This document shows positions 1 through 32,000 of a stretch of 32,000 nt of DNA, piece after piece. This stretch comes from Promethearchaeota archaeon (lineage in GTDB: Archaea > Asgardarchaeota > Hermodarchaeia > Hermodarchaeales > Hermodarchaeaceae): the NCBI GenBank assembly GCA_048938295.1, contig JBHLMI010000001.1, positions 59,449 to 91,448 on the forward strand, read 5' to 3'. Below the pieces are notes generated by a model. The model ran no database searches. It saw only the letters and a program-made list of their open reading frames with translations, and was not told where the DNA came from. The position numbers and the translations under genes are program-made. The stretch's first letter is position 1. Each line of letters opens with the position of its first letter.

Positions 1-1
1 G

Positions 2-268
2 GATTGGACGCAACTGAGTGGTGAAGGAACCCTTCGTTCGTTTACGGTGATTCACATTGCTGGTACAAAGTATGCTAAGGATGTCCCGTATATTGTTGCC
101 ATCGTTGCGTTGAAGGAAGGGCCTTCGGTGTGTGCACGGTTGGTGGGTGTTGATCCTCTCAAACCCGAGGATATCCATGTCGGTGATCCTGTCATAGCTG
201 ATTTCGAAGAGATGCCGGGATCTACTTCAGAAGAGAAAGTAATGCGCCTGGTCTTTCGTCCTGCCTGA
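2..268 (+). CDS. DUF35-type Zn-ribbon/OB-fold protein, 5' truncated by window edge
   Basis: The frame is open from position 2 (DWTQLSGEGTLRSFTVIH...), followed by PYIVAIVALKEG...ARLVG...IHVGDPVIADF, the typical DUF35 C-terminal OB-fold pattern. Confidence 0.8.
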   Translation, partial: DWTQLSGEGTLRSFTVIHIAGTKYAKDVPYIVAIVALKEGPSVCARLVGVDPLKPEDIHVGDPVIADFEEMPGSTSEEKVMRLVFRPA

Positions 269-295
269 GATGCTTCTTTACGATTTGAGTATTTA

Positions 296-1624
296 CTAGT
301 TCTTAACCCCTAAATAGCGGAGCGTGGAAAGTGCGACGACTTTGGTCACTTTGACCAAATCGTCTATCGCGATATTTTCATCGGAGGTATGCGCAGAAGT
401 CATGATCCCTGGGCCATACACCACTGTGGATTCAATTCCCGCACGACGGAGCAGTCGACCATCCGTGGCATAGGGAACAAGGAAGTACACTGAGGGACCA
501 GTGATTTCGGTTGACGCGTTAAACACCGTTGTCACAAATGGGTTTTGTGTGTAATTGGGCACTGAATTTCCTTCAAAGGACTCGATGATTTTAATGTCGC
601 AGTTGTCTCCAATGTCTTGTTGTTGTGCGTGTTTGTGTATGAAATCTACCATCTCTTGGGGCTTTTGACCGGGTAAAATTCGGAAATCTAGCTGCGCTTC
701 ACAACGGTCTGGAACTATGTTTGGAGCCACTCCACCAGTAATAGTTCCGATATTCATGGTCGTTGTAGTAAGTCCTTCGATTCCAGCTGCCAATGGATTA
801 GGCTCATCTCCCTGAAAGATAAAGGATTCTAGCAGTTTTGGTTCTGTGTTCAAGCTAGCTGCGAACTGGGCAATAATCGCTTCACGGGTAACCGGAGGAG
901 GTATCGTGGGCAGTTTTTCGGTTTGTAGCGATTTAAGCAGCTTCATCATCATAGTGATCGCATTCTTGCCTGCTGCTGGAATACTGCCATGAGCCTTCTC
1001 TCCTTTGGTGGTTATTTTCAGCCAAACTGGTCCTTTTTCTCCAATATTCACTGCATACCCAAGACGGCCAATACCTGAAGGTTCTGCGACGAGCGCTGCG
1101 TTGGCTTTAATTTTTTTCCAGGCTTTGTCAATGCACCACATTGTTCCTAATCGCCCTTGCCGTTCTTCATCCCCCACGGCATTAAGAATCAGAGTTCCCT
1201 TCAACGGCACCTCTAAATCATGAAGTGCACTCATCGCTATCGTTAGGCAGGCTACTCCGCCTTTCATATCCACGGCTCCCCGTCCATAAATGTGACCGTC
1301 ACGGATTTCCGCTGCAAAGGGTTCCACTGTCCAATCTTCTCCCGGCGGAACGACATCGACATGACCATTGAACAGCATGCGCTTCCCCTTGTTCGCTTCC
1401 CAGGTGGCGATGAGATTATCGATGTTCCGGTGTGAAGAAATATATTCGGTAGCTATCCCACGCTTTTCCAGCGTTTTACCGACACAATGTGCCACTTCCG
1501 CCTCTCCACGCGTTTGCCGGTCCCAACTTGGAATCCGAATCATATCCTGACATAATCGAACCAGTTCATCTTGCAGCTCATCAATATAGTTGAGAATTTT
1601 TTGCTCCCAGTCTTCTGCTGTCAT
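296..1624 (-). CDS. M20A family metallopeptidase/deacylase (ArgE/DapE-like)
   Basis: Metal-binding motifs LFNGHVDVVP, GRGAVDMKGG, GDEE, VAEPS, AHGS and AHTSDE; 442 aa. Confidence 0.9.
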   Translation of the reverse strand: MTAEDWEQKILNYIDELQDELVRLCQDMIRIPSWDRQTRGEAEVAHCVGKTLEKRGIATEYISSHRNIDNLIATWEANKGKRMLFNGHVDVVPPGEDWTVEPFAAEIRDGHIYGRGAVDMKGGVACLTIAMSALHDLEVPLKGTLILNAVGDEERQGRLGTMWCIDKAWKKIKANAALVAEPSGIGRLGYAVNIGEKGPVWLKITTKGEKAHGSIPAAGKNAITMMMKLLKSLQTEKLPTIPPPVTREAIIAQFAASLNTEPKLLESFIFQGDEPNPLAAGIEGLTTTTMNIGTITGGVAPNIVPDRCEAQLDFRILPGQKPQEMVDFIHKHAQQQDIGDNCDIKIIESFEGNSVPNYTQNPFVTTVFNASTEITGPSVYFLVPYATDGRLLRRAGIESTVVYGPGIMTSAHTSDENIAIDDLVKVTKVVALSTLRYLGVKN

Positions 1625-1689
1625 TGGAACACCCTACGAGCATAGTCTAGTTCCTAATGCAAAAACATTGAGGGTGTTCGAGGATAGAA

Positions 1690-1706
1690 CCAAATATATT
1701 ATACTA
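1690..1706. promoter_or_regulatory. TATA-like AT-rich element in the divergent M20/citG intergenic region
   Basis: AAATATATTATA lies in the 120-bp gap between divergent starts at 1624 and 1745. Confidence 0.4.
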
Positions 1707-1744
1707 GGCAGACTCTCTATCTCTTAGCCGGAGATCTCATCTTT

Positions 1745-2728
1745 ATGCCTCAGGAGATAAATGTCGAAGAGTGGCTTTGCAGCATCTCAGAGAAAGCCCA
1801 ACTGGCTATGCTCTTAGACATTCTCACTCCCAAACCTGGTAATGTACACCGATACAAGGACCACCATGATACGAGACTCGTTCATTTTGCGGCTAGTATC
1901 GCACGGTTAGCCCACCCAATCTATCAGGCAGCACGTTGGGGCTATCAACGCAACCAATCGTTGCAAGGTCCCTCGAAATTGGGAGAATTAAACAAACTCG
2001 CGCTACAGGCCTCAATGAAACCCCATAGGAAAAATACACTCCTTGGGACCATCCTTCTCATTATCCCCCTTACTGTGGCTGCAGGTTATGAAATTCCACG
2101 TCCCAACTGGTCACCATCAACCATTCGCCAAAGCCTTTCGCAAATCCTTTATCAGTCCTCAATCGATGACGCCCTAGAACTCATTCGCACCCTCCAAATC
2201 GCTAATCCAGGAGGAGCAAAACCGAAGACGCCTCAATGGACTGAGGAATCCCAAGCCTTCGATTTCCAATCTCCACGAACAATCGAACTAATTCGTCGCG
2301 AGAAATACACCCTCATTGATTTACAGTCCCTGGCTGCACCCTTTGACGCTATAGCTGAAGAATACACCACAGATTTCGGTTATATCTTCGATCAATTATA
2401 TCCAAGGTTCCTTGAGGCGTTAAACCAGCACTCCCGTGTCGAAGACGCAGTTCTCATTTCCTATCTTTGGGCACTGGGTCAACGTCCTGATACCTTCATC
2501 CAACGCAAGGCTGGACCCGACGCGGCCCAGCAAGTCACAAAAGAAGCGCATAAACTCCATAACCGAATCCTCCATTTACCAGAGGACCACTGGCAGAAAG
2601 AACTCAATGTCTTTGATGATTACCTACGATCCCAAGGCTCTCGACTTAACCCAGGTACGACGGCGGATCTCATCTCAGCAGCAGTTTTTCTTGCCCTTTT
2701 ACTTGATAGACTCAAGCTAATTTTCTAG
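1745..2728 (+). CDS. citG: Triphosphoribosyl-dephospho-CoA synthase-like protein (archaeal CitG family)
   Basis: TPKPGNVHR...D, NTLLGTILL..PL, DTFIQRK.G and the C-terminal NPGTTADL motif. Confidence 0.85.
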   Translation: MPQEINVEEWLCSISEKAQLAMLLDILTPKPGNVHRYKDHHDTRLVHFAASIARLAHPIYQAARWGYQRNQSLQGPSKLGELNKLALQASMKPHRKNTLLGTILLIIPLTVAAGYEIPRPNWSPSTIRQSLSQILYQSSIDDALELIRTLQIANPGGAKPKTPQWTEESQAFDFQSPRTIELIRREKYTLIDLQSLAAPFDAIAEEYTTDFGYIFDQLYPRFLEALNQHSRVEDAVLISYLWALGQRPDTFIQRKAGPDAAQQVTKEAHKLHNRILHLPEDHWQKELNVFDDYLRSQGSRLNPGTTADLISAAVFLALLLDRLKLIF

Positions 2729-2775
2729 CCAACACATTAAGGACTGGACCACCAAAGAATGCGTGGTACGGTAAG

Positions 2776-4260
2776 TCAAGGCTCCCATTTGAAGGGGTGT
2801 TTTGCATATTCTTTATCAGAGAGGAGTTCATCGATGCTCGGGCGTCCTTCGATGGCACGGCGGAGGGCATGACGCATTGCCTTGTAGTTGTTAATGAGGA
2901 TGCGTTTCCGATCCACTGCTGTTGGATGCACAAAGACGGTTGCGACAATCAGTAATTGGTCCACAGCGGATTTGGGGATGAGTCCTTCTTCAACCGAATC
3001 CATCACCGCTTTGGCACATCCGGTTTGAGCTGGACCACCGAATAAGCTAGCCTGGTGCATGCTCCGATTAGCTACTGTTGGTACAAGGAGGGTTTCAGGT
3101 TTGACCATAAGATTGGGTTCGAGAATAGCGAGAAGGGGTTCCATGCGTTCCTTCGGTGCCGCTTTTGCCTGGGCAAAGGCATATCCTACAGGGCCATCCT
3201 TGCGTCCAATCATTAGGTCGATATGGGCGACTTCAGCACCAGACCCAGCAAGTCCTTCTCCAACCTTAATGGAGAAGTCTTTGATGTACTCGGGTGTGAA
3301 CCCGATGACGCCGAATCGCGCTTCTAGAGGCTCTTTGGGTTCTACTTCGATTTTCACCGGTTGGCGGTCGATTTTTCCAAGCTTCTCTAGTTCAATGCGG
3401 ATTTCCTCACGGTTTTCGTAGGTGAGAACTCCGCCAAACGTTAAGGGGAGTCGAGGCTTACCCACCGAGACACCCATCATATTCAATCCCGCCTTTGTAC
3501 CTGCAGCTCCGGATCCCACAATTAATCGTGTGAGTTTCTGGACCTTGAGCTGCAAAGCCACAGCTTCTGAATATTTTTTGGCTTGCACTTTCTGCAACAT
3601 ATCGAGCCAGATGTCCCCAATGAGTTGTGCGCTAGCCAGAATCGCTCCTGAACACCCTGAAGCGAGGGCTGGAAACACGACCTCGTCATGGCCGACTAGC
3701 ACGTTAATCTTTGATCCGACTTTTTCCAAGACCGCAAGGATGAGTTTGAGTTGTCCACTGGAATCTTTGATGCCCACAATATTCTCCAGGTCGGCTAAGT
3801 CTTCAACGATTTGCCAGGGTATATCTAAACCCGTGCACTGGGGAATGTTGTAGAGGATAATTGGCAATCCCACCTCATTCACAAGACGATAATGTTCATA
3901 CAATCCACGCAACGTGGGACGCATATAGTAGGGAGTAACTACAAGGCAAGCGTCAGCCCCCGCTTTCTTGGCATACTCAACAAGTGTGATCGTTGTTTTC
4001 GTGCTACTGGCACCAGCACCTGCAATGACGGGGACCTTTCCCGCTGCCTCCTCTATGGCAAGCTTGACCACGTGTTTATGTTCTTCAATAGTCAAGCTAG
4101 TGAACTCGCCGGTTGTTCCTGCTGGGACAAGGCCGGTGATTCCTAGCTTGTCAATGCAATGGCGAATCAGCCTGCGAAATGCAGTTTCATCAACCTTTGC
4201 ACCATCCTTTGTGAATGGGGTAACGAGTGCGGGGTTTACCCCACCTGGTTTAAATCCCAT
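2776..4260 (-). CDS. fae: Fusion of a DapA-family class I aldolase (aa ~1-297) and formaldehyde-activating enzyme Fae (aa ~330-494)
   Basis: N-domain: TPF, GTTGEF, TPYY, LYNIP and the Schiff-base GIKDSSG (K165). C-domain: VGEGLAG..AEVAHIDLMIG (H346), PNLMVKP.TLLVP, AQ..CAKAVMDSVEEG.IP, VFVHP. GGAGAG RBS upstream. Confidence 0.9.
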   Translation of the reverse strand: MGFKPGGVNPALVTPFTKDGAKVDETAFRRLIRHCIDKLGITGLVPAGTTGEFTSLTIEEHKHVVKLAIEEAAGKVPVIAGAGASSTKTTITLVEYAKKAGADACLVVTPYYMRPTLRGLYEHYRLVNEVGLPIILYNIPQCTGLDIPWQIVEDLADLENIVGIKDSSGQLKLILAVLEKVGSKINVLVGHDEVVFPALASGCSGAILASAQLIGDIWLDMLQKVQAKKYSEAVALQLKVQKLTRLIVGSGAAGTKAGLNMMGVSVGKPRLPLTFGGVLTYENREEIRIELEKLGKIDRQPVKIEVEPKEPLEARFGVIGFTPEYIKDFSIKVGEGLAGSGAEVAHIDLMIGRKDGPVGYAFAQAKAAPKERMEPLLAILEPNLMVKPETLLVPTVANRSMHQASLFGGPAQTGCAKAVMDSVEEGLIPKSAVDQLLIVATVFVHPTAVDRKRILINNYKAMRHALRRAIEGRPSIDELLSDKEYAKHPFKWEP

Positions 4261-4284
4261 CTGGCAACTCTCCTATTTACTCGC

Positions 4285-5232
4285 TTAAGGCTGAGGAATG
4301 GCTAAATCCTTCGCCCCAAGCTTTGACAATTTCGCTTCTGGGTAATTATCTTGGATGAGGTTCCGAACGATTTCAGCCCACTTGACCTTTTCACGGGCTA
4401 GAAAACTGAGTCCATCAATCGATGACCAAGGTGTGTATAACGCCATACTGGGTCCGGGTTCAAATTTATAATAAACCGGCTGAACGCATCGGGTGATTTC
4501 CGCAGCTTCATAGAATCGATTGAAGCCTCCAAAGCTGGGCATCAACATGATGTGGATGTCAATGGGTAGGTTAGTGGCTTGACGGATAGCGGCAAGTTGG
4601 GGAACTGTCATGTCAGCAACGGGGTTGAAGCTCCCTGCCCCTAGTTGTTCAAGCAGTTTGCCTCCTGCTGGGGAGGCGTGACCTGCGAAGATGCTGACTT
4701 TGAAGGTGATGTCCTTGGGGATTTCTCCAATCTCTTTGAGTTTGTTCAGCGCCCATAGGAGTCCTTCGTCAATCACTAAGAACCCGCGGAAACCTAAGTT
4801 AATTCCACGTTTGATATCGGATATCACTTCTACAAGTTTATCGGCACCTCGAAATCGCATACCTGAAATAACTCCGTCTGAGGTTACGAGTTGTCGACCA
4901 ATATCCCAGCTTGTTCGGGGACCAGGGGTTAGGATGACTTCCATTTGTGCGTCATGCGCTAGTTGGGCAAATTTCTTGAGTTCCTTATCATCAAGCAGAG
5001 TGGCTCCCATCACCACACTGATAAGCCGGTGCACTGGCACATCTCGCTTATCAGATTCATCGATCAGTGCTTCTAAGACCTCTGGGCGTTCAACGCCAGA
5101 GATTTCAATACGATAGCCGGCTCCATCTGGAAACCGCTTTTCGCTTGTCGGCAGATCATATGCATCTTGTCCGGGTAGCCCAATTTTTTCAAGAGCTTTC
5201 CGGACTTTTTCATAAGATTTCAAACTCACCAT
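4285..5232 (-). CDS. U32-peptidase-like TIM-barrel protein of unknown function
   Basis: LEQLGAGSFNP..DMTVPQLAAIRQATNLPIDIHI resembles the U32 barrel segment. It has only one Cys and ends 24 bp upstream of the dapA-fae start. Confidence 0.55.
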   Translation of the reverse strand: MVSLKSYEKVRKALEKIGLPGQDAYDLPTSEKRFPDGAGYRIEISGVERPEVLEALIDESDKRDVPVHRLISVVMGATLLDDKELKKFAQLAHDAQMEVILTPGPRTSWDIGRQLVTSDGVISGMRFRGADKLVEVISDIKRGINLGFRGFLVIDEGLLWALNKLKEIGEIPKDITFKVSIFAGHASPAGGKLLEQLGAGSFNPVADMTVPQLAAIRQATNLPIDIHIMLMPSFGGFNRFYEAAEITRCVQPVYYKFEPGPSMALYTPWSSIDGLSFLAREKVKWAEIVRNLIQDNYPEAKLSKLGAKDLAIPQP

Positions 5233-5458
5233 GAGGAGTCCCTCGGATAGGTGGGTTTTGCTTGTTGCTGTTTAAAAAAGGTTGAGCTTGTTGCGTTACG
5301 GGAGCTTTTTTCAATCCATATGGGAAAGCATACACGGCTCTGTCTACATGGCTATCTTAAACCCGCCGAGACCTCCGAATTGGAGTTGCGAGGAAAGTGG
5401 GTTCAGTCAAGACGGAGCCACACCTCTTCCTTAATCCGCCGTATTCGAGTTGTATGTC

Positions 5459-6595
5459 ATGGAGATTACAAATCTTATCACACCGGCACTGCTCATTGAT
5501 AAAACCAAACTTCTGCGAAACATTCAGCTGATGGCTGAAAAAGCGCAACGAAATGGGGTTCAACTTCGACCACATATCAAAACCCACAAATGTATAGAAC
5601 TCGCCAATCTCCAAACCGAATATGGTGCAGCCGGCCTCACTGTGTCCACATTAGGACAGGCTGCAGTCTTCATAGACAACGGGTTCTCAGACATCACCTT
5701 AGCTTATCCTATCATTCCAGACAAATTCCCGGCTCTGCTCGAATTAGCTCAAAGAGCTCGGATAAATGTGGTCACAGATCACCCGGTCATTGCAACTCAA
5801 CTTGAAGCCCAGTGTATTGCCGCAGACATTAGGCTTAATGTGCTAATCAAAATCGACTGTGGGTACCATCGATGTGGAGTCGACCCCAAGGGTCCAATGG
5901 CACTCAAACTCACCAAGCAAATCGCTGATGCTTCCCATCTCAGCTTCGGAGGAATTCTAACTCATGCAGGCCATGCGTATCATGCCCGTTCGCAAGAGGA
6001 AATCAAAACCATAGCAGACATTGAACAAGAAGTGATGCTTCAATTTACGAAAACACTCCAAGCAAACGGACTAGCCCCTGAAACCGTATCAATCGGTTCT
6101 ACTCCTACTGCGATGCAGGCCCCCAACTTCAAAACGGGAATAACTGAAATTCGCCCTGGAAACTATGTCTTCTTTGATAATACACAAGCCTTACTTGGCT
6201 CCTGTTCACTGGCAGATTGCGCACTCACAGTATTAACAAGTGTGGTAAGTGTCCAGGATTCACATATCGTCGTTGATGCAGGCGCTACTGCACTCTCAAA
6301 GGATGCAGGAGCCACGCAAATTCCTACACATCGAGGATACGGAATCGTTCTCAAGCTTGGAGATGAATTCAAACCAACTGCAGCTCAAATCACTCAGCTC
6401 TCCCAAGAACATGGCCAAATAAAGTTCCCCCATTCCCCCCATCCCTCCTACACGCCTGGGGATCAACTACGGATAATCCCAAACCATTCTTGTCTCACTA
6501 CCAACCTTTTTGACCAATATTACATCATCGAAAACAATCGCGTCATCACTACGTGGCCTATACACCGCAACCGGCTCCACTCTCCGCTAGCCTAA
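5459..6595 (+). CDS. Fold-type III PLP enzyme, D-serine dehydratase (DSD1)/D-threonine aldolase family
   Basis: TPALLID, LRPHIKTHK (PLP Lys), THAGHAY, GSTPT, EIRPGNYVFFD, LSQEHG and PNHSC (metal ligands). ATG 5459 preferred over TTG 5450. Confidence 0.88.
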   Translation: MEITNLITPALLIDKTKLLRNIQLMAEKAQRNGVQLRPHIKTHKCIELANLQTEYGAAGLTVSTLGQAAVFIDNGFSDITLAYPIIPDKFPALLELAQRARINVVTDHPVIATQLEAQCIAADIRLNVLIKIDCGYHRCGVDPKGPMALKLTKQIADASHLSFGGILTHAGHAYHARSQEEIKTIADIEQEVMLQFTKTLQANGLAPETVSIGSTPTAMQAPNFKTGITEIRPGNYVFFDNTQALLGSCSLADCALTVLTSVVSVQDSHIVVDAGATALSKDAGATQIPTHRGYGIVLKLGDEFKPTAAQITQLSQEHGQIKFPHSPHPSYTPGDQLRIIPNHSCLTTNLFDQYYIIENNRVITTWPIHRNRLHSPLA

Positions 6596-6612
6596 ATCAA
6601 ATCCAAGGAAGC

Positions 6613-7563
6613 GTGACTAAAATAAAACAAACTGTGAACCCTCCCCCCTCGTTACAAGAACGCTTCCAAATACTACTTGGCGATGAATATCCACAATTCC
6701 TTGGTGCGATATCAAAACCACCTGCGCATTTCGTCCGAATCAATACTCTGAAAACAAATATCAAGGCAGGTCTTGAGAAACTAAAGCAACTCGACATCAC
6801 CTACTCACCACTCCCTTGGTACCCAGCGGGATTTCGGATAACAGGAAACCATAAACCCATCCCATCCATCAAAGAATATTCTCTTGGATGGTACTACATC
6901 CAAGAAGGCGGAAGTATGCTCCCCCCCGTCGTTCTCAACCCACAATCCCATGATTCTGTCCTCGACATGTGTGCTGCTCCCGGTTCAAAAACAACACAAA
7001 TGGCCCAAATGATGAACAATAAAGGCGCCATTATCGCCAATGACCGATCCTTCCGCCGCCTAACCAGTCTGGGACACAATATTCAAGTCTGTGGAGTTAT
7101 CAACACCATCACACTATGTCAGGATGGACGTCATCTTTCAACCCGACTCCCGCTTCAGTTTGACCGAATCTTAGTTGATGTACCCTGTACTGCTTCAGGG
7201 CGTTTTCGGAGTAACCCGCCACAATTTGAAGTTCCAGACCTACGACGCATCCTTGGAATACAAAGCATACAAAAAGGTCTGCTAACCGCGGGATTTCGTC
7301 TCCTCAACCCGGGAGGCTCACTAGTCTATTCCACCTGTAGTATACACCCTGAAGAAAATGAAGCAGTGGTTGACCATCTGCTTAGCAGTTCATCTGACGC
7401 TGTCTTAGAACTCCCTCAACTTTCTAACTTGCACAGCCACCCCGGAATCACACAATGGACTGAGACCCATTTTTCAAAAAAGCTCACTACATGTTTACGC
7501 ATCTACCCACACGATAATGACACTGACAGCTTTTTCATAGCCCTATTAAGGAAAGAAGCATGA
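6613..7563 (+). CDS. RsmB/NOP2/RsmF-family RNA m5C methyltransferase
   Basis: YIQEGGSM, VLDMCAAPGSKT, DRILVDVPCTASG and YSTCSIHPEENE (both catalytic Cys). Start uncertain: GTG 6613 chosen over 6553, which would overlap the upstream gene. Confidence 0.9.
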   Translation: MTKIKQTVNPPPSLQERFQILLGDEYPQFLGAISKPPAHFVRINTLKTNIKAGLEKLKQLDITYSPLPWYPAGFRITGNHKPIPSIKEYSLGWYYIQEGGSMLPPVVLNPQSHDSVLDMCAAPGSKTTQMAQMMNNKGAIIANDRSFRRLTSLGHNIQVCGVINTITLCQDGRHLSTRLPLQFDRILVDVPCTASGRFRSNPPQFEVPDLRRILGIQSIQKGLLTAGFRLLNPGGSLVYSTCSIHPEENEAVVDHLLSSSSDAVLELPQLSNLHSHPGITQWTETHFSKKLTTCLRIYPHDNDTDSFFIALLRKEA

Positions 7564-8060
7564 TGTCACAAACAAAATCATTAACCGTGGATCTTGAAAG
7601 AGAAATCCAAGTCTGGCAACTGCTTAAGAAACAATTTGGCATCCCAAAACTTACAGGATATCGATTCTTGAAATCTGGGCAAAAACGCATCCGTCTAATC
7701 AGCGAAGCTGCCTTCAACCTTCTTTCCAAGCTTCCCTACACCGGAACAACAGGACTCTATATCGGTGAGTATTCACCGAATGCCTTTCGACTCTCAATGG
7801 ATGGTGCCCAGCTACTCGGACACCGTGCTACAAAACAGAAAGTGAAATTAACTGATGCCCAAGCTCAACAGTGGTTACAAGGGGAATCGATTAATTATGA
7901 AGACAAACAAAGAGGGTATGTAATCGTCGCTTACAACAACATAATCCTTGGATGCGGCAGTCTCTCTAAAGGTCTGCTTCGCAGCTTCGTTCCAAAAATC
8001 CGACGTCTCAAAACATCCGATTCGCTTCCTGGTGGAGTAAACACATGTCAGTTACCATAA
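7560..8060 (+). CDS. Nip7-like / RsmF C-terminal PUA-domain protein
   Basis: FGIP...GLYIG...FRLSMDGAQLLG...V.L...QAQQWLQGESI...GYVIVAY....LGCG...LRSFVPK; ATGA overlap with the methyltransferase. Confidence 0.7.
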   Translation: MMSQTKSLTVDLEREIQVWQLLKKQFGIPKLTGYRFLKSGQKRIRLISEAAFNLLSKLPYTGTTGLYIGEYSPNAFRLSMDGAQLLGHRATKQKVKLTDAQAQQWLQGESINYEDKQRGYVIVAYNNIILGCGSLSKGLLRSFVPKIRRLKTSDSLPGGVNTCQLP

Positions 8061-9412
8061 CCATTTACGGAGGCGCTGGAGAAATCGGCGCTAACAAAAT
8101 CCTAATCCATGATAAAGGCTACGATACGAAGTTCTTCCTCGACTTCGGAAAATCCTTTGAAACCATGCGCGAGTTCTACGATTTCCCTGTCGCTCCACAA
8201 TCTCTTGATGAGCTAATTCAAGTAGGTGGTACACCCGATATCCCAAACCTTTACCATCACCCCTCTAAGAATGACCTATCTGCTTCAGACATTGATGCCG
8301 TACTTCTCTCTCATGCGCACACAGATCATAGTGGCTATCTGCCATTACTCAATCGGAGCATTCCCATCCACATGGGGGAGTGCACTCGCACCATCTTTGA
8401 GGCTCGACTCCTGGGAACTCGAAAAACCTTTGACACAGACATTGAAGGACAAACCATCACAACCTTCCGCACAGGTGACCGAGTGAAAATCAATGGAGTC
8501 GAGATTCAACCAGTCCATGTGGATCATAGTATCCCCGCGGCCTATGGCTTCATCATCTACTGTTCAGAAATGACCGTTGTTTATACCGGCGATTTCCGTC
8601 GCCATGGCACGCTACCTCAGCTGACTGAAGATTTTGTTGAGACAATCCAAACGAGTGGACCACCCGATGTTATACTCTGCGAAGGCACGAACATCGTAAA
8701 AGCCGAACTAGCGACTGAGCAAGAAGTCCTCGAAAAAGTCACAACGATCGTTCAAGGCTGCAAGGGTCTCACGATAGCGGATTTCTCTGAACCGGACTTT
8801 GACCGGTTTCGCACCATGCTATCGGCTGGCACCAGTAACGACCGTAAACTGGTTCTTGAACCACGACGAATGTGGATACTGAACGCCATCAACCATTGCC
8901 GAGATCTACAGACCCCAAGCATCGCCAATGATACAGAAATTCTCTGGTTCGATGCCAAGAAAAAACGCATCTCGAAGTACGAAAAATTACTCCAAGATGC
9001 CGATCCACCGATCAAGAATCTTGATGAGCGTGCAATTACGGCAAAAGACCTTCATAAACAACCTAAGCGATACGTGTTCTGTAGTAGCTTTGGCAGTATC
9101 AGCACCATCCAAAAAATCAAACCACCTGAATCAGGTATCTATCTTCTGAGTGCATCTGAACCCTTCAATGAAGAGAGCGAACTCAGTTTCGATAAACTCC
9201 TAAATTGGCTCGCTCTTTCTGGACTAGCGATGTACAATGCCCATTGCTCCGGGCACATCCATCCTCTACAGCTTTGCCAGACGCTAGAGGAAATCCGACC
9301 TAAGACACTGGTTCCCATTCATACAGAAGCACCGGAGCTCTTCCAAAGGTTCATGAAAAGTACAGGAATTCCTGTACAAATCCCCCAAAAAGCCGTTCCT
9401 CTCAAATTCTAG
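8045..9412 (+). CDS. Metallo-beta-lactamase/beta-CASP ribonuclease (RNase J-like)
   Basis: YGGAGEIGANK, FLDFG, LSHAHTDH, VDHSIP.AYG, YTGDFR.HG, CEGT and C-terminal HCSGH. Confidence 0.8.
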   Translation: MSVTITIYGGAGEIGANKILIHDKGYDTKFFLDFGKSFETMREFYDFPVAPQSLDELIQVGGTPDIPNLYHHPSKNDLSASDIDAVLLSHAHTDHSGYLPLLNRSIPIHMGECTRTIFEARLLGTRKTFDTDIEGQTITTFRTGDRVKINGVEIQPVHVDHSIPAAYGFIIYCSEMTVVYTGDFRRHGTLPQLTEDFVETIQTSGPPDVILCEGTNIVKAELATEQEVLEKVTTIVQGCKGLTIADFSEPDFDRFRTMLSAGTSNDRKLVLEPRRMWILNAINHCRDLQTPSIANDTEILWFDAKKKRISKYEKLLQDADPPIKNLDERAITAKDLHKQPKRYVFCSSFGSISTIQKIKPPESGIYLLSASEPFNEESELSFDKLLNWLALSGLAMYNAHCSGHIHPLQLCQTLEEIRPKTLVPIHTEAPELFQRFMKSTGIPVQIPQKAVPLKF

Positions 9413-9479
9413 CCCTGAAACCATTTTTCTCTTATACCCGAAAGGGATTTTAGCAGGTTCGCAGGAACCACGCCTCATT

Positions 9480-10760
9480 ATGTCTTTTCTCAAGGGCATC
9501 CTCAGTGGAGATCCAGCGAAATCGGCTGCAAAACATGAAAAACGGGCAAGAACCCATCAGGCAGATGGAAACGAAGTCAAAGCCGCCGATGAATGGGCCG
9601 CCGCTGGACGCGCCTATACAAAAATCCCTGATTACCAAAAAGCCTATGACGCTTTTCTTCAAGCGGCTCAATTCTATCTGGCTCTCAAAGATGATAAACG
9701 CGAAACAGACATTCTTTTTGAAGCAGTTGATGTTGCCGTCACAAACCAAGATTTCAATTCCGCTTCATCTGCGCTAACCCAAGTTACACGCATATGTGCA
9801 CGAAAGAAAAATGATGAGCTTCTCATCCGGACTTACGCACTACAAACGATCCTATTCTTAGCGGCAAATGATCTCGCCAGGGCGAAGCAAACCTATCGCG
9901 AAGCTGAGAAAGTTAAAAAACACTTTGGACGAAAAAAGGTTAAAACACCTGTTTATCCTCTCGCTTCCCTCCTTGTTACCCGTTTCATCGAAGGGGAAGC
10001 TGCTCCAGAGAATGTACAACTGCCTTCACGTTTTGATGAATCAGAAACAGTAACCCAACTGCTTACTACCCTTCTAGCACTTTATCAAAGCATCCAGTCT
10101 TCTCAACCCAAATTATCGCTAGAGAAGCAAGAAGTTAAAATCAAAGAACCAGTTTCTGGACAAGTGACGATCAGTTTTCCCGATGCTACCAAAATTCTTG
10201 ATACCCAGATCTCACTCCCTTCAAATATTGCTCTTCTCGAACCTATATCTTCTCCCGAAGAACCCATGAAGCGGTTTAAAATACCCCTCTTAATGGAAGC
10301 GCGTTTACCAGGAACATTTGATGTCGGACCGCTAGTCTTCTTGTTCCAAAAAGATATGCAACAATTTCATCTGAAATCAAATTCTGTGCAATTAGAAATC
10401 ATGGCAGCTAAACCCCGAATTGAACTTTCTGCTGAGCCTGTGGCCCCTCCCCATTCACAGGAGGAATTCGAATTAACTGTGCGGGTTGAAAACAGCAGTC
10501 ACGGGGATGCCGCCGATGTGACGGTTACTGTAACGTTACCTCCCGAGCTTCTCTTAAAGACTGGAACCCTCGAAAAACGGATTATCACATTACTTGCTCA
10601 ACAGCAGGTACAATTCCCACTTTTCCTGATTGGCACAAAAGCTGGACGCCATGATGGCGTAATCGTCTGTAAATATCAAGGACCAGGCGGGCATTTCCAG
10701 AGTATCGAGAGTAAATTCTCAGTGGAAATCTTACCCCGTGTTCGAAAGGAAAAAGATTAA
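9480..10760 (+). CDS. Cytoplasmic protein: alpha-SNAP/TPR-like helical N-domain plus two Ig-like beta-sandwich domains
   Basis: Ala-rich helical repeats (AADEWAAAGRAY...AFLQAAQFYLAL), then beta-strand-rich domains including FELTVRVENSSHGDAADVTVTVTLP. No signal peptide or TM segment seen. Confidence 0.6.
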   Translation: MSFLKGILSGDPAKSAAKHEKRARTHQADGNEVKAADEWAAAGRAYTKIPDYQKAYDAFLQAAQFYLALKDDKRETDILFEAVDVAVTNQDFNSASSALTQVTRICARKKNDELLIRTYALQTILFLAANDLARAKQTYREAEKVKKHFGRKKVKTPVYPLASLLVTRFIEGEAAPENVQLPSRFDESETVTQLLTTLLALYQSIQSSQPKLSLEKQEVKIKEPVSGQVTISFPDATKILDTQISLPSNIALLEPISSPEEPMKRFKIPLLMEARLPGTFDVGPLVFLFQKDMQQFHLKSNSVQLEIMAAKPRIELSAEPVAPPHSQEEFELTVRVENSSHGDAADVTVTVTLPPELLLKTGTLEKRIITLLAQQQVQFPLFLIGTKAGRHDGVIVCKYQGPGGHFQSIESKFSVEILPRVRKEKD

Positions 10761-10805
10761 TGAATTGGCTTTGATGCAGTCAACTATGAATAGGGGTTGA
10801 AATCG

Positions 10806-12104
10806 ATGCGTGCGCTCCTTTTAGCAGGTAGTGAAAGCAGACGCATGTGGCCACTTGTTGGAACTTTTCCTAAACCACTGCTCGATATTGGTGGTAAACC
10901 AATCATCCAGTGGATGATTGAAGATATGCGAGCTGCAGGTATCCGTGATATCGTGGTTTCAATCGGATATCAAGGAGATCAAATTCGTGATTTTCTTGGA
11001 CGTGGCCACAGTCTAGATGTAAAAATTGATTATGTGGTCCAGAAAACACCCAAGAGCATCGCGGATTCCATTCTTGTCGCCCAAGAGGAGCTGCAAAGTG
11101 AAGATGCTTTCATCATCGCCAATGCTGACATCCTTGGAGAACCCATGATGTTTCGACGAGCACAGCGCCATTTCAAGGATCTCAACGCAGAAGCCGTCAT
11201 CAGCCTCACCTTAACCAATACCCCTCAATTTTATGGCATCGCTGAAATTGATGAAAGAGCTCGAATCAAGCGGTTAGTGGAAAAACCCAAACCCACAGAA
11301 ATCCAAAGCCGATATGCTGTTGCGGGTATCTATGTAGTCCAACCGACCATTTTCGACATCCTTGAGACGACCAAAGATCTACCTAATGCCTTTCAAAAAC
11401 TCATTGATAACAAAAAAGATGTTTATGGATCCGTCTGGGAACGTGACTGGGTAGAAATCTCGTACCCCTGGGATTTGATTCGGGCAAACCGATTCATCCT
11501 CGACAAGGTGCTGACTGGGAAGGGGTCCTTTATAGCAAGATCCGCTGACATTCAACAACCCAGTCGAATCGAAGGCTCTGTGCATATCTCTGATGGTGTT
11601 GTTGTCCGGCCCCATACGACGATTCGAGGACCGACATATATTGGTCCAAACACCTACATTGGCAATAATGTCTTAGTTCGCGAATACACAGCTTTAGGTT
11701 CCAATGTTTTAGTCGGATTTGGTGTAGAAATCAAAGAAAGCCTCATTTATGATGAAGCAAAAATCGGTCGCTTATGTTTTGTAGGTGACAGCATCGTGGG
11801 TCGCAATGTGGACATCGGTGCAGGCGCTCAACTAGTGAACAGACCAGTTGCTGGAGAAACTATCACTTCTATCATCCAGGGAGAACGTGTTACTGTACCC
11901 CGCGTCAAGTACGGTGCGGTTATCGGCGATAACGTCGTCCTCAGTCCCAACGTGTCGGTGTACCCTGGAGTAAAGATTGGTACTAATTCCATCGTGCTTC
12001 CTGGCACTATCCTTTCCGAAGATGTACCTGCTGATACTGAAGCTAAAACCGCTCACCAAGTCGCATTCCGTCAACTCGGTCCCAGAAAAGAGAAAAAGAC
12101 TTAA
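10806..12104 (+). CDS. GlmU-like sugar-phosphate nucleotidyltransferase domain plus left-handed beta-helix, with degenerate catalytic motifs
   Basis: PKPLLDIGGKP, YGIAEID...LVEKP, AVAGIY, hexapeptide repeats (GPTYIGPNTYIG) and KYGAVIGD. Signature reads LAGSESRR instead of LAAGxGTR. Confidence 0.8.
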   Translation: MRALLLAGSESRRMWPLVGTFPKPLLDIGGKPIIQWMIEDMRAAGIRDIVVSIGYQGDQIRDFLGRGHSLDVKIDYVVQKTPKSIADSILVAQEELQSEDAFIIANADILGEPMMFRRAQRHFKDLNAEAVISLTLTNTPQFYGIAEIDERARIKRLVEKPKPTEIQSRYAVAGIYVVQPTIFDILETTKDLPNAFQKLIDNKKDVYGSVWERDWVEISYPWDLIRANRFILDKVLTGKGSFIARSADIQQPSRIEGSVHISDGVVVRPHTTIRGPTYIGPNTYIGNNVLVREYTALGSNVLVGFGVEIKESLIYDEAKIGRLCFVGDSIVGRNVDIGAGAQLVNRPVAGETITSIIQGERVTVPRVKYGAVIGDNVVLSPNVSVYPGVKIGTNSIVLPGTILSEDVPADTEAKTAHQVAFRQLGPRKEKKT

Positions 12105-12141
12105 AGCCTCCTAAGTTGTCCGTGAGAATCGGTGACTTGGA

Positions 12142-12372
12142 GTGGCTGTCGTACTTGCCTACGTCCTTATCCTAGCTCAATCCGGGCGTGAATATGAGAT
12201 TATCGAGAGTTTGAAAGAATTCAAGCAAGTCAAGGACGCCCGAACCACTCTTGGATCATGGGATATCATTGTCTCCGTTGAATCGGAATCAATTCCCGAT
12301 CTTTATGTCCTTGTCGATCGCATCCGTGCTCTCCGACATGTTGAGCGCACCTCCACACTCATTACGAGATAA
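12142..12372 (+). CDS. Stand-alone Lrp/AsnC ligand-binding (RAM) domain protein
   Basis: AYVLI...G.E.EI.E.LK....V......LGSWDIIV.VE......L......IRAL..V..TSTLI; GGTGA RBS before the GTG start; no HTH. Confidence 0.85.
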   Translation: MAVVLAYVLILAQSGREYEIIESLKEFKQVKDARTTLGSWDIIVSVESESIPDLYVLVDRIRALRHVERTSTLITR

Positions 12373-12571
12373 TCATTTTTTCTTAACACTTACCGCCTTG
12401 TATTAAAGCTCCTTTCCTGAGAAGATTATTGTAGAAATGGTAATTGCATTAACAGTGATGGCAACAAAGCAAGTGACTGCCATAAACACATTACTAAATC
12501 CTAGCCCACCGTCTGTAAAGTCTTTTTAAACACCTTCTTACACGACCAGCGTTTTAGACTTTCAATGCAAG

Positions 12572-13414
12572 TTAGGGGCGTTTGATCTTGGAGATGAGGC
12601 CGGTGCGGATGATGACGATTATAATACATAGAATCACAAGTCCCAGAACCACGACAAATATGATTGTTGAAGCCATTGATGGTGGGATGATATCAACGCT
12701 ATTACTGACCACAATATTGTCAATCGAGGAGTTCCCCTGAAAAGATACAAAGTTGAATTTCTCGGAAGAAGTGATTTCATTATCCGCGACTTGGAGAACT
12801 AGTTGCGAATCGAAATAAACGTGAAACTGTCCTGTCAAATCTCGTGAAATATCTATATGATGTAACCCGCTTGGCCTGGTAGTGAAATTGTATCTAGCTA
12901 GTTTTATACCCTCATTTCCGTTGAGCTTTTCTATGTACATTTCATTATTTTGGACTGTGTCTAATATTAGCGTATAACCAGTCATATGATATCCTGTAAA
13001 TGGTCCAGTCAAATTGTAATCGCCTTCTAGGTCTGTAAACATTATCTCCACTGAATCATAGGTATCTTGACTCTTGCTTACGGTCCAGTCAAAGCTCCAA
13101 GTGCCATAAACCACGTTGCTATTATGGAGCGCTCGTCTTGGCTGGGACAAATATATGGCCCATGGAACATTTACATTTTCAGCAGTCAGTGCTCCATTCT
13201 CAATAGTGAACCCATGATCAATTTCGTAATAATGGTTGGCAATTAGTTCATAGCCTTGAAGAACCCAGTCATCTAGCTCCTCAATATTAGAAATTTCGAA
13301 ATCTTCGTTCCAAACAAGTGCTGCTGAAATCGGCGTGGGACCAAGAAAAGATAAGATTAAGATTACTAATGAAAAGGCAACTATTAATCTAAACCAGCCG
13401 AATCTAGTAAACAT
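12572..13414 (-). CDS. Secreted, C-terminally membrane-anchored beta-sandwich (ConA/LamG-like) protein
   Basis: N-terminal signal peptide; WNEDF..., YGTWSFDW, HHIDISRD..GQFHVYFD, SIDNIVVS; C-terminal hydrophobic helix followed by a basic tail. Confidence 0.65.
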   Translation of the reverse strand: MFTRFGWFRLIVAFSLVILILSFLGPTPISAALVWNEDFEISNIEELDDWVLQGYELIANHYYEIDHGFTIENGALTAENVNVPWAIYLSQPRRALHNSNVVYGTWSFDWTVSKSQDTYDSVEIMFTDLEGDYNLTGPFTGYHMTGYTLILDTVQNNEMYIEKLNGNEGIKLARYNFTTRPSGLHHIDISRDLTGQFHVYFDSQLVLQVADNEITSSEKFNFVSFQGNSSIDNIVVSNSVDIIPPSMASTIIFVVVLGLVILCIIIVIIRTGLISKIKRP

Positions 13415-13678
13415 AGGTTCACTCTCTTTTCATTTAAGTTGGACACTACGAATTCTTTCCTCTCCCTTTGACCTTTTCACCTTTAAAATTCTTTACAACT
13501 TTAGTATGACGGCAAGTTGTAATAGTGTTGAGGGTTTGTCTTTCTCATTACGAGATAATTGATACTCTTCAGTTCTTCTTCCCATAACCACCCATTTTTT
13601 ATCCTCACAATCATCAGAAACTATAATTCCAACTGACACGAGCCACACTACCTTAATCCTTAAGCAAGGGTGAACTGA

Positions 13679-14713
13679 GTGCCAGATGCATCCCAAATCC
13701 CAAAAATCGACAACCTAGAAGAACGTGCGGGGGATGCGAAATTCTTCTTAACCTTGGGTAGTGGTTCATTCATTCTTTTGGGTATACTTCTTCTCCTCCC
13801 CTACTTTCTCAATTACTTCGGGTTACTGCTCTTTAATCAGAATATTACGCTTGCCTCGCTCATTGCTGGCCTGGGTTATTTACTCCCCGGAATTGTCCTC
13901 TTCATCTGGGGATTGGGTAAGGTCTTTCATGGTAAGGATTTGACTTTCAGTCAAGTCTGGAAAGCTCGCATCCAAATTGATGACGTGAAGCGAACCCTGC
14001 GCTTCCTCGTTTTCGTCACTTTCTTCGTCATCTTATTGGTTGTACCTGTACTCATCGGTTTATCAGTCCTCGATATCATGAACAGCATTATCAACTGGGC
14101 CCTAGCTATCTTTGGGCCACTTGGTCTGTATATCGGCGTATTCATTGTCAGCCTCTTTGGCAATTTCACTGTAATTTTTCCCATCCCCTATCTGTTCATA
14201 ATCCTCCTCATTGCCCTTCAACCAGGGTTCACGCTTCTCGACGGATTACTCCTTGGCCTCGTCGCAGGAGCAGGTGCTGCCATTGGAGAAACCGTTGCCT
14301 GGCTGCTGGGACGCACTCAAAGCGAATCCCTGGAAGGTTCACCCACAGGGCAACAAATCCTCAAACTTCGCAGTCAAATCGGACGAGGCTATGGCGGGCT
14401 TCTAATTTTCTTCTACGCTGCAACACCTCTGCCTGATGACATTCTCCTCATTGCATTAGGAGCGACGAAATACCCGTTGTGGAAAGCCCTTCTTTTCTGC
14501 TTCTTTGGAAAAGTCGCATTAGCACTGATTATCACTTTGGGGGCACAACTCCCCTTTCTCCAACCCATTCTCATACAAATCTTCGGTGGAGGTTCAGATC
14601 CCATTATGGACACGTTCTACCTGATCATCGGTATCGCATTAATTGGGCTCTTTTTCATTCCCTGGGGAAAATTACTCGAGAAGTTACAACGAAATTCAAA
14701 CAAGTTGGAATAA
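13679..14713 (+). CDS. DedA/VTT-domain membrane protein with N-terminal extra TM helices
   Basis: GAGAAIGETVAWLLGR, ATPLPDD...IALG..KYPLWK..LFCFFGK; many TM segments. Confidence 0.8.
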   Translation: MPDASQIPKIDNLEERAGDAKFFLTLGSGSFILLGILLLLPYFLNYFGLLLFNQNITLASLIAGLGYLLPGIVLFIWGLGKVFHGKDLTFSQVWKARIQIDDVKRTLRFLVFVTFFVILLVVPVLIGLSVLDIMNSIINWALAIFGPLGLYIGVFIVSLFGNFTVIFPIPYLFIILLIALQPGFTLLDGLLLGLVAGAGAAIGETVAWLLGRTQSESLEGSPTGQQILKLRSQIGRGYGGLLIFFYAATPLPDDILLIALGATKYPLWKALLFCFFGKVALALIITLGAQLPFLQPILIQIFGGGSDPIMDTFYLIIGIALIGLFFIPWGKLLEKLQRNSNKLE

Positions 14714-15361
14714 AAAAACTTGTTCTAGCAGTCCGAGGATGCGTCCTTTTCCAAGAATTCGAATTCTGTAACCAGTCTGTTTCATAATTGAGATAATATA
14801 TAGAATAGAAGTGGCAGAGCTCAATAAAATCTGAATCTGACCATTATTTGCCAACATTTGTCGAGCGCCTTTTAGAAACCGACTAAGTAGTTCAAAATTG
14901 GAACCTGCACACCACGCCCTAGCGATCCAACTTGTTGCATCGACCCGTAAATAAGGGGGGTTAAACAAGATAATGTCGAAAGTTTCACCTTCCACGGGGG
15001 CAAACAAGTCACCCTGAAGAACGCGGACGTATTCTTCTACTCCATTTAACCGGAGTGTCGCTTTTGCACATTTAACTGCATACGGGCTGATATCAGTGGC
15101 AGTTACTGACGGAGAAATTTGAGCTGCTGCAGCTGCTATCGCACCTGATCCAGTTCCTAGCTCTAGAACCCGACTTCCCGACTTAATCTGCATATGCTGA
15201 ATAAAGAAGTGGGTAGTACGTCCTGTGACTGGATTAAAAACCTGAGGGCATATCTGAATTTGTAAACCATCCATGGTGATGACGCGATTCAGTCGTATTC
15301 GTCGGTGTAGCAGCTCCAATACCCATCGGACGAAGCGTGGATATTGGGAACGAGCCAGCAT
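14696..15361 (-). CDS. HemK/PrmC-like class I SAM-dependent methyltransferase
   Basis: VLELGTGSGAIA, DISPYAV, GDLFAP and DIILFNPPY; 3' end overlaps the VTT gene by 18 bp. Confidence 0.85.
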   Translation of the reverse strand: MLARSQYPRFVRWVLELLHRRIRLNRVITMDGLQIQICPQVFNPVTGRTTHFFIQHMQIKSGSRVLELGTGSGAIAAAAAQISPSVTATDISPYAVKCAKATLRLNGVEEYVRVLQGDLFAPVEGETFDIILFNPPYLRVDATSWIARAWCAGSNFELLSRFLKGARQMLANNGQIQILLSSATSILYIISIMKQTGYRIRILGKGRILGLLEQVFLFQLV

Positions 15362-15363
15362 AG

Positions 15364-15380
15364 ATGCACCTTACTCCTTC
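15364..15380. repeat. 17-bp exact dispersed repeat, copy 1 (RBS region of the hemK-like gene)
   Basis: ATGCACCTTACTCCTTC, identical to 27310-27326. Confidence 0.6.
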
Positions 15381-15430
15381 CTTTGCGGTTGATTCATCTA
15401 TTTGTTTAGTTTTCCCCTAAAACTACTAGG

Positions 15431-15478
15431 AACGGAACCGTTACCCCACAAGGTTTTAAACCAGTCACGTTAACGTGA
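15431..15478 (+). promoter_or_regulatory. Promoter of the Pro-rich gene: TATA flanked by palindromes
   Basis: AACGG-AA-CCGTT (15431-15442), TTTTAAA (15454-15460) and the perfect palindrome TCACGTTAACGTGA (15465-15478), just upstream of ATG 15491. Confidence 0.55.
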
Positions 15479-15490
15479 ACCTGATTCAGC

Positions 15491-15955
15491 ATGGCACTCG
15501 GCGGATTCGATTTTTTAGCAGCGGAAAAAGATACTACAAAAAAAATCGAGGAACTCGCCAATGTCCTCGAAAGGGTGGCAACGATTTTTCTTAACGGCGT
15601 TGGCTCGCTCGAAAACCAGATGAACGAATTTCGTACCCGGCTAGCGAAACTCGAAACCCAAGTCGATACAGTTCTCCGCATGGGTGGACCAAAGGGCGCT
15701 CCAACTCCCTCATCAACCGCTGCCCCCCAAACGCCACCACTCACGGCATCATCTAGCCCTGGCATGCCCCCGTCTCCCACAACATCAGGAACTTCACCCG
15801 GGTTAGCTGCTCCAACACCCCCCACTCCAACATCACCCTTAGGTGCTGCTGCTTCAGGCGGTCTTGGCATCCGTGCTCAAATGCAAGGCGAATTACAATC
15901 TTTCTTAGACCGTCGCCGGGCAGCACTTGAAACAATGATGGAAAACGAAGAATAG
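15491..15955 (+). CDS. Coiled-coil + Pro/Ser/Thr-rich linker + C-terminal amphipathic basic helix protein
   Basis: Heptad-like IEELANVLERV...LENQMNEFRTRLAKLETQV, Pro-rich aa ~66-117, and C-terminal RAQMQGELQSFLDRRRAA; own TATA element. Confidence 0.7.
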   Translation: MALGGFDFLAAEKDTTKKIEELANVLERVATIFLNGVGSLENQMNEFRTRLAKLETQVDTVLRMGGPKGAPTPSSTAAPQTPPLTASSSPGMPPSPTTSGTSPGLAAPTPPTPTSPLGAAASGGLGIRAQMQGELQSFLDRRRAALETMMENEE

Positions 15956-15964
15956 TAGGATTCC

Positions 15965-16603
15965 CTACTCGTTAAAGTATCTGGTTAAATCCTGTTGGCT
16001 CTGTAAAGGTTTGTGTTCGACACCTTGTTCCAAAAGGCGTTTCAGAATCCGCATATCGGCTTCCATTTCAGAAACCAGATTTTGATTGTATAGACCCGCT
16101 GCAGGGTGAAACATCACGAAATATGTTCGTCCAAGCCGTTCGATGGTTTTTCCATGCATCGTCCCCATTCGGAGATTGGTCTCCAGGATTGTTTCTGCTG
16201 GTACTCGACCTACTAATGCGATGACTTTGGGTTGGATCAGCTCCAGCTGTCGCAGTAAATACGGGTAACATGCCTCTCGTTCATCAGTGAGGGGCTGTCG
16301 ATTTTCTGGGGGACGACACTTCACGGTATTCGTTATGAAGACGGTTTCCCGTTTGATGCCAGCGCTTTCGAGCATCTTGGTAAGTAATTGGCCAGCGGCG
16401 CCAACAAATGGCTCGCCTTGCAAATCCTCCTGTCGACCAGGTGCTTCGCCGATTATTACTAATTTAGTATTTTGGGGTCCGACGCCGGGGACTGCTTGAG
16501 TTCGAGATTCAGCAAGCCTGCACTTCGTACACCCAAGGATTTCTTTTTGCAACTCATTCCATTGGGTTGATGACATGGCTGACCACTTGCCTGGTACTGA
16601 CAC
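15965..16603 (-). CDS. udg: Family 4 uracil-DNA glycosylase (4Fe-4S)
   Basis: CTKCRL, IIGEAPG..ED..GEPFVG.AG, NTVKCRPPENR.P, CYPYL and FHPAA. Start may be ATG 16576. Confidence 0.92.
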   Translation of the reverse strand: MSVPGKWSAMSSTQWNELQKEILGCTKCRLAESRTQAVPGVGPQNTKLVIIGEAPGRQEDLQGEPFVGAAGQLLTKMLESAGIKRETVFITNTVKCRPPENRQPLTDEREACYPYLLRQLELIQPKVIALVGRVPAETILETNLRMGTMHGKTIERLGRTYFVMFHPAAGLYNQNLVSEMEADMRILKRLLEQGVEHKPLQSQQDLTRYFNE

Positions 16604-16631
16604 CTATGAAGTGAGGATATTCCTCTTAATG

Positions 16632-17477
16632 TTATTCGCTCGTAATTGCTGCACGTACCCGTTGGCGTTTCCGTAGTGCATAGAAGAGCACTAGGACAAG
16701 AAAGATTACCACAGGTAGGACAACAGCTAGGAGTTTGTTAAAAAGTGCCATATCCACAGGAACAATAACAACTTCAGTGTCGATCATTTCGTCAAAATAA
16801 AACATCGAAACGTTTGCAGTGAACATGCCAAAGTCATAGATGTGGGAGACATTGGACATTAATGGAATGGCTACAGTATTTAATCCGGGGGCAAGGTCGA
16901 CTTCTTCTGAAGCATTGATGAATTTTGGTCCAAAGACATCAAGTCTTACCGACCTAGTTCGATCGACGTGGTTTTCGATTGCAACTAGCAGCAGTCCGGC
17001 TTGATCTTGAGAAAAGACGTTTCCAGGCACAATGGAGTGGATACTTGCAACAGGAAGCACAGTGATTTGGTACTGAGCAAATAGGAACGAATACTCGCCA
17101 ACATTAACCTCAAAGGTGACCGTGTGAGGTCCGAGGGTTGCCGTTTCGTTCACCGTGTAATCAACGATAACTGTCAATGTCTCTTCTGGACCAATGGTGA
17201 AGTTTACCAATTCACTAAGCGGGTCAACTAAACTCTGGCTTCGAATTTCGCCTGAAATATCCACAAACCGAGCAAACCCGTCGAATGAGATATTAAGTAG
17301 GTTATGGACGGTCGCATTCACTTGGCCTCTCTCCGCTTGATAAAGTTCAGTTGGTACGTTAACATCGCTGATTTGAATATTCGGTGTGGCTGCAGGAACG
17401 AAGCTTTGCAAACTCACAACTGAGGTCATGAACAATACGGCAATAAAGAGCGTACAAATGCGAAGTGACAGTTTCAC
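16632..17477 (-). CDS. Secreted, C-terminally anchored Ig-like/CARDB-type surface protein
   Basis: Signal peptide, beta-rich repeats (VNATVHN, VTFEVNVG, LLVAIEN), C-terminal TM helix and RKRQR tail. Confidence 0.65.
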   Translation of the reverse strand: MKLSLRICTLFIAVLFMTSVVSLQSFVPAATPNIQISDVNVPTELYQAERGQVNATVHNLLNISFDGFARFVDISGEIRSQSLVDPLSELVNFTIGPEETLTVIVDYTVNETATLGPHTVTFEVNVGEYSFLFAQYQITVLPVASIHSIVPGNVFSQDQAGLLLVAIENHVDRTRSVRLDVFGPKFINASEEVDLAPGLNTVAIPLMSNVSHIYDFGMFTANVSMFYFDEMIDTEVVIVPVDMALFNKLLAVVLPVVIFLVLVLFYALRKRQRVRAAITSE

Positions 17478-17660
17478 TAGTTGGCCACCTTGCTGTTACT
17501 AGTCTTGGAGTGCAGAGCCAATGTCTAATGCAGCTTTTAAAGTCTTTCTGACTGGGAAGGAATGTGCAGCTCCAATTTTTCTCGCCGACATAACCTCTGC
17601 GGTTATTTCAGCTTCAGTAATTCGATGGATTTAAATAGGACAGTATTACTGCTATGTGAA

Positions 17661-17672
17661 ACTATATATAGT
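17661..17672 (+). promoter_or_regulatory. Palindromic TATA-containing element upstream of padR (candidate promoter/operator)
   Basis: ACTATATATAGT is a perfect 12-bp palindrome ~30 bp upstream of ATG 17700. Confidence 0.55.
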
Positions 17673-17699
17673 GTAGCTATGTATTCGAGGCTAATCAAA

Positions 17700-18122
17700 A
17701 TGACCGAAACGCCCATCGACAGGACTCAAAATAAAATTCGTGAATGGACCCGTGAGATTAACCGAGGCATTCTTGAGTTCTGGGTACTCAACCTACTACG
17801 GCAGGAAAGCCTTTATGGAGCACGCATTAGTGCTCTTATCGAAAATATGTCGGCAGGGCATATTCAAATGGAACCAGGCACAATCTATCCTCTCCTCAAC
17901 CGTCTAGCAGAAAAAGGCTGGGTCGTAGGGGACATCAAAGTTCGCAGCGAAGGACGAGGACCCATGCGTCGATATTACAGGCTCACAAAGGATGGTGATC
18001 GCCTCCTCCAAGCGATGATTGATCATTACTTTGAAACCTATGAAGCGCTCTTCCAACTAATAGCCTCTGAGTTCCAATCGGTCCGTAAGCGCTTATCTGA
18101 ATTAATGGAGGAAACAGAATAA
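17700..18122 (+). CDS. PadR-family winged-helix transcriptional regulator
   Basis: RGILEFWVLNLL....LYG..I......EPGTIYPLLNRL...GWV......GPMRRYY.LT.DG. ATG 17700 preferred over 17562. Confidence 0.9.
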   Translation: MTETPIDRTQNKIREWTREINRGILEFWVLNLLRQESLYGARISALIENMSAGHIQMEPGTIYPLLNRLAEKGWVVGDIKVRSEGRGPMRRYYRLTKDGDRLLQAMIDHYFETYEALFQLIASEFQSVRKRLSELMEETE

Positions 18123-20375
18123 ATGTCAAACAAAATTCAACTGCGTGTAGTCTCCTTACCCAGTGATGAAGCAGGACGAGGAATTGTCCGCGTCGACCCA
18201 AGGATCATGGAACGCCTTGGCGTTACATCCGGAGATATCATCGAAATCACCGGCAAAAAGACCACCGGTGCCCGCGTCTGGCGAGGGCAATCCATCCACG
18301 CTGGTTCTGGTAAAATCTTCATGGACGGTCTTGTACGAAGTAATGCCGGTGCAGGAATCGGAGAATTCGTTGAAGTCCAACGTATTGATCCGCCCCCCGC
18401 GAAACGAGTGGAACTCGCACCTGCTCAACGCGGTGTTCGCATTGTCGCTGAAGGCGAAGCTGTAAAACCCAGTCTCAATCAGCGCCCCGTTGCGCCCGGT
18501 GATATTATTAGCACAGCTGGATCTGGCGCTTACCGCAGTGGTGATTTCTCAGTATTCGAAGCCATGATGCGAGGTGCAGGCACACCCTTTGCCCTTGGCG
18601 AAATCAAGTTCATTGTAACCAACACCACTCCCAAAGGCGTGGTCAAAATCACTGAGGACACAATCATTCAAATTCAACCAGAAGCCGTTGATGTAACCGT
18701 TAAGGCTCCCTTGGTTACTTACGAAGATATTGGTGGAATCGATGAAGCTATTGACCGAGTTCGGGAAATGATTGAACTCCCCCTCAAACATCCTGTCCTC
18801 TTTGATCGTCTCGGAATTGATCCACCAAAAGGTGTTCTCCTTTATGGTCCCCCAGGTACAGGTAAAACCCTGCTAGCCCGGGCTGTGGCTAACGAATCCG
18901 ATGCCACATTCATTTCCATCAATGGCCCTGAAATCATGAGCAAGTTCTATGGCGAATCCGAAAAACGACTCCGAGAATTATTCGAAAAAGCCTCCGAACG
19001 CGCCCCAAGCATCATCTTCATTGACGAAATCGACAGCATTGCTCCCAAACGTGAAGAAGTCCAGGGTGAAGTCGAACGTCGCGTAGTCGCTCAACTACTC
19101 GCCCTCATGGACGGACTTCAAGCCCGTGGGCGAGTGATTGTCATCGCCGCAACAAACCGACAAGACGCCTTGGATCCAGCCCTGCGGCGTCCTGGGCGCT
19201 TTGATCGCGAGATAGAAATTCCTGTACCAACACGTAATGGACGAAAGGAAATTCTTCTCATTCACACCCGAGGTATGCCCTTAGCGGGTGATGTGGACTT
19301 GGATGCGCTTGCTGATTCGACTCACGGATTTGTGGGGGCAGATCTTTCCGCAGTTGCACGTGAAGCTGCCATGAACACGCTCCGAAGAATCCTCCCCCGG
19401 ATCAATCTGGATGAAGACCAACCTCTTCCTGCAGATATCATTGAGAGCCTTGAAGTCACAGCAGATGACTTTAGAGAATCGCTTCGCCGGGCTGAACCCT
19501 CCGCATTGCGTGAAGTGTATCTAGAAATCCCCAAGGTATCCTGGGACGATGTTGGGGGATTAAAGGAAGTCGAAAATGAACTCCGTGAAGCCGTTGAGTG
19601 GCCTTTGAAGTTTCCTACAAAGTTTGAAAAAGTCGGTGTCCAACCACCTAAGGGCATCCTACTTGTGGGGCCACCAGGAGGAGGAAAGACACTACTAGCA
19701 AAGGCGGTTGCCACCGAAAGTGAAGCCAACTTCATCGCCATTCGTGGACCAGAAATCTTCAGCAAGTGGGTTGGCGAATCTGAGAAAGGCATTCGAAAGA
19801 TTTTCCGGAAAGCCCGACAAGTTGCTCCCAGTATCATCTTCTTCGACGAACTCGACAGTCTTGCTCCTGCCCGTGGACAATGGCAGGGAAGTCATGTCTA
19901 TGAATCCGTCCTCAACCAATTGCTGGCTGAAATGGATGGCATGGAGGAGCTCAAAGGCGTTGTCGTAATCGCAGCTACTAATCGCCCAGAAATCCTTGAT
20001 CGCGCCCTCTTACGACCTGGACGATTCGACCGAATCATCTTGGTACCACCACCCGATCAGGAAGCCAGACTAGAGATTCTTAAGGTACATACCCGGAACA
20101 TGCCTCGCGCCGATGATGTCGACCTCGAGAAAATCGCAAAGGCTACAGATGGCTATTCAGGTGCCGATCTTGCCAATCTCGTCCGTGAAGCAGGAATGTA
20201 TGCGATCCGAAGTGAAGAACAACTAACCACCGTCAGCGCTAAGCACTTCGACGCTGCAAAGGCGAAAATCAAACCCAGCATTACTCCTGAAATGATGAAA
20301 GCATACAAAGAATACATAGATGCCATGTCCACTCAACGCGACGCCATCGACACAACACCCGGTCCATATACCTAG
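18123..20375 (+). CDS. cdc48: CDC48/VAT family type II AAA+ ATPase
   Basis: N-domain GIVRVDP; D1 [26 protein letters not shown]; D2 [25 protein letters not shown]; C-terminus ...GPYT. Confidence 0.97.
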
Positions 20376-20386
20376 CACCTTCAATA

Positions 20387-20425
20387 TCCGGCTCTGCGTG
20401 AGCCGGAAATCATCTCTTTTTCTCT
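20387..20425 (+). terminator. Hairpin plus pyrimidine/T tract after cdc48
   Basis: 8-bp stem TCCGGCTC/GAGCCGGA with a 5-nt loop, followed by CTCTTTTTCTCT. Confidence 0.5.
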
Positions 20426-20446
20426 CCTACGACAGTCTCTCAGTTG

Positions 20447-20505
20447 TATAAAAAGTTTATAAGGGCATCAACCTCTCTATAAAAGGTCTTTAAAAAGGTC
20501 AAAAG
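20447..20505 (+). promoter_or_regulatory. Cluster of TATA-like boxes upstream of tbp
   Basis: TATAAAAA 20447, TTTATAAG 20456, TATAAAAG 20478, TTTAAAAA 20489; GGAGG RBS at 20523-20527. Confidence 0.6.
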
Positions 20506-20535
20506 GCGCACACCACCAGCTGGGAGGTATCCGTT

Positions 20536-21087
20536 TTGGTGAAGAGACCCAAATACAAAATTGAAAATGTCGTTGCTAGCGTCGAAGTCGACGCAAAAAT
20601 TGATCTCAATCTTCTTGCTCGAAAACAACGGGATGCAGAATACAATCCCGAACAATTCCCTGGGCTAATGCTTCGCGTCAAAAATCCCAAAGCCACAATC
20701 CTCGTCTTCAATAGTGGACGGATGGTCATCACCGGGTTACGACGAGAAAGTGAAGCAGAAAAAGCCGTTGAAAACGTGATTATTAAAATTCGAAAAGCTG
20801 GCATCACCGTATCGGGAACACCCAAAATCACGATTCAAAATATTGTCGCCTCAGGCGACTTACACAGTCGAGTTGATCTCGACATGGCCCAGATGGCGCT
20901 AGAACGCTGTCTATATGAACCTGAAGTCTTCCCTGGACTCATCTACCGCATGAAAACTCCCAAAGCCGTCTTCCTCATCTTCAGCAGTGGACGGATCGTC
21001 TGCGCAGGCACTAACAAAGAGACCATCACCCGCAAAGCCATCTATCTCCTCGCAGACCACATGCGCGACCTCGGCCTCATCGAATAA
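20536..21087 (+). CDS. tbp: TATA-box-binding protein
   Basis: Two repeats: IENVVAS...YNPEQFPGL..R...PKATILVFNSGRMVITG and IQNIVAS...YEPEVFPGLIYR...PKAVFLIFSSGRIVCAG; TTG start with RBS. Confidence 0.97.
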   Translation: MVKRPKYKIENVVASVEVDAKIDLNLLARKQRDAEYNPEQFPGLMLRVKNPKATILVFNSGRMVITGLRRESEAEKAVENVIIKIRKAGITVSGTPKITIQNIVASGDLHSRVDLDMAQMALERCLYEPEVFPGLIYRMKTPKAVFLIFSSGRIVCAGTNKETITRKAIYLLADHMRDLGLIE

Positions 21088-21123
21088 GCAGGCAAACAAC
21101 CTCACGAGTTCTACAGCAGGTGC

Positions 21124-22182
21124 CTACTCCCTTAGCTGACCGAGGGACCTCACACATTCTACTAACAAGTGCACAGTCGTTTCTAAATCCGAATATTGAA
21201 TCAATTCGTTCGTCGTATGGAAGTAGCGAGCTGGAATCAATAACGACGTTGCCTTACTTCCTGATTTCACCACTTCAACCGCTGCAGCATCAGTCCCAAA
21301 ATGAATTGGAGCACGTAAAGCAACTTCTTGTAAAGGAAGACGATGTCGCTCTGCAACAGCACTAATCCAGCTGTTTAGTAACGATGAAGTTACATGAAAC
21401 TGATCGGCTTTCAGTAACACCGGCCCCTCACCGAGTTTCACAGGAACTAGTCCTGCTTTGATGTTGGGATGATCACCGGTTGGCGACACATCCAGTGCTA
21501 GCGCAAAGTCAGGTTCCACTCCAAACGCAGCTGGCCCTGCTCCCCGGGTCCCTAACTCCTCTTGCACCGAAGCAACCCCAACCACCCTCATCGGTAGTTC
21601 CTCATTTTGGATTTTACGAAAGGTTTCAATCATCGCCACCAGACCTACTCGATCATCAAAGCAATTCCCCAATAGGCGACCATTAGAGAATTCAATAAGA
21701 TGCTTCTCCGCTGTCACATACTGACCGATTTCGAAACCTAAGACCCGCGCCTCTTCGCCACTCTTGGCACCACAATCAATGAACATCTGGTCAAATTCCG
21801 GACGATACCCTTCCTGATACTCTTCCAATGGGATGATATGGGGGGCAGTCAATCCCACGACACCGGGCTTTTTCCCTTGGTTGCTGTGGATGGTAACCCG
21901 TTGCCCAAGAATGTTCCAGCGGTGACCCACCAGCCGATTGAAGCGTAAATATCCCTCATTGCTGACATGGGTTAACAACAGTACCCAATCCTCGTCTTGA
22001 TGGGCAATCAGCGTGAAAGTCTTTTGTTTCTGCCCTTTTTGTGTGGCAATGATATTCCCTAAGGTGTCGATACGCAGGTCATCAACAAGTGGCTCTAATT
22101 CACGAATGACAATTTCACGAACTTCGTTTTCACATCCTGGTGGTGCATCAGCCAACACCAACTCTCGCAGTAAATCACGCAA
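21124..22182 (-). CDS. M42 family aminopeptidase (TET-like)
   Basis: APPG.E.EVR, AHQDE, DDRVG, QEELG.RGA, LALDV and RYFHT metal ligands. Confidence 0.9.
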   Translation of the reverse strand: MRDLLRELVLADAPPGCENEVREIVIRELEPLVDDLRIDTLGNIIATQKGQKQKTFTLIAHQDEDWVLLLTHVSNEGYLRFNRLVGHRWNILGQRVTIHSNQGKKPGVVGLTAPHIIPLEEYQEGYRPEFDQMFIDCGAKSGEEARVLGFEIGQYVTAEKHLIEFSNGRLLGNCFDDRVGLVAMIETFRKIQNEELPMRVVGVASVQEELGTRGAGPAAFGVEPDFALALDVSPTGDHPNIKAGLVPVKLGEGPVLLKADQFHVTSSLLNSWISAVAERHRLPLQEVALRAPIHFGTDAAAVEVVKSGSKATSLLIPARYFHTTNELIQYSDLETTVHLLVECVRSLGQLRE

Positions 22183-22185
22183 ATC

Positions 22186-22911
22186 TCATGCAACCCCACG
22201 GTTCAGTATCTTTAGCAGACGAGGAGGAAAATCCGTAATAATACCATCCACTCCCAAGTCAATGAATTGTTTCATCTCCTCTGACTCATTAATCACCCAT
22301 GGATTAATCTTCAATCCCTCTTGATGGCTGGCTCGTACAAGGGACGAATCAACAAAGTGCAACTGCGGGTTAATTGAAGTACATCCAAGTTCTTTCGCCA
22401 CTTCAATGGGCTTACGTAAATCATATTCATATAATAGGGCAGTCGCAATCTCGTTGTTGAGGCTGCGAAAATCTGTTAATACGGGTTGAATAAATGACGA
22501 AATCATCGTTCGATGAACTAAACCGTATTCTTCGAGCTGCTGCATTATTTGGGCTTCCAGACCCACGACTTTGACATCAAGATTGATATCTAGATCTTTA
22601 TACGACCTTACCAGGTCCAAGAATTCAGCTAAAGAAGGAATTCGATCTTCAGTGCCACGCTTCATTGCTTTCAGTTCGCTCAATGAATACTCCGCCACTG
22701 TTCCAGGTTCACTGAAACGTCGTTCTAATGACAAATCATGAATGATAACTGCAATCCCATCACTCGAACTCCGAATATCACATTCAATGCAATCCACACC
22801 CCAGGAAATAGCCGTCTGAAAAGCTGTGAGTGTGTTTTCAAGTGGACCTTCTCCAGTCCCCCGGTGCGCAATCACTTTGACCATGCTATCAACCCAATCG
22901 AAGCCATCCAT
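22186..22911 (-). CDS. Glycerophosphodiester phosphodiesterase
   Basis: VIAHRG, ENTLTAF, IECDI..SSDG..VIIHD, ISSF, WVIN and GVDGIITDFP. Start may be ATG 22884. Confidence 0.92.
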   Translation of the reverse strand: MDGFDWVDSMVKVIAHRGTGEGPLENTLTAFQTAISWGVDCIECDIRSSSDGIAVIIHDLSLERRFSEPGTVAEYSLSELKAMKRGTEDRIPSLAEFLDLVRSYKDLDINLDVKVVGLEAQIMQQLEEYGLVHRTMISSFIQPVLTDFRSLNNEIATALLYEYDLRKPIEVAKELGCTSINPQLHFVDSSLVRASHQEGLKINPWVINESEEMKQFIDLGVDGIITDFPPRLLKILNRGVA

Positions 22912-22949
22912 TACAGGTTAGGGATGTGTAAAAGATTAGAAGTTTTTAA

Positions 22950-23110
22950 TGATTTGCCGATGCGTAACAGTGAACTATCCCTGCATTAGCTCAGGGATTT
23001 CCATCGAGTCCACTACCGGTAGAACGTGGGGTAGGGCTGTGTGTCGATGCAAGCCATTCCAAAACTGCTGTAATGGCTCCCCGTTCACAGGGGGTTGTTG
23101 CAATAGGAAC
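22950..23110 (-). ncRNA. Predicted TnpB omegaRNA (scaffold overlapping the tnpB 3' end plus guide from the flank)
   Basis: Stem-loops CCCC/GGGG (23079-23093), AGCCATT/AATGGCT (23052-23078) and ATCCCTG/CAGGGAT (22977-22998), then TTCAC. Predicted guide TGTTACGCATCGGCAAATCA (22969-22950). Boundaries are inferred. Confidence 0.55.
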
Positions 23111-24330
23111 CGCACCATGATATTGACCGCGGCATTCTGATCCCGGTCAAAGGAGGTTCCACAATTGCATTGAATAACTCGCTCAGATAATTTTCGGGCC
23201 CTCTTCTTGCCGCATAAACAGCATCGCATGGTGGTCTGAGCCTCATCAATTCTTATTACACGCTTACCTACTTTTTTGGCTTTGTAGGTTAAGAATTGGA
23301 CAAAGCGCCCCAAGAAGCCGGTGTTCTGCAGCGAATGATTCAACGTGCGATTGGCGGCATCCTGTCGCTGACACCCCGATGCTCGCTTTTTCTTTGCCAT
23401 GCGTTTCACCGCGAGCTCGCCAACGATGAGGGTTTTGGCTCGCGTATTGTTTACTACCACTTTAGAAATTTTATGTTGGAAGTCTCTTAATTGGTTGGTG
23501 AGCTTGTGTTGCATTTTCTGCCCCTTCTGCTGATAAAAGTACCATTTTTTACTGAATTTTTTGCAGTGATCACGTCGAGATTGCACCTGCCGAAGTTTGT
23601 CTTTCCAGTACAGGTCGGAGCGACGATTGCGAATTTGGAAAAACCGTCCTTGCTGGTTTACAGCAGTGACCAAGTTAATTACCCCTATGTCGATGGCTTG
23701 ATATCGGCTATTGTCTACAAACGGCAGTACAGCCACATCGTAGGTAATGGCAACGAACCATCGTCTTTGTCGATCCTGAAACAGGTCCACTTGTTTGATT
23801 CGACCTTTCGCGGTCGGTAACCAGGGCAAGGTAAATTCTAGGTTAACTTCTGTGGGGTGGTGGTGGGAAAAACGAATCCGTTTGTTCTCGATATCCAAGG
23901 TGAAGCCGGATTGATTGTAGCACAGTGTGGTAAAGTAGTGTTTACCTTTGAAACGGGGTGGTCGGGCCCGAAAGTCGCCGCCGCGCCAGCGGGCAAAGAA
24001 GGACTTGTAATCTGCATCGAGTCGGCGAAGAGTCATTTGCAAGACCTTGGAGTAAACCCAGGTGTATGCGGGAAATTTAGCCTTAAGGGCTGGGAGGGCG
24101 TTTTGTTGTTGGGTGTACGTGATGTGGGTTCGCGCAGTGGTCGGCTTCGTCTGATTAATTGTCCACTGGTGGCGCCGTTCAGCTAAGGCGAAGTTGTAGA
24201 GATGCCGGCATTGTTCGGATAAGGCCCACAAGACTTGAACTTGTGTTGTCGTAGGAGCGATGCGGATTTTTTGCGTTAACAACATCGAGGTCATGCTAAA
24301 GTTAGAAAGGTCTTGGAAATTTTTCAAGCT
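22970..24330 (-). mobile_element. IS200/IS605-family element carrying only tnpB (IS1341-like); left end not defined
   Basis: Right-end hairpin GAAATCCCTG-AGCTAATG-CAGGGATAG followed by TTCAC; no tnpA nearby; inserted between divergent GDPD and mrp. Confidence 0.75.
22975..24294 (-). CDS. tnpB: TnpB RNA-guided endonuclease
   Basis: N-terminal HTH (QKIRIAP...CRHLYNFAL), RPPRFK, RuvC-I AIDIG, zinc finger CCLCG...CNCG and RuvC-III DRDQNAAVNI. Start probably ATG 24294 or 24285; the ORF track gives 24327. Confidence 0.93.
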   Translation of the reverse strand: MTSMLLTQKIRIAPTTTQVQVLWALSEQCRHLYNFALAERRHQWTINQTKPTTARTHITYTQQQNALPALKAKFPAYTWVYSKVLQMTLRRLDADYKSFFARWRGGDFRARPPRFKGKHYFTTLCYNQSGFTLDIENKRIRFSHHHPTEVNLEFTLPWLPTAKGRIKQVDLFQDRQRRWFVAITYDVAVLPFVDNSRYQAIDIGVINLVTAVNQQGRFFQIRNRRSDLYWKDKLRQVQSRRDHCKKFSKKWYFYQQKGQKMQHKLTNQLRDFQHKISKVVVNNTRAKTLIVGELAVKRMAKKKRASGCQRQDAANRTLNHSLQNTGFLGRFVQFLTYKAKKVGKRVIRIDEAQTTMRCCLCGKKRARKLSERVIQCNCGTSFDRDQNAAVNIMVRFLLQQPPVNGEPLQQFWNGLHRHTALPHVLPVVDSMEIPELMQG

Positions 24331-24453
24331 GTGGGAGAGGTATGGATAACTGACTAATCGATTCCTCCTCGCTATGAAGAAAGTTGATTACCCGGTAAAA
24401 TAATTAAAGGTGTTCTCCATGAAGCACCAACAGCTTCCGACTGGTTTCTGGTC

Positions 24454-25332
24454 GTGGTTACATCTATGTCTAAAGACACCTCAAAATCCTCAGGGAAAAT
24501 CCCTAAAGACCTCATGGTTGGTGCCCAGACTAGCGCTGAACAAGAAATCGCTGAAAAGATGCGCCATGTCAAACACAAAATCGTCATCCTCTCCGGTAAA
24601 GGCGGCGTTGGCAAAACCACTGTGGCTGTCAACCTCGCCACCGCCCTAGCCTGGAAGGGTCACGTCGTCGGCATCCTCGATGCAGATATCCATGGACCCG
24701 ACATCCCCAAGATGCTCGGATTAGAAGGCAGCCGCATGGTCGGCGGCGACAAGGGCTTAGAACCAGTCGTTGGCCCCCTCAACATCCTCTCCGTCTCCAT
24801 GGAATTCCTCCTCCAATCCGCCGACACCCCAGTCATCTGGCGGGGTCCCCTGAAAATGCGTGTCATCAGCGAATTCCTCTCCAAGGTGAACTGGGGCAAC
24901 CTTGACTACCTCATCATCGACCTACCCCCAGGCACTGGCGACGAATCCCTCAGTATCATGCAACTCCTCCCCGACCTTGATGGCGTCATCATCGTCACCA
25001 CCCCCCAAGAAGTCGCCCTTCTCGACTCCCGCAAAGCCGCCACCATGGTTCGCCAAATGAATATCCCCATCCTCGGCCTCATTGAAAACATGTCTGGCTT
25101 CATTTGCCCCCACTGCGGTGAAGTCACCAACCTATTCGGCAAAGGTGGCGGCAAAAAAGCTGCTAAAGAACTCAATCTCTTTTTCCTTGGCGATCTCCCC
25201 TTTGACCCACGTGTTATGACATTATCTGATGAGGGTAAACCCTTCATCGTTACCGAAGCCAAATCCCCTGTCGCTCAAGCCTTCCAACACGTCGTCGACC
25301 GACTCTTGGAGCGATTAAAAGGACAACACTAG
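24454..25332 (+). CDS. mrp: Mrp/NBP35 (ApbC) family Fe-S cluster carrier ATPase
   Basis: [44 protein letters not shown] and [11 protein letters not shown]. Confidence 0.95.
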
Positions 25333-25480
25333 CCAAGGATCAAAAAGCCAGCTAAAATGCACCGACTATTCCTTTGGGTTCACCAATTGCCTTCTCTTGA
25401 CAAATGCTATCACCGACTACTCATCTCCGACTGAAATTAATTCCATAAACTATATCTCTCCCCTTGGCGGGTAGTGGGTC

Positions 25481-27307
25481 ATGAAACATGCAACGCGATA
25501 CGGTCCGGTGATTAGGCGACTCCAACGGCGAATGATAAACTATGTGGAGAATGGACCCACCCCTGGAGCTACGATGTCTGTGGTTACTAGTGCTGGTCCC
25601 CTCTGGATGGAAGGCTTTGGATATCGGGATTTAGCAAAGTCTGGTCTAGTTGACACCCAGACCATCTTCCAGATAGGATCCACCACAAAGTTGTTCACTG
25701 GCCTCTCATTCATGCTTGCTGTTCAAGATGGTCTGGTTTCTCTGGATGATACGGTAGTTGCCTACTGGCCGGAATTTACAATTAACTCTAGACATGGCCC
25801 AAAGGAACATGAGAAGATCACTTTCAGGCATCTTCTATCACATCGGGCTGGTTTACCCAGAGAGCCCCGTATTGGCGGGAACTTCAATAATGAAACCCCC
25901 TACACTTTCGAGCAGGCGGTTGAATCAATCAAGGATTGCTGGATGATTGCCCCTGTCAATGATCGCTACTACTATTCAAACATTGGAATGGATATCGTAG
26001 CCTACTCGCTTCAATCTGCAACTGGCATGACGTACCCGAATTGGACAAAGAAGAAGCTAGGCGCTCCTCTTGGGATGACCACGCTACGATATGGAAGTGG
26101 CGAAGCACTCAAGGAAGACAACGTCGCCATAGGAACTGAAACTGGAAGATACGAGTGTGAATTTGGCGCGTCTGAAGATTATGGCTGCGGGGATGTCTGG
26201 ATTGGCCAGGAAGATCTTGCGAAGGTCCTTGTCCTCGTCCTGAACGAGGGCAGGTACGATGGAAAGACAGTACTTAGAAAGGACCTATTTCAACAAATGA
26301 TTCGCCCACATTTCGTCAAAGACAGAGGGTTTAATTATGGTCTGGGCGTTGACATCTACGGAGGGTTTAACCCAAGAATTTTCGGACATGGCGGTGGCTC
26401 CATTGGATACGCAAGTACCTTCTACTGGATTCCTGTCTATGACTTCGGAGTGAGTGTCCAGACCAATCGCGAAGACTACACTGGAGAAACCAAGAACCCA
26501 CATACACTCGGAACGCAAGCACGAGAACAGCTCCTCAAGACACATGGTGTATTGCTTACTCGAAGACAACCCATCGAGTTCCTTGAAGAACAAGTCGAAG
26601 CACCACTTATCGAAGATAAGTCCAAACTTACCGGCTTCTATGCCGGGCTATGGAATAACACCGTACTAATCACGTACAAAGAAGGGAAGCTCTATTGGCA
26701 TGATCAGTTCGAGCTCACACCAAAGGGTAATGGATTCAAGCTGCCATCTGGCAACAGTGTCCGATTCAACTTCAAATCAAAGAAATCCAAACAGCCGTAT
26801 AGCGTAACTTACGTTGGCATCAGATACCCCATAGCTGAACTCAATATGTCACGAGTAACACCCGTTAAACCCACCCCTAATGCCCCACCACTCAACCCAG
26901 AACAAGCTGAGAAAATCACAGGGATTTACAAAGCCACCTACTATGGCATAGAGCCCACCTTCAACCTCGCTAAAGTCGACGAAGGACAACTCTACGTACA
27001 AACAATACTCGGTTTACGACCTGCCTACCCCCATTCTTCCATCAAAGGACTATGGTTCCTACCCAAGGGCGAGACCGTAACCTTCAACGGCAAAGACGAA
27101 CTCTGGGTTGAAAACTGCCGCGGCGTCAAATGGAAAAACCCTATACAGGAACTCAAGGCACTAGCTAAAACTAATCCAAGACACCGACTACTACAAAAGT
27201 GGGTCCTTGACCAAATCGCTACTCATCTCAAGACACTTGGTCGAAAGAATGAGGCAAAAGACGTTCGAGCACTTAAAAAAGAACTCTACGGACAGAAGAA
27301 AAAGTAA
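25481..27307 (+). CDS. Serine hydrolase, beta-lactamase/AmpC-like family, with a long C-terminal extension
   Basis: FQIGSTTK (SxxK), LLSHRAGL, YYYSN (YxN) and FGHGG; ~250 aa of unassigned C-terminal region; no signal peptide. Confidence 0.85.
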   Translation: MKHATRYGPVIRRLQRRMINYVENGPTPGATMSVVTSAGPLWMEGFGYRDLAKSGLVDTQTIFQIGSTTKLFTGLSFMLAVQDGLVSLDDTVVAYWPEFTINSRHGPKEHEKITFRHLLSHRAGLPREPRIGGNFNNETPYTFEQAVESIKDCWMIAPVNDRYYYSNIGMDIVAYSLQSATGMTYPNWTKKKLGAPLGMTTLRYGSGEALKEDNVAIGTETGRYECEFGASEDYGCGDVWIGQEDLAKVLVLVLNEGRYDGKTVLRKDLFQQMIRPHFVKDRGFNYGLGVDIYGGFNPRIFGHGGGSIGYASTFYWIPVYDFGVSVQTNREDYTGETKNPHTLGTQAREQLLKTHGVLLTRRQPIEFLEEQVEAPLIEDKSKLTGFYAGLWNNTVLITYKEGKLYWHDQFELTPKGNGFKLPSGNSVRFNFKSKKSKQPYSVTYVGIRYPIAELNMSRVTPVKPTPNAPPLNPEQAEKITGIYKATYYGIEPTFNLAKVDEGQLYVQTILGLRPAYPHSSIKGLWFLPKGETVTFNGKDELWVENCRGVKWKNPIQELKALAKTNPRHRLLQKWVLDQIATHLKTLGRKNEAKDVRALKKELYGQKKK

Positions 27308-27309
27308 GA

Positions 27310-27326
27310 ATGCACCTTACTCCTTC
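27310..27326. repeat. 17-bp exact dispersed repeat, copy 2
   Basis: ATGCACCTTACTCCTTC, identical to 15364-15380. Confidence 0.6.
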
Positions 27327-27409
27327 TCAATGCCAATCAATCATAATCGTCCATCGGTCATATCCAGTATCAACTAGGTAAAAATCATTGAGCTAATCGA
27401 ATGAAACAC

Positions 27410-27805
27410 CTATTCTTCTGCTTGTGCGCCGGGCTCAGGATCCTCTGACACCACAAACAAATGATCGTCCTTCAATGTGAAAGCCGCCAATTCGAACTTT
27501 CCCGTCATCGTGATGGCTTTCTTAGGACATACAGCTTCACACGTCCCACACCATATGCAGCGGTCGAAGCGGAATTGGGGTTTCTGTTGGGTTTTGGTTT
27601 TGGTGGAGGCGACCATTTCGATGGCGGTGGCGGGGCATTCGCGGCTGCAGAGACCGCAGCCGGTGCATTTTTCGAGGTCGTATTCGATTTTGCCGCGAAG
27701 GCGTTCGGGACGGACGGCTTCTTGGAAGGGGTAGCGGATTGTGGCGGTTTTTCTTCGGACGACAGTGCCAAGGATTTCGCCTTCCATTGCTCCAGGTCGT
27801 GGCAT
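27410..27805 (-). CDS. nuoI: NuoI-like 2x[4Fe-4S] ferredoxin subunit (complex I / group 4 hydrogenase)
   Basis: TIRYPF...RLRGK, CTGCGLCSRECP and CIWCGTCEAVCP. Confidence 0.85.
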   Translation of the reverse strand: MPRPGAMEGEILGTVVRRKTATIRYPFQEAVRPERLRGKIEYDLEKCTGCGLCSRECPATAIEMVASTKTKTQQKPQFRFDRCIWCGTCEAVCPKKAITMTGKFELAAFTLKDDHLFVVSEDPEPGAQAEE

Positions 27806-27822
27806 GTTTCGTTTTCACACTC

Positions 27823-28986
27823 CTAAGGGATGATGGCGACCACCCAGTCCATGATGAAGGGCCAGGCTAACAGGATACCTACCATGAGGAGGCTTATAGG
27901 GATGACCCATTTCCAACTGCCCAGGGCGATTTGGTCGATACGCCAGCGGGACATGAGGGCTTTCATGTTGGACAGGATTAGGACGATGATGGTGGTTTTA
28001 ACGATGAACCAGAAGGCGTAGTAAATGGCGGCTAGAGCAGGATTCAGTAGGAAGGGCATGTTGGCTGCAACCCAGGTCATGTATTGGCCCGAGTTGATGG
28101 TGATGCCGTGGACAAAGCCACCATTAGCTAAGAAGACCATGAAGATTTCAGGGCCTAAGGGGCCTCCGAGGAAGACAGCGGTGCCCAGTGCTGCTGCGAG
28201 GAGGACTTCAAAGTTATTGGAGAGGCGGAAGAAGGCTAGCTTCTTACCGGAGTATTCGGTTTCCCAACCACCGACGATTTCGGTTTCAGCGACGGGGGCG
28301 TCGAAGGGTATCCGTTCAGTTTCAGCTTGTACAGCGATAATGAAGACAATGAAGAGCCCGATGAAGGCGGGGTTGACGATAAGGGGTAAGCCGAGGTTGG
28401 CTTGATAAACGACAACACCTGTCAGACTCATGTTGCCTGCCACCATTCCTGCTGCAAAGAGGGCGAGGAGCAAGGGTATTTCATAGGCGAGCATCTGCAC
28501 GATGCCTCGGATTGCTCCGGTGAATCCAAACCGGTTTGACGACGACCATCCGGCGATGAACAGCATTATGGTAAATATAGTACTGAAAAAGCCGATCATC
28601 AATAGATCTCCTTCAAAATACATAATCCCCGTCACAGTGAAGAACGGCGTTTGGGAAATAGCAATCGGCACCAGCATCAGCACCGAAATCGGAATCGCCA
28701 GGGCTAAAATCGGGGTCAACGTGAAGCCAATCTTATCCACTGCAGCAGGAGTAATATCCTCCTTGGCCATCAGCTTGACAAAGTCAGCTAAAGGCTGCAG
28801 GATGCCACGCCAGCCCGTGTGTAAGGGACCGATGCGGTGTTGTTGGTCAGCATAGAATTTACGGTCCACCCATTCCAGATAGAAGGCATAGCCCATCAGG
28901 AAGAGGAATCCAGGAAAGATCACAACCATCAATACGGTTACAATGGCACTCAATGGTGGGGGTAATAACACCTGCACATGGCGCAC
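27823..28986 (-). CDS. nuoH: NuoH-like membrane subunit (complex I / group 4 hydrogenase)
   Basis: WVDRK..A..Q.RIGP, GILQPLADFVKL..KE, QMLAYEIP, R.PFD...AE.E...G...EYSG and R.RIDQ....W; multiple TM helices. Confidence 0.9.
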   Translation of the reverse strand: MRHVQVLLPPPLSAIVTVLMVVIFPGFLFLMGYAFYLEWVDRKFYADQQHRIGPLHTGWRGILQPLADFVKLMAKEDITPAAVDKIGFTLTPILALAIPISVLMLVPIAISQTPFFTVTGIMYFEGDLLMIGFFSTIFTIMLFIAGWSSSNRFGFTGAIRGIVQMLAYEIPLLLALFAAGMVAGNMSLTGVVVYQANLGLPLIVNPAFIGLFIVFIIAVQAETERIPFDAPVAETEIVGGWETEYSGKKLAFFRLSNNFEVLLAAALGTAVFLGGPLGPEIFMVFLANGGFVHGITINSGQYMTWVAANMPFLLNPALAAIYYAFWFIVKTTIIVLILSNMKALMSRWRIDQIALGSWKWVIPISLLMVGILLAWPFIMDWVVAIIP

Positions 28987-29089
28987 TCTCCAGTGAGTCT
29001 CCTTTATGATTCGCTTCTTCTAAAAAAGCCTTCTACTACCACAAAGTTTTCACTAAAAATCCAAAGGATGATGGATAACTAGTTAGTTT

Positions 29090-29956
29090 TTAGAACCAAC
29101 TATCCTTTTGGATTGTATGCTGGTCAGCTCCTCGGTCCGATTCTTCGACATCCTTCCACCATTGTTTCTTTGTGCCCTTTTTTGCTCGTTTTTCCCAGAC
29201 TTTCGTTTTTGGAGTGTCATCAATAGTTTTGAGTAATTCTTCGACACGCGCGATAACAAGATTGCATTCGGTTCGGTCAACTAGTCCTTCATCACAGTAT
29301 TTGTTGACAAATTCGATGACTTTTCTCAAATTCCCCGTTGCATCATACCAAAATCCCCAATCGTTACAGAGTATTTCAGCAATGTAAACTCCATTGATGG
29401 TTTTTGGGTCTTTATCCGAGCTTCCTACCTCATGGCCTGCGAACAGTGTAATCAGATCTTTGATGTCTTTCTCATTGATGGCATGGATTTGAGTTTTTTC
29501 CAACACGAGGTCCGCTAGGGTAATTGTCGGTTTATCAATCAGTAGTCTATGAAAGTCTCCTTTTCGCGCAAATTCAATCGTATGGCTAAAATCTAAACAA
29601 TCGAGAAAGACGTCAACATGATAGGGCTTATGTGGGTGATAGTAGATGTAGCGATCTTTTGCTGCAAGTAGTGCATAGCGATCAACTTCAAAGCCTAATA
29701 CCTTTTCAAAGAATTTTTCGATCTCTCGGCGTTGACTTTTCGGGCCAATAAAATCGATGTCTGTGAAGCTCATCGCGCCCTCCCCAAGGCGATCAAGATT
29801 TTTATGCAGCTCTAGTCTGTGGGGAGTTTGCATTCTTATTGCCAATGCCCCTAGTATACGGAGTGTTAGACCGTTCTCCTCAGCTTGGTCCACGATACGA
29901 GTGCCTTCCTTTAAAAATTCTTTATCAGACATCGGGGCTTTCGGAGTTTCATTCAT
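29090..29956 (-). CDS. Uncharacterised protein with predicted nucleotidyltransferase-fold motifs
   Basis: LRILGALAI...FTDIDF...HVDVFLD pattern (G-x2-A, DxD, third D); conserved-looking EK.QIH.INEKD..D and CNDWGFW. Confidence 0.55.
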   Translation of the reverse strand: MNETPKAPMSDKEFLKEGTRIVDQAEENGLTLRILGALAIRMQTPHRLELHKNLDRLGEGAMSFTDIDFIGPKSQRREIEKFFEKVLGFEVDRYALLAAKDRYIYYHPHKPYHVDVFLDCLDFSHTIEFARKGDFHRLLIDKPTITLADLVLEKTQIHAINEKDIKDLITLFAGHEVGSSDKDPKTINGVYIAEILCNDWGFWYDATGNLRKVIEFVNKYCDEGLVDRTECNLVIARVEELLKTIDDTPKTKVWEKRAKKGTKKQWWKDVEESDRGADQHTIQKDSWF

Positions 29957-30013
29957 TGAAAACTAACATCCTACGATTGTGACGAATCAATATTCCTTCC
30001 TTTGATTTATATC

Positions 30014-31546
30014 CTAATGCTCATCCAACTCTGCGAGATTGTTAAAGATTGGTGAGAGCTGACGATATGCATTTTGAAAAATCGGAAACAACTTCGAATA
30101 GTGTTCATAGGCCTCTTGGTTACATTGAAGCTGTGTTTTGATGGGTATTACCTCTAATAATGAATCGAAACTCGGATAAATCCCCAAGGCAACTGCTGCA
30201 GTCAATGCTGCCCCAATCGAACCTGCATTTAGAGGTTCTTTCACCAAACGAATAGCTCGACCAGTTACATCCGAAATTATTTGCATCCAAAATTCGCTGA
30301 TGGCGCCTCCCCCTACTCCGCAGATGTTGTCGATGACGAACGGAGCAGTTTCTTCCACCGAGTCAAGAATCCATCGAATGTTGAATGCCACCCCTTCAAG
30401 GATAGCTCGAATTAGATGGCCCAGAGTGTGACCTAATTTGAGGCCCAAATATGTTCCTCGTGCGTTATGGTCGTTAAGGGGAGAACGTTCCCCAGACAAC
30501 CAAGGAGTGAAAAGCAGCTGGTCAGATCCTGGGGGAACACTGCTAGCCAGTTTATCCATTTTCACGTATGGAATACCTTCTGCATCAAGTGAATCTAGGT
30601 CGTTGCAAAGTGTATTACGTAACCACCGAAGGGCTGCACCTCCAGTTTCCATTTCGCCCATAAGGATGTTTTTATCGGGGTCTCCAGAACACATTGTTAA
30701 ATAGCGTTTATGAGGGTCAATTATTACCTCTTTTGTAGTGACTCCAATCCATGTCGCAGTTCCTATACAGACGTGGCTGTCACCATGCTGTACACTTCCC
30801 GACCCTATAGCCGCTACCGCCACATCACCTCCCGTCGCTATGACGGGGATGCCAGCAGGAACTCCAATCTGACGGGCGGCATCTTGTGTAATCTCTCCGA
30901 TGATATGTGTTGAGGGGTAGGGGGTTGGGAGTTTCTCGGGTGAAATATTGGTGATGTTACAAACACGTTCAGACCATCTATGCTCACGAATATCAAAGAG
31001 TCCATAAAGGGACGCGTTGCTCCAATCAGTGACAAAATTGCCGGTTAGTTTGAGTTCAAGAAAATCTTTGCAATCCAAGAACTTGTGTGTCTTGGCATAG
31101 ATTTTTGGTTCTTTTTCTTTTATCCAGAGAATTCGGCTTACGATGTCTTTTGCGGAGGGTGCCATTCCAAGGATAGGATAAATCTCGTCAGTATACTGTT
31201 GAAGCCAATCACCCTGTTTTGTTGCACGTAAATCAAGCCAACTAATTGAATTTCGTAAGGGTGTTCCTTTTTTGTCAACCGGCATTATGGTGATCATCTG
31301 CGCCGATGGAGCAATTGCGAGTATGTCATCAGGTGATTTTGCTTTTTGGGCCACAGCTTTAGTTGTAGCACAAAATGCCTGCCACCAATCTTTAGGATCT
31401 TGTTCCACCCAATGTGATTTGGGGTAAAGAAGTGAGTATTCTCTAAACTCAGATGCAAGGACATTTCCTCTAATATCAGAGAGCACAGCTTTATCGCCGC
31501 TCGTGCCAAAGTCATGCGCAATAATGTACCCGTCTTTGCTAACCAT
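30014..31546 (-). CDS. FGGY-family carbohydrate kinase (xylulokinase-like)
   Basis: AHDFGTSGDK, VEQDP.DWW, W.D.RA, TGGD, GTATW, FTPWLSGERSP, RAILEGVAF and GGGA.S.FW.QI.SD. Confidence 0.9.
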   Translation of the reverse strand: MVSKDGYIIAHDFGTSGDKAVLSDIRGNVLASEFREYSLLYPKSHWVEQDPKDWWQAFCATTKAVAQKAKSPDDILAIAPSAQMITIMPVDKKGTPLRNSISWLDLRATKQGDWLQQYTDEIYPILGMAPSAKDIVSRILWIKEKEPKIYAKTHKFLDCKDFLELKLTGNFVTDWSNASLYGLFDIREHRWSERVCNITNISPEKLPTPYPSTHIIGEITQDAARQIGVPAGIPVIATGGDVAVAAIGSGSVQHGDSHVCIGTATWIGVTTKEVIIDPHKRYLTMCSGDPDKNILMGEMETGGAALRWLRNTLCNDLDSLDAEGIPYVKMDKLASSVPPGSDQLLFTPWLSGERSPLNDHNARGTYLGLKLGHTLGHLIRAILEGVAFNIRWILDSVEETAPFVIDNICGVGGGAISEFWMQIISDVTGRAIRLVKEPLNAGSIGAALTAAVALGIYPSFDSLLEVIPIKTQLQCNQEAYEHYSKLFPIFQNAYRQLSPIFNNLAELDEH

Positions 31547-31575
31547 TATTTCTCCATCCCTAATAGCTTAGGGTC

Positions 31576-32000
31576 TTATGGTTTGAGTATATGTTTCATC
31601 GCCTCAACAAATCTCCGATTATTTTCTGGTGAACTAACTGTAATTCGGAAATATGCTCCACCTAATCGATGGCTAGACATATCTCGAGCAAAGATTCCCA
31701 TATCTAGTAATTTTTCAATTATCTCTGGTGTGTCATGACCAGTATCTCCAGCGTTGATTAAAACGAAATTTCCGCTGGAGGGGAAAGTCTGAACCCCTTG
31801 GATAGATTCTAGTTCATTTCGAATATAGTCAACACCGGCTCTATTTGCTTCAACCCTCTCGCGTAAATAGTTGGGGTCATCAAACGCTGCTTCTACTGCT
31901 CGCTGAATGGGCATAGCGATGTGAAATGGTTGTGCGACCCGACTGAAATACTCAATTACCTTTTCATCAGCAACAAGATATCCGATTCGTAATCCTGCGA
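31576..32000 (-). CDS. HisC/CobD-like class I/II PLP aminotransferase, 5' truncated
   Basis: The frame continues past 31914 to the window edge as AGLRIGY; also PS.GNFVLI and YFRITV...EEN. Confidence 0.85.
   Translation of the reverse strand, partial: AGLRIGYLVADEKVIEYFSRVAQPFHIAMPIQRAVEAAFDDPNYLRERVEANRAGVDYIRNELESIQGVQTFPSSGNFVLINAGDTGHDTPEIIEKLLDMGIFARDMSSHRLGGAYFRITVSSPENNRRFVEAMKHILKP

Follow-up and report, generated by a model that had tools for sequence, protein, structure and literature searches.

The 494-amino-acid product of a gene in a Hermodarchaeaceae genome joins an aldolase of the DHDPS family to a formaldehyde-activating enzyme (Fae) domain, and the evidence assembled here suggests that this fusion makes the homoserine precursor 4-hydroxy-2-oxobutanoate (HOB) from pyruvate and a C1 unit in archaea lacking homoserine dehydrogenase (Hom). 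The features that are new here are a negative association of the fusion with Hom, a fusion-thrB-thrC gene cluster, and an apparently decaying copy of the fusion next to hom. Full-text searches of the literature revealed no paper that describes an aldolase-Fae fusion or a HOB route in nature. The window, that is the whole stretch of DNA analysed, comprises 32,000 nucleotides of contig JBHLMI010000001.1, and the features of the gene are as follows:

2776–4260, minus strand: aldolase-Fae fusion gene, 494 aa (P0001), from the ORF list and translation, Pfam DHDPS and Fae matches and more than 100 full-length homologues
3439–4248, minus strand: DHDPS-family class I (Schiff-base) aldolase domain, aa 5–274 (Pfam PF00701, E-value=3.9e-71)
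3835–3837, minus strand: Cys142 codon, aligned with Arg138 of E. coli DapA, the residue to which the aspartate semialdehyde (ASA) carboxylate binds
3766–3768, minus strand: Lys165 codon, the Schiff-base lysine, equivalent to E. coli DapA Lys161 by alignment and invariant in the Bathyarchaeia/Asgard single-fusion family
3265–3438, minus strand: C-terminal aldolase helices and inter-domain linker, aa 275–332 (family alignment, AF2 model)
2791–3264, minus strand: Fae domain, aa 333–490 (Pfam PF08714, E-value=7.6e-56; TIGR03126; collinear with PDB 1Y5Y)
3223–3225, minus strand: His346 codon, the conserved Fae histidine in EVAHIDL (1Y5Y alignment; invariant in the single-fusion family)

More than 100 full-length homologues of 492–494 aa mark the fusion as a conserved gene rather than an assembly artefact. 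Bathyarchaeia and Asgard archaea carry it widely, in hundreds of species, and in one Asgard family the module has a near-core distribution (31/32 genomes); Chloroflexi also possess it. The datasets listed for the present locus were DNA from sediment metagenomes, with no RNA dataset among them. Within aa 275–332 the motif GG.LTYE.REE.R.ELEK.GKI is conserved in the alignment of the single-fusion family, and the remainder is modelled by AF2 with low confidence (pLDDT <50 at aa 315–329). Tandem fusion pairs exist outside this family, one copy being devoid of the Schiff-base lysine and the other of the Fae histidine. Three divergent representatives (P0122, P0124 and P0125) were found in the context of tandem pairs only, and these contexts contained no threonine or methionine genes. 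The alignment of the single-fusion family from these two archaeal groups shows full conservation at both active sites.

The aldolase half scores above the cut-off of the NCBIfam dapA model (TIGR00674; 229.6 vs 206.15 bits) and shows 33% identity to DapA of E. coli K-12 (BLASTP). Its AF2 model superimposes on solved DHDPS structures with TM scores of 0.94–0.95 and an rmsd of 1.6–1.8 Å, while the N-acetylneuraminate lyase profiles remained below cut-off (TIGR00683, 143.7 vs 382; NF003164, 157.2 vs 281). With DapA/DHDPS (TIGR00674; E. coli DapA, PDB 1DHP) it thus has in common the fold, 33–38% identity and the pyruvate-activating residues, which in the DapA alignment are GTTGE (Thr44/45), Tyr107, Tyr133 (here Y137) and Lys161 (here K165); the Schiff-base lysine and the Thr44-Tyr107-Tyr133 proton relay are invariant in the single-fusion family alignment. 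It differs in carrying a 220-aa C-terminal Fae extension, in standing outside any DAP-pathway context and in lacking the two ASA-recognition residues. Arg138 is replaced by Cys142 (YNVPSRTG in E. coli, YNIPQCTG here), and Asn248 by Gly251, the EPNPIPVK segment aligning with GSGAAGTK. Position 142 is variable across the fusion family (C/T/A/V/L), so that no ASA-binding arginine is kept. Although the fusion is labelled DapA in every database checked, the label is, to judge from these residues, unsupported.

The Fae half matches nearly the whole of its Pfam profile (PF08714; 189 bits vs 27, profile positions 1–158 of 159) and exceeds the cut-off of one_C_fae (TIGR03126; 195.1 vs 118.05 bits). It aligns end to end with Fae of M. 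extorquens (PDB 1Y5Y; E-value=1.3e-32), EVAHIDL being kept. Fae enzymes are homopentamers that bind H4MPT between their subunits and condense formaldehyde with it. The first-pass annotation, which had read from the DNA a complete aldolase barrel and a complete Fae domain with the EVAHIDL histidine, retention of the pyruvate-activating residues (GTTG, Y137, K165) and apparent loss of those recognising ASA, is borne out on each of these points by the Pfam boundaries (aa 5–274 and 333–490) and the alignments to E. coli DapA and 1Y5Y. Among the closest known arrangements is Fae-Hps, found in methanogens and other archaea (NF009833; 5,6,7,8-tetrahydromethanopterin hydro-lyase/3-hexulose-6-phosphate synthase), which likewise unites Fae and a formaldehyde-making or -consuming C-C lyase in one polypeptide and likewise occurs in H4MPT-using anaerobic archaea. 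The Fae domain is, however, N-terminal in Fae-Hps and C-terminal here, and its partner there is Hps, of the OMP-decarboxylase fold, whereas here it is a DHDPS-family pyruvate aldolase of the class I, Schiff-base type. NF009833 matched the Fae half only (160.6 bits vs a cut-off of 274).

The host genome is a MAG of 91.6% completeness, in which the absence of a gene is no proof, and HMM searches of it revealed no DapB (PF05173), Asd (TIGR00978) or Hom (PF00742); the same profiles detected Hom and Asd in 14/14 and DapB_C in 11/14 control genomes. Hom and Ask were not found by tblastn either. The fusion is the sole DHDPS-family gene of this genome, which does specify a threonine synthase (ThrC; NF006050, 354.5 bits vs a cut-off of 303, at equivalog level), Mch (PF02289, 406.6 bits) and a separate canonical Fae-Hps. 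The earlier view that this is not a lysine-pathway DHDPS therefore gains from the gene content as well as from the missing Arg138 and Asn248, and genes of the H4MPT pathway are indeed present. Canonical homoserine kinase (ThrB) was not found, either with TIGR00191 (33.7 bits) or by tblastn with the ThrB of the Bathyarchaeia genome G036. The match to an alternative kinase model, TIGR02535, reached 272 bits against 446 and is thus probably ApgM, and a 250-aa ORF just upstream of thrC had no family match. A role as an H4MPT-dependent ketopantoate hydroxymethyltransferase replacing PanB (PF02548) was discarded, since the host already possesses two good PanB genes; the likeness is a functional analogy only, PanB, whose fold and mechanism are unrelated, using a methylene-pterin to hydroxymethylate a 2-oxoacid at C3.

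The distribution of the fusion and of Hom was compared across the genomes of 121 Bathyarchaeia and 151 Asgard archaea, all related MAGs of at least 80% completeness. Among the Bathyarchaeia, 7 genomes had both, 31 the fusion only, 69 Hom only and 14 neither (OR 0.046). The corresponding counts in ThrB-positive genomes were 3, 9, 43 and 7 (OR 0.054, p=8e-5), and in HisD-positive genomes the odds ratio was 0.036. The Asgard archaea gave 10, 62, 52 and 27 (OR 0.084), and their HisD-positive members 8, 13, 30 and 3 (OR 0.062, p=6e-5), HisD itself being unassociated with the fusion in this group (OR 0.57, p=0.13). At the level of Asgard genera the association reached only p=0.06, and fusion and Hom were found together in 17 genomes. 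Both phyla thus show a strong negative association between fusion and Hom, which persists after stratification by ThrB or HisD. HisD was present in 10/38 Bathyarchaeia carriers vs 52/83 non-carriers; carriers in this group are generally poor in biosynthetic genes, and lifestyle is therefore a partial confounder. Canonical ThrB was detected in only 12 of the 38, and in none of the searches of the host, which makes the consumer of homoserine putative in most carriers; canonical ThrB is, however, missing from most Hom-positive Asgard genomes too (13/151). Separate DapA-like genes of 300 aa are frequent in the Bathyarchaeia carriers.

Two loci bear on the same relationship. In G036 the gene order is fusion, thrB (298 bits vs 194), thrC (376 bits), and neither hom nor asd was seen in this genome. 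Three of the genomes returned by a search of the order to which G036 belongs (G012, G018 and G062) contain thrB-thrC-hom clusters, which suggests that in G036, the one genome with the fusion-thrB-thrC arrangement, hom was displaced in situ by the fusion. In a second genome, G115, the gene that immediately follows an intact hom is a fusion interrupted by three stop codons, and to judge from its reading frame the fusion is decaying there.

We tentatively propose, at a confidence somewhat short of even, that the fusion is a bifunctional C1-dependent HOB synthase whose product goes on to homoserine. The proposal is based on the apparent catalytic integrity of both halves together with the loss of the ASA-recognition residues; on a host without Hom, Asd or DapB yet with ThrC, Mch and Fae-Hps; and on the Hom anti-association of the Bathyarchaeia, replicated in the Asgard archaea, with the G036 cluster and the decay in G115. 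The Fae domain would interconvert methylene-H4MPT with H4MPT and enzyme-held formaldehyde. In the DapA-derived domain, Lys165 would form a Schiff base with pyruvate, and the resulting enamine would attack the formaldehyde to yield HOB. An ordinary aminotransferase would then convert HOB to L-homoserine, so that homoserine, and hence threonine and possibly methionine, could be made without aspartate kinase, Asd or Hom. The putative chemistry, pyruvate + formaldehyde <-> HOB, is the most economical reading; within the proposal we infer the substrates, the direction, any channelling and what the partner gene described below contributes. The presence of the module in Chloroflexi argues against the proposal, as these bacteria are not known to use H4MPT.

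The proposed reaction is identical to that of the synthetic homoserine cycle, whose HOB aldolase step relies on the promiscuous E. coli enzymes RhmA/YfaU (He et al. 2020, as reviewed in PMC8879981). This cycle is a chemical precedent: a HOB aldolase, endogenous aminotransferases and ThrB/ThrC lead from pyruvate and formaldehyde to homoserine and threonine in engineered E. coli. RhmA is a class II metal-dependent aldolase that uses free formaldehyde in an engineered pathway, whereas the fusion, a putative HOB aldolase of class I, belongs to a natural genome and carries an H4MPT-linked module for formaldehyde of its own.

Directly upstream of the fusion, on the same strand, lies a second gene with which it is probably co-transcribed. 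The first-pass annotation had given no strand for the fusion gene, which is on the minus strand, and had missed this neighbour. The relevant features are:

4285–5232, minus strand: partner gene, 315 aa, U32-like TIM barrel, 24 nt upstream of the fusion
4270–4274, minus strand: AGGAG, resembling a ribosome-binding site, in the 24-nt gap and 9 nt ahead of the fusion ATG (read from the sequence; putative function)
5271–5279, minus strand: TTTTTTAAA, resembling a TATA box, roughly 40 nt ahead of the partner ATG and a candidate promoter for both genes as an operon (read from the sequence; putative function)

The partner has no Pfam or NCBIfam match (Pfam none even at E 0.1), and its 1993 homologues, with 65–70% identity, are distributed among Asgard archaea, Bathyarchaeia and Chloroflexi. 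It was located directly upstream of the fusion or fusion pair at three loci (L008, L111 and L113). Its AF2 model is a TIM barrel (pLDDT 81), and 17–23% of the members of its ESM Atlas clusters carry PF01136 (Peptidase_U32), the family in which UbiU/V, TrhP and RlhA have a Cys cluster for Fe-S. Fold matches had similar scores, namely class II FBP aldolase (Z 14.5), CutC (14.4), U32 (13.3) and MTHFR (12.5), and for function, searches with Foldseek on PDB, VIA-align wide, AFDB clusters and the ESM Atlas gave generic TIM barrels only. That the conserved partner has no role in the HOB-synthase scheme counts against that scheme. In Bathyarchaeia, 80 clustered loci had as recurrent neighbours TrmI, which lies 10 nt downstream in 62/80, a 427-aa and a 248-aa protein, neither assigned to a family, and small HTH proteins. 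None of the recurrent neighbours at these 80 loci was informative on the substrate. Elsewhere, RsmF-like genes adjoin the operon and a CitG-like gene is adjacent. The similarity of the partner to the 427-aa neighbour (hhalign probability 51%, E-value=1.5e-4) is only suggestive of homology, and the 427-aa type was not found by A3 in G001, G036 and G077.

These surroundings leave a minor though substantial probability that the enzyme acts on another aldehyde or 2-oxoacid, with Fae serving as a pterin-binding or oligomerisation module alongside the U32-like partner, for example in cofactor biosynthesis or RNA modification; the Hom pattern would then be an indirect, lineage-level correlate. The partner is more conserved than the fusion (65–70% between archaea and Chloroflexi) and always upstream of it, the RNA methyltransferase genes (TrmI, RsmF-like) and the CitG-like gene recur or lie nearby, and the losses of lysine and histidine in the tandem pairs imply that the domains can be non-catalytic scaffolds. 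The pocket motif G-H/Y-D-E, moreover, is one that we take to resemble the sugar-binding GxDE of N-acetylneuraminate lyases. Yet no context yields a candidate substrate, the single-fusion family keeps both active sites in full, and the stratified Hom association in two phyla, along with the thrB-thrC and hom adjacencies, would be left as coincidence.

The same chemistry might also run in reverse. HOB, originating in homoserine or a C4 acid and possibly made by the partner, would be cleaved to pyruvate and formaldehyde, and Fae would immediately capture the latter as methylene-H4MPT; such a route, catabolic or C1-feeding, would parallel that of Fae-Hps. In Fae-Hps, which the host possesses, Fae is held to capture the formaldehyde that the lyase half sets free, the conserved partner enzyme could supply the substrate, and the Bathyarchaeia carriers look organotrophic and are poor in biosynthesis by the HisD control. 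We nevertheless assign this direction a small probability. A near-core distribution (31/32 in one Asgard family) would be unusual for a peripheral catabolic enzyme, and the thrB-thrC association and hom exclusion fit supply better than degradation. The first-pass annotation had named, as its example, HOB derived from homoserine as a feed to methylene-H4MPT; in this it is not supported, since the genome has no recognisable source of homoserine or HOB and the Hom anti-association in two phyla, the fusion-thrB-thrC cluster and the decaying fusion beside hom point towards homoserine supply.

That the protein is a genuine 4-hydroxy-tetrahydrodipicolinate synthase (DapA) which happens to carry Fae, as the databases annotate it, is highly improbable: the TIGR00674 score, closest solved structures that are all DHDPS and its standing as the only DHDPS-family gene of the host are set against the absence of Arg138 and Asn248, with position 138 not conserved, the lack of detectable Asd to provide its substrate or DapB to use its product in the host, and the separate DapA-like genes of many Bathyarchaeia carriers.

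Returning to the HOB-synthase proposal, it is quite possible, though our judgement leans against so broad a claim, that much of the Bathyarchaeia and Asgard archaea (Hermod-, Thor- and Loki-type) makes homoserine from pyruvate and Wood-Ljungdahl-derived C1 units rather than from aspartate. The route from methylene-H4MPT by way of enzyme-held formaldehyde and HOB to homoserine, catalysed by the fusion, would take the place of the non-orthologous aspartate kinase, Asd and Hom. The carriers belong to two of the most abundant groups of sediment archaea and include Asgard relatives of eukaryotes. If the proposal is true, their amino-acid metabolism would be in direct connection with the C1 (Wood-Ljungdahl/H4MPT) pool, and reconstructions that score them as threonine/homoserine auxotrophs or as lysine producers would be wrong. 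The fusion would also be a natural formaldehyde-to-homoserine step, of the kind that synthetic methylotrophy had to build from promiscuous enzymes. The synthetic homoserine cycle would thereby have its equivalent in nature, one in which the enzyme itself is equipped to handle toxic formaldehyde. Even with another substrate, this conserved module of two to three genes, a U32-like barrel with one or two aldolase-Fae proteins, would be a piece of core anaerobe metabolism.

The first-pass annotation described the fusion as one open reading frame with a full aldolase barrel and a Fae domain. Pfam and NCBIfam bore this out in all details, the minus strand, absent from that finding, being added here.

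Features of the fusion locus and its surroundings (window positions)
296-1624, minus: ArgE/DapE-family M20 deacylase, just downstream of the fusion
1745-2728, plus: CitG-like triphosphoribosyl-dephospho-CoA synthase homologue, just downstream of the fusion
2776-4260, minus: aldolase-Fae fusion, 494 aa, single ORF
4285-5232, minus: partner ORF, 315 aa, ending 24 nt upstream of the fusion
5450-6595, plus: PLP enzyme, D-threonine aldolase/D-serine dehydratase-like (Ala_racemase_N and D-ser_dehydrat)
6553-7563 and 7560-8060, plus: RsmB/F-type RNA m5C methyltransferase and its PUA domain, two ORFs with a 4-nt overlap
22975-24327, minus: TnpB-family RNA-guided endonuclease (NF040570, 208.6 bits)

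Both Pfam domains are complete (DHDPS family, residues 5–274, E 3.9e-71; Fae, residues 333–490, E 7.6e-56). The NCBIfam one_C_fae cut-off is exceeded (195.1 vs 118.05), and scores fall far below the NanA, KdgD, HpaI-like and Fae-Hps cut-offs. The AF2 model (pLDDT 85) comprises two confident domains and a low-confidence linker between them, the barrel superimposing on solved DHDPS structures with a TM of 0.94–0.95 and an rmsd of 1.6–1.8 Å. Alignment to E. coli K-12 DapA (33% identity) and to Fae of M. extorquens (1Y5Y), with which the Fae half is collinear, upheld the claim that the pyruvate-activating residues (DapA GTTGE, Tyr107, Tyr133 and Lys161, the last being K165 of the fusion) and the EVAHIDL motif are retained.

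More than 100 of the best matches are full-length homologues of 492–494 amino acids, called 4-hydroxy-tetrahydrodipicolinate synthase where the source names them. GTDB species representatives give at least 548 matches, and the 80 best of these belong nearly all to Bathyarchaeia, together with four Hermodarchaeota-type MAGs; the nearest public relative among the matches listed is from a Hermodarchaeota MAG (95% identity), and more distant representatives exist (35–52%). Many divergent fusions are tandem pairs, one copy without the Schiff-base lysine and the other without the Fae histidine, in Asgard families with two matches per genome and in Chloroflexi (loci L108, L109, L111 and L113). Among the representatives aligned, the lysine is missing in P0127 and P0134 and the histidine in P0123, P0128, P0132, P0136 and P0137; this pattern suggests a heteromeric enzyme. 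Full-text searching of the literature found no paper on the fusion. At 62 of 80 Bathyarchaeia loci (L025–L100) a TrmI/GCD14-type tRNA m1A methyltransferase gene lies downstream of the fusion in the same orientation, at a distance of roughly 10 nt.

The source MAG (2.52 Mb, 91.6% complete) encodes a threonine synthase at equivalog level (NF006050, 354.5 vs 303). It gave no match to homoserine dehydrogenase (Hom), archaeal-type Asd or DapB_C, and tblastn with Bathyarchaeia queries found neither Hom nor Ask. Since ThrC is present without Asd or Hom, the fusion was tested as a supplier of homoserine via 4-hydroxy-2-oxobutanoate (HOB). The sequence pyruvate + formaldehyde to HOB to homoserine works in engineered E. 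coli, using promiscuous enzymes and endogenous aminotransferases (PMC8879981). Canonical ThrB was not found in the source MAG. A 250-aa ORF (L010, 572–1324, contig C61 of this genome), to which no Pfam or NCBIfam family could be assigned, lies 3 nt upstream of thrC and is translationally coupled to it; as the genome has no recognisable homoserine kinase, this ORF is a candidate.

Of 121 Bathyarchaeia genomes at least 80% complete, 76 encode Hom and 38 the fusion: 7 contain both genes, 31 the fusion alone, 69 Hom alone and 14 neither (OR 0.046). The control gene HisD was found in 10/38 carriers and 52/83 non-carriers (OR 0.21), so carriers tend to be biosynthesis-poor, a confounder; the exclusion nevertheless persists in HisD-positive (OR 0.036) and HisD-negative (OR 0.079) genomes. 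In Bathyarchaeia with homoserine kinase the corresponding counts are 3, 9, 43 and 7 (OR 0.054, p 8e-5), the fusion occurring in 9 of 16 ThrB-positive genomes without Hom versus 3 of 46 with it. In the replication set of 151 Asgard genomes, 62 have Hom and 72 carry the fusion; the two coincide in 10, the fusion occurs alone in 62, Hom alone in 52, and 27 lack both (OR 0.084). Here the fusion shows no association with HisD (OR 0.57, p 0.13), and among HisD-positive genomes 30/33 non-carriers have Hom versus 8/21 carriers (OR 0.062, p 6e-5). Asgard families are complementary, f6 having the fusion in 31/32 genomes and Hom in 1/32, and f4 the fusion in 0/17 and Hom in 12/17; ThrC-like genes are retained in carrier families (own genus 9/9, f6 30/32).

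In the Bathyarchaeia genome G036, in which neither Hom nor Asd was found, a full-length orthologue (59% identity, all motifs) is followed on one strand, after 197 nt, by thrB (NF002288, 298 bits), thrC (TIGR00260, 376 bits) and asnS. Three of the genomes returned by a search for this order (G012, G018 and G062) have thrB-thrC-hom on one strand, the contig also carrying asd in G018 and G062; from this comparison the fusion therefore looks to have displaced hom in situ in G036. In G115 (L106, G115:C8) a broken fusion (6702–8196; two TGA and one TAA) lies directly downstream of an intact hom (5560–6585).

The gene contexts and the fusion–Hom pattern favour, short of proof, the view that the fusion is linked to the supply of homoserine. 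Our tentative reading is a biosynthetic HOB synthase, working from pyruvate and formaldehyde toward homoserine, for which the negative association in both lineages, persisting within HisD strata, and the arrangements in G036 and G115 argue. Against it, the genomes are related MAGs, an Asgard genus-level count giving only p 0.06; 17 genomes have both genes; adjacency to thrB-thrC is seen in one genome only; and the fusion is also carried by Chloroflexi, which are not known to use H4MPT. Most carriers, the source MAG included, also have no recognisable homoserine kinase, but canonical ThrB occurs in only 13/151 Asgard genomes and is absent from most Hom-positive ones too, so in that group the ThrB model has little diagnostic value.

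The partner, moreover, has no place in such a scheme, and a different substrate, or a different role together with the partner, is a less probable reading of the fusion. An AGGAG lies within the 24-nt gap, and a TATA-like TTTTTTAAA precedes the pair. The partner, without a Pfam or NCBIfam family, has 1993 homologues, holds 65–70% identity across Asgard, Bathyarchaeia and Chloroflexi with His68, His185 and His227 invariant, and is the immediate upstream neighbour of the fusion, or of the pair of fusions, in all contexts examined. In the Bathyarchaeia nearest the query its stead is taken by a divergent 427-aa neighbour, possibly a remote homologue (hhalign 51%). The partner's model is a (beta/alpha)8 barrel (pLDDT 81), for which fold searches returned generic barrel relatives only (class II aldolases, CutC, U32, MTHFR); a distant relationship to U32 is suggested by ESM Atlas clusters.

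The PLP enzyme, divergent from the operon and missing at that position in the syntenic relative's locus L008, scores 165 bits against the BhcC model (cut-off 690). The CitG-like and M20 deacylase genes are both syntenic in L008; in methylotrophs, clusters for H4MPT biosynthesis are associated with homologues of CitG. The RsmB/F–PUA split recurs in L008 (321 + 156 aa) and so is probably natural, not a frameshift. The TnpB-family gene is a sign of an IS200/IS605-type element.

HOB chemistry run catabolically, the example given in the first-pass annotation, appears improbable. H4MPT genes are present in the genome, namely Mch and, as the second Fae gene, a canonical Fae-Hps. That the fusion is not a lysine-pathway DHDPS was supported: Cys142 occupies the DapA Arg138 position, GSGAAGTK replaces the Asn248 segment, and Asd and DapB_C are unmatched in the genome. 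Position 142 is C, T, A, V or L among fusion proteins (alignments of 15 and 21), so there is no selection there for any charged contact. No separate canonical dapA accompanies the fusion, the sole DHDPS-family gene found in this 91.6%-complete MAG. In its ancestry the barrel is a DHDPS, but two defining residues and the pathway context are lacking; although the protein exceeds the NCBIfam dapA cut-off (229.6 vs 206.15), the label DapA should therefore not be applied to it. With no gene found in this MAG for making DapA's substrate or for using its product, the fusion cannot do DapA's job, and a true DapA is very improbable indeed.

We class the protein as a Fae-lyase fusion. Fae-Hps is the closest system by architecture, but here the lyase half has another fold and comes from another family, and the two domains stand in the opposite order. 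The reaction proposed for a HOB synthase has a counterpart in the HOB aldolase step of the synthetic pathway, with PanB as a looser analogue. A homoserine route through the fusion, if true, would be a pathway new to natural metabolism.

Follow-up and report, generated by a model that had tools for sequence, protein, structure and literature searches.

A coiled-coil protein family restricted to Asgard archaea, with a conserved C-terminal helix also carried by small GTPases and actin as a candidate target

A short reading frame from an Asgard genome codes for a protein of 154 amino acids, P0001, which by its sequence is a member of a genuine, undescribed family restricted to Asgard archaea and new with respect to the named protein families. 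The layout of this family is constant throughout the phylum: a short acidic/aromatic motif at the N-terminus, then a stalk (50–60 amino acids of coiled coil), a spacer of low complexity and, at the C-terminus, a helix (the tail). This tail is also found on small GTPases and on other proteins, and it resembles the F-actin-binding segment (FAB) of human VASP. Actin is the leading candidate for its target, which we propose tentatively. The present analysis adds the Thor-like subfamily free of polyproline, the phylum-wide count of the family, a statistical test of the tail against shuffles and background, and a confirmation of the fusions with GTPases.

The window (the whole stretch of 32,000 nucleotides which was analysed) belongs to an Asgard assembly of 2.5 Mb, which is 91.6% complete. 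It is archaeal by content, with genes for CDC48, a family-4 uracil-DNA glycosylase (UDG), HemK2/MTQ2, PadR and a VTT-domain protein. The features of P0001 are collected in Table 1. The reading frame and its three parts (heptad helix, Pro/Thr/Ser linker and a tail preceded by GGLG) are present as described in the first-pass annotation of this DNA. The sequence of the tail is GGLG-IRAQMQGELQSFLDRRRAALE; its M131 falls on nt 15881, where the annotation had placed the start of the motif.

Table 1. Features of P0001 and its upstream region (positions in the window)
Feature	Position	Strand	Basis and remarks
Whole reading frame (P0001)	15491..15955	+	ATG start, 154 aa, TAG stop; pan-Asgard coiled coil/spacer/tail-helix family
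N-terminal motif, aa 1–14, M-A-L-G-G-F-D-F-L-A-A-E-K-D	15491..15532	+	Alignments
Long helix, aa 5–64	15503..15682	+	AlphaFold2 model, heptad count, invariant columns
Disordered spacer, aa 65–124	15683..15862	+	pLDDT ~43; composition; pairwise identity
Tail helix core, aa 125–146, L-G-I-R-A-Q-M-Q-G-E-L-Q-S-F-L-D-R-R-R-A-A-L	15863..15928	+	Alignments; model
Invariant E134-L135 of the tail	15890-15895	+	Phylum-wide alignment
Acidic end, aa 147–154, E-T-M-M-E-N-E-E	15929..15952	+	Alignments
A/T box TTTTAAA	15454..15460	+	Read from the sequence; ~31–37 nt upstream of the ATG

An AlphaFold2 model of P0001, with an alignment of 22 homologs as input, has the same helix, disorder, helix arrangement. 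It consists of a helix at amino acids 5–64 (pLDDT about 90), a disordered region at 65–124 (pLDDT about 43) and a second helix at 125–153 (pLDDT about 88). The heptads of the stalk run without a break from I19 to V61, with I19, L26, F33, L40, F47, L54 and V61 in the d positions. The block V29-A-T-I-F-L-N-G-x-G-x-L-E41 is invariant in the close subfamily and takes in surface positions. The Pfam matches of the stalk are weak, unspecific coiled-coil matches. In the N-terminal motif, conservation within the close subfamily is 90% or more at G5, F6, D7, F8, E12, K13 and D14, and acidic/aromatic counterparts are found in other lineages, for example MSDDFSELL, MAEEFANFM and DDFIMEEFEWAL. The spacer has 60 amino acids, 90% of them P, T, S, A or G; it includes 16 Pro, and its longest Pro run is PP. 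The first-pass annotation had suggested profilin-binding sites in this region. Since P0001 has no polyproline tract, profilin recruitment is unfounded for this protein.

The A/T box upstream of P0001 may be an archaeal TATA element, serving a leaderless or short-leader mRNA. An antisense reading frame, also of 154 amino acids (window 15406-15870, minus strand), overlaps the Pro/Thr/Ser-rich part. Its translation is of low complexity and rich in G, V, P and A, and it is most likely a compositional artefact.

The genes around P0001 have the order VTT-domain protein, HemK2/MTQ2 methyltransferase, P0001, family-4 UDG, an unknown membrane protein, PadR, CDC48 and then TBP. The same gene order is found in the window (13679-20375) and in another locus (L075 3959-10917), whose ortholog is just 49% identical. 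This neighbourhood is kept only among close kin and is otherwise variable; gene context is uninformative on the target of the tail. An ORF of 281 amino acids in the window (16632-17477, minus strand) has no family match; its N-terminal part has a hydrophobic segment, and in its C-terminal part a transmembrane-like segment precedes basic residues, and L075 has a counterpart of 243 amino acids at the same position. The gene of a distant member of the family (L078 5595-6438) starts 2 nt past an upstream ORF of 134 amino acids without a known family, and a roadblock/V4R gene is found just downstream, on the other strand.

A word-indexed search has given 64 homologs of P0001, with 49–88% identity; those with a name are from Promethearchaeota or Thorarchaeota and all are annotated as hypothetical. 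HMMER, run exhaustively on 1.84 billion cluster representatives, returned just 7 matches. In the ESM Atlas only unnamed Asgard clusters were matched, and searches of Pfam, NCBIfam and PDB sequences, with the single protein and with profiles, gave no family match beyond unspecific coiled-coil noise. We have also used two profiles of our own. The close-subfamily profile (A1) finds the gene in 17 of the 18 genomes of the same taxonomic family, with weaker full-length matches in other Asgard families. From loci of these other families we have built a wide alignment of 33 sequences (A2). With the broad A2 profile, members are detected in 339 of 400 Asgard genomes, in 81 of the 90 high-quality ones and in 77 of 85 genera, most genomes having one or two copies. 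P0001 matches both profiles over its full length (1e-71 for A1, 5e-42 for A2) and shows the family layout, with its N-terminal acidic/aromatic motif, coiled coil, low-complexity spacer and C-terminal consensus helix. It is single-copy in its own genome, where the family occurs in the stand-alone form only. All named homologs are from Asgard archaea, and they include Loki-, Thor-, Hod- and Helarchaeota. The interpretation given in the first-pass annotation is supported in part: the family is undescribed, conserved and found only in Asgard archaea, but the searches gave no homology to Ena/VASP or WH2. A word-based search detected no long eukaryote-like relatives, and the same search missed the GTPase fusions which the tail profile finds.

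The tail is the most conserved part of the protein. In the close subfamily, pairwise identity is 0.76 for the stalk, 0.40 for the spacer and 0.81 for the tail, and E134, L135, F138, L139 and R141–R143 are invariant in its 22 sequences. E134 and L135 are the sole invariant columns of the wide alignment. With such conservation, the motif singled out in the first reading of this DNA goes well beyond chance. The tail follows the consensus x-R-x-x-h-x-x-E-L-[KQ]-x-h-h-x-[RK]-x-[RK], and acidic residues frequently come next; an acidic end follows the basic cluster in many lineages. For example, the orthologs in two large closed Loki-type genomes (L086:1501-1956 in G137 and L085:1495-1896 in G134) have the C-terminal order helix, basic, acidic, and end in RRTDDDDDD and RRTDD. 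Both contain PPPPP repeats. The G137 ortholog (G137:C1:2628799-2629257) has 152 amino acids and 16.14 kDa, and its last six residues are Asp.

The spacer, on the other hand, differs among lineages in length and Pro content, from 0% Pro in a Helarchaeota member to the P/T/S-rich spacer of P0001. True polyproline (runs of 5–7 Pro, or GGPP repeats ending in PPPPP) is only found in Loki-type (f19) and f20 genomes. Polyproline is a feature of these lineages and not of the whole family.

The tail is not confined to stand-alone proteins. We have searched the genomes with the tail profile and have then read the longer ORFs. Arf/RagA-like GTPases of about 400–550 amino acids (Pfam PF00025, PF04670) end in a homologous stalk, spacer and tail; in one of them (L136), the whole stalk-spacer-tail region aligns to the A2 profile with an E value of 6e-13. 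In a Ras-family GTPase (L118) the tail alone comes straight after the G domain. An unrelated protein of 220 amino acids (L144) carries the tail at its C-terminal end, and a protein of 697 amino acids with a C-terminal transmembrane segment (L106) has an internal tail motif, APPPPGSAPKSPQTLRGGMTEELKTLFSK. The Arf/RagA-like and Ras-like tails are true homologs with the same motif, as in ...VLSELKNLFDKKK and ...VLDELKDLFAKRKK, whereas P0001 itself has no G domain. We have found no description of these GTPase tails in the literature. Because the tail is present on GTPases and inside a membrane protein, we take it to be an independent, portable docking peptide, always placed on a flexible arm. The fusions with GTPases fit actin targeting, and they fit targeting to a membrane or to a hub protein equally well.

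The comparison with VASP was made in the first-pass annotation, which quoted the human FAB sequence. The quoted sequence is correct and corresponds to residues 259–278; the other mapped segments of human VASP are the GAB (223–239) and the tetramerisation coiled coil (343–380), and Ena/VASP proteins consist of an EVH1 domain, a proline-rich region and an EVH2 region with GAB, FAB and coiled coil (PMC10340426). The VASP FAB peptide aligns in register with the tail profile (A4) at 9.8 bits. Only 19 of 20,000 composition-matched shuffles of FAB reach this score (about 1 in 1000), and the best chance match in 1.92 million residues of six-frame ORFs from the same genome is 9.3 bits. The WH2-like GAB of VASP scores 1.9 bits. 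Tails of other lineages are closer to FAB than the tail of P0001: GGLMGELKSLLAARRKK has 10 of 17 residues identical to VASP FAB, and the f20 tail AIMGELKQLFAKRK has the same residue class as FAB at all 13 positions. Loki-type and f20 members have GPPPPP-type tracts and Gly runs immediately before the tail, an order like that of VASP. The likeness to FAB is above chance, with p about 1e-3 given the composition, but modest for a motif found post hoc.

This likeness should not be read as homology. The family shares with Ena/VASP a coiled coil of the oligomerising type, a Pro-rich flexible region (with GPPPPP-type tracts in some Asgard lineages only), a Gly run before the helix, and a basic amphipathic helix whose residue classes, h-M-x-E-h-x-x-h-h-A-+-R-+, are in register with FAB. 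However, it has no EVH1 domain and no 'KLRK' motif of GAB/WH2, its coiled coil is N-terminal, of the heptad type and unrelated to VASP_tetra, and the order of the parts is reversed. In VASP, a Met takes the place of the invariant Leu of the tail, and P0001 has no polyproline tract. Profile searches agree with these differences. No Pfam match above noise to EVH1 (WH1) was detected in P0001 or in 33 family members, and VASP_tetra (PF08776) did not match in the family. Pfam WH2 (PF02205) gave no match at E <= 10 in 33 members and 8 further proteins, the tail profile matched no PDB chain of WH2, WASP, WAVE or VASP at E <= 10, and the family alignments show no motif of the L-K-K-T/V type after the tail helix. 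We regard the tail as distinct from the WH2 motif, and P0001 as a member of neither the Ena/VASP nor the WH2 class. The 'domain-permuted' VASP suggested by the first-pass annotation is an analogy and implies no relationship.

SCAR, WAVE and WASH are nucleation-promoting factors which have small coiled-coil partners (BRK1/HSPC300, CCDC53). They have an N-terminal WHD/WAHD helix, and the VCA region of WASP, SCAR, WAVE and WASH includes WH2, a helix in the centre and an acidic end in which a Trp is conserved. P0001 is co-linear with the SCAR/WAVE/WASH proteins: long N-terminal helix, Pro-rich region, C-terminal amphipathic helix, basic patch and acidic end. It differs from them in having no WH2 motif and no Trp in its acidic end, nor does the family match WAVE or WASP in the PDB. 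The best Pfam match to CCDC53 has an E value of 0.027 (in 9 of 33 members), and that to WASH_WAHD has 0.25. A kinship of the stalk with SCAR, WAVE, BRK1 or CCDC53 was rejected, as these matches are no better than those to dozens of unrelated coiled-coil families. Two other readings of the tail were also discarded: the family consensus does not fit MIM1 by inspection, and it led us to reject an FtsZ C-terminal peptide.

Another protein invites comparison. The 'domain X' of Thor 1DGelX is a coiled-coil extension of a single-domain gelsolin, for which Akil et al. hypothesised binding to the filament side (PMC7444086). Like the family described here, it is an Asgard-specific coiled coil with a disordered extension, and experimenters have tied it to side binding of F-actin. 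Nevertheless, a profile search of GelX-type proteins from five genomes and of a 40.0-kDa GelX candidate in G137 detected neither the stalk nor the tail of the family.

Taken with the conservation of the tail, these features lead us to infer a small, modular, Asgard-specific adaptor made of an oligomeric stalk, a flexible arm and a docking tail. The N-terminal coiled coil of about 60 amino acids most likely drives oligomerisation, and it bears a conserved surface patch. The spacer, also of about 60 amino acids, would act as a flexible arm, and the conserved basic amphipathic helix at the C-terminus as a portable docking peptide, with actin as its most likely partner. Such an oligomer would present at least two actin-binding tails, each on a long arm, and it could tether, bundle or cap-protect filaments of Lokiactin type. 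In Loki-type and f20 members, the polyproline spacers, absent from P0001, could also feed profilin-actin for elongation; against this, polyproline binding by Loki profilins is reported to be absent (PMC8410842). The Arf/RagA-like and Ras-like switches, having the same tail, would be drawn to the same target.

Several observations speak for actin, among them the likeness of the tail to FAB and, in some lineages, the VASP-like Gly/polyproline context. Of the 121 genomes sampled across the phylum, 115 have Lokiactin-type actin, the genus of P0001 included, and the genome of P0001 contains a profilin and two two-domain gelsolins. The restriction of the family to this phylum, where actin is nearly universal, also speaks for actin. 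The Asgard family f12 is a case apart: actin is present in 10 of 12 genomes and the profile finds the P0001 family in only 1 of 12, so either actin need not be accompanied by this protein, or the f12 versions have diverged. Profilins and gelsolins are the only Asgard actin regulators named in the literature to September 2026; no filament nucleator, polymerase or bundler has been described beyond them (PMC9433394, PMC13716822), and workers in the field expect actin-side-binding motifs which are still unknown (PMC9433394, PMC13716822, PMC7444086). On the other side, no sequence search gave a link to any family of actin-binding proteins, Ena/VASP, WH2 and WASP included, and no actin-related genes are found in its neighbourhoods. 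In the examined portion of the Lokiactin co-IP sheet which accompanies the L. ossiferum motility preprint, GNAMCCOK_02231-02242 are absent; by approximate position, the G137 ortholog should lie near GNAMCCOK_02234, and this absence counts neither for nor against actin. The strongest form of the actin reading would make the tail a true pre-eukaryotic actin-binding peptide of the FAB/WH2 functional class, the stand-alone oligomer the missing bundler or polymerase (profilin-fed in Loki-type members) and the GTPase-borne peptide a wire from switches to actin. We consider this complete scheme improbable.

In the genome of P0001, the gene for Lokiactin-type actin is split by two contig ends (G000:C9:53207-53737, L012, and G000:C18:11403-11834, L013), and the fragments cover amino acids 3–179 and 238–381. 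Of nine relatives in this family (loci L021-L024), five likewise have the actin gene at a contig end; the assemblies seem to break inside this gene.

The tail might also dock to a conserved Asgard hub protein other than actin, a possibility we hold to be somewhat doubtful. Candidates for the hub are a platform for small-GTPase regulators or effectors (roadblock/longin-type), a component of ESCRT and a chaperone-like ATPase. In that case the stand-alone protein would serve as an oligomeric scaffold, or would compete with tailed GTPases for their docking site, and its coiled coil may associate with the homologous one in the Arf/RagA-like fusions. The homology of the whole stalk-spacer-tail to the C-terminal part of these GTPases, as in L136, argues for such a hub, as does the presence of the tail on the G domain of L118, at the end of L144 and inside L106. 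The invariant E-L pair and the narrow hydrophobic face suggest a specific protein groove, and the roadblock/V4R gene adjoins one distant member. But no candidate partner has emerged, no neighbour is conserved, and the family consensus departs from the MIM1 and PIP-box patterns. Nothing sets a hub apart from actin binding, except that it has no precedent of the FAB type. A PIP box, which would bind PCNA, has been considered for the P0001 subfamily: Q132-x-x-L-x-x-F-L139 fits the pattern Qxx[LIVM]xx[FY][FYLW], and the next gene, in convergent orientation, codes for family-4 UDG, an arrangement kept in the 49%-identical ortholog. The family alignment disfavours it, as most lineages have M, N, T or L where P0001 has the Gln; the vicinity of UDG reflects mere synteny among close kin, and a fusion to GTPases would be senseless for a ligand of PCNA. 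We find this reading highly implausible.

Eukaryotic small GTPases have their membrane (lipid) anchors at the C-terminus, the place of the tail in the fusions, and Asgard GTPases carry no prenylation signal; therefore membrane targeting explains the fusions at least as well as actin does. The route of Asgard GTPases to membranes is unknown (PMC10933270). The tail could accordingly be a membrane-targeting amphipathic helix with a basic cluster, an Asgard substitute for the prenylated hypervariable tail of GTPases, and the stand-alone protein would act beneath the cell membrane, as a coiled-coil tether or spacer anchored to it. The Rab/Ras design has a parallel in the flexible linker and terminal helix of the Arf/RagA-like and Ras-like GTPases, and most tails have a net charge of +2 to +4. 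Against a lipid anchor, the hydrophobic moment is low (0.23–0.40) and mean hydrophobicity is near zero or negative. The tail of P0001 has a net charge of only +1 and an acidic end, and the six final Asp of the G137 ortholog go in the same direction. An invariant Glu, in a Glu-Leu pair, is also unusual, as lipid-binding helices are seldom invariant at the sequence level, and in L106 the motif lies inside a protein which already has a transmembrane segment. We judge membrane targeting unlikely; this poor fit to a lipid anchor is among the points in favour of actin.

Asgard archaea have dynamic protrusions filled with actin, and they crawl. A nearly universal, small, Asgard-only protein with a VASP-FAB-like helix on flexible arms is a concrete candidate for an actin regulator, and P0001, with 154 amino acids, is probably soluble. 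The strongest form of the actin reading, if true, would make the family a one-protein forerunner of the eukaryotic logic which leads from GTPases to WASP, formins and VASP. If the target is not actin, the tail would be a portable address label common to Arf/RagA-like and Ras-like GTPases. The localisation of GTPases without lipid anchors is an open question (PMC10933270), so the partner of the tail would in either case answer one of two open questions on how the cells of the closest archaeal relatives of eukaryotes work.

Two other groups of proteins have been noticed during the searches. A long form of 356 amino acids in genome G014 (L042:5327-6394, minus strand), whose ORF is partly masked as N, has the head and tail of the family and several extra short helices with 'LKK' (for example AGLKKINPDE). 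These are WH2-like by eye, with no match to Pfam WH2. A second group of Thor-type coiled-coil proteins, of 243–444 amino acids and with long Pro-rich arms, includes L132:1504-2454, L138:526-1857, L134:949-1677 and L133:1042-1827. Its members have an internal tail-like motif, PPSMQLRQQISAVLGKIR, and the conserved end NWLP..SRAKYYNPK, which suggests a wider set of 'stalk plus peptide-on-an-arm' proteins.

Follow-up and report, generated by a model that had tools for sequence, protein, structure and literature searches.

TnpB proteins whose RuvC-II glutamate is found at another position have been in print since 2023, described as RIIr (PMC10691335), as TnpB2 (PMC10530073) and as Ealt with an E-x6-CxxC arrangement (PMC10711439). 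The closest systems to the locus presented here are TnpB2 proteins such as TvTnpB of Thermoplasma volcanium (Jiang et al. 2023, PMC10530073), the “Ealt + D-hydrophobic-G” TnpBs (Yoon et al. 2023, PMC10711439) and the RIIr branches, e.g. RIIr-5 with its exchange of Glu to Gly (Altae-Tran et al. 2023, PMC10691335). In structural terms, the relocated glutamate has been published as a beta-5 instead of a beta-4 placement (PMC10691335). TvTnpB, an archaeal protein with the rearranged site, is an active, TAM-dependent nuclease (PMC10530073). For the Fanzor2 of Acanthamoeba polyphaga mimivirus (ApmFz2, PDB 9b0l), cryo-EM revealed a triad of Asp324, Glu467 and Asp501 (PMC11832414), and the mutation E467A abolishes cleavage (PMC10530073). 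Pro-Fanzors are defined by DPG in RuvC-I, an IS607 context and a cyanobacterial host (PMC10711439). Further points of comparison are ISDra2 TnpB (PDB 8exa, 8h1j) with the IS1341 group, and the aCas1-associated TnpBs of Asgard archaea (Cas1H-Asgard-1 and -2), whose loci carry GTTCACTCA beside a hypervariable stretch (PMC10691335).

The locus analysed here lies in a stretch of 32,000 nucleotides from a Promethearchaeota archaeon (GCA_048938295.1, JBHLMI010000001.1:59449-91448). This whole stretch is called the window, and positions are counted from its first letter. With the rearranged TnpBs, the window protein shares Gly at the canonical Glu position, a Glu six residues before the first CxxC and a D-hydrophobic-G motif in RuvC-I, as well as an archaeal host, an IS200/IS605 context with Y1 TnpA in relatives, and an omegaRNA at the right end. 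It differs from TvTnpB in its TAM (TTTAA as against NTGAC), and from the pattern of PMC10711439 in its second zinc knuckle, which is CxC. A literal search with that pattern would miss the window family owing to this knuckle alone. In common with ApmFz2 are the TnpB fold as modelled, the residues E362 and D396 (Glu467 and Asp501 in ApmFz2) and a Gly at the canonical position (CIGKL in ApmFz2, LIVGEL here). However, the window protein is a TnpB of a prokaryotic IS200/IS605 element, whereas ApmFz2 comes from a viral or eukaryotic host, is extended at the N-terminus by a segment with an NLS and reads DPG in RuvC-I; the alignment of the two sequences covers the C-terminal half only.

ISDra2 TnpB resembles the window protein in domain order and predicted fold; it is the best structural match and, with 97 bits, the best full-length profile match to the window family. 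Like ISDra2 and the IS1341 group, the window element lies 3' of a 5-nt TAM without duplication, and its omegaRNA overlaps the 3' end of tnpB and takes a guide from the flank. In contrast, ISDra2 has the canonical RuvC-II Glu278 and the TAM TTGAT, whereas in the window the ORF nearly reaches the last base of the element and the scaffold is almost wholly inside coding sequence. The Cas1H-Asgard TnpBs likewise have Asgard hosts and GTTCAC(T) at the 3' end of the locus, but Cas1 is adjacent there, and the variable stretch precedes GTTCAC; in the window, conservation ends with GTTCAC and the variable stretch comes next. A Cas1-linked element, suggested by the GTTCAC of PMC10691335, was considered and rejected, since no Cas1 was found in the window genome, beside relatives or among the recurrent neighbours of 80 related loci.

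Gene, element and insertion site

On the minus strand, an ORF of 450 aa plus stop extends from a TTG at 24327 to a TAG at 22977-22975 (22975..24327, (-)); residues are numbered from this TTG. The real start of tnpB is probably the ATG of M12 (24294) or alternatively M15 (24285); both are conserved among homologues, and the called products measure 436-439 aa (436 aa for the product of the gene callers, 439 aa for many homologues). Counted from M12, the tnpB ORF encodes 439 aa (22975..24294, (-)), as delimited by translation, profile matches and homologue starts. The ATG of M12 coincides with the end coordinate of an interval in an earlier note, made from the window sequence, which had described a TnpB with D213, G303, E304, E362 and D396. 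Translation from 24327 yielded exactly these residues.

The protein reached 208.6 bits on the NCBIfam profile guided_TnpB (NF040570; cut-off 100), and the complete set of Pfam domains was found, all over their cut-offs: PF12323 HTH_OrfB_IS605 with 37, PF01385 OrfB_IS605 with 43.2 and PF07282 Cas12f1-like_TNB with 68.8 bits. Judged by these profiles, the assignment as TnpB is unambiguous and well beyond chance. An AlphaFold2 model of the product (pLDDT 82.3) predicts a fold of the TnpB/Cas12f type: the top Foldseek match was ISDra2 TnpB (8h1j, E 4.3e-19, TM 0.74 by target), other top matches were 8iaz and Cas12f structures, and mimivirus Fanzor2 (9b0l) was matched with an E of 3.6e-15. Homologues in Asgard MAGs are already named TnpB in public annotation.

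The boundaries of the element were obtained by comparing the occupied site with nine empty sites in congeneric genomes. In these nine genomes, the gene for an Mrp/NUBPL-type ATPase stands next to the divergently oriented gene for a GDPD phosphodiesterase, tnpB is missing between the two, and the empty sites read ...ACC TTTAA followed directly by TGTTACGC(A/T)TCGGCAAAAC.... In the window, ...ACC TTTAA is followed by the 1434 bp element and then by TGTTACGC..., the flank being TGTTACGCATCGGCAAATCA. The whole element (22970..24403, (-)) contains tnpB only and is IS1341-like, of the IS200/IS605 family. Its boundary has a 1-nt ambiguity (T), and a target-site duplication is absent. The TAM or target motif TTTAA (24404..24408, (-)), identified from the same comparison, lies directly 5' of the left end.

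In an alignment of 16 copies, TTTAA or a one-mismatch variant stands ahead of the left end in most cases. The non-coding left end (24295..24403, (-)) contains conserved blocks, namely TTATTTGCC-like, ATAGTTATC and CTCCCACAGACTGAAAAA, which may serve TnpA binding or as a promoter. On the other side, conservation among the 16 copies spans the end of the ORF and halts sharply after ...TAGTTCAC (GTTCAC), and GTTCA[CT] keeps its offset down to copies of 45-50% identity. The position of the tnpB stop codon differs among copies. Left and right end show no sequence relationship, so that the element shows the features of an IS200/IS605 insertion, i.e. a position 3' of a short fixed motif, no duplication and asymmetric ends. 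The copies are unevenly distributed over the genus: of the 14 other genomes, 8 had 1-7 matches each, none of them at the window locus. We also considered homing to promoters or TATA boxes, but the downstream flanks of 34 copies showed no consistent relation to gene starts.

The RuvC-II site

The RuvC-I aspartate is D213 (23689..23691, (-)) in the motif AIDIG, context QAIDIGV, and the RuvC-III aspartate is D396 (23140..23142, (-)) in DRDQN, context FDRDQNAA. The canonical position of the RuvC-II glutamate, at the end of beta-strand 299-304, is taken by G303 (23419..23421, (-)), followed by E304 (23416..23418, (-)) in LIVGEL; the region reads TLIVGELAVKRM. The alternative glutamate, E362 (23242..23244, (-)), lies just past beta-strand 356-361 in the context RIDEAQTTMRCCLCG (shorter motif IDEAQTTMRCCLCG). 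It stands six residues ahead of the first CxxC (E362-x6-C369xxC372) of a zinc finger formed by C369, C372, C387 and C389 (23161..23223, (-)), in which the second knuckle is CxC (C387xC389), not CxxC.

Conservation was assessed in 53 homologues with 53-81% identity to the window TnpB. D213, G303, E362 and D396 were invariant (53/53 each), as were all four cysteines, and position 214 was L in 49, V in three and I in one. Position 304 was variable (D36/E4/A4/N4/K4/R1). A wider set consisted of 92 full-length representatives of 50%-identity clusters, taken from the 150 best matches in 1.84 billion proteins. A Glu in the 303 column without Glu in the 362 column, which then mostly held Pro, was found in 59 of the 92; 32 had G303 together with E362, one had neither glutamate, and none had both. 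In a tree of the representatives, calculated after removal of the trait columns, all G303/E362 proteins fell on one side of a branch with a support of 98, and the window TnpB was nested well inside this side.

Family alignments anchored on L305 and M310 place G303, and also E278 of ISDra2, in the column of the canonical RuvC-II Glu. They were preferred to a pairwise phmmer alignment with ISDra2, which contains a shift of two residues at RuvC-II (G276 on G303). Pairwise phmmer alignment with ApmFz2 puts E362 and D396 on Glu467 and Asp501. In the AlphaFold2 model, E362 comes directly after strand 356-361, the next one beyond the strand that ends at G303/E304, a topology that agrees with the published relocation to beta-5 (PMC10691335).

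With Gly at the canonical position and a conserved Glu six residues before the first CxxC, the alignments support placing the window TnpB in the rearranged RuvC-II class (Ealt, TnpB2 or RIIr). The rearranged site proposed in the earlier note was thus borne out, with G303 and E362 invariant and the two classes mutually exclusive, and the alignments single out E362 rather than E304 as the conserved alternative glutamate. Since the gene is intact, its triad invariant and the element complete, with a covarying omegaRNA described below, the window TnpB may reasonably be presumed to be an active nuclease.

omegaRNA, transposase and host

The scaffold of the putative omegaRNA (22970..23101, (-)) overlaps the last ~125 nt of the ORF and was delimited by covariation and a covariance model. 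Its predicted helices comprise 24 pairs at 23093-23079, 23078-23052, 23049/23002 (long-range) and 22997-22978 (-); after the last helix, TAGTTCAC runs to the right end at 22970. The flank that would be transcribed after the scaffold is the predicted guide TGTTACGCATCGGCAAATCA (22950..22969, (-)), as indicated by the stop of conservation at GTTCAC and by the flank of the empty sites, where the guide sequence stands directly after TTTAA.

Support for the omegaRNA comes from covariation and not from folding of the single sequence, which gave no better result than shuffled sequences (z -0.82). Compensatory changes were found at 20 of the 24 predicted pairs, 95.6% of cells could pair compared to 32-46% when the partners were slid, and the covariation scores were reached by none of 500 shuffles. 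The covariance model, R1, was trained on 27 copies and detected an omegaRNA behind tnpB in 12 loci outside the training set. In the genome of the window, it gave three strong matches, one behind each tnpB paralogue of the family, and no orphan omegaRNA at high score; there was one weak match (24 bits, E 0.008) near a distant tnpB. R1 found no second omegaRNA at the GTTCAC just upstream of the left end in locus L011. A search of the window and the element against the Rfam families returned no match even at an E of up to 1. The sequence data thus suggest a structured omegaRNA at the right end with a guide derived from the flank. Since the coding sequence contains the scaffold, constraint by the RNA would best account for the conserved C-terminal tail (approximately residues 405-450).

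The only recurrent transposase beside related tnpB genes, in a survey of 80 loci, was Y1 TnpA. An ORF of the Y1 TnpA cluster lies directly upstream of tnpB on the same strand in eight of the 80; the four ORFs scanned from this eight-locus cluster matched Y1 TnpA (PF01797) with 127-132 bits, and Y1 TnpA also occurs beside two more distant relatives (P0133 and P0153). The host genome (2.52 Mb, 91.6% complete) contains no Y1 TnpA, no serine recombinase of the Resolvase family and no Cas1 (PF01867). Because relatives carry a Y1 TnpA and this genome has none, we consider the family to be IS200/IS605 and the window copy to be non-autonomous; the lack of all three enzymes makes its current mobility doubtful. 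There was also no sign of very recent copying, the closest homologue found being 81% identical and the best within the genus 77%. Besides Y1 TnpA, the recurrent neighbours at the 80 loci were assorted host genes (Ras-like GTPases, ThiF, UQ_con, LRR, ZIP and KaiC), and no neighbour gene was conserved across these loci.

Genes for TBP and CDC48 in the window mark the host as an archaeon, and a profilin gene in the genome is an Asgard hallmark. The nearest homologues of the window TnpB are in Hermodarchaeota and Odinarchaeota. At 44-50% identity, the clade is not Asgard-specific; it includes Euryarchaeota, DPANN, Bathyarchaeia and a few bacterial genome bins, with Methanoculleus, Methanosarcina, Methanoperedens and Thermoplasmata among the hosts. 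Proteins with both DPG and Ealt are nested inside the same clade, beside Y1 TnpA.

Proposed explanation, alternatives and meaning

We propose that the window contains a TnpB of the rearranged RuvC-II class with the triad D213-E362-D396, carried by a 1434-bp IS200/IS605-type element with an omegaRNA, and assign this reading a probability of about 0.85. G303 would replace the usual catalytic Glu, E362 at the end of the next beta-strand would complete the triad, and E304 would correspond to the “D” of EDL, a variable residue one step past the catalytic position. The element would have entered the 125-bp spacer between the Mrp/NUBPL-type ATPase and GDPD genes, 3' of TTTAA and without duplication. 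Its final ~130 nt would encode the omegaRNA, which ends in GTTCAC and takes its guide from the adjoining flank. If it works as ISDra2 and TvTnpB do, the complex of TnpB and omegaRNA would cut alleles that read TTTAA + TGTTACGCATCGGCAAA, i.e. the element-free site, and such cutting would help the element to be kept or copied back. For transposition, the element would depend on a Y1 TnpA acting in trans, which relatives carry and the host genome lacks.

The active site could also be read as a canonical one shifted by a single residue, with E304 catalytic and E362 incidental. E304 is acidic and adjoins the canonical column, and the phmmer alignment of IIGTEHL with LIVGEL can be taken as a one-residue indel that brings E278 of ISDra2 near E304. 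However, 13 of the 53 close homologues carry A, N, K or R at position 304, 12 of the 32 rearranged representatives have K, N, S or R there, and ApmFz2 carries Lys at the equivalent position. Among the 92 representatives, the residues found at 304 have the same spectrum in both classes (D > K > N ...), which argues that E304 is the ordinary non-catalytic +1 residue known from canonical TnpBs. As E362 is invariant and present exactly when the canonical Glu is lost, we regard a catalytic E304 as extremely improbable. It is unlikely, though somewhat less so, that the TnpB has lost catalysis or been domesticated and acts as an RNA-guided binder or regulator instead of a mobile-element nuclease. The canonical Glu is lost in inactivated, exapted TnpBs as well, archaeal tnpB genes have generally shown little recent mobility (both PMC10691335), and the host genome yielded no transposase. 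Yet the alternative triad and the zinc finger are invariant, and the rearranged TvTnpB and ApmFz2 are active (PMC10530073). A domesticated gene is also hard to reconcile with a bounded element that has a TAM, ends and an omegaRNA and is missing at the orthologous site of nine congeners, with copies at different loci that occur patchily in the genus, and with the lack of a conserved neighbour gene.

The preferred reading, a mobile-element TnpB of the rearranged class, leaves the question of a relation to Fanzors. The earlier note had held that the presence of this gene in an Asgard host bears on Fanzor origins, and the analysis did not support this part. The idea that the gene belongs in, or is sister to, the lineage that founded the Fanzors, so that the Asgard host would be meaningful, can draw on the relocated glutamate common to Fanzors, on the C-terminal RuvC half, which aligns with ApmFz2 over 162 residues with 48 bits, on the profilin-encoding Asgard host and on the DPG variants within the same clade. 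Nevertheless, RuvC-I of the window TnpB is D213-I-G, and the family has DIG or DLG where Fanzors and pro-Fanzors have DPG. The association is with Y1 TnpA and not with the serine recombinase of IS607, the host is neither a cyanobacterium nor a eukaryote or eukaryotic virus, and an N-terminal extension and NLS are absent. The clade is spread across archaeal phyla and a few bacterial bins, and the family profile scored 97 bits on ISDra2 TnpB compared to 74.5 bits on ApmFz2, while the Fanzor1 SpuFz1 was missed. We therefore consider membership in a Fanzor-founding lineage to be very improbable; on these sequence comparisons a deeper Fanzor link is unlikely altogether. The profile similarity, the association with Y1 TnpA and the DIG motif make it similarly a long shot that the Y1-associated archaeal Ealt clade, with its nested DPG variants, could lie nearer to the base of the Fanzors than the cyanobacterial “pro-Fanzors” of IS607 do. 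If this were true, Asgard or other archaeal hosts would be a plausible route for TnpB into early eukaryotes.

The window TnpB leaves the picture of Fanzor origins unchanged. The relocated glutamate is real, but it is a known, widespread and clade-wide trait of TnpBs in a mostly archaeal, Y1-associated group. Within this group, the window element is a cleanly resolved example: its ends are exact, natural empty sites exist, the TAM (TTTAA) and the guide are delimited, and covariation backs the omegaRNA. No collateral cleavage has been seen with the rearranged-site enzymes examined to date (PMC10530073), and the combination of an enzyme of ~439 aa with a scaffold of ~130 nt makes the window system a candidate compact editor that is easy to test and has an AT-rich TAM.

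Related tnpB genes in the same genome

A search of the genome from which the window derives identified two further intact paralogues in the family of the window TnpB, with 63-66% identity. One lies at 191-1495 of locus L002 (contig C19), the other at ~1500-2811 of locus L003 (contig C6). The covariance model R1, built from 27 copies of the family omegaRNA, detects this RNA behind each of them (133 bits at L002, 126 bits at L003), and the right end GTTCA[CT] is present at both. The internal stops flagged by the genome search in these two genes are in fact the terminal stop codons. Six more tnpB-like genes are of lower identity (24-28%; loci L004-L009) and are located on contigs C15, C35, C33 (three sites) and C7. 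Despite these tnpB-like genes, neither Y1 TnpA nor a serine recombinase nor Cas1 was found in the genome, which is 91.6% complete.

Element ends and insertion sites

At the left end of the window element, the TAM and the first bases of the element form the sequence TTTAATTATTTT (window 24396-24408, minus strand), which resembles the TATA box of archaea. Where congeneric genomes have the site unoccupied, the distance from TTTAA to the start of the Mrp-type gene is 45-57 nt. The element may have inserted into a promoter and partly rebuilt it; the 34 other copies compared bear no consistent relation to gene starts. In a Hermodarchaeota copy (L011:~3780-3800), AGTTCAC, which is identical to the right-end terminus of the family, directly abuts the left-end TTAAA. 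No second omegaRNA was detectable at this motif.

At the right ends of five related copies (L016, L029, L031, L034 and L066), a convergent neighbouring ORF terminates exactly within the terminal GTGAAC of the element (reverse strand), the TGA of which is its stop codon. These insertions may have swapped out the final codons of host genes; alternatively, the convergent ORF calls may be spurious. Two pairs of copies from different genomes, L036/L041 and L012/L014, have guide and flank in common (e.g. TAATAAAATAGCTGATTAAT); related species inherited them as orthologous insertions, and they are not independent events.

Elsewhere in the window, a gene at 25481-27307 (+) encodes a 608-aa protein. 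Its N-terminal part is a beta-lactamase/transpeptidase-like domain (PF00144, 168 bits), and its C-terminal half (~270 aa) is without a Pfam match.

Zinc finger and catalytic motifs

The second zinc knuckle of the window TnpB (C387-N-C389, window 23161-23169) is CxC and not CxxC, and this is invariant across the family. Yoon et al. 2023 (PMC10711439) collected TnpBs with a relocated glutamate (Ealt) by means of a regular expression that, taken literally, demands two CxxC and would thus pass over the family.

Two more distant TnpBs, P0133 (L111:2592-4314) and P0153 (L112:148-1870), combine the RuvC-I motif DPG with the relocated glutamate in one protein. A quick tree placed both within the same clade as the window TnpB. 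Their tnpB genes are immediately preceded by a Y1 TnpA (IS200/IS605), with no serine recombinase in that place. Given this position and placement, IS607 elements are not the sole home of TnpBs that carry DPG together with the relocated glutamate.
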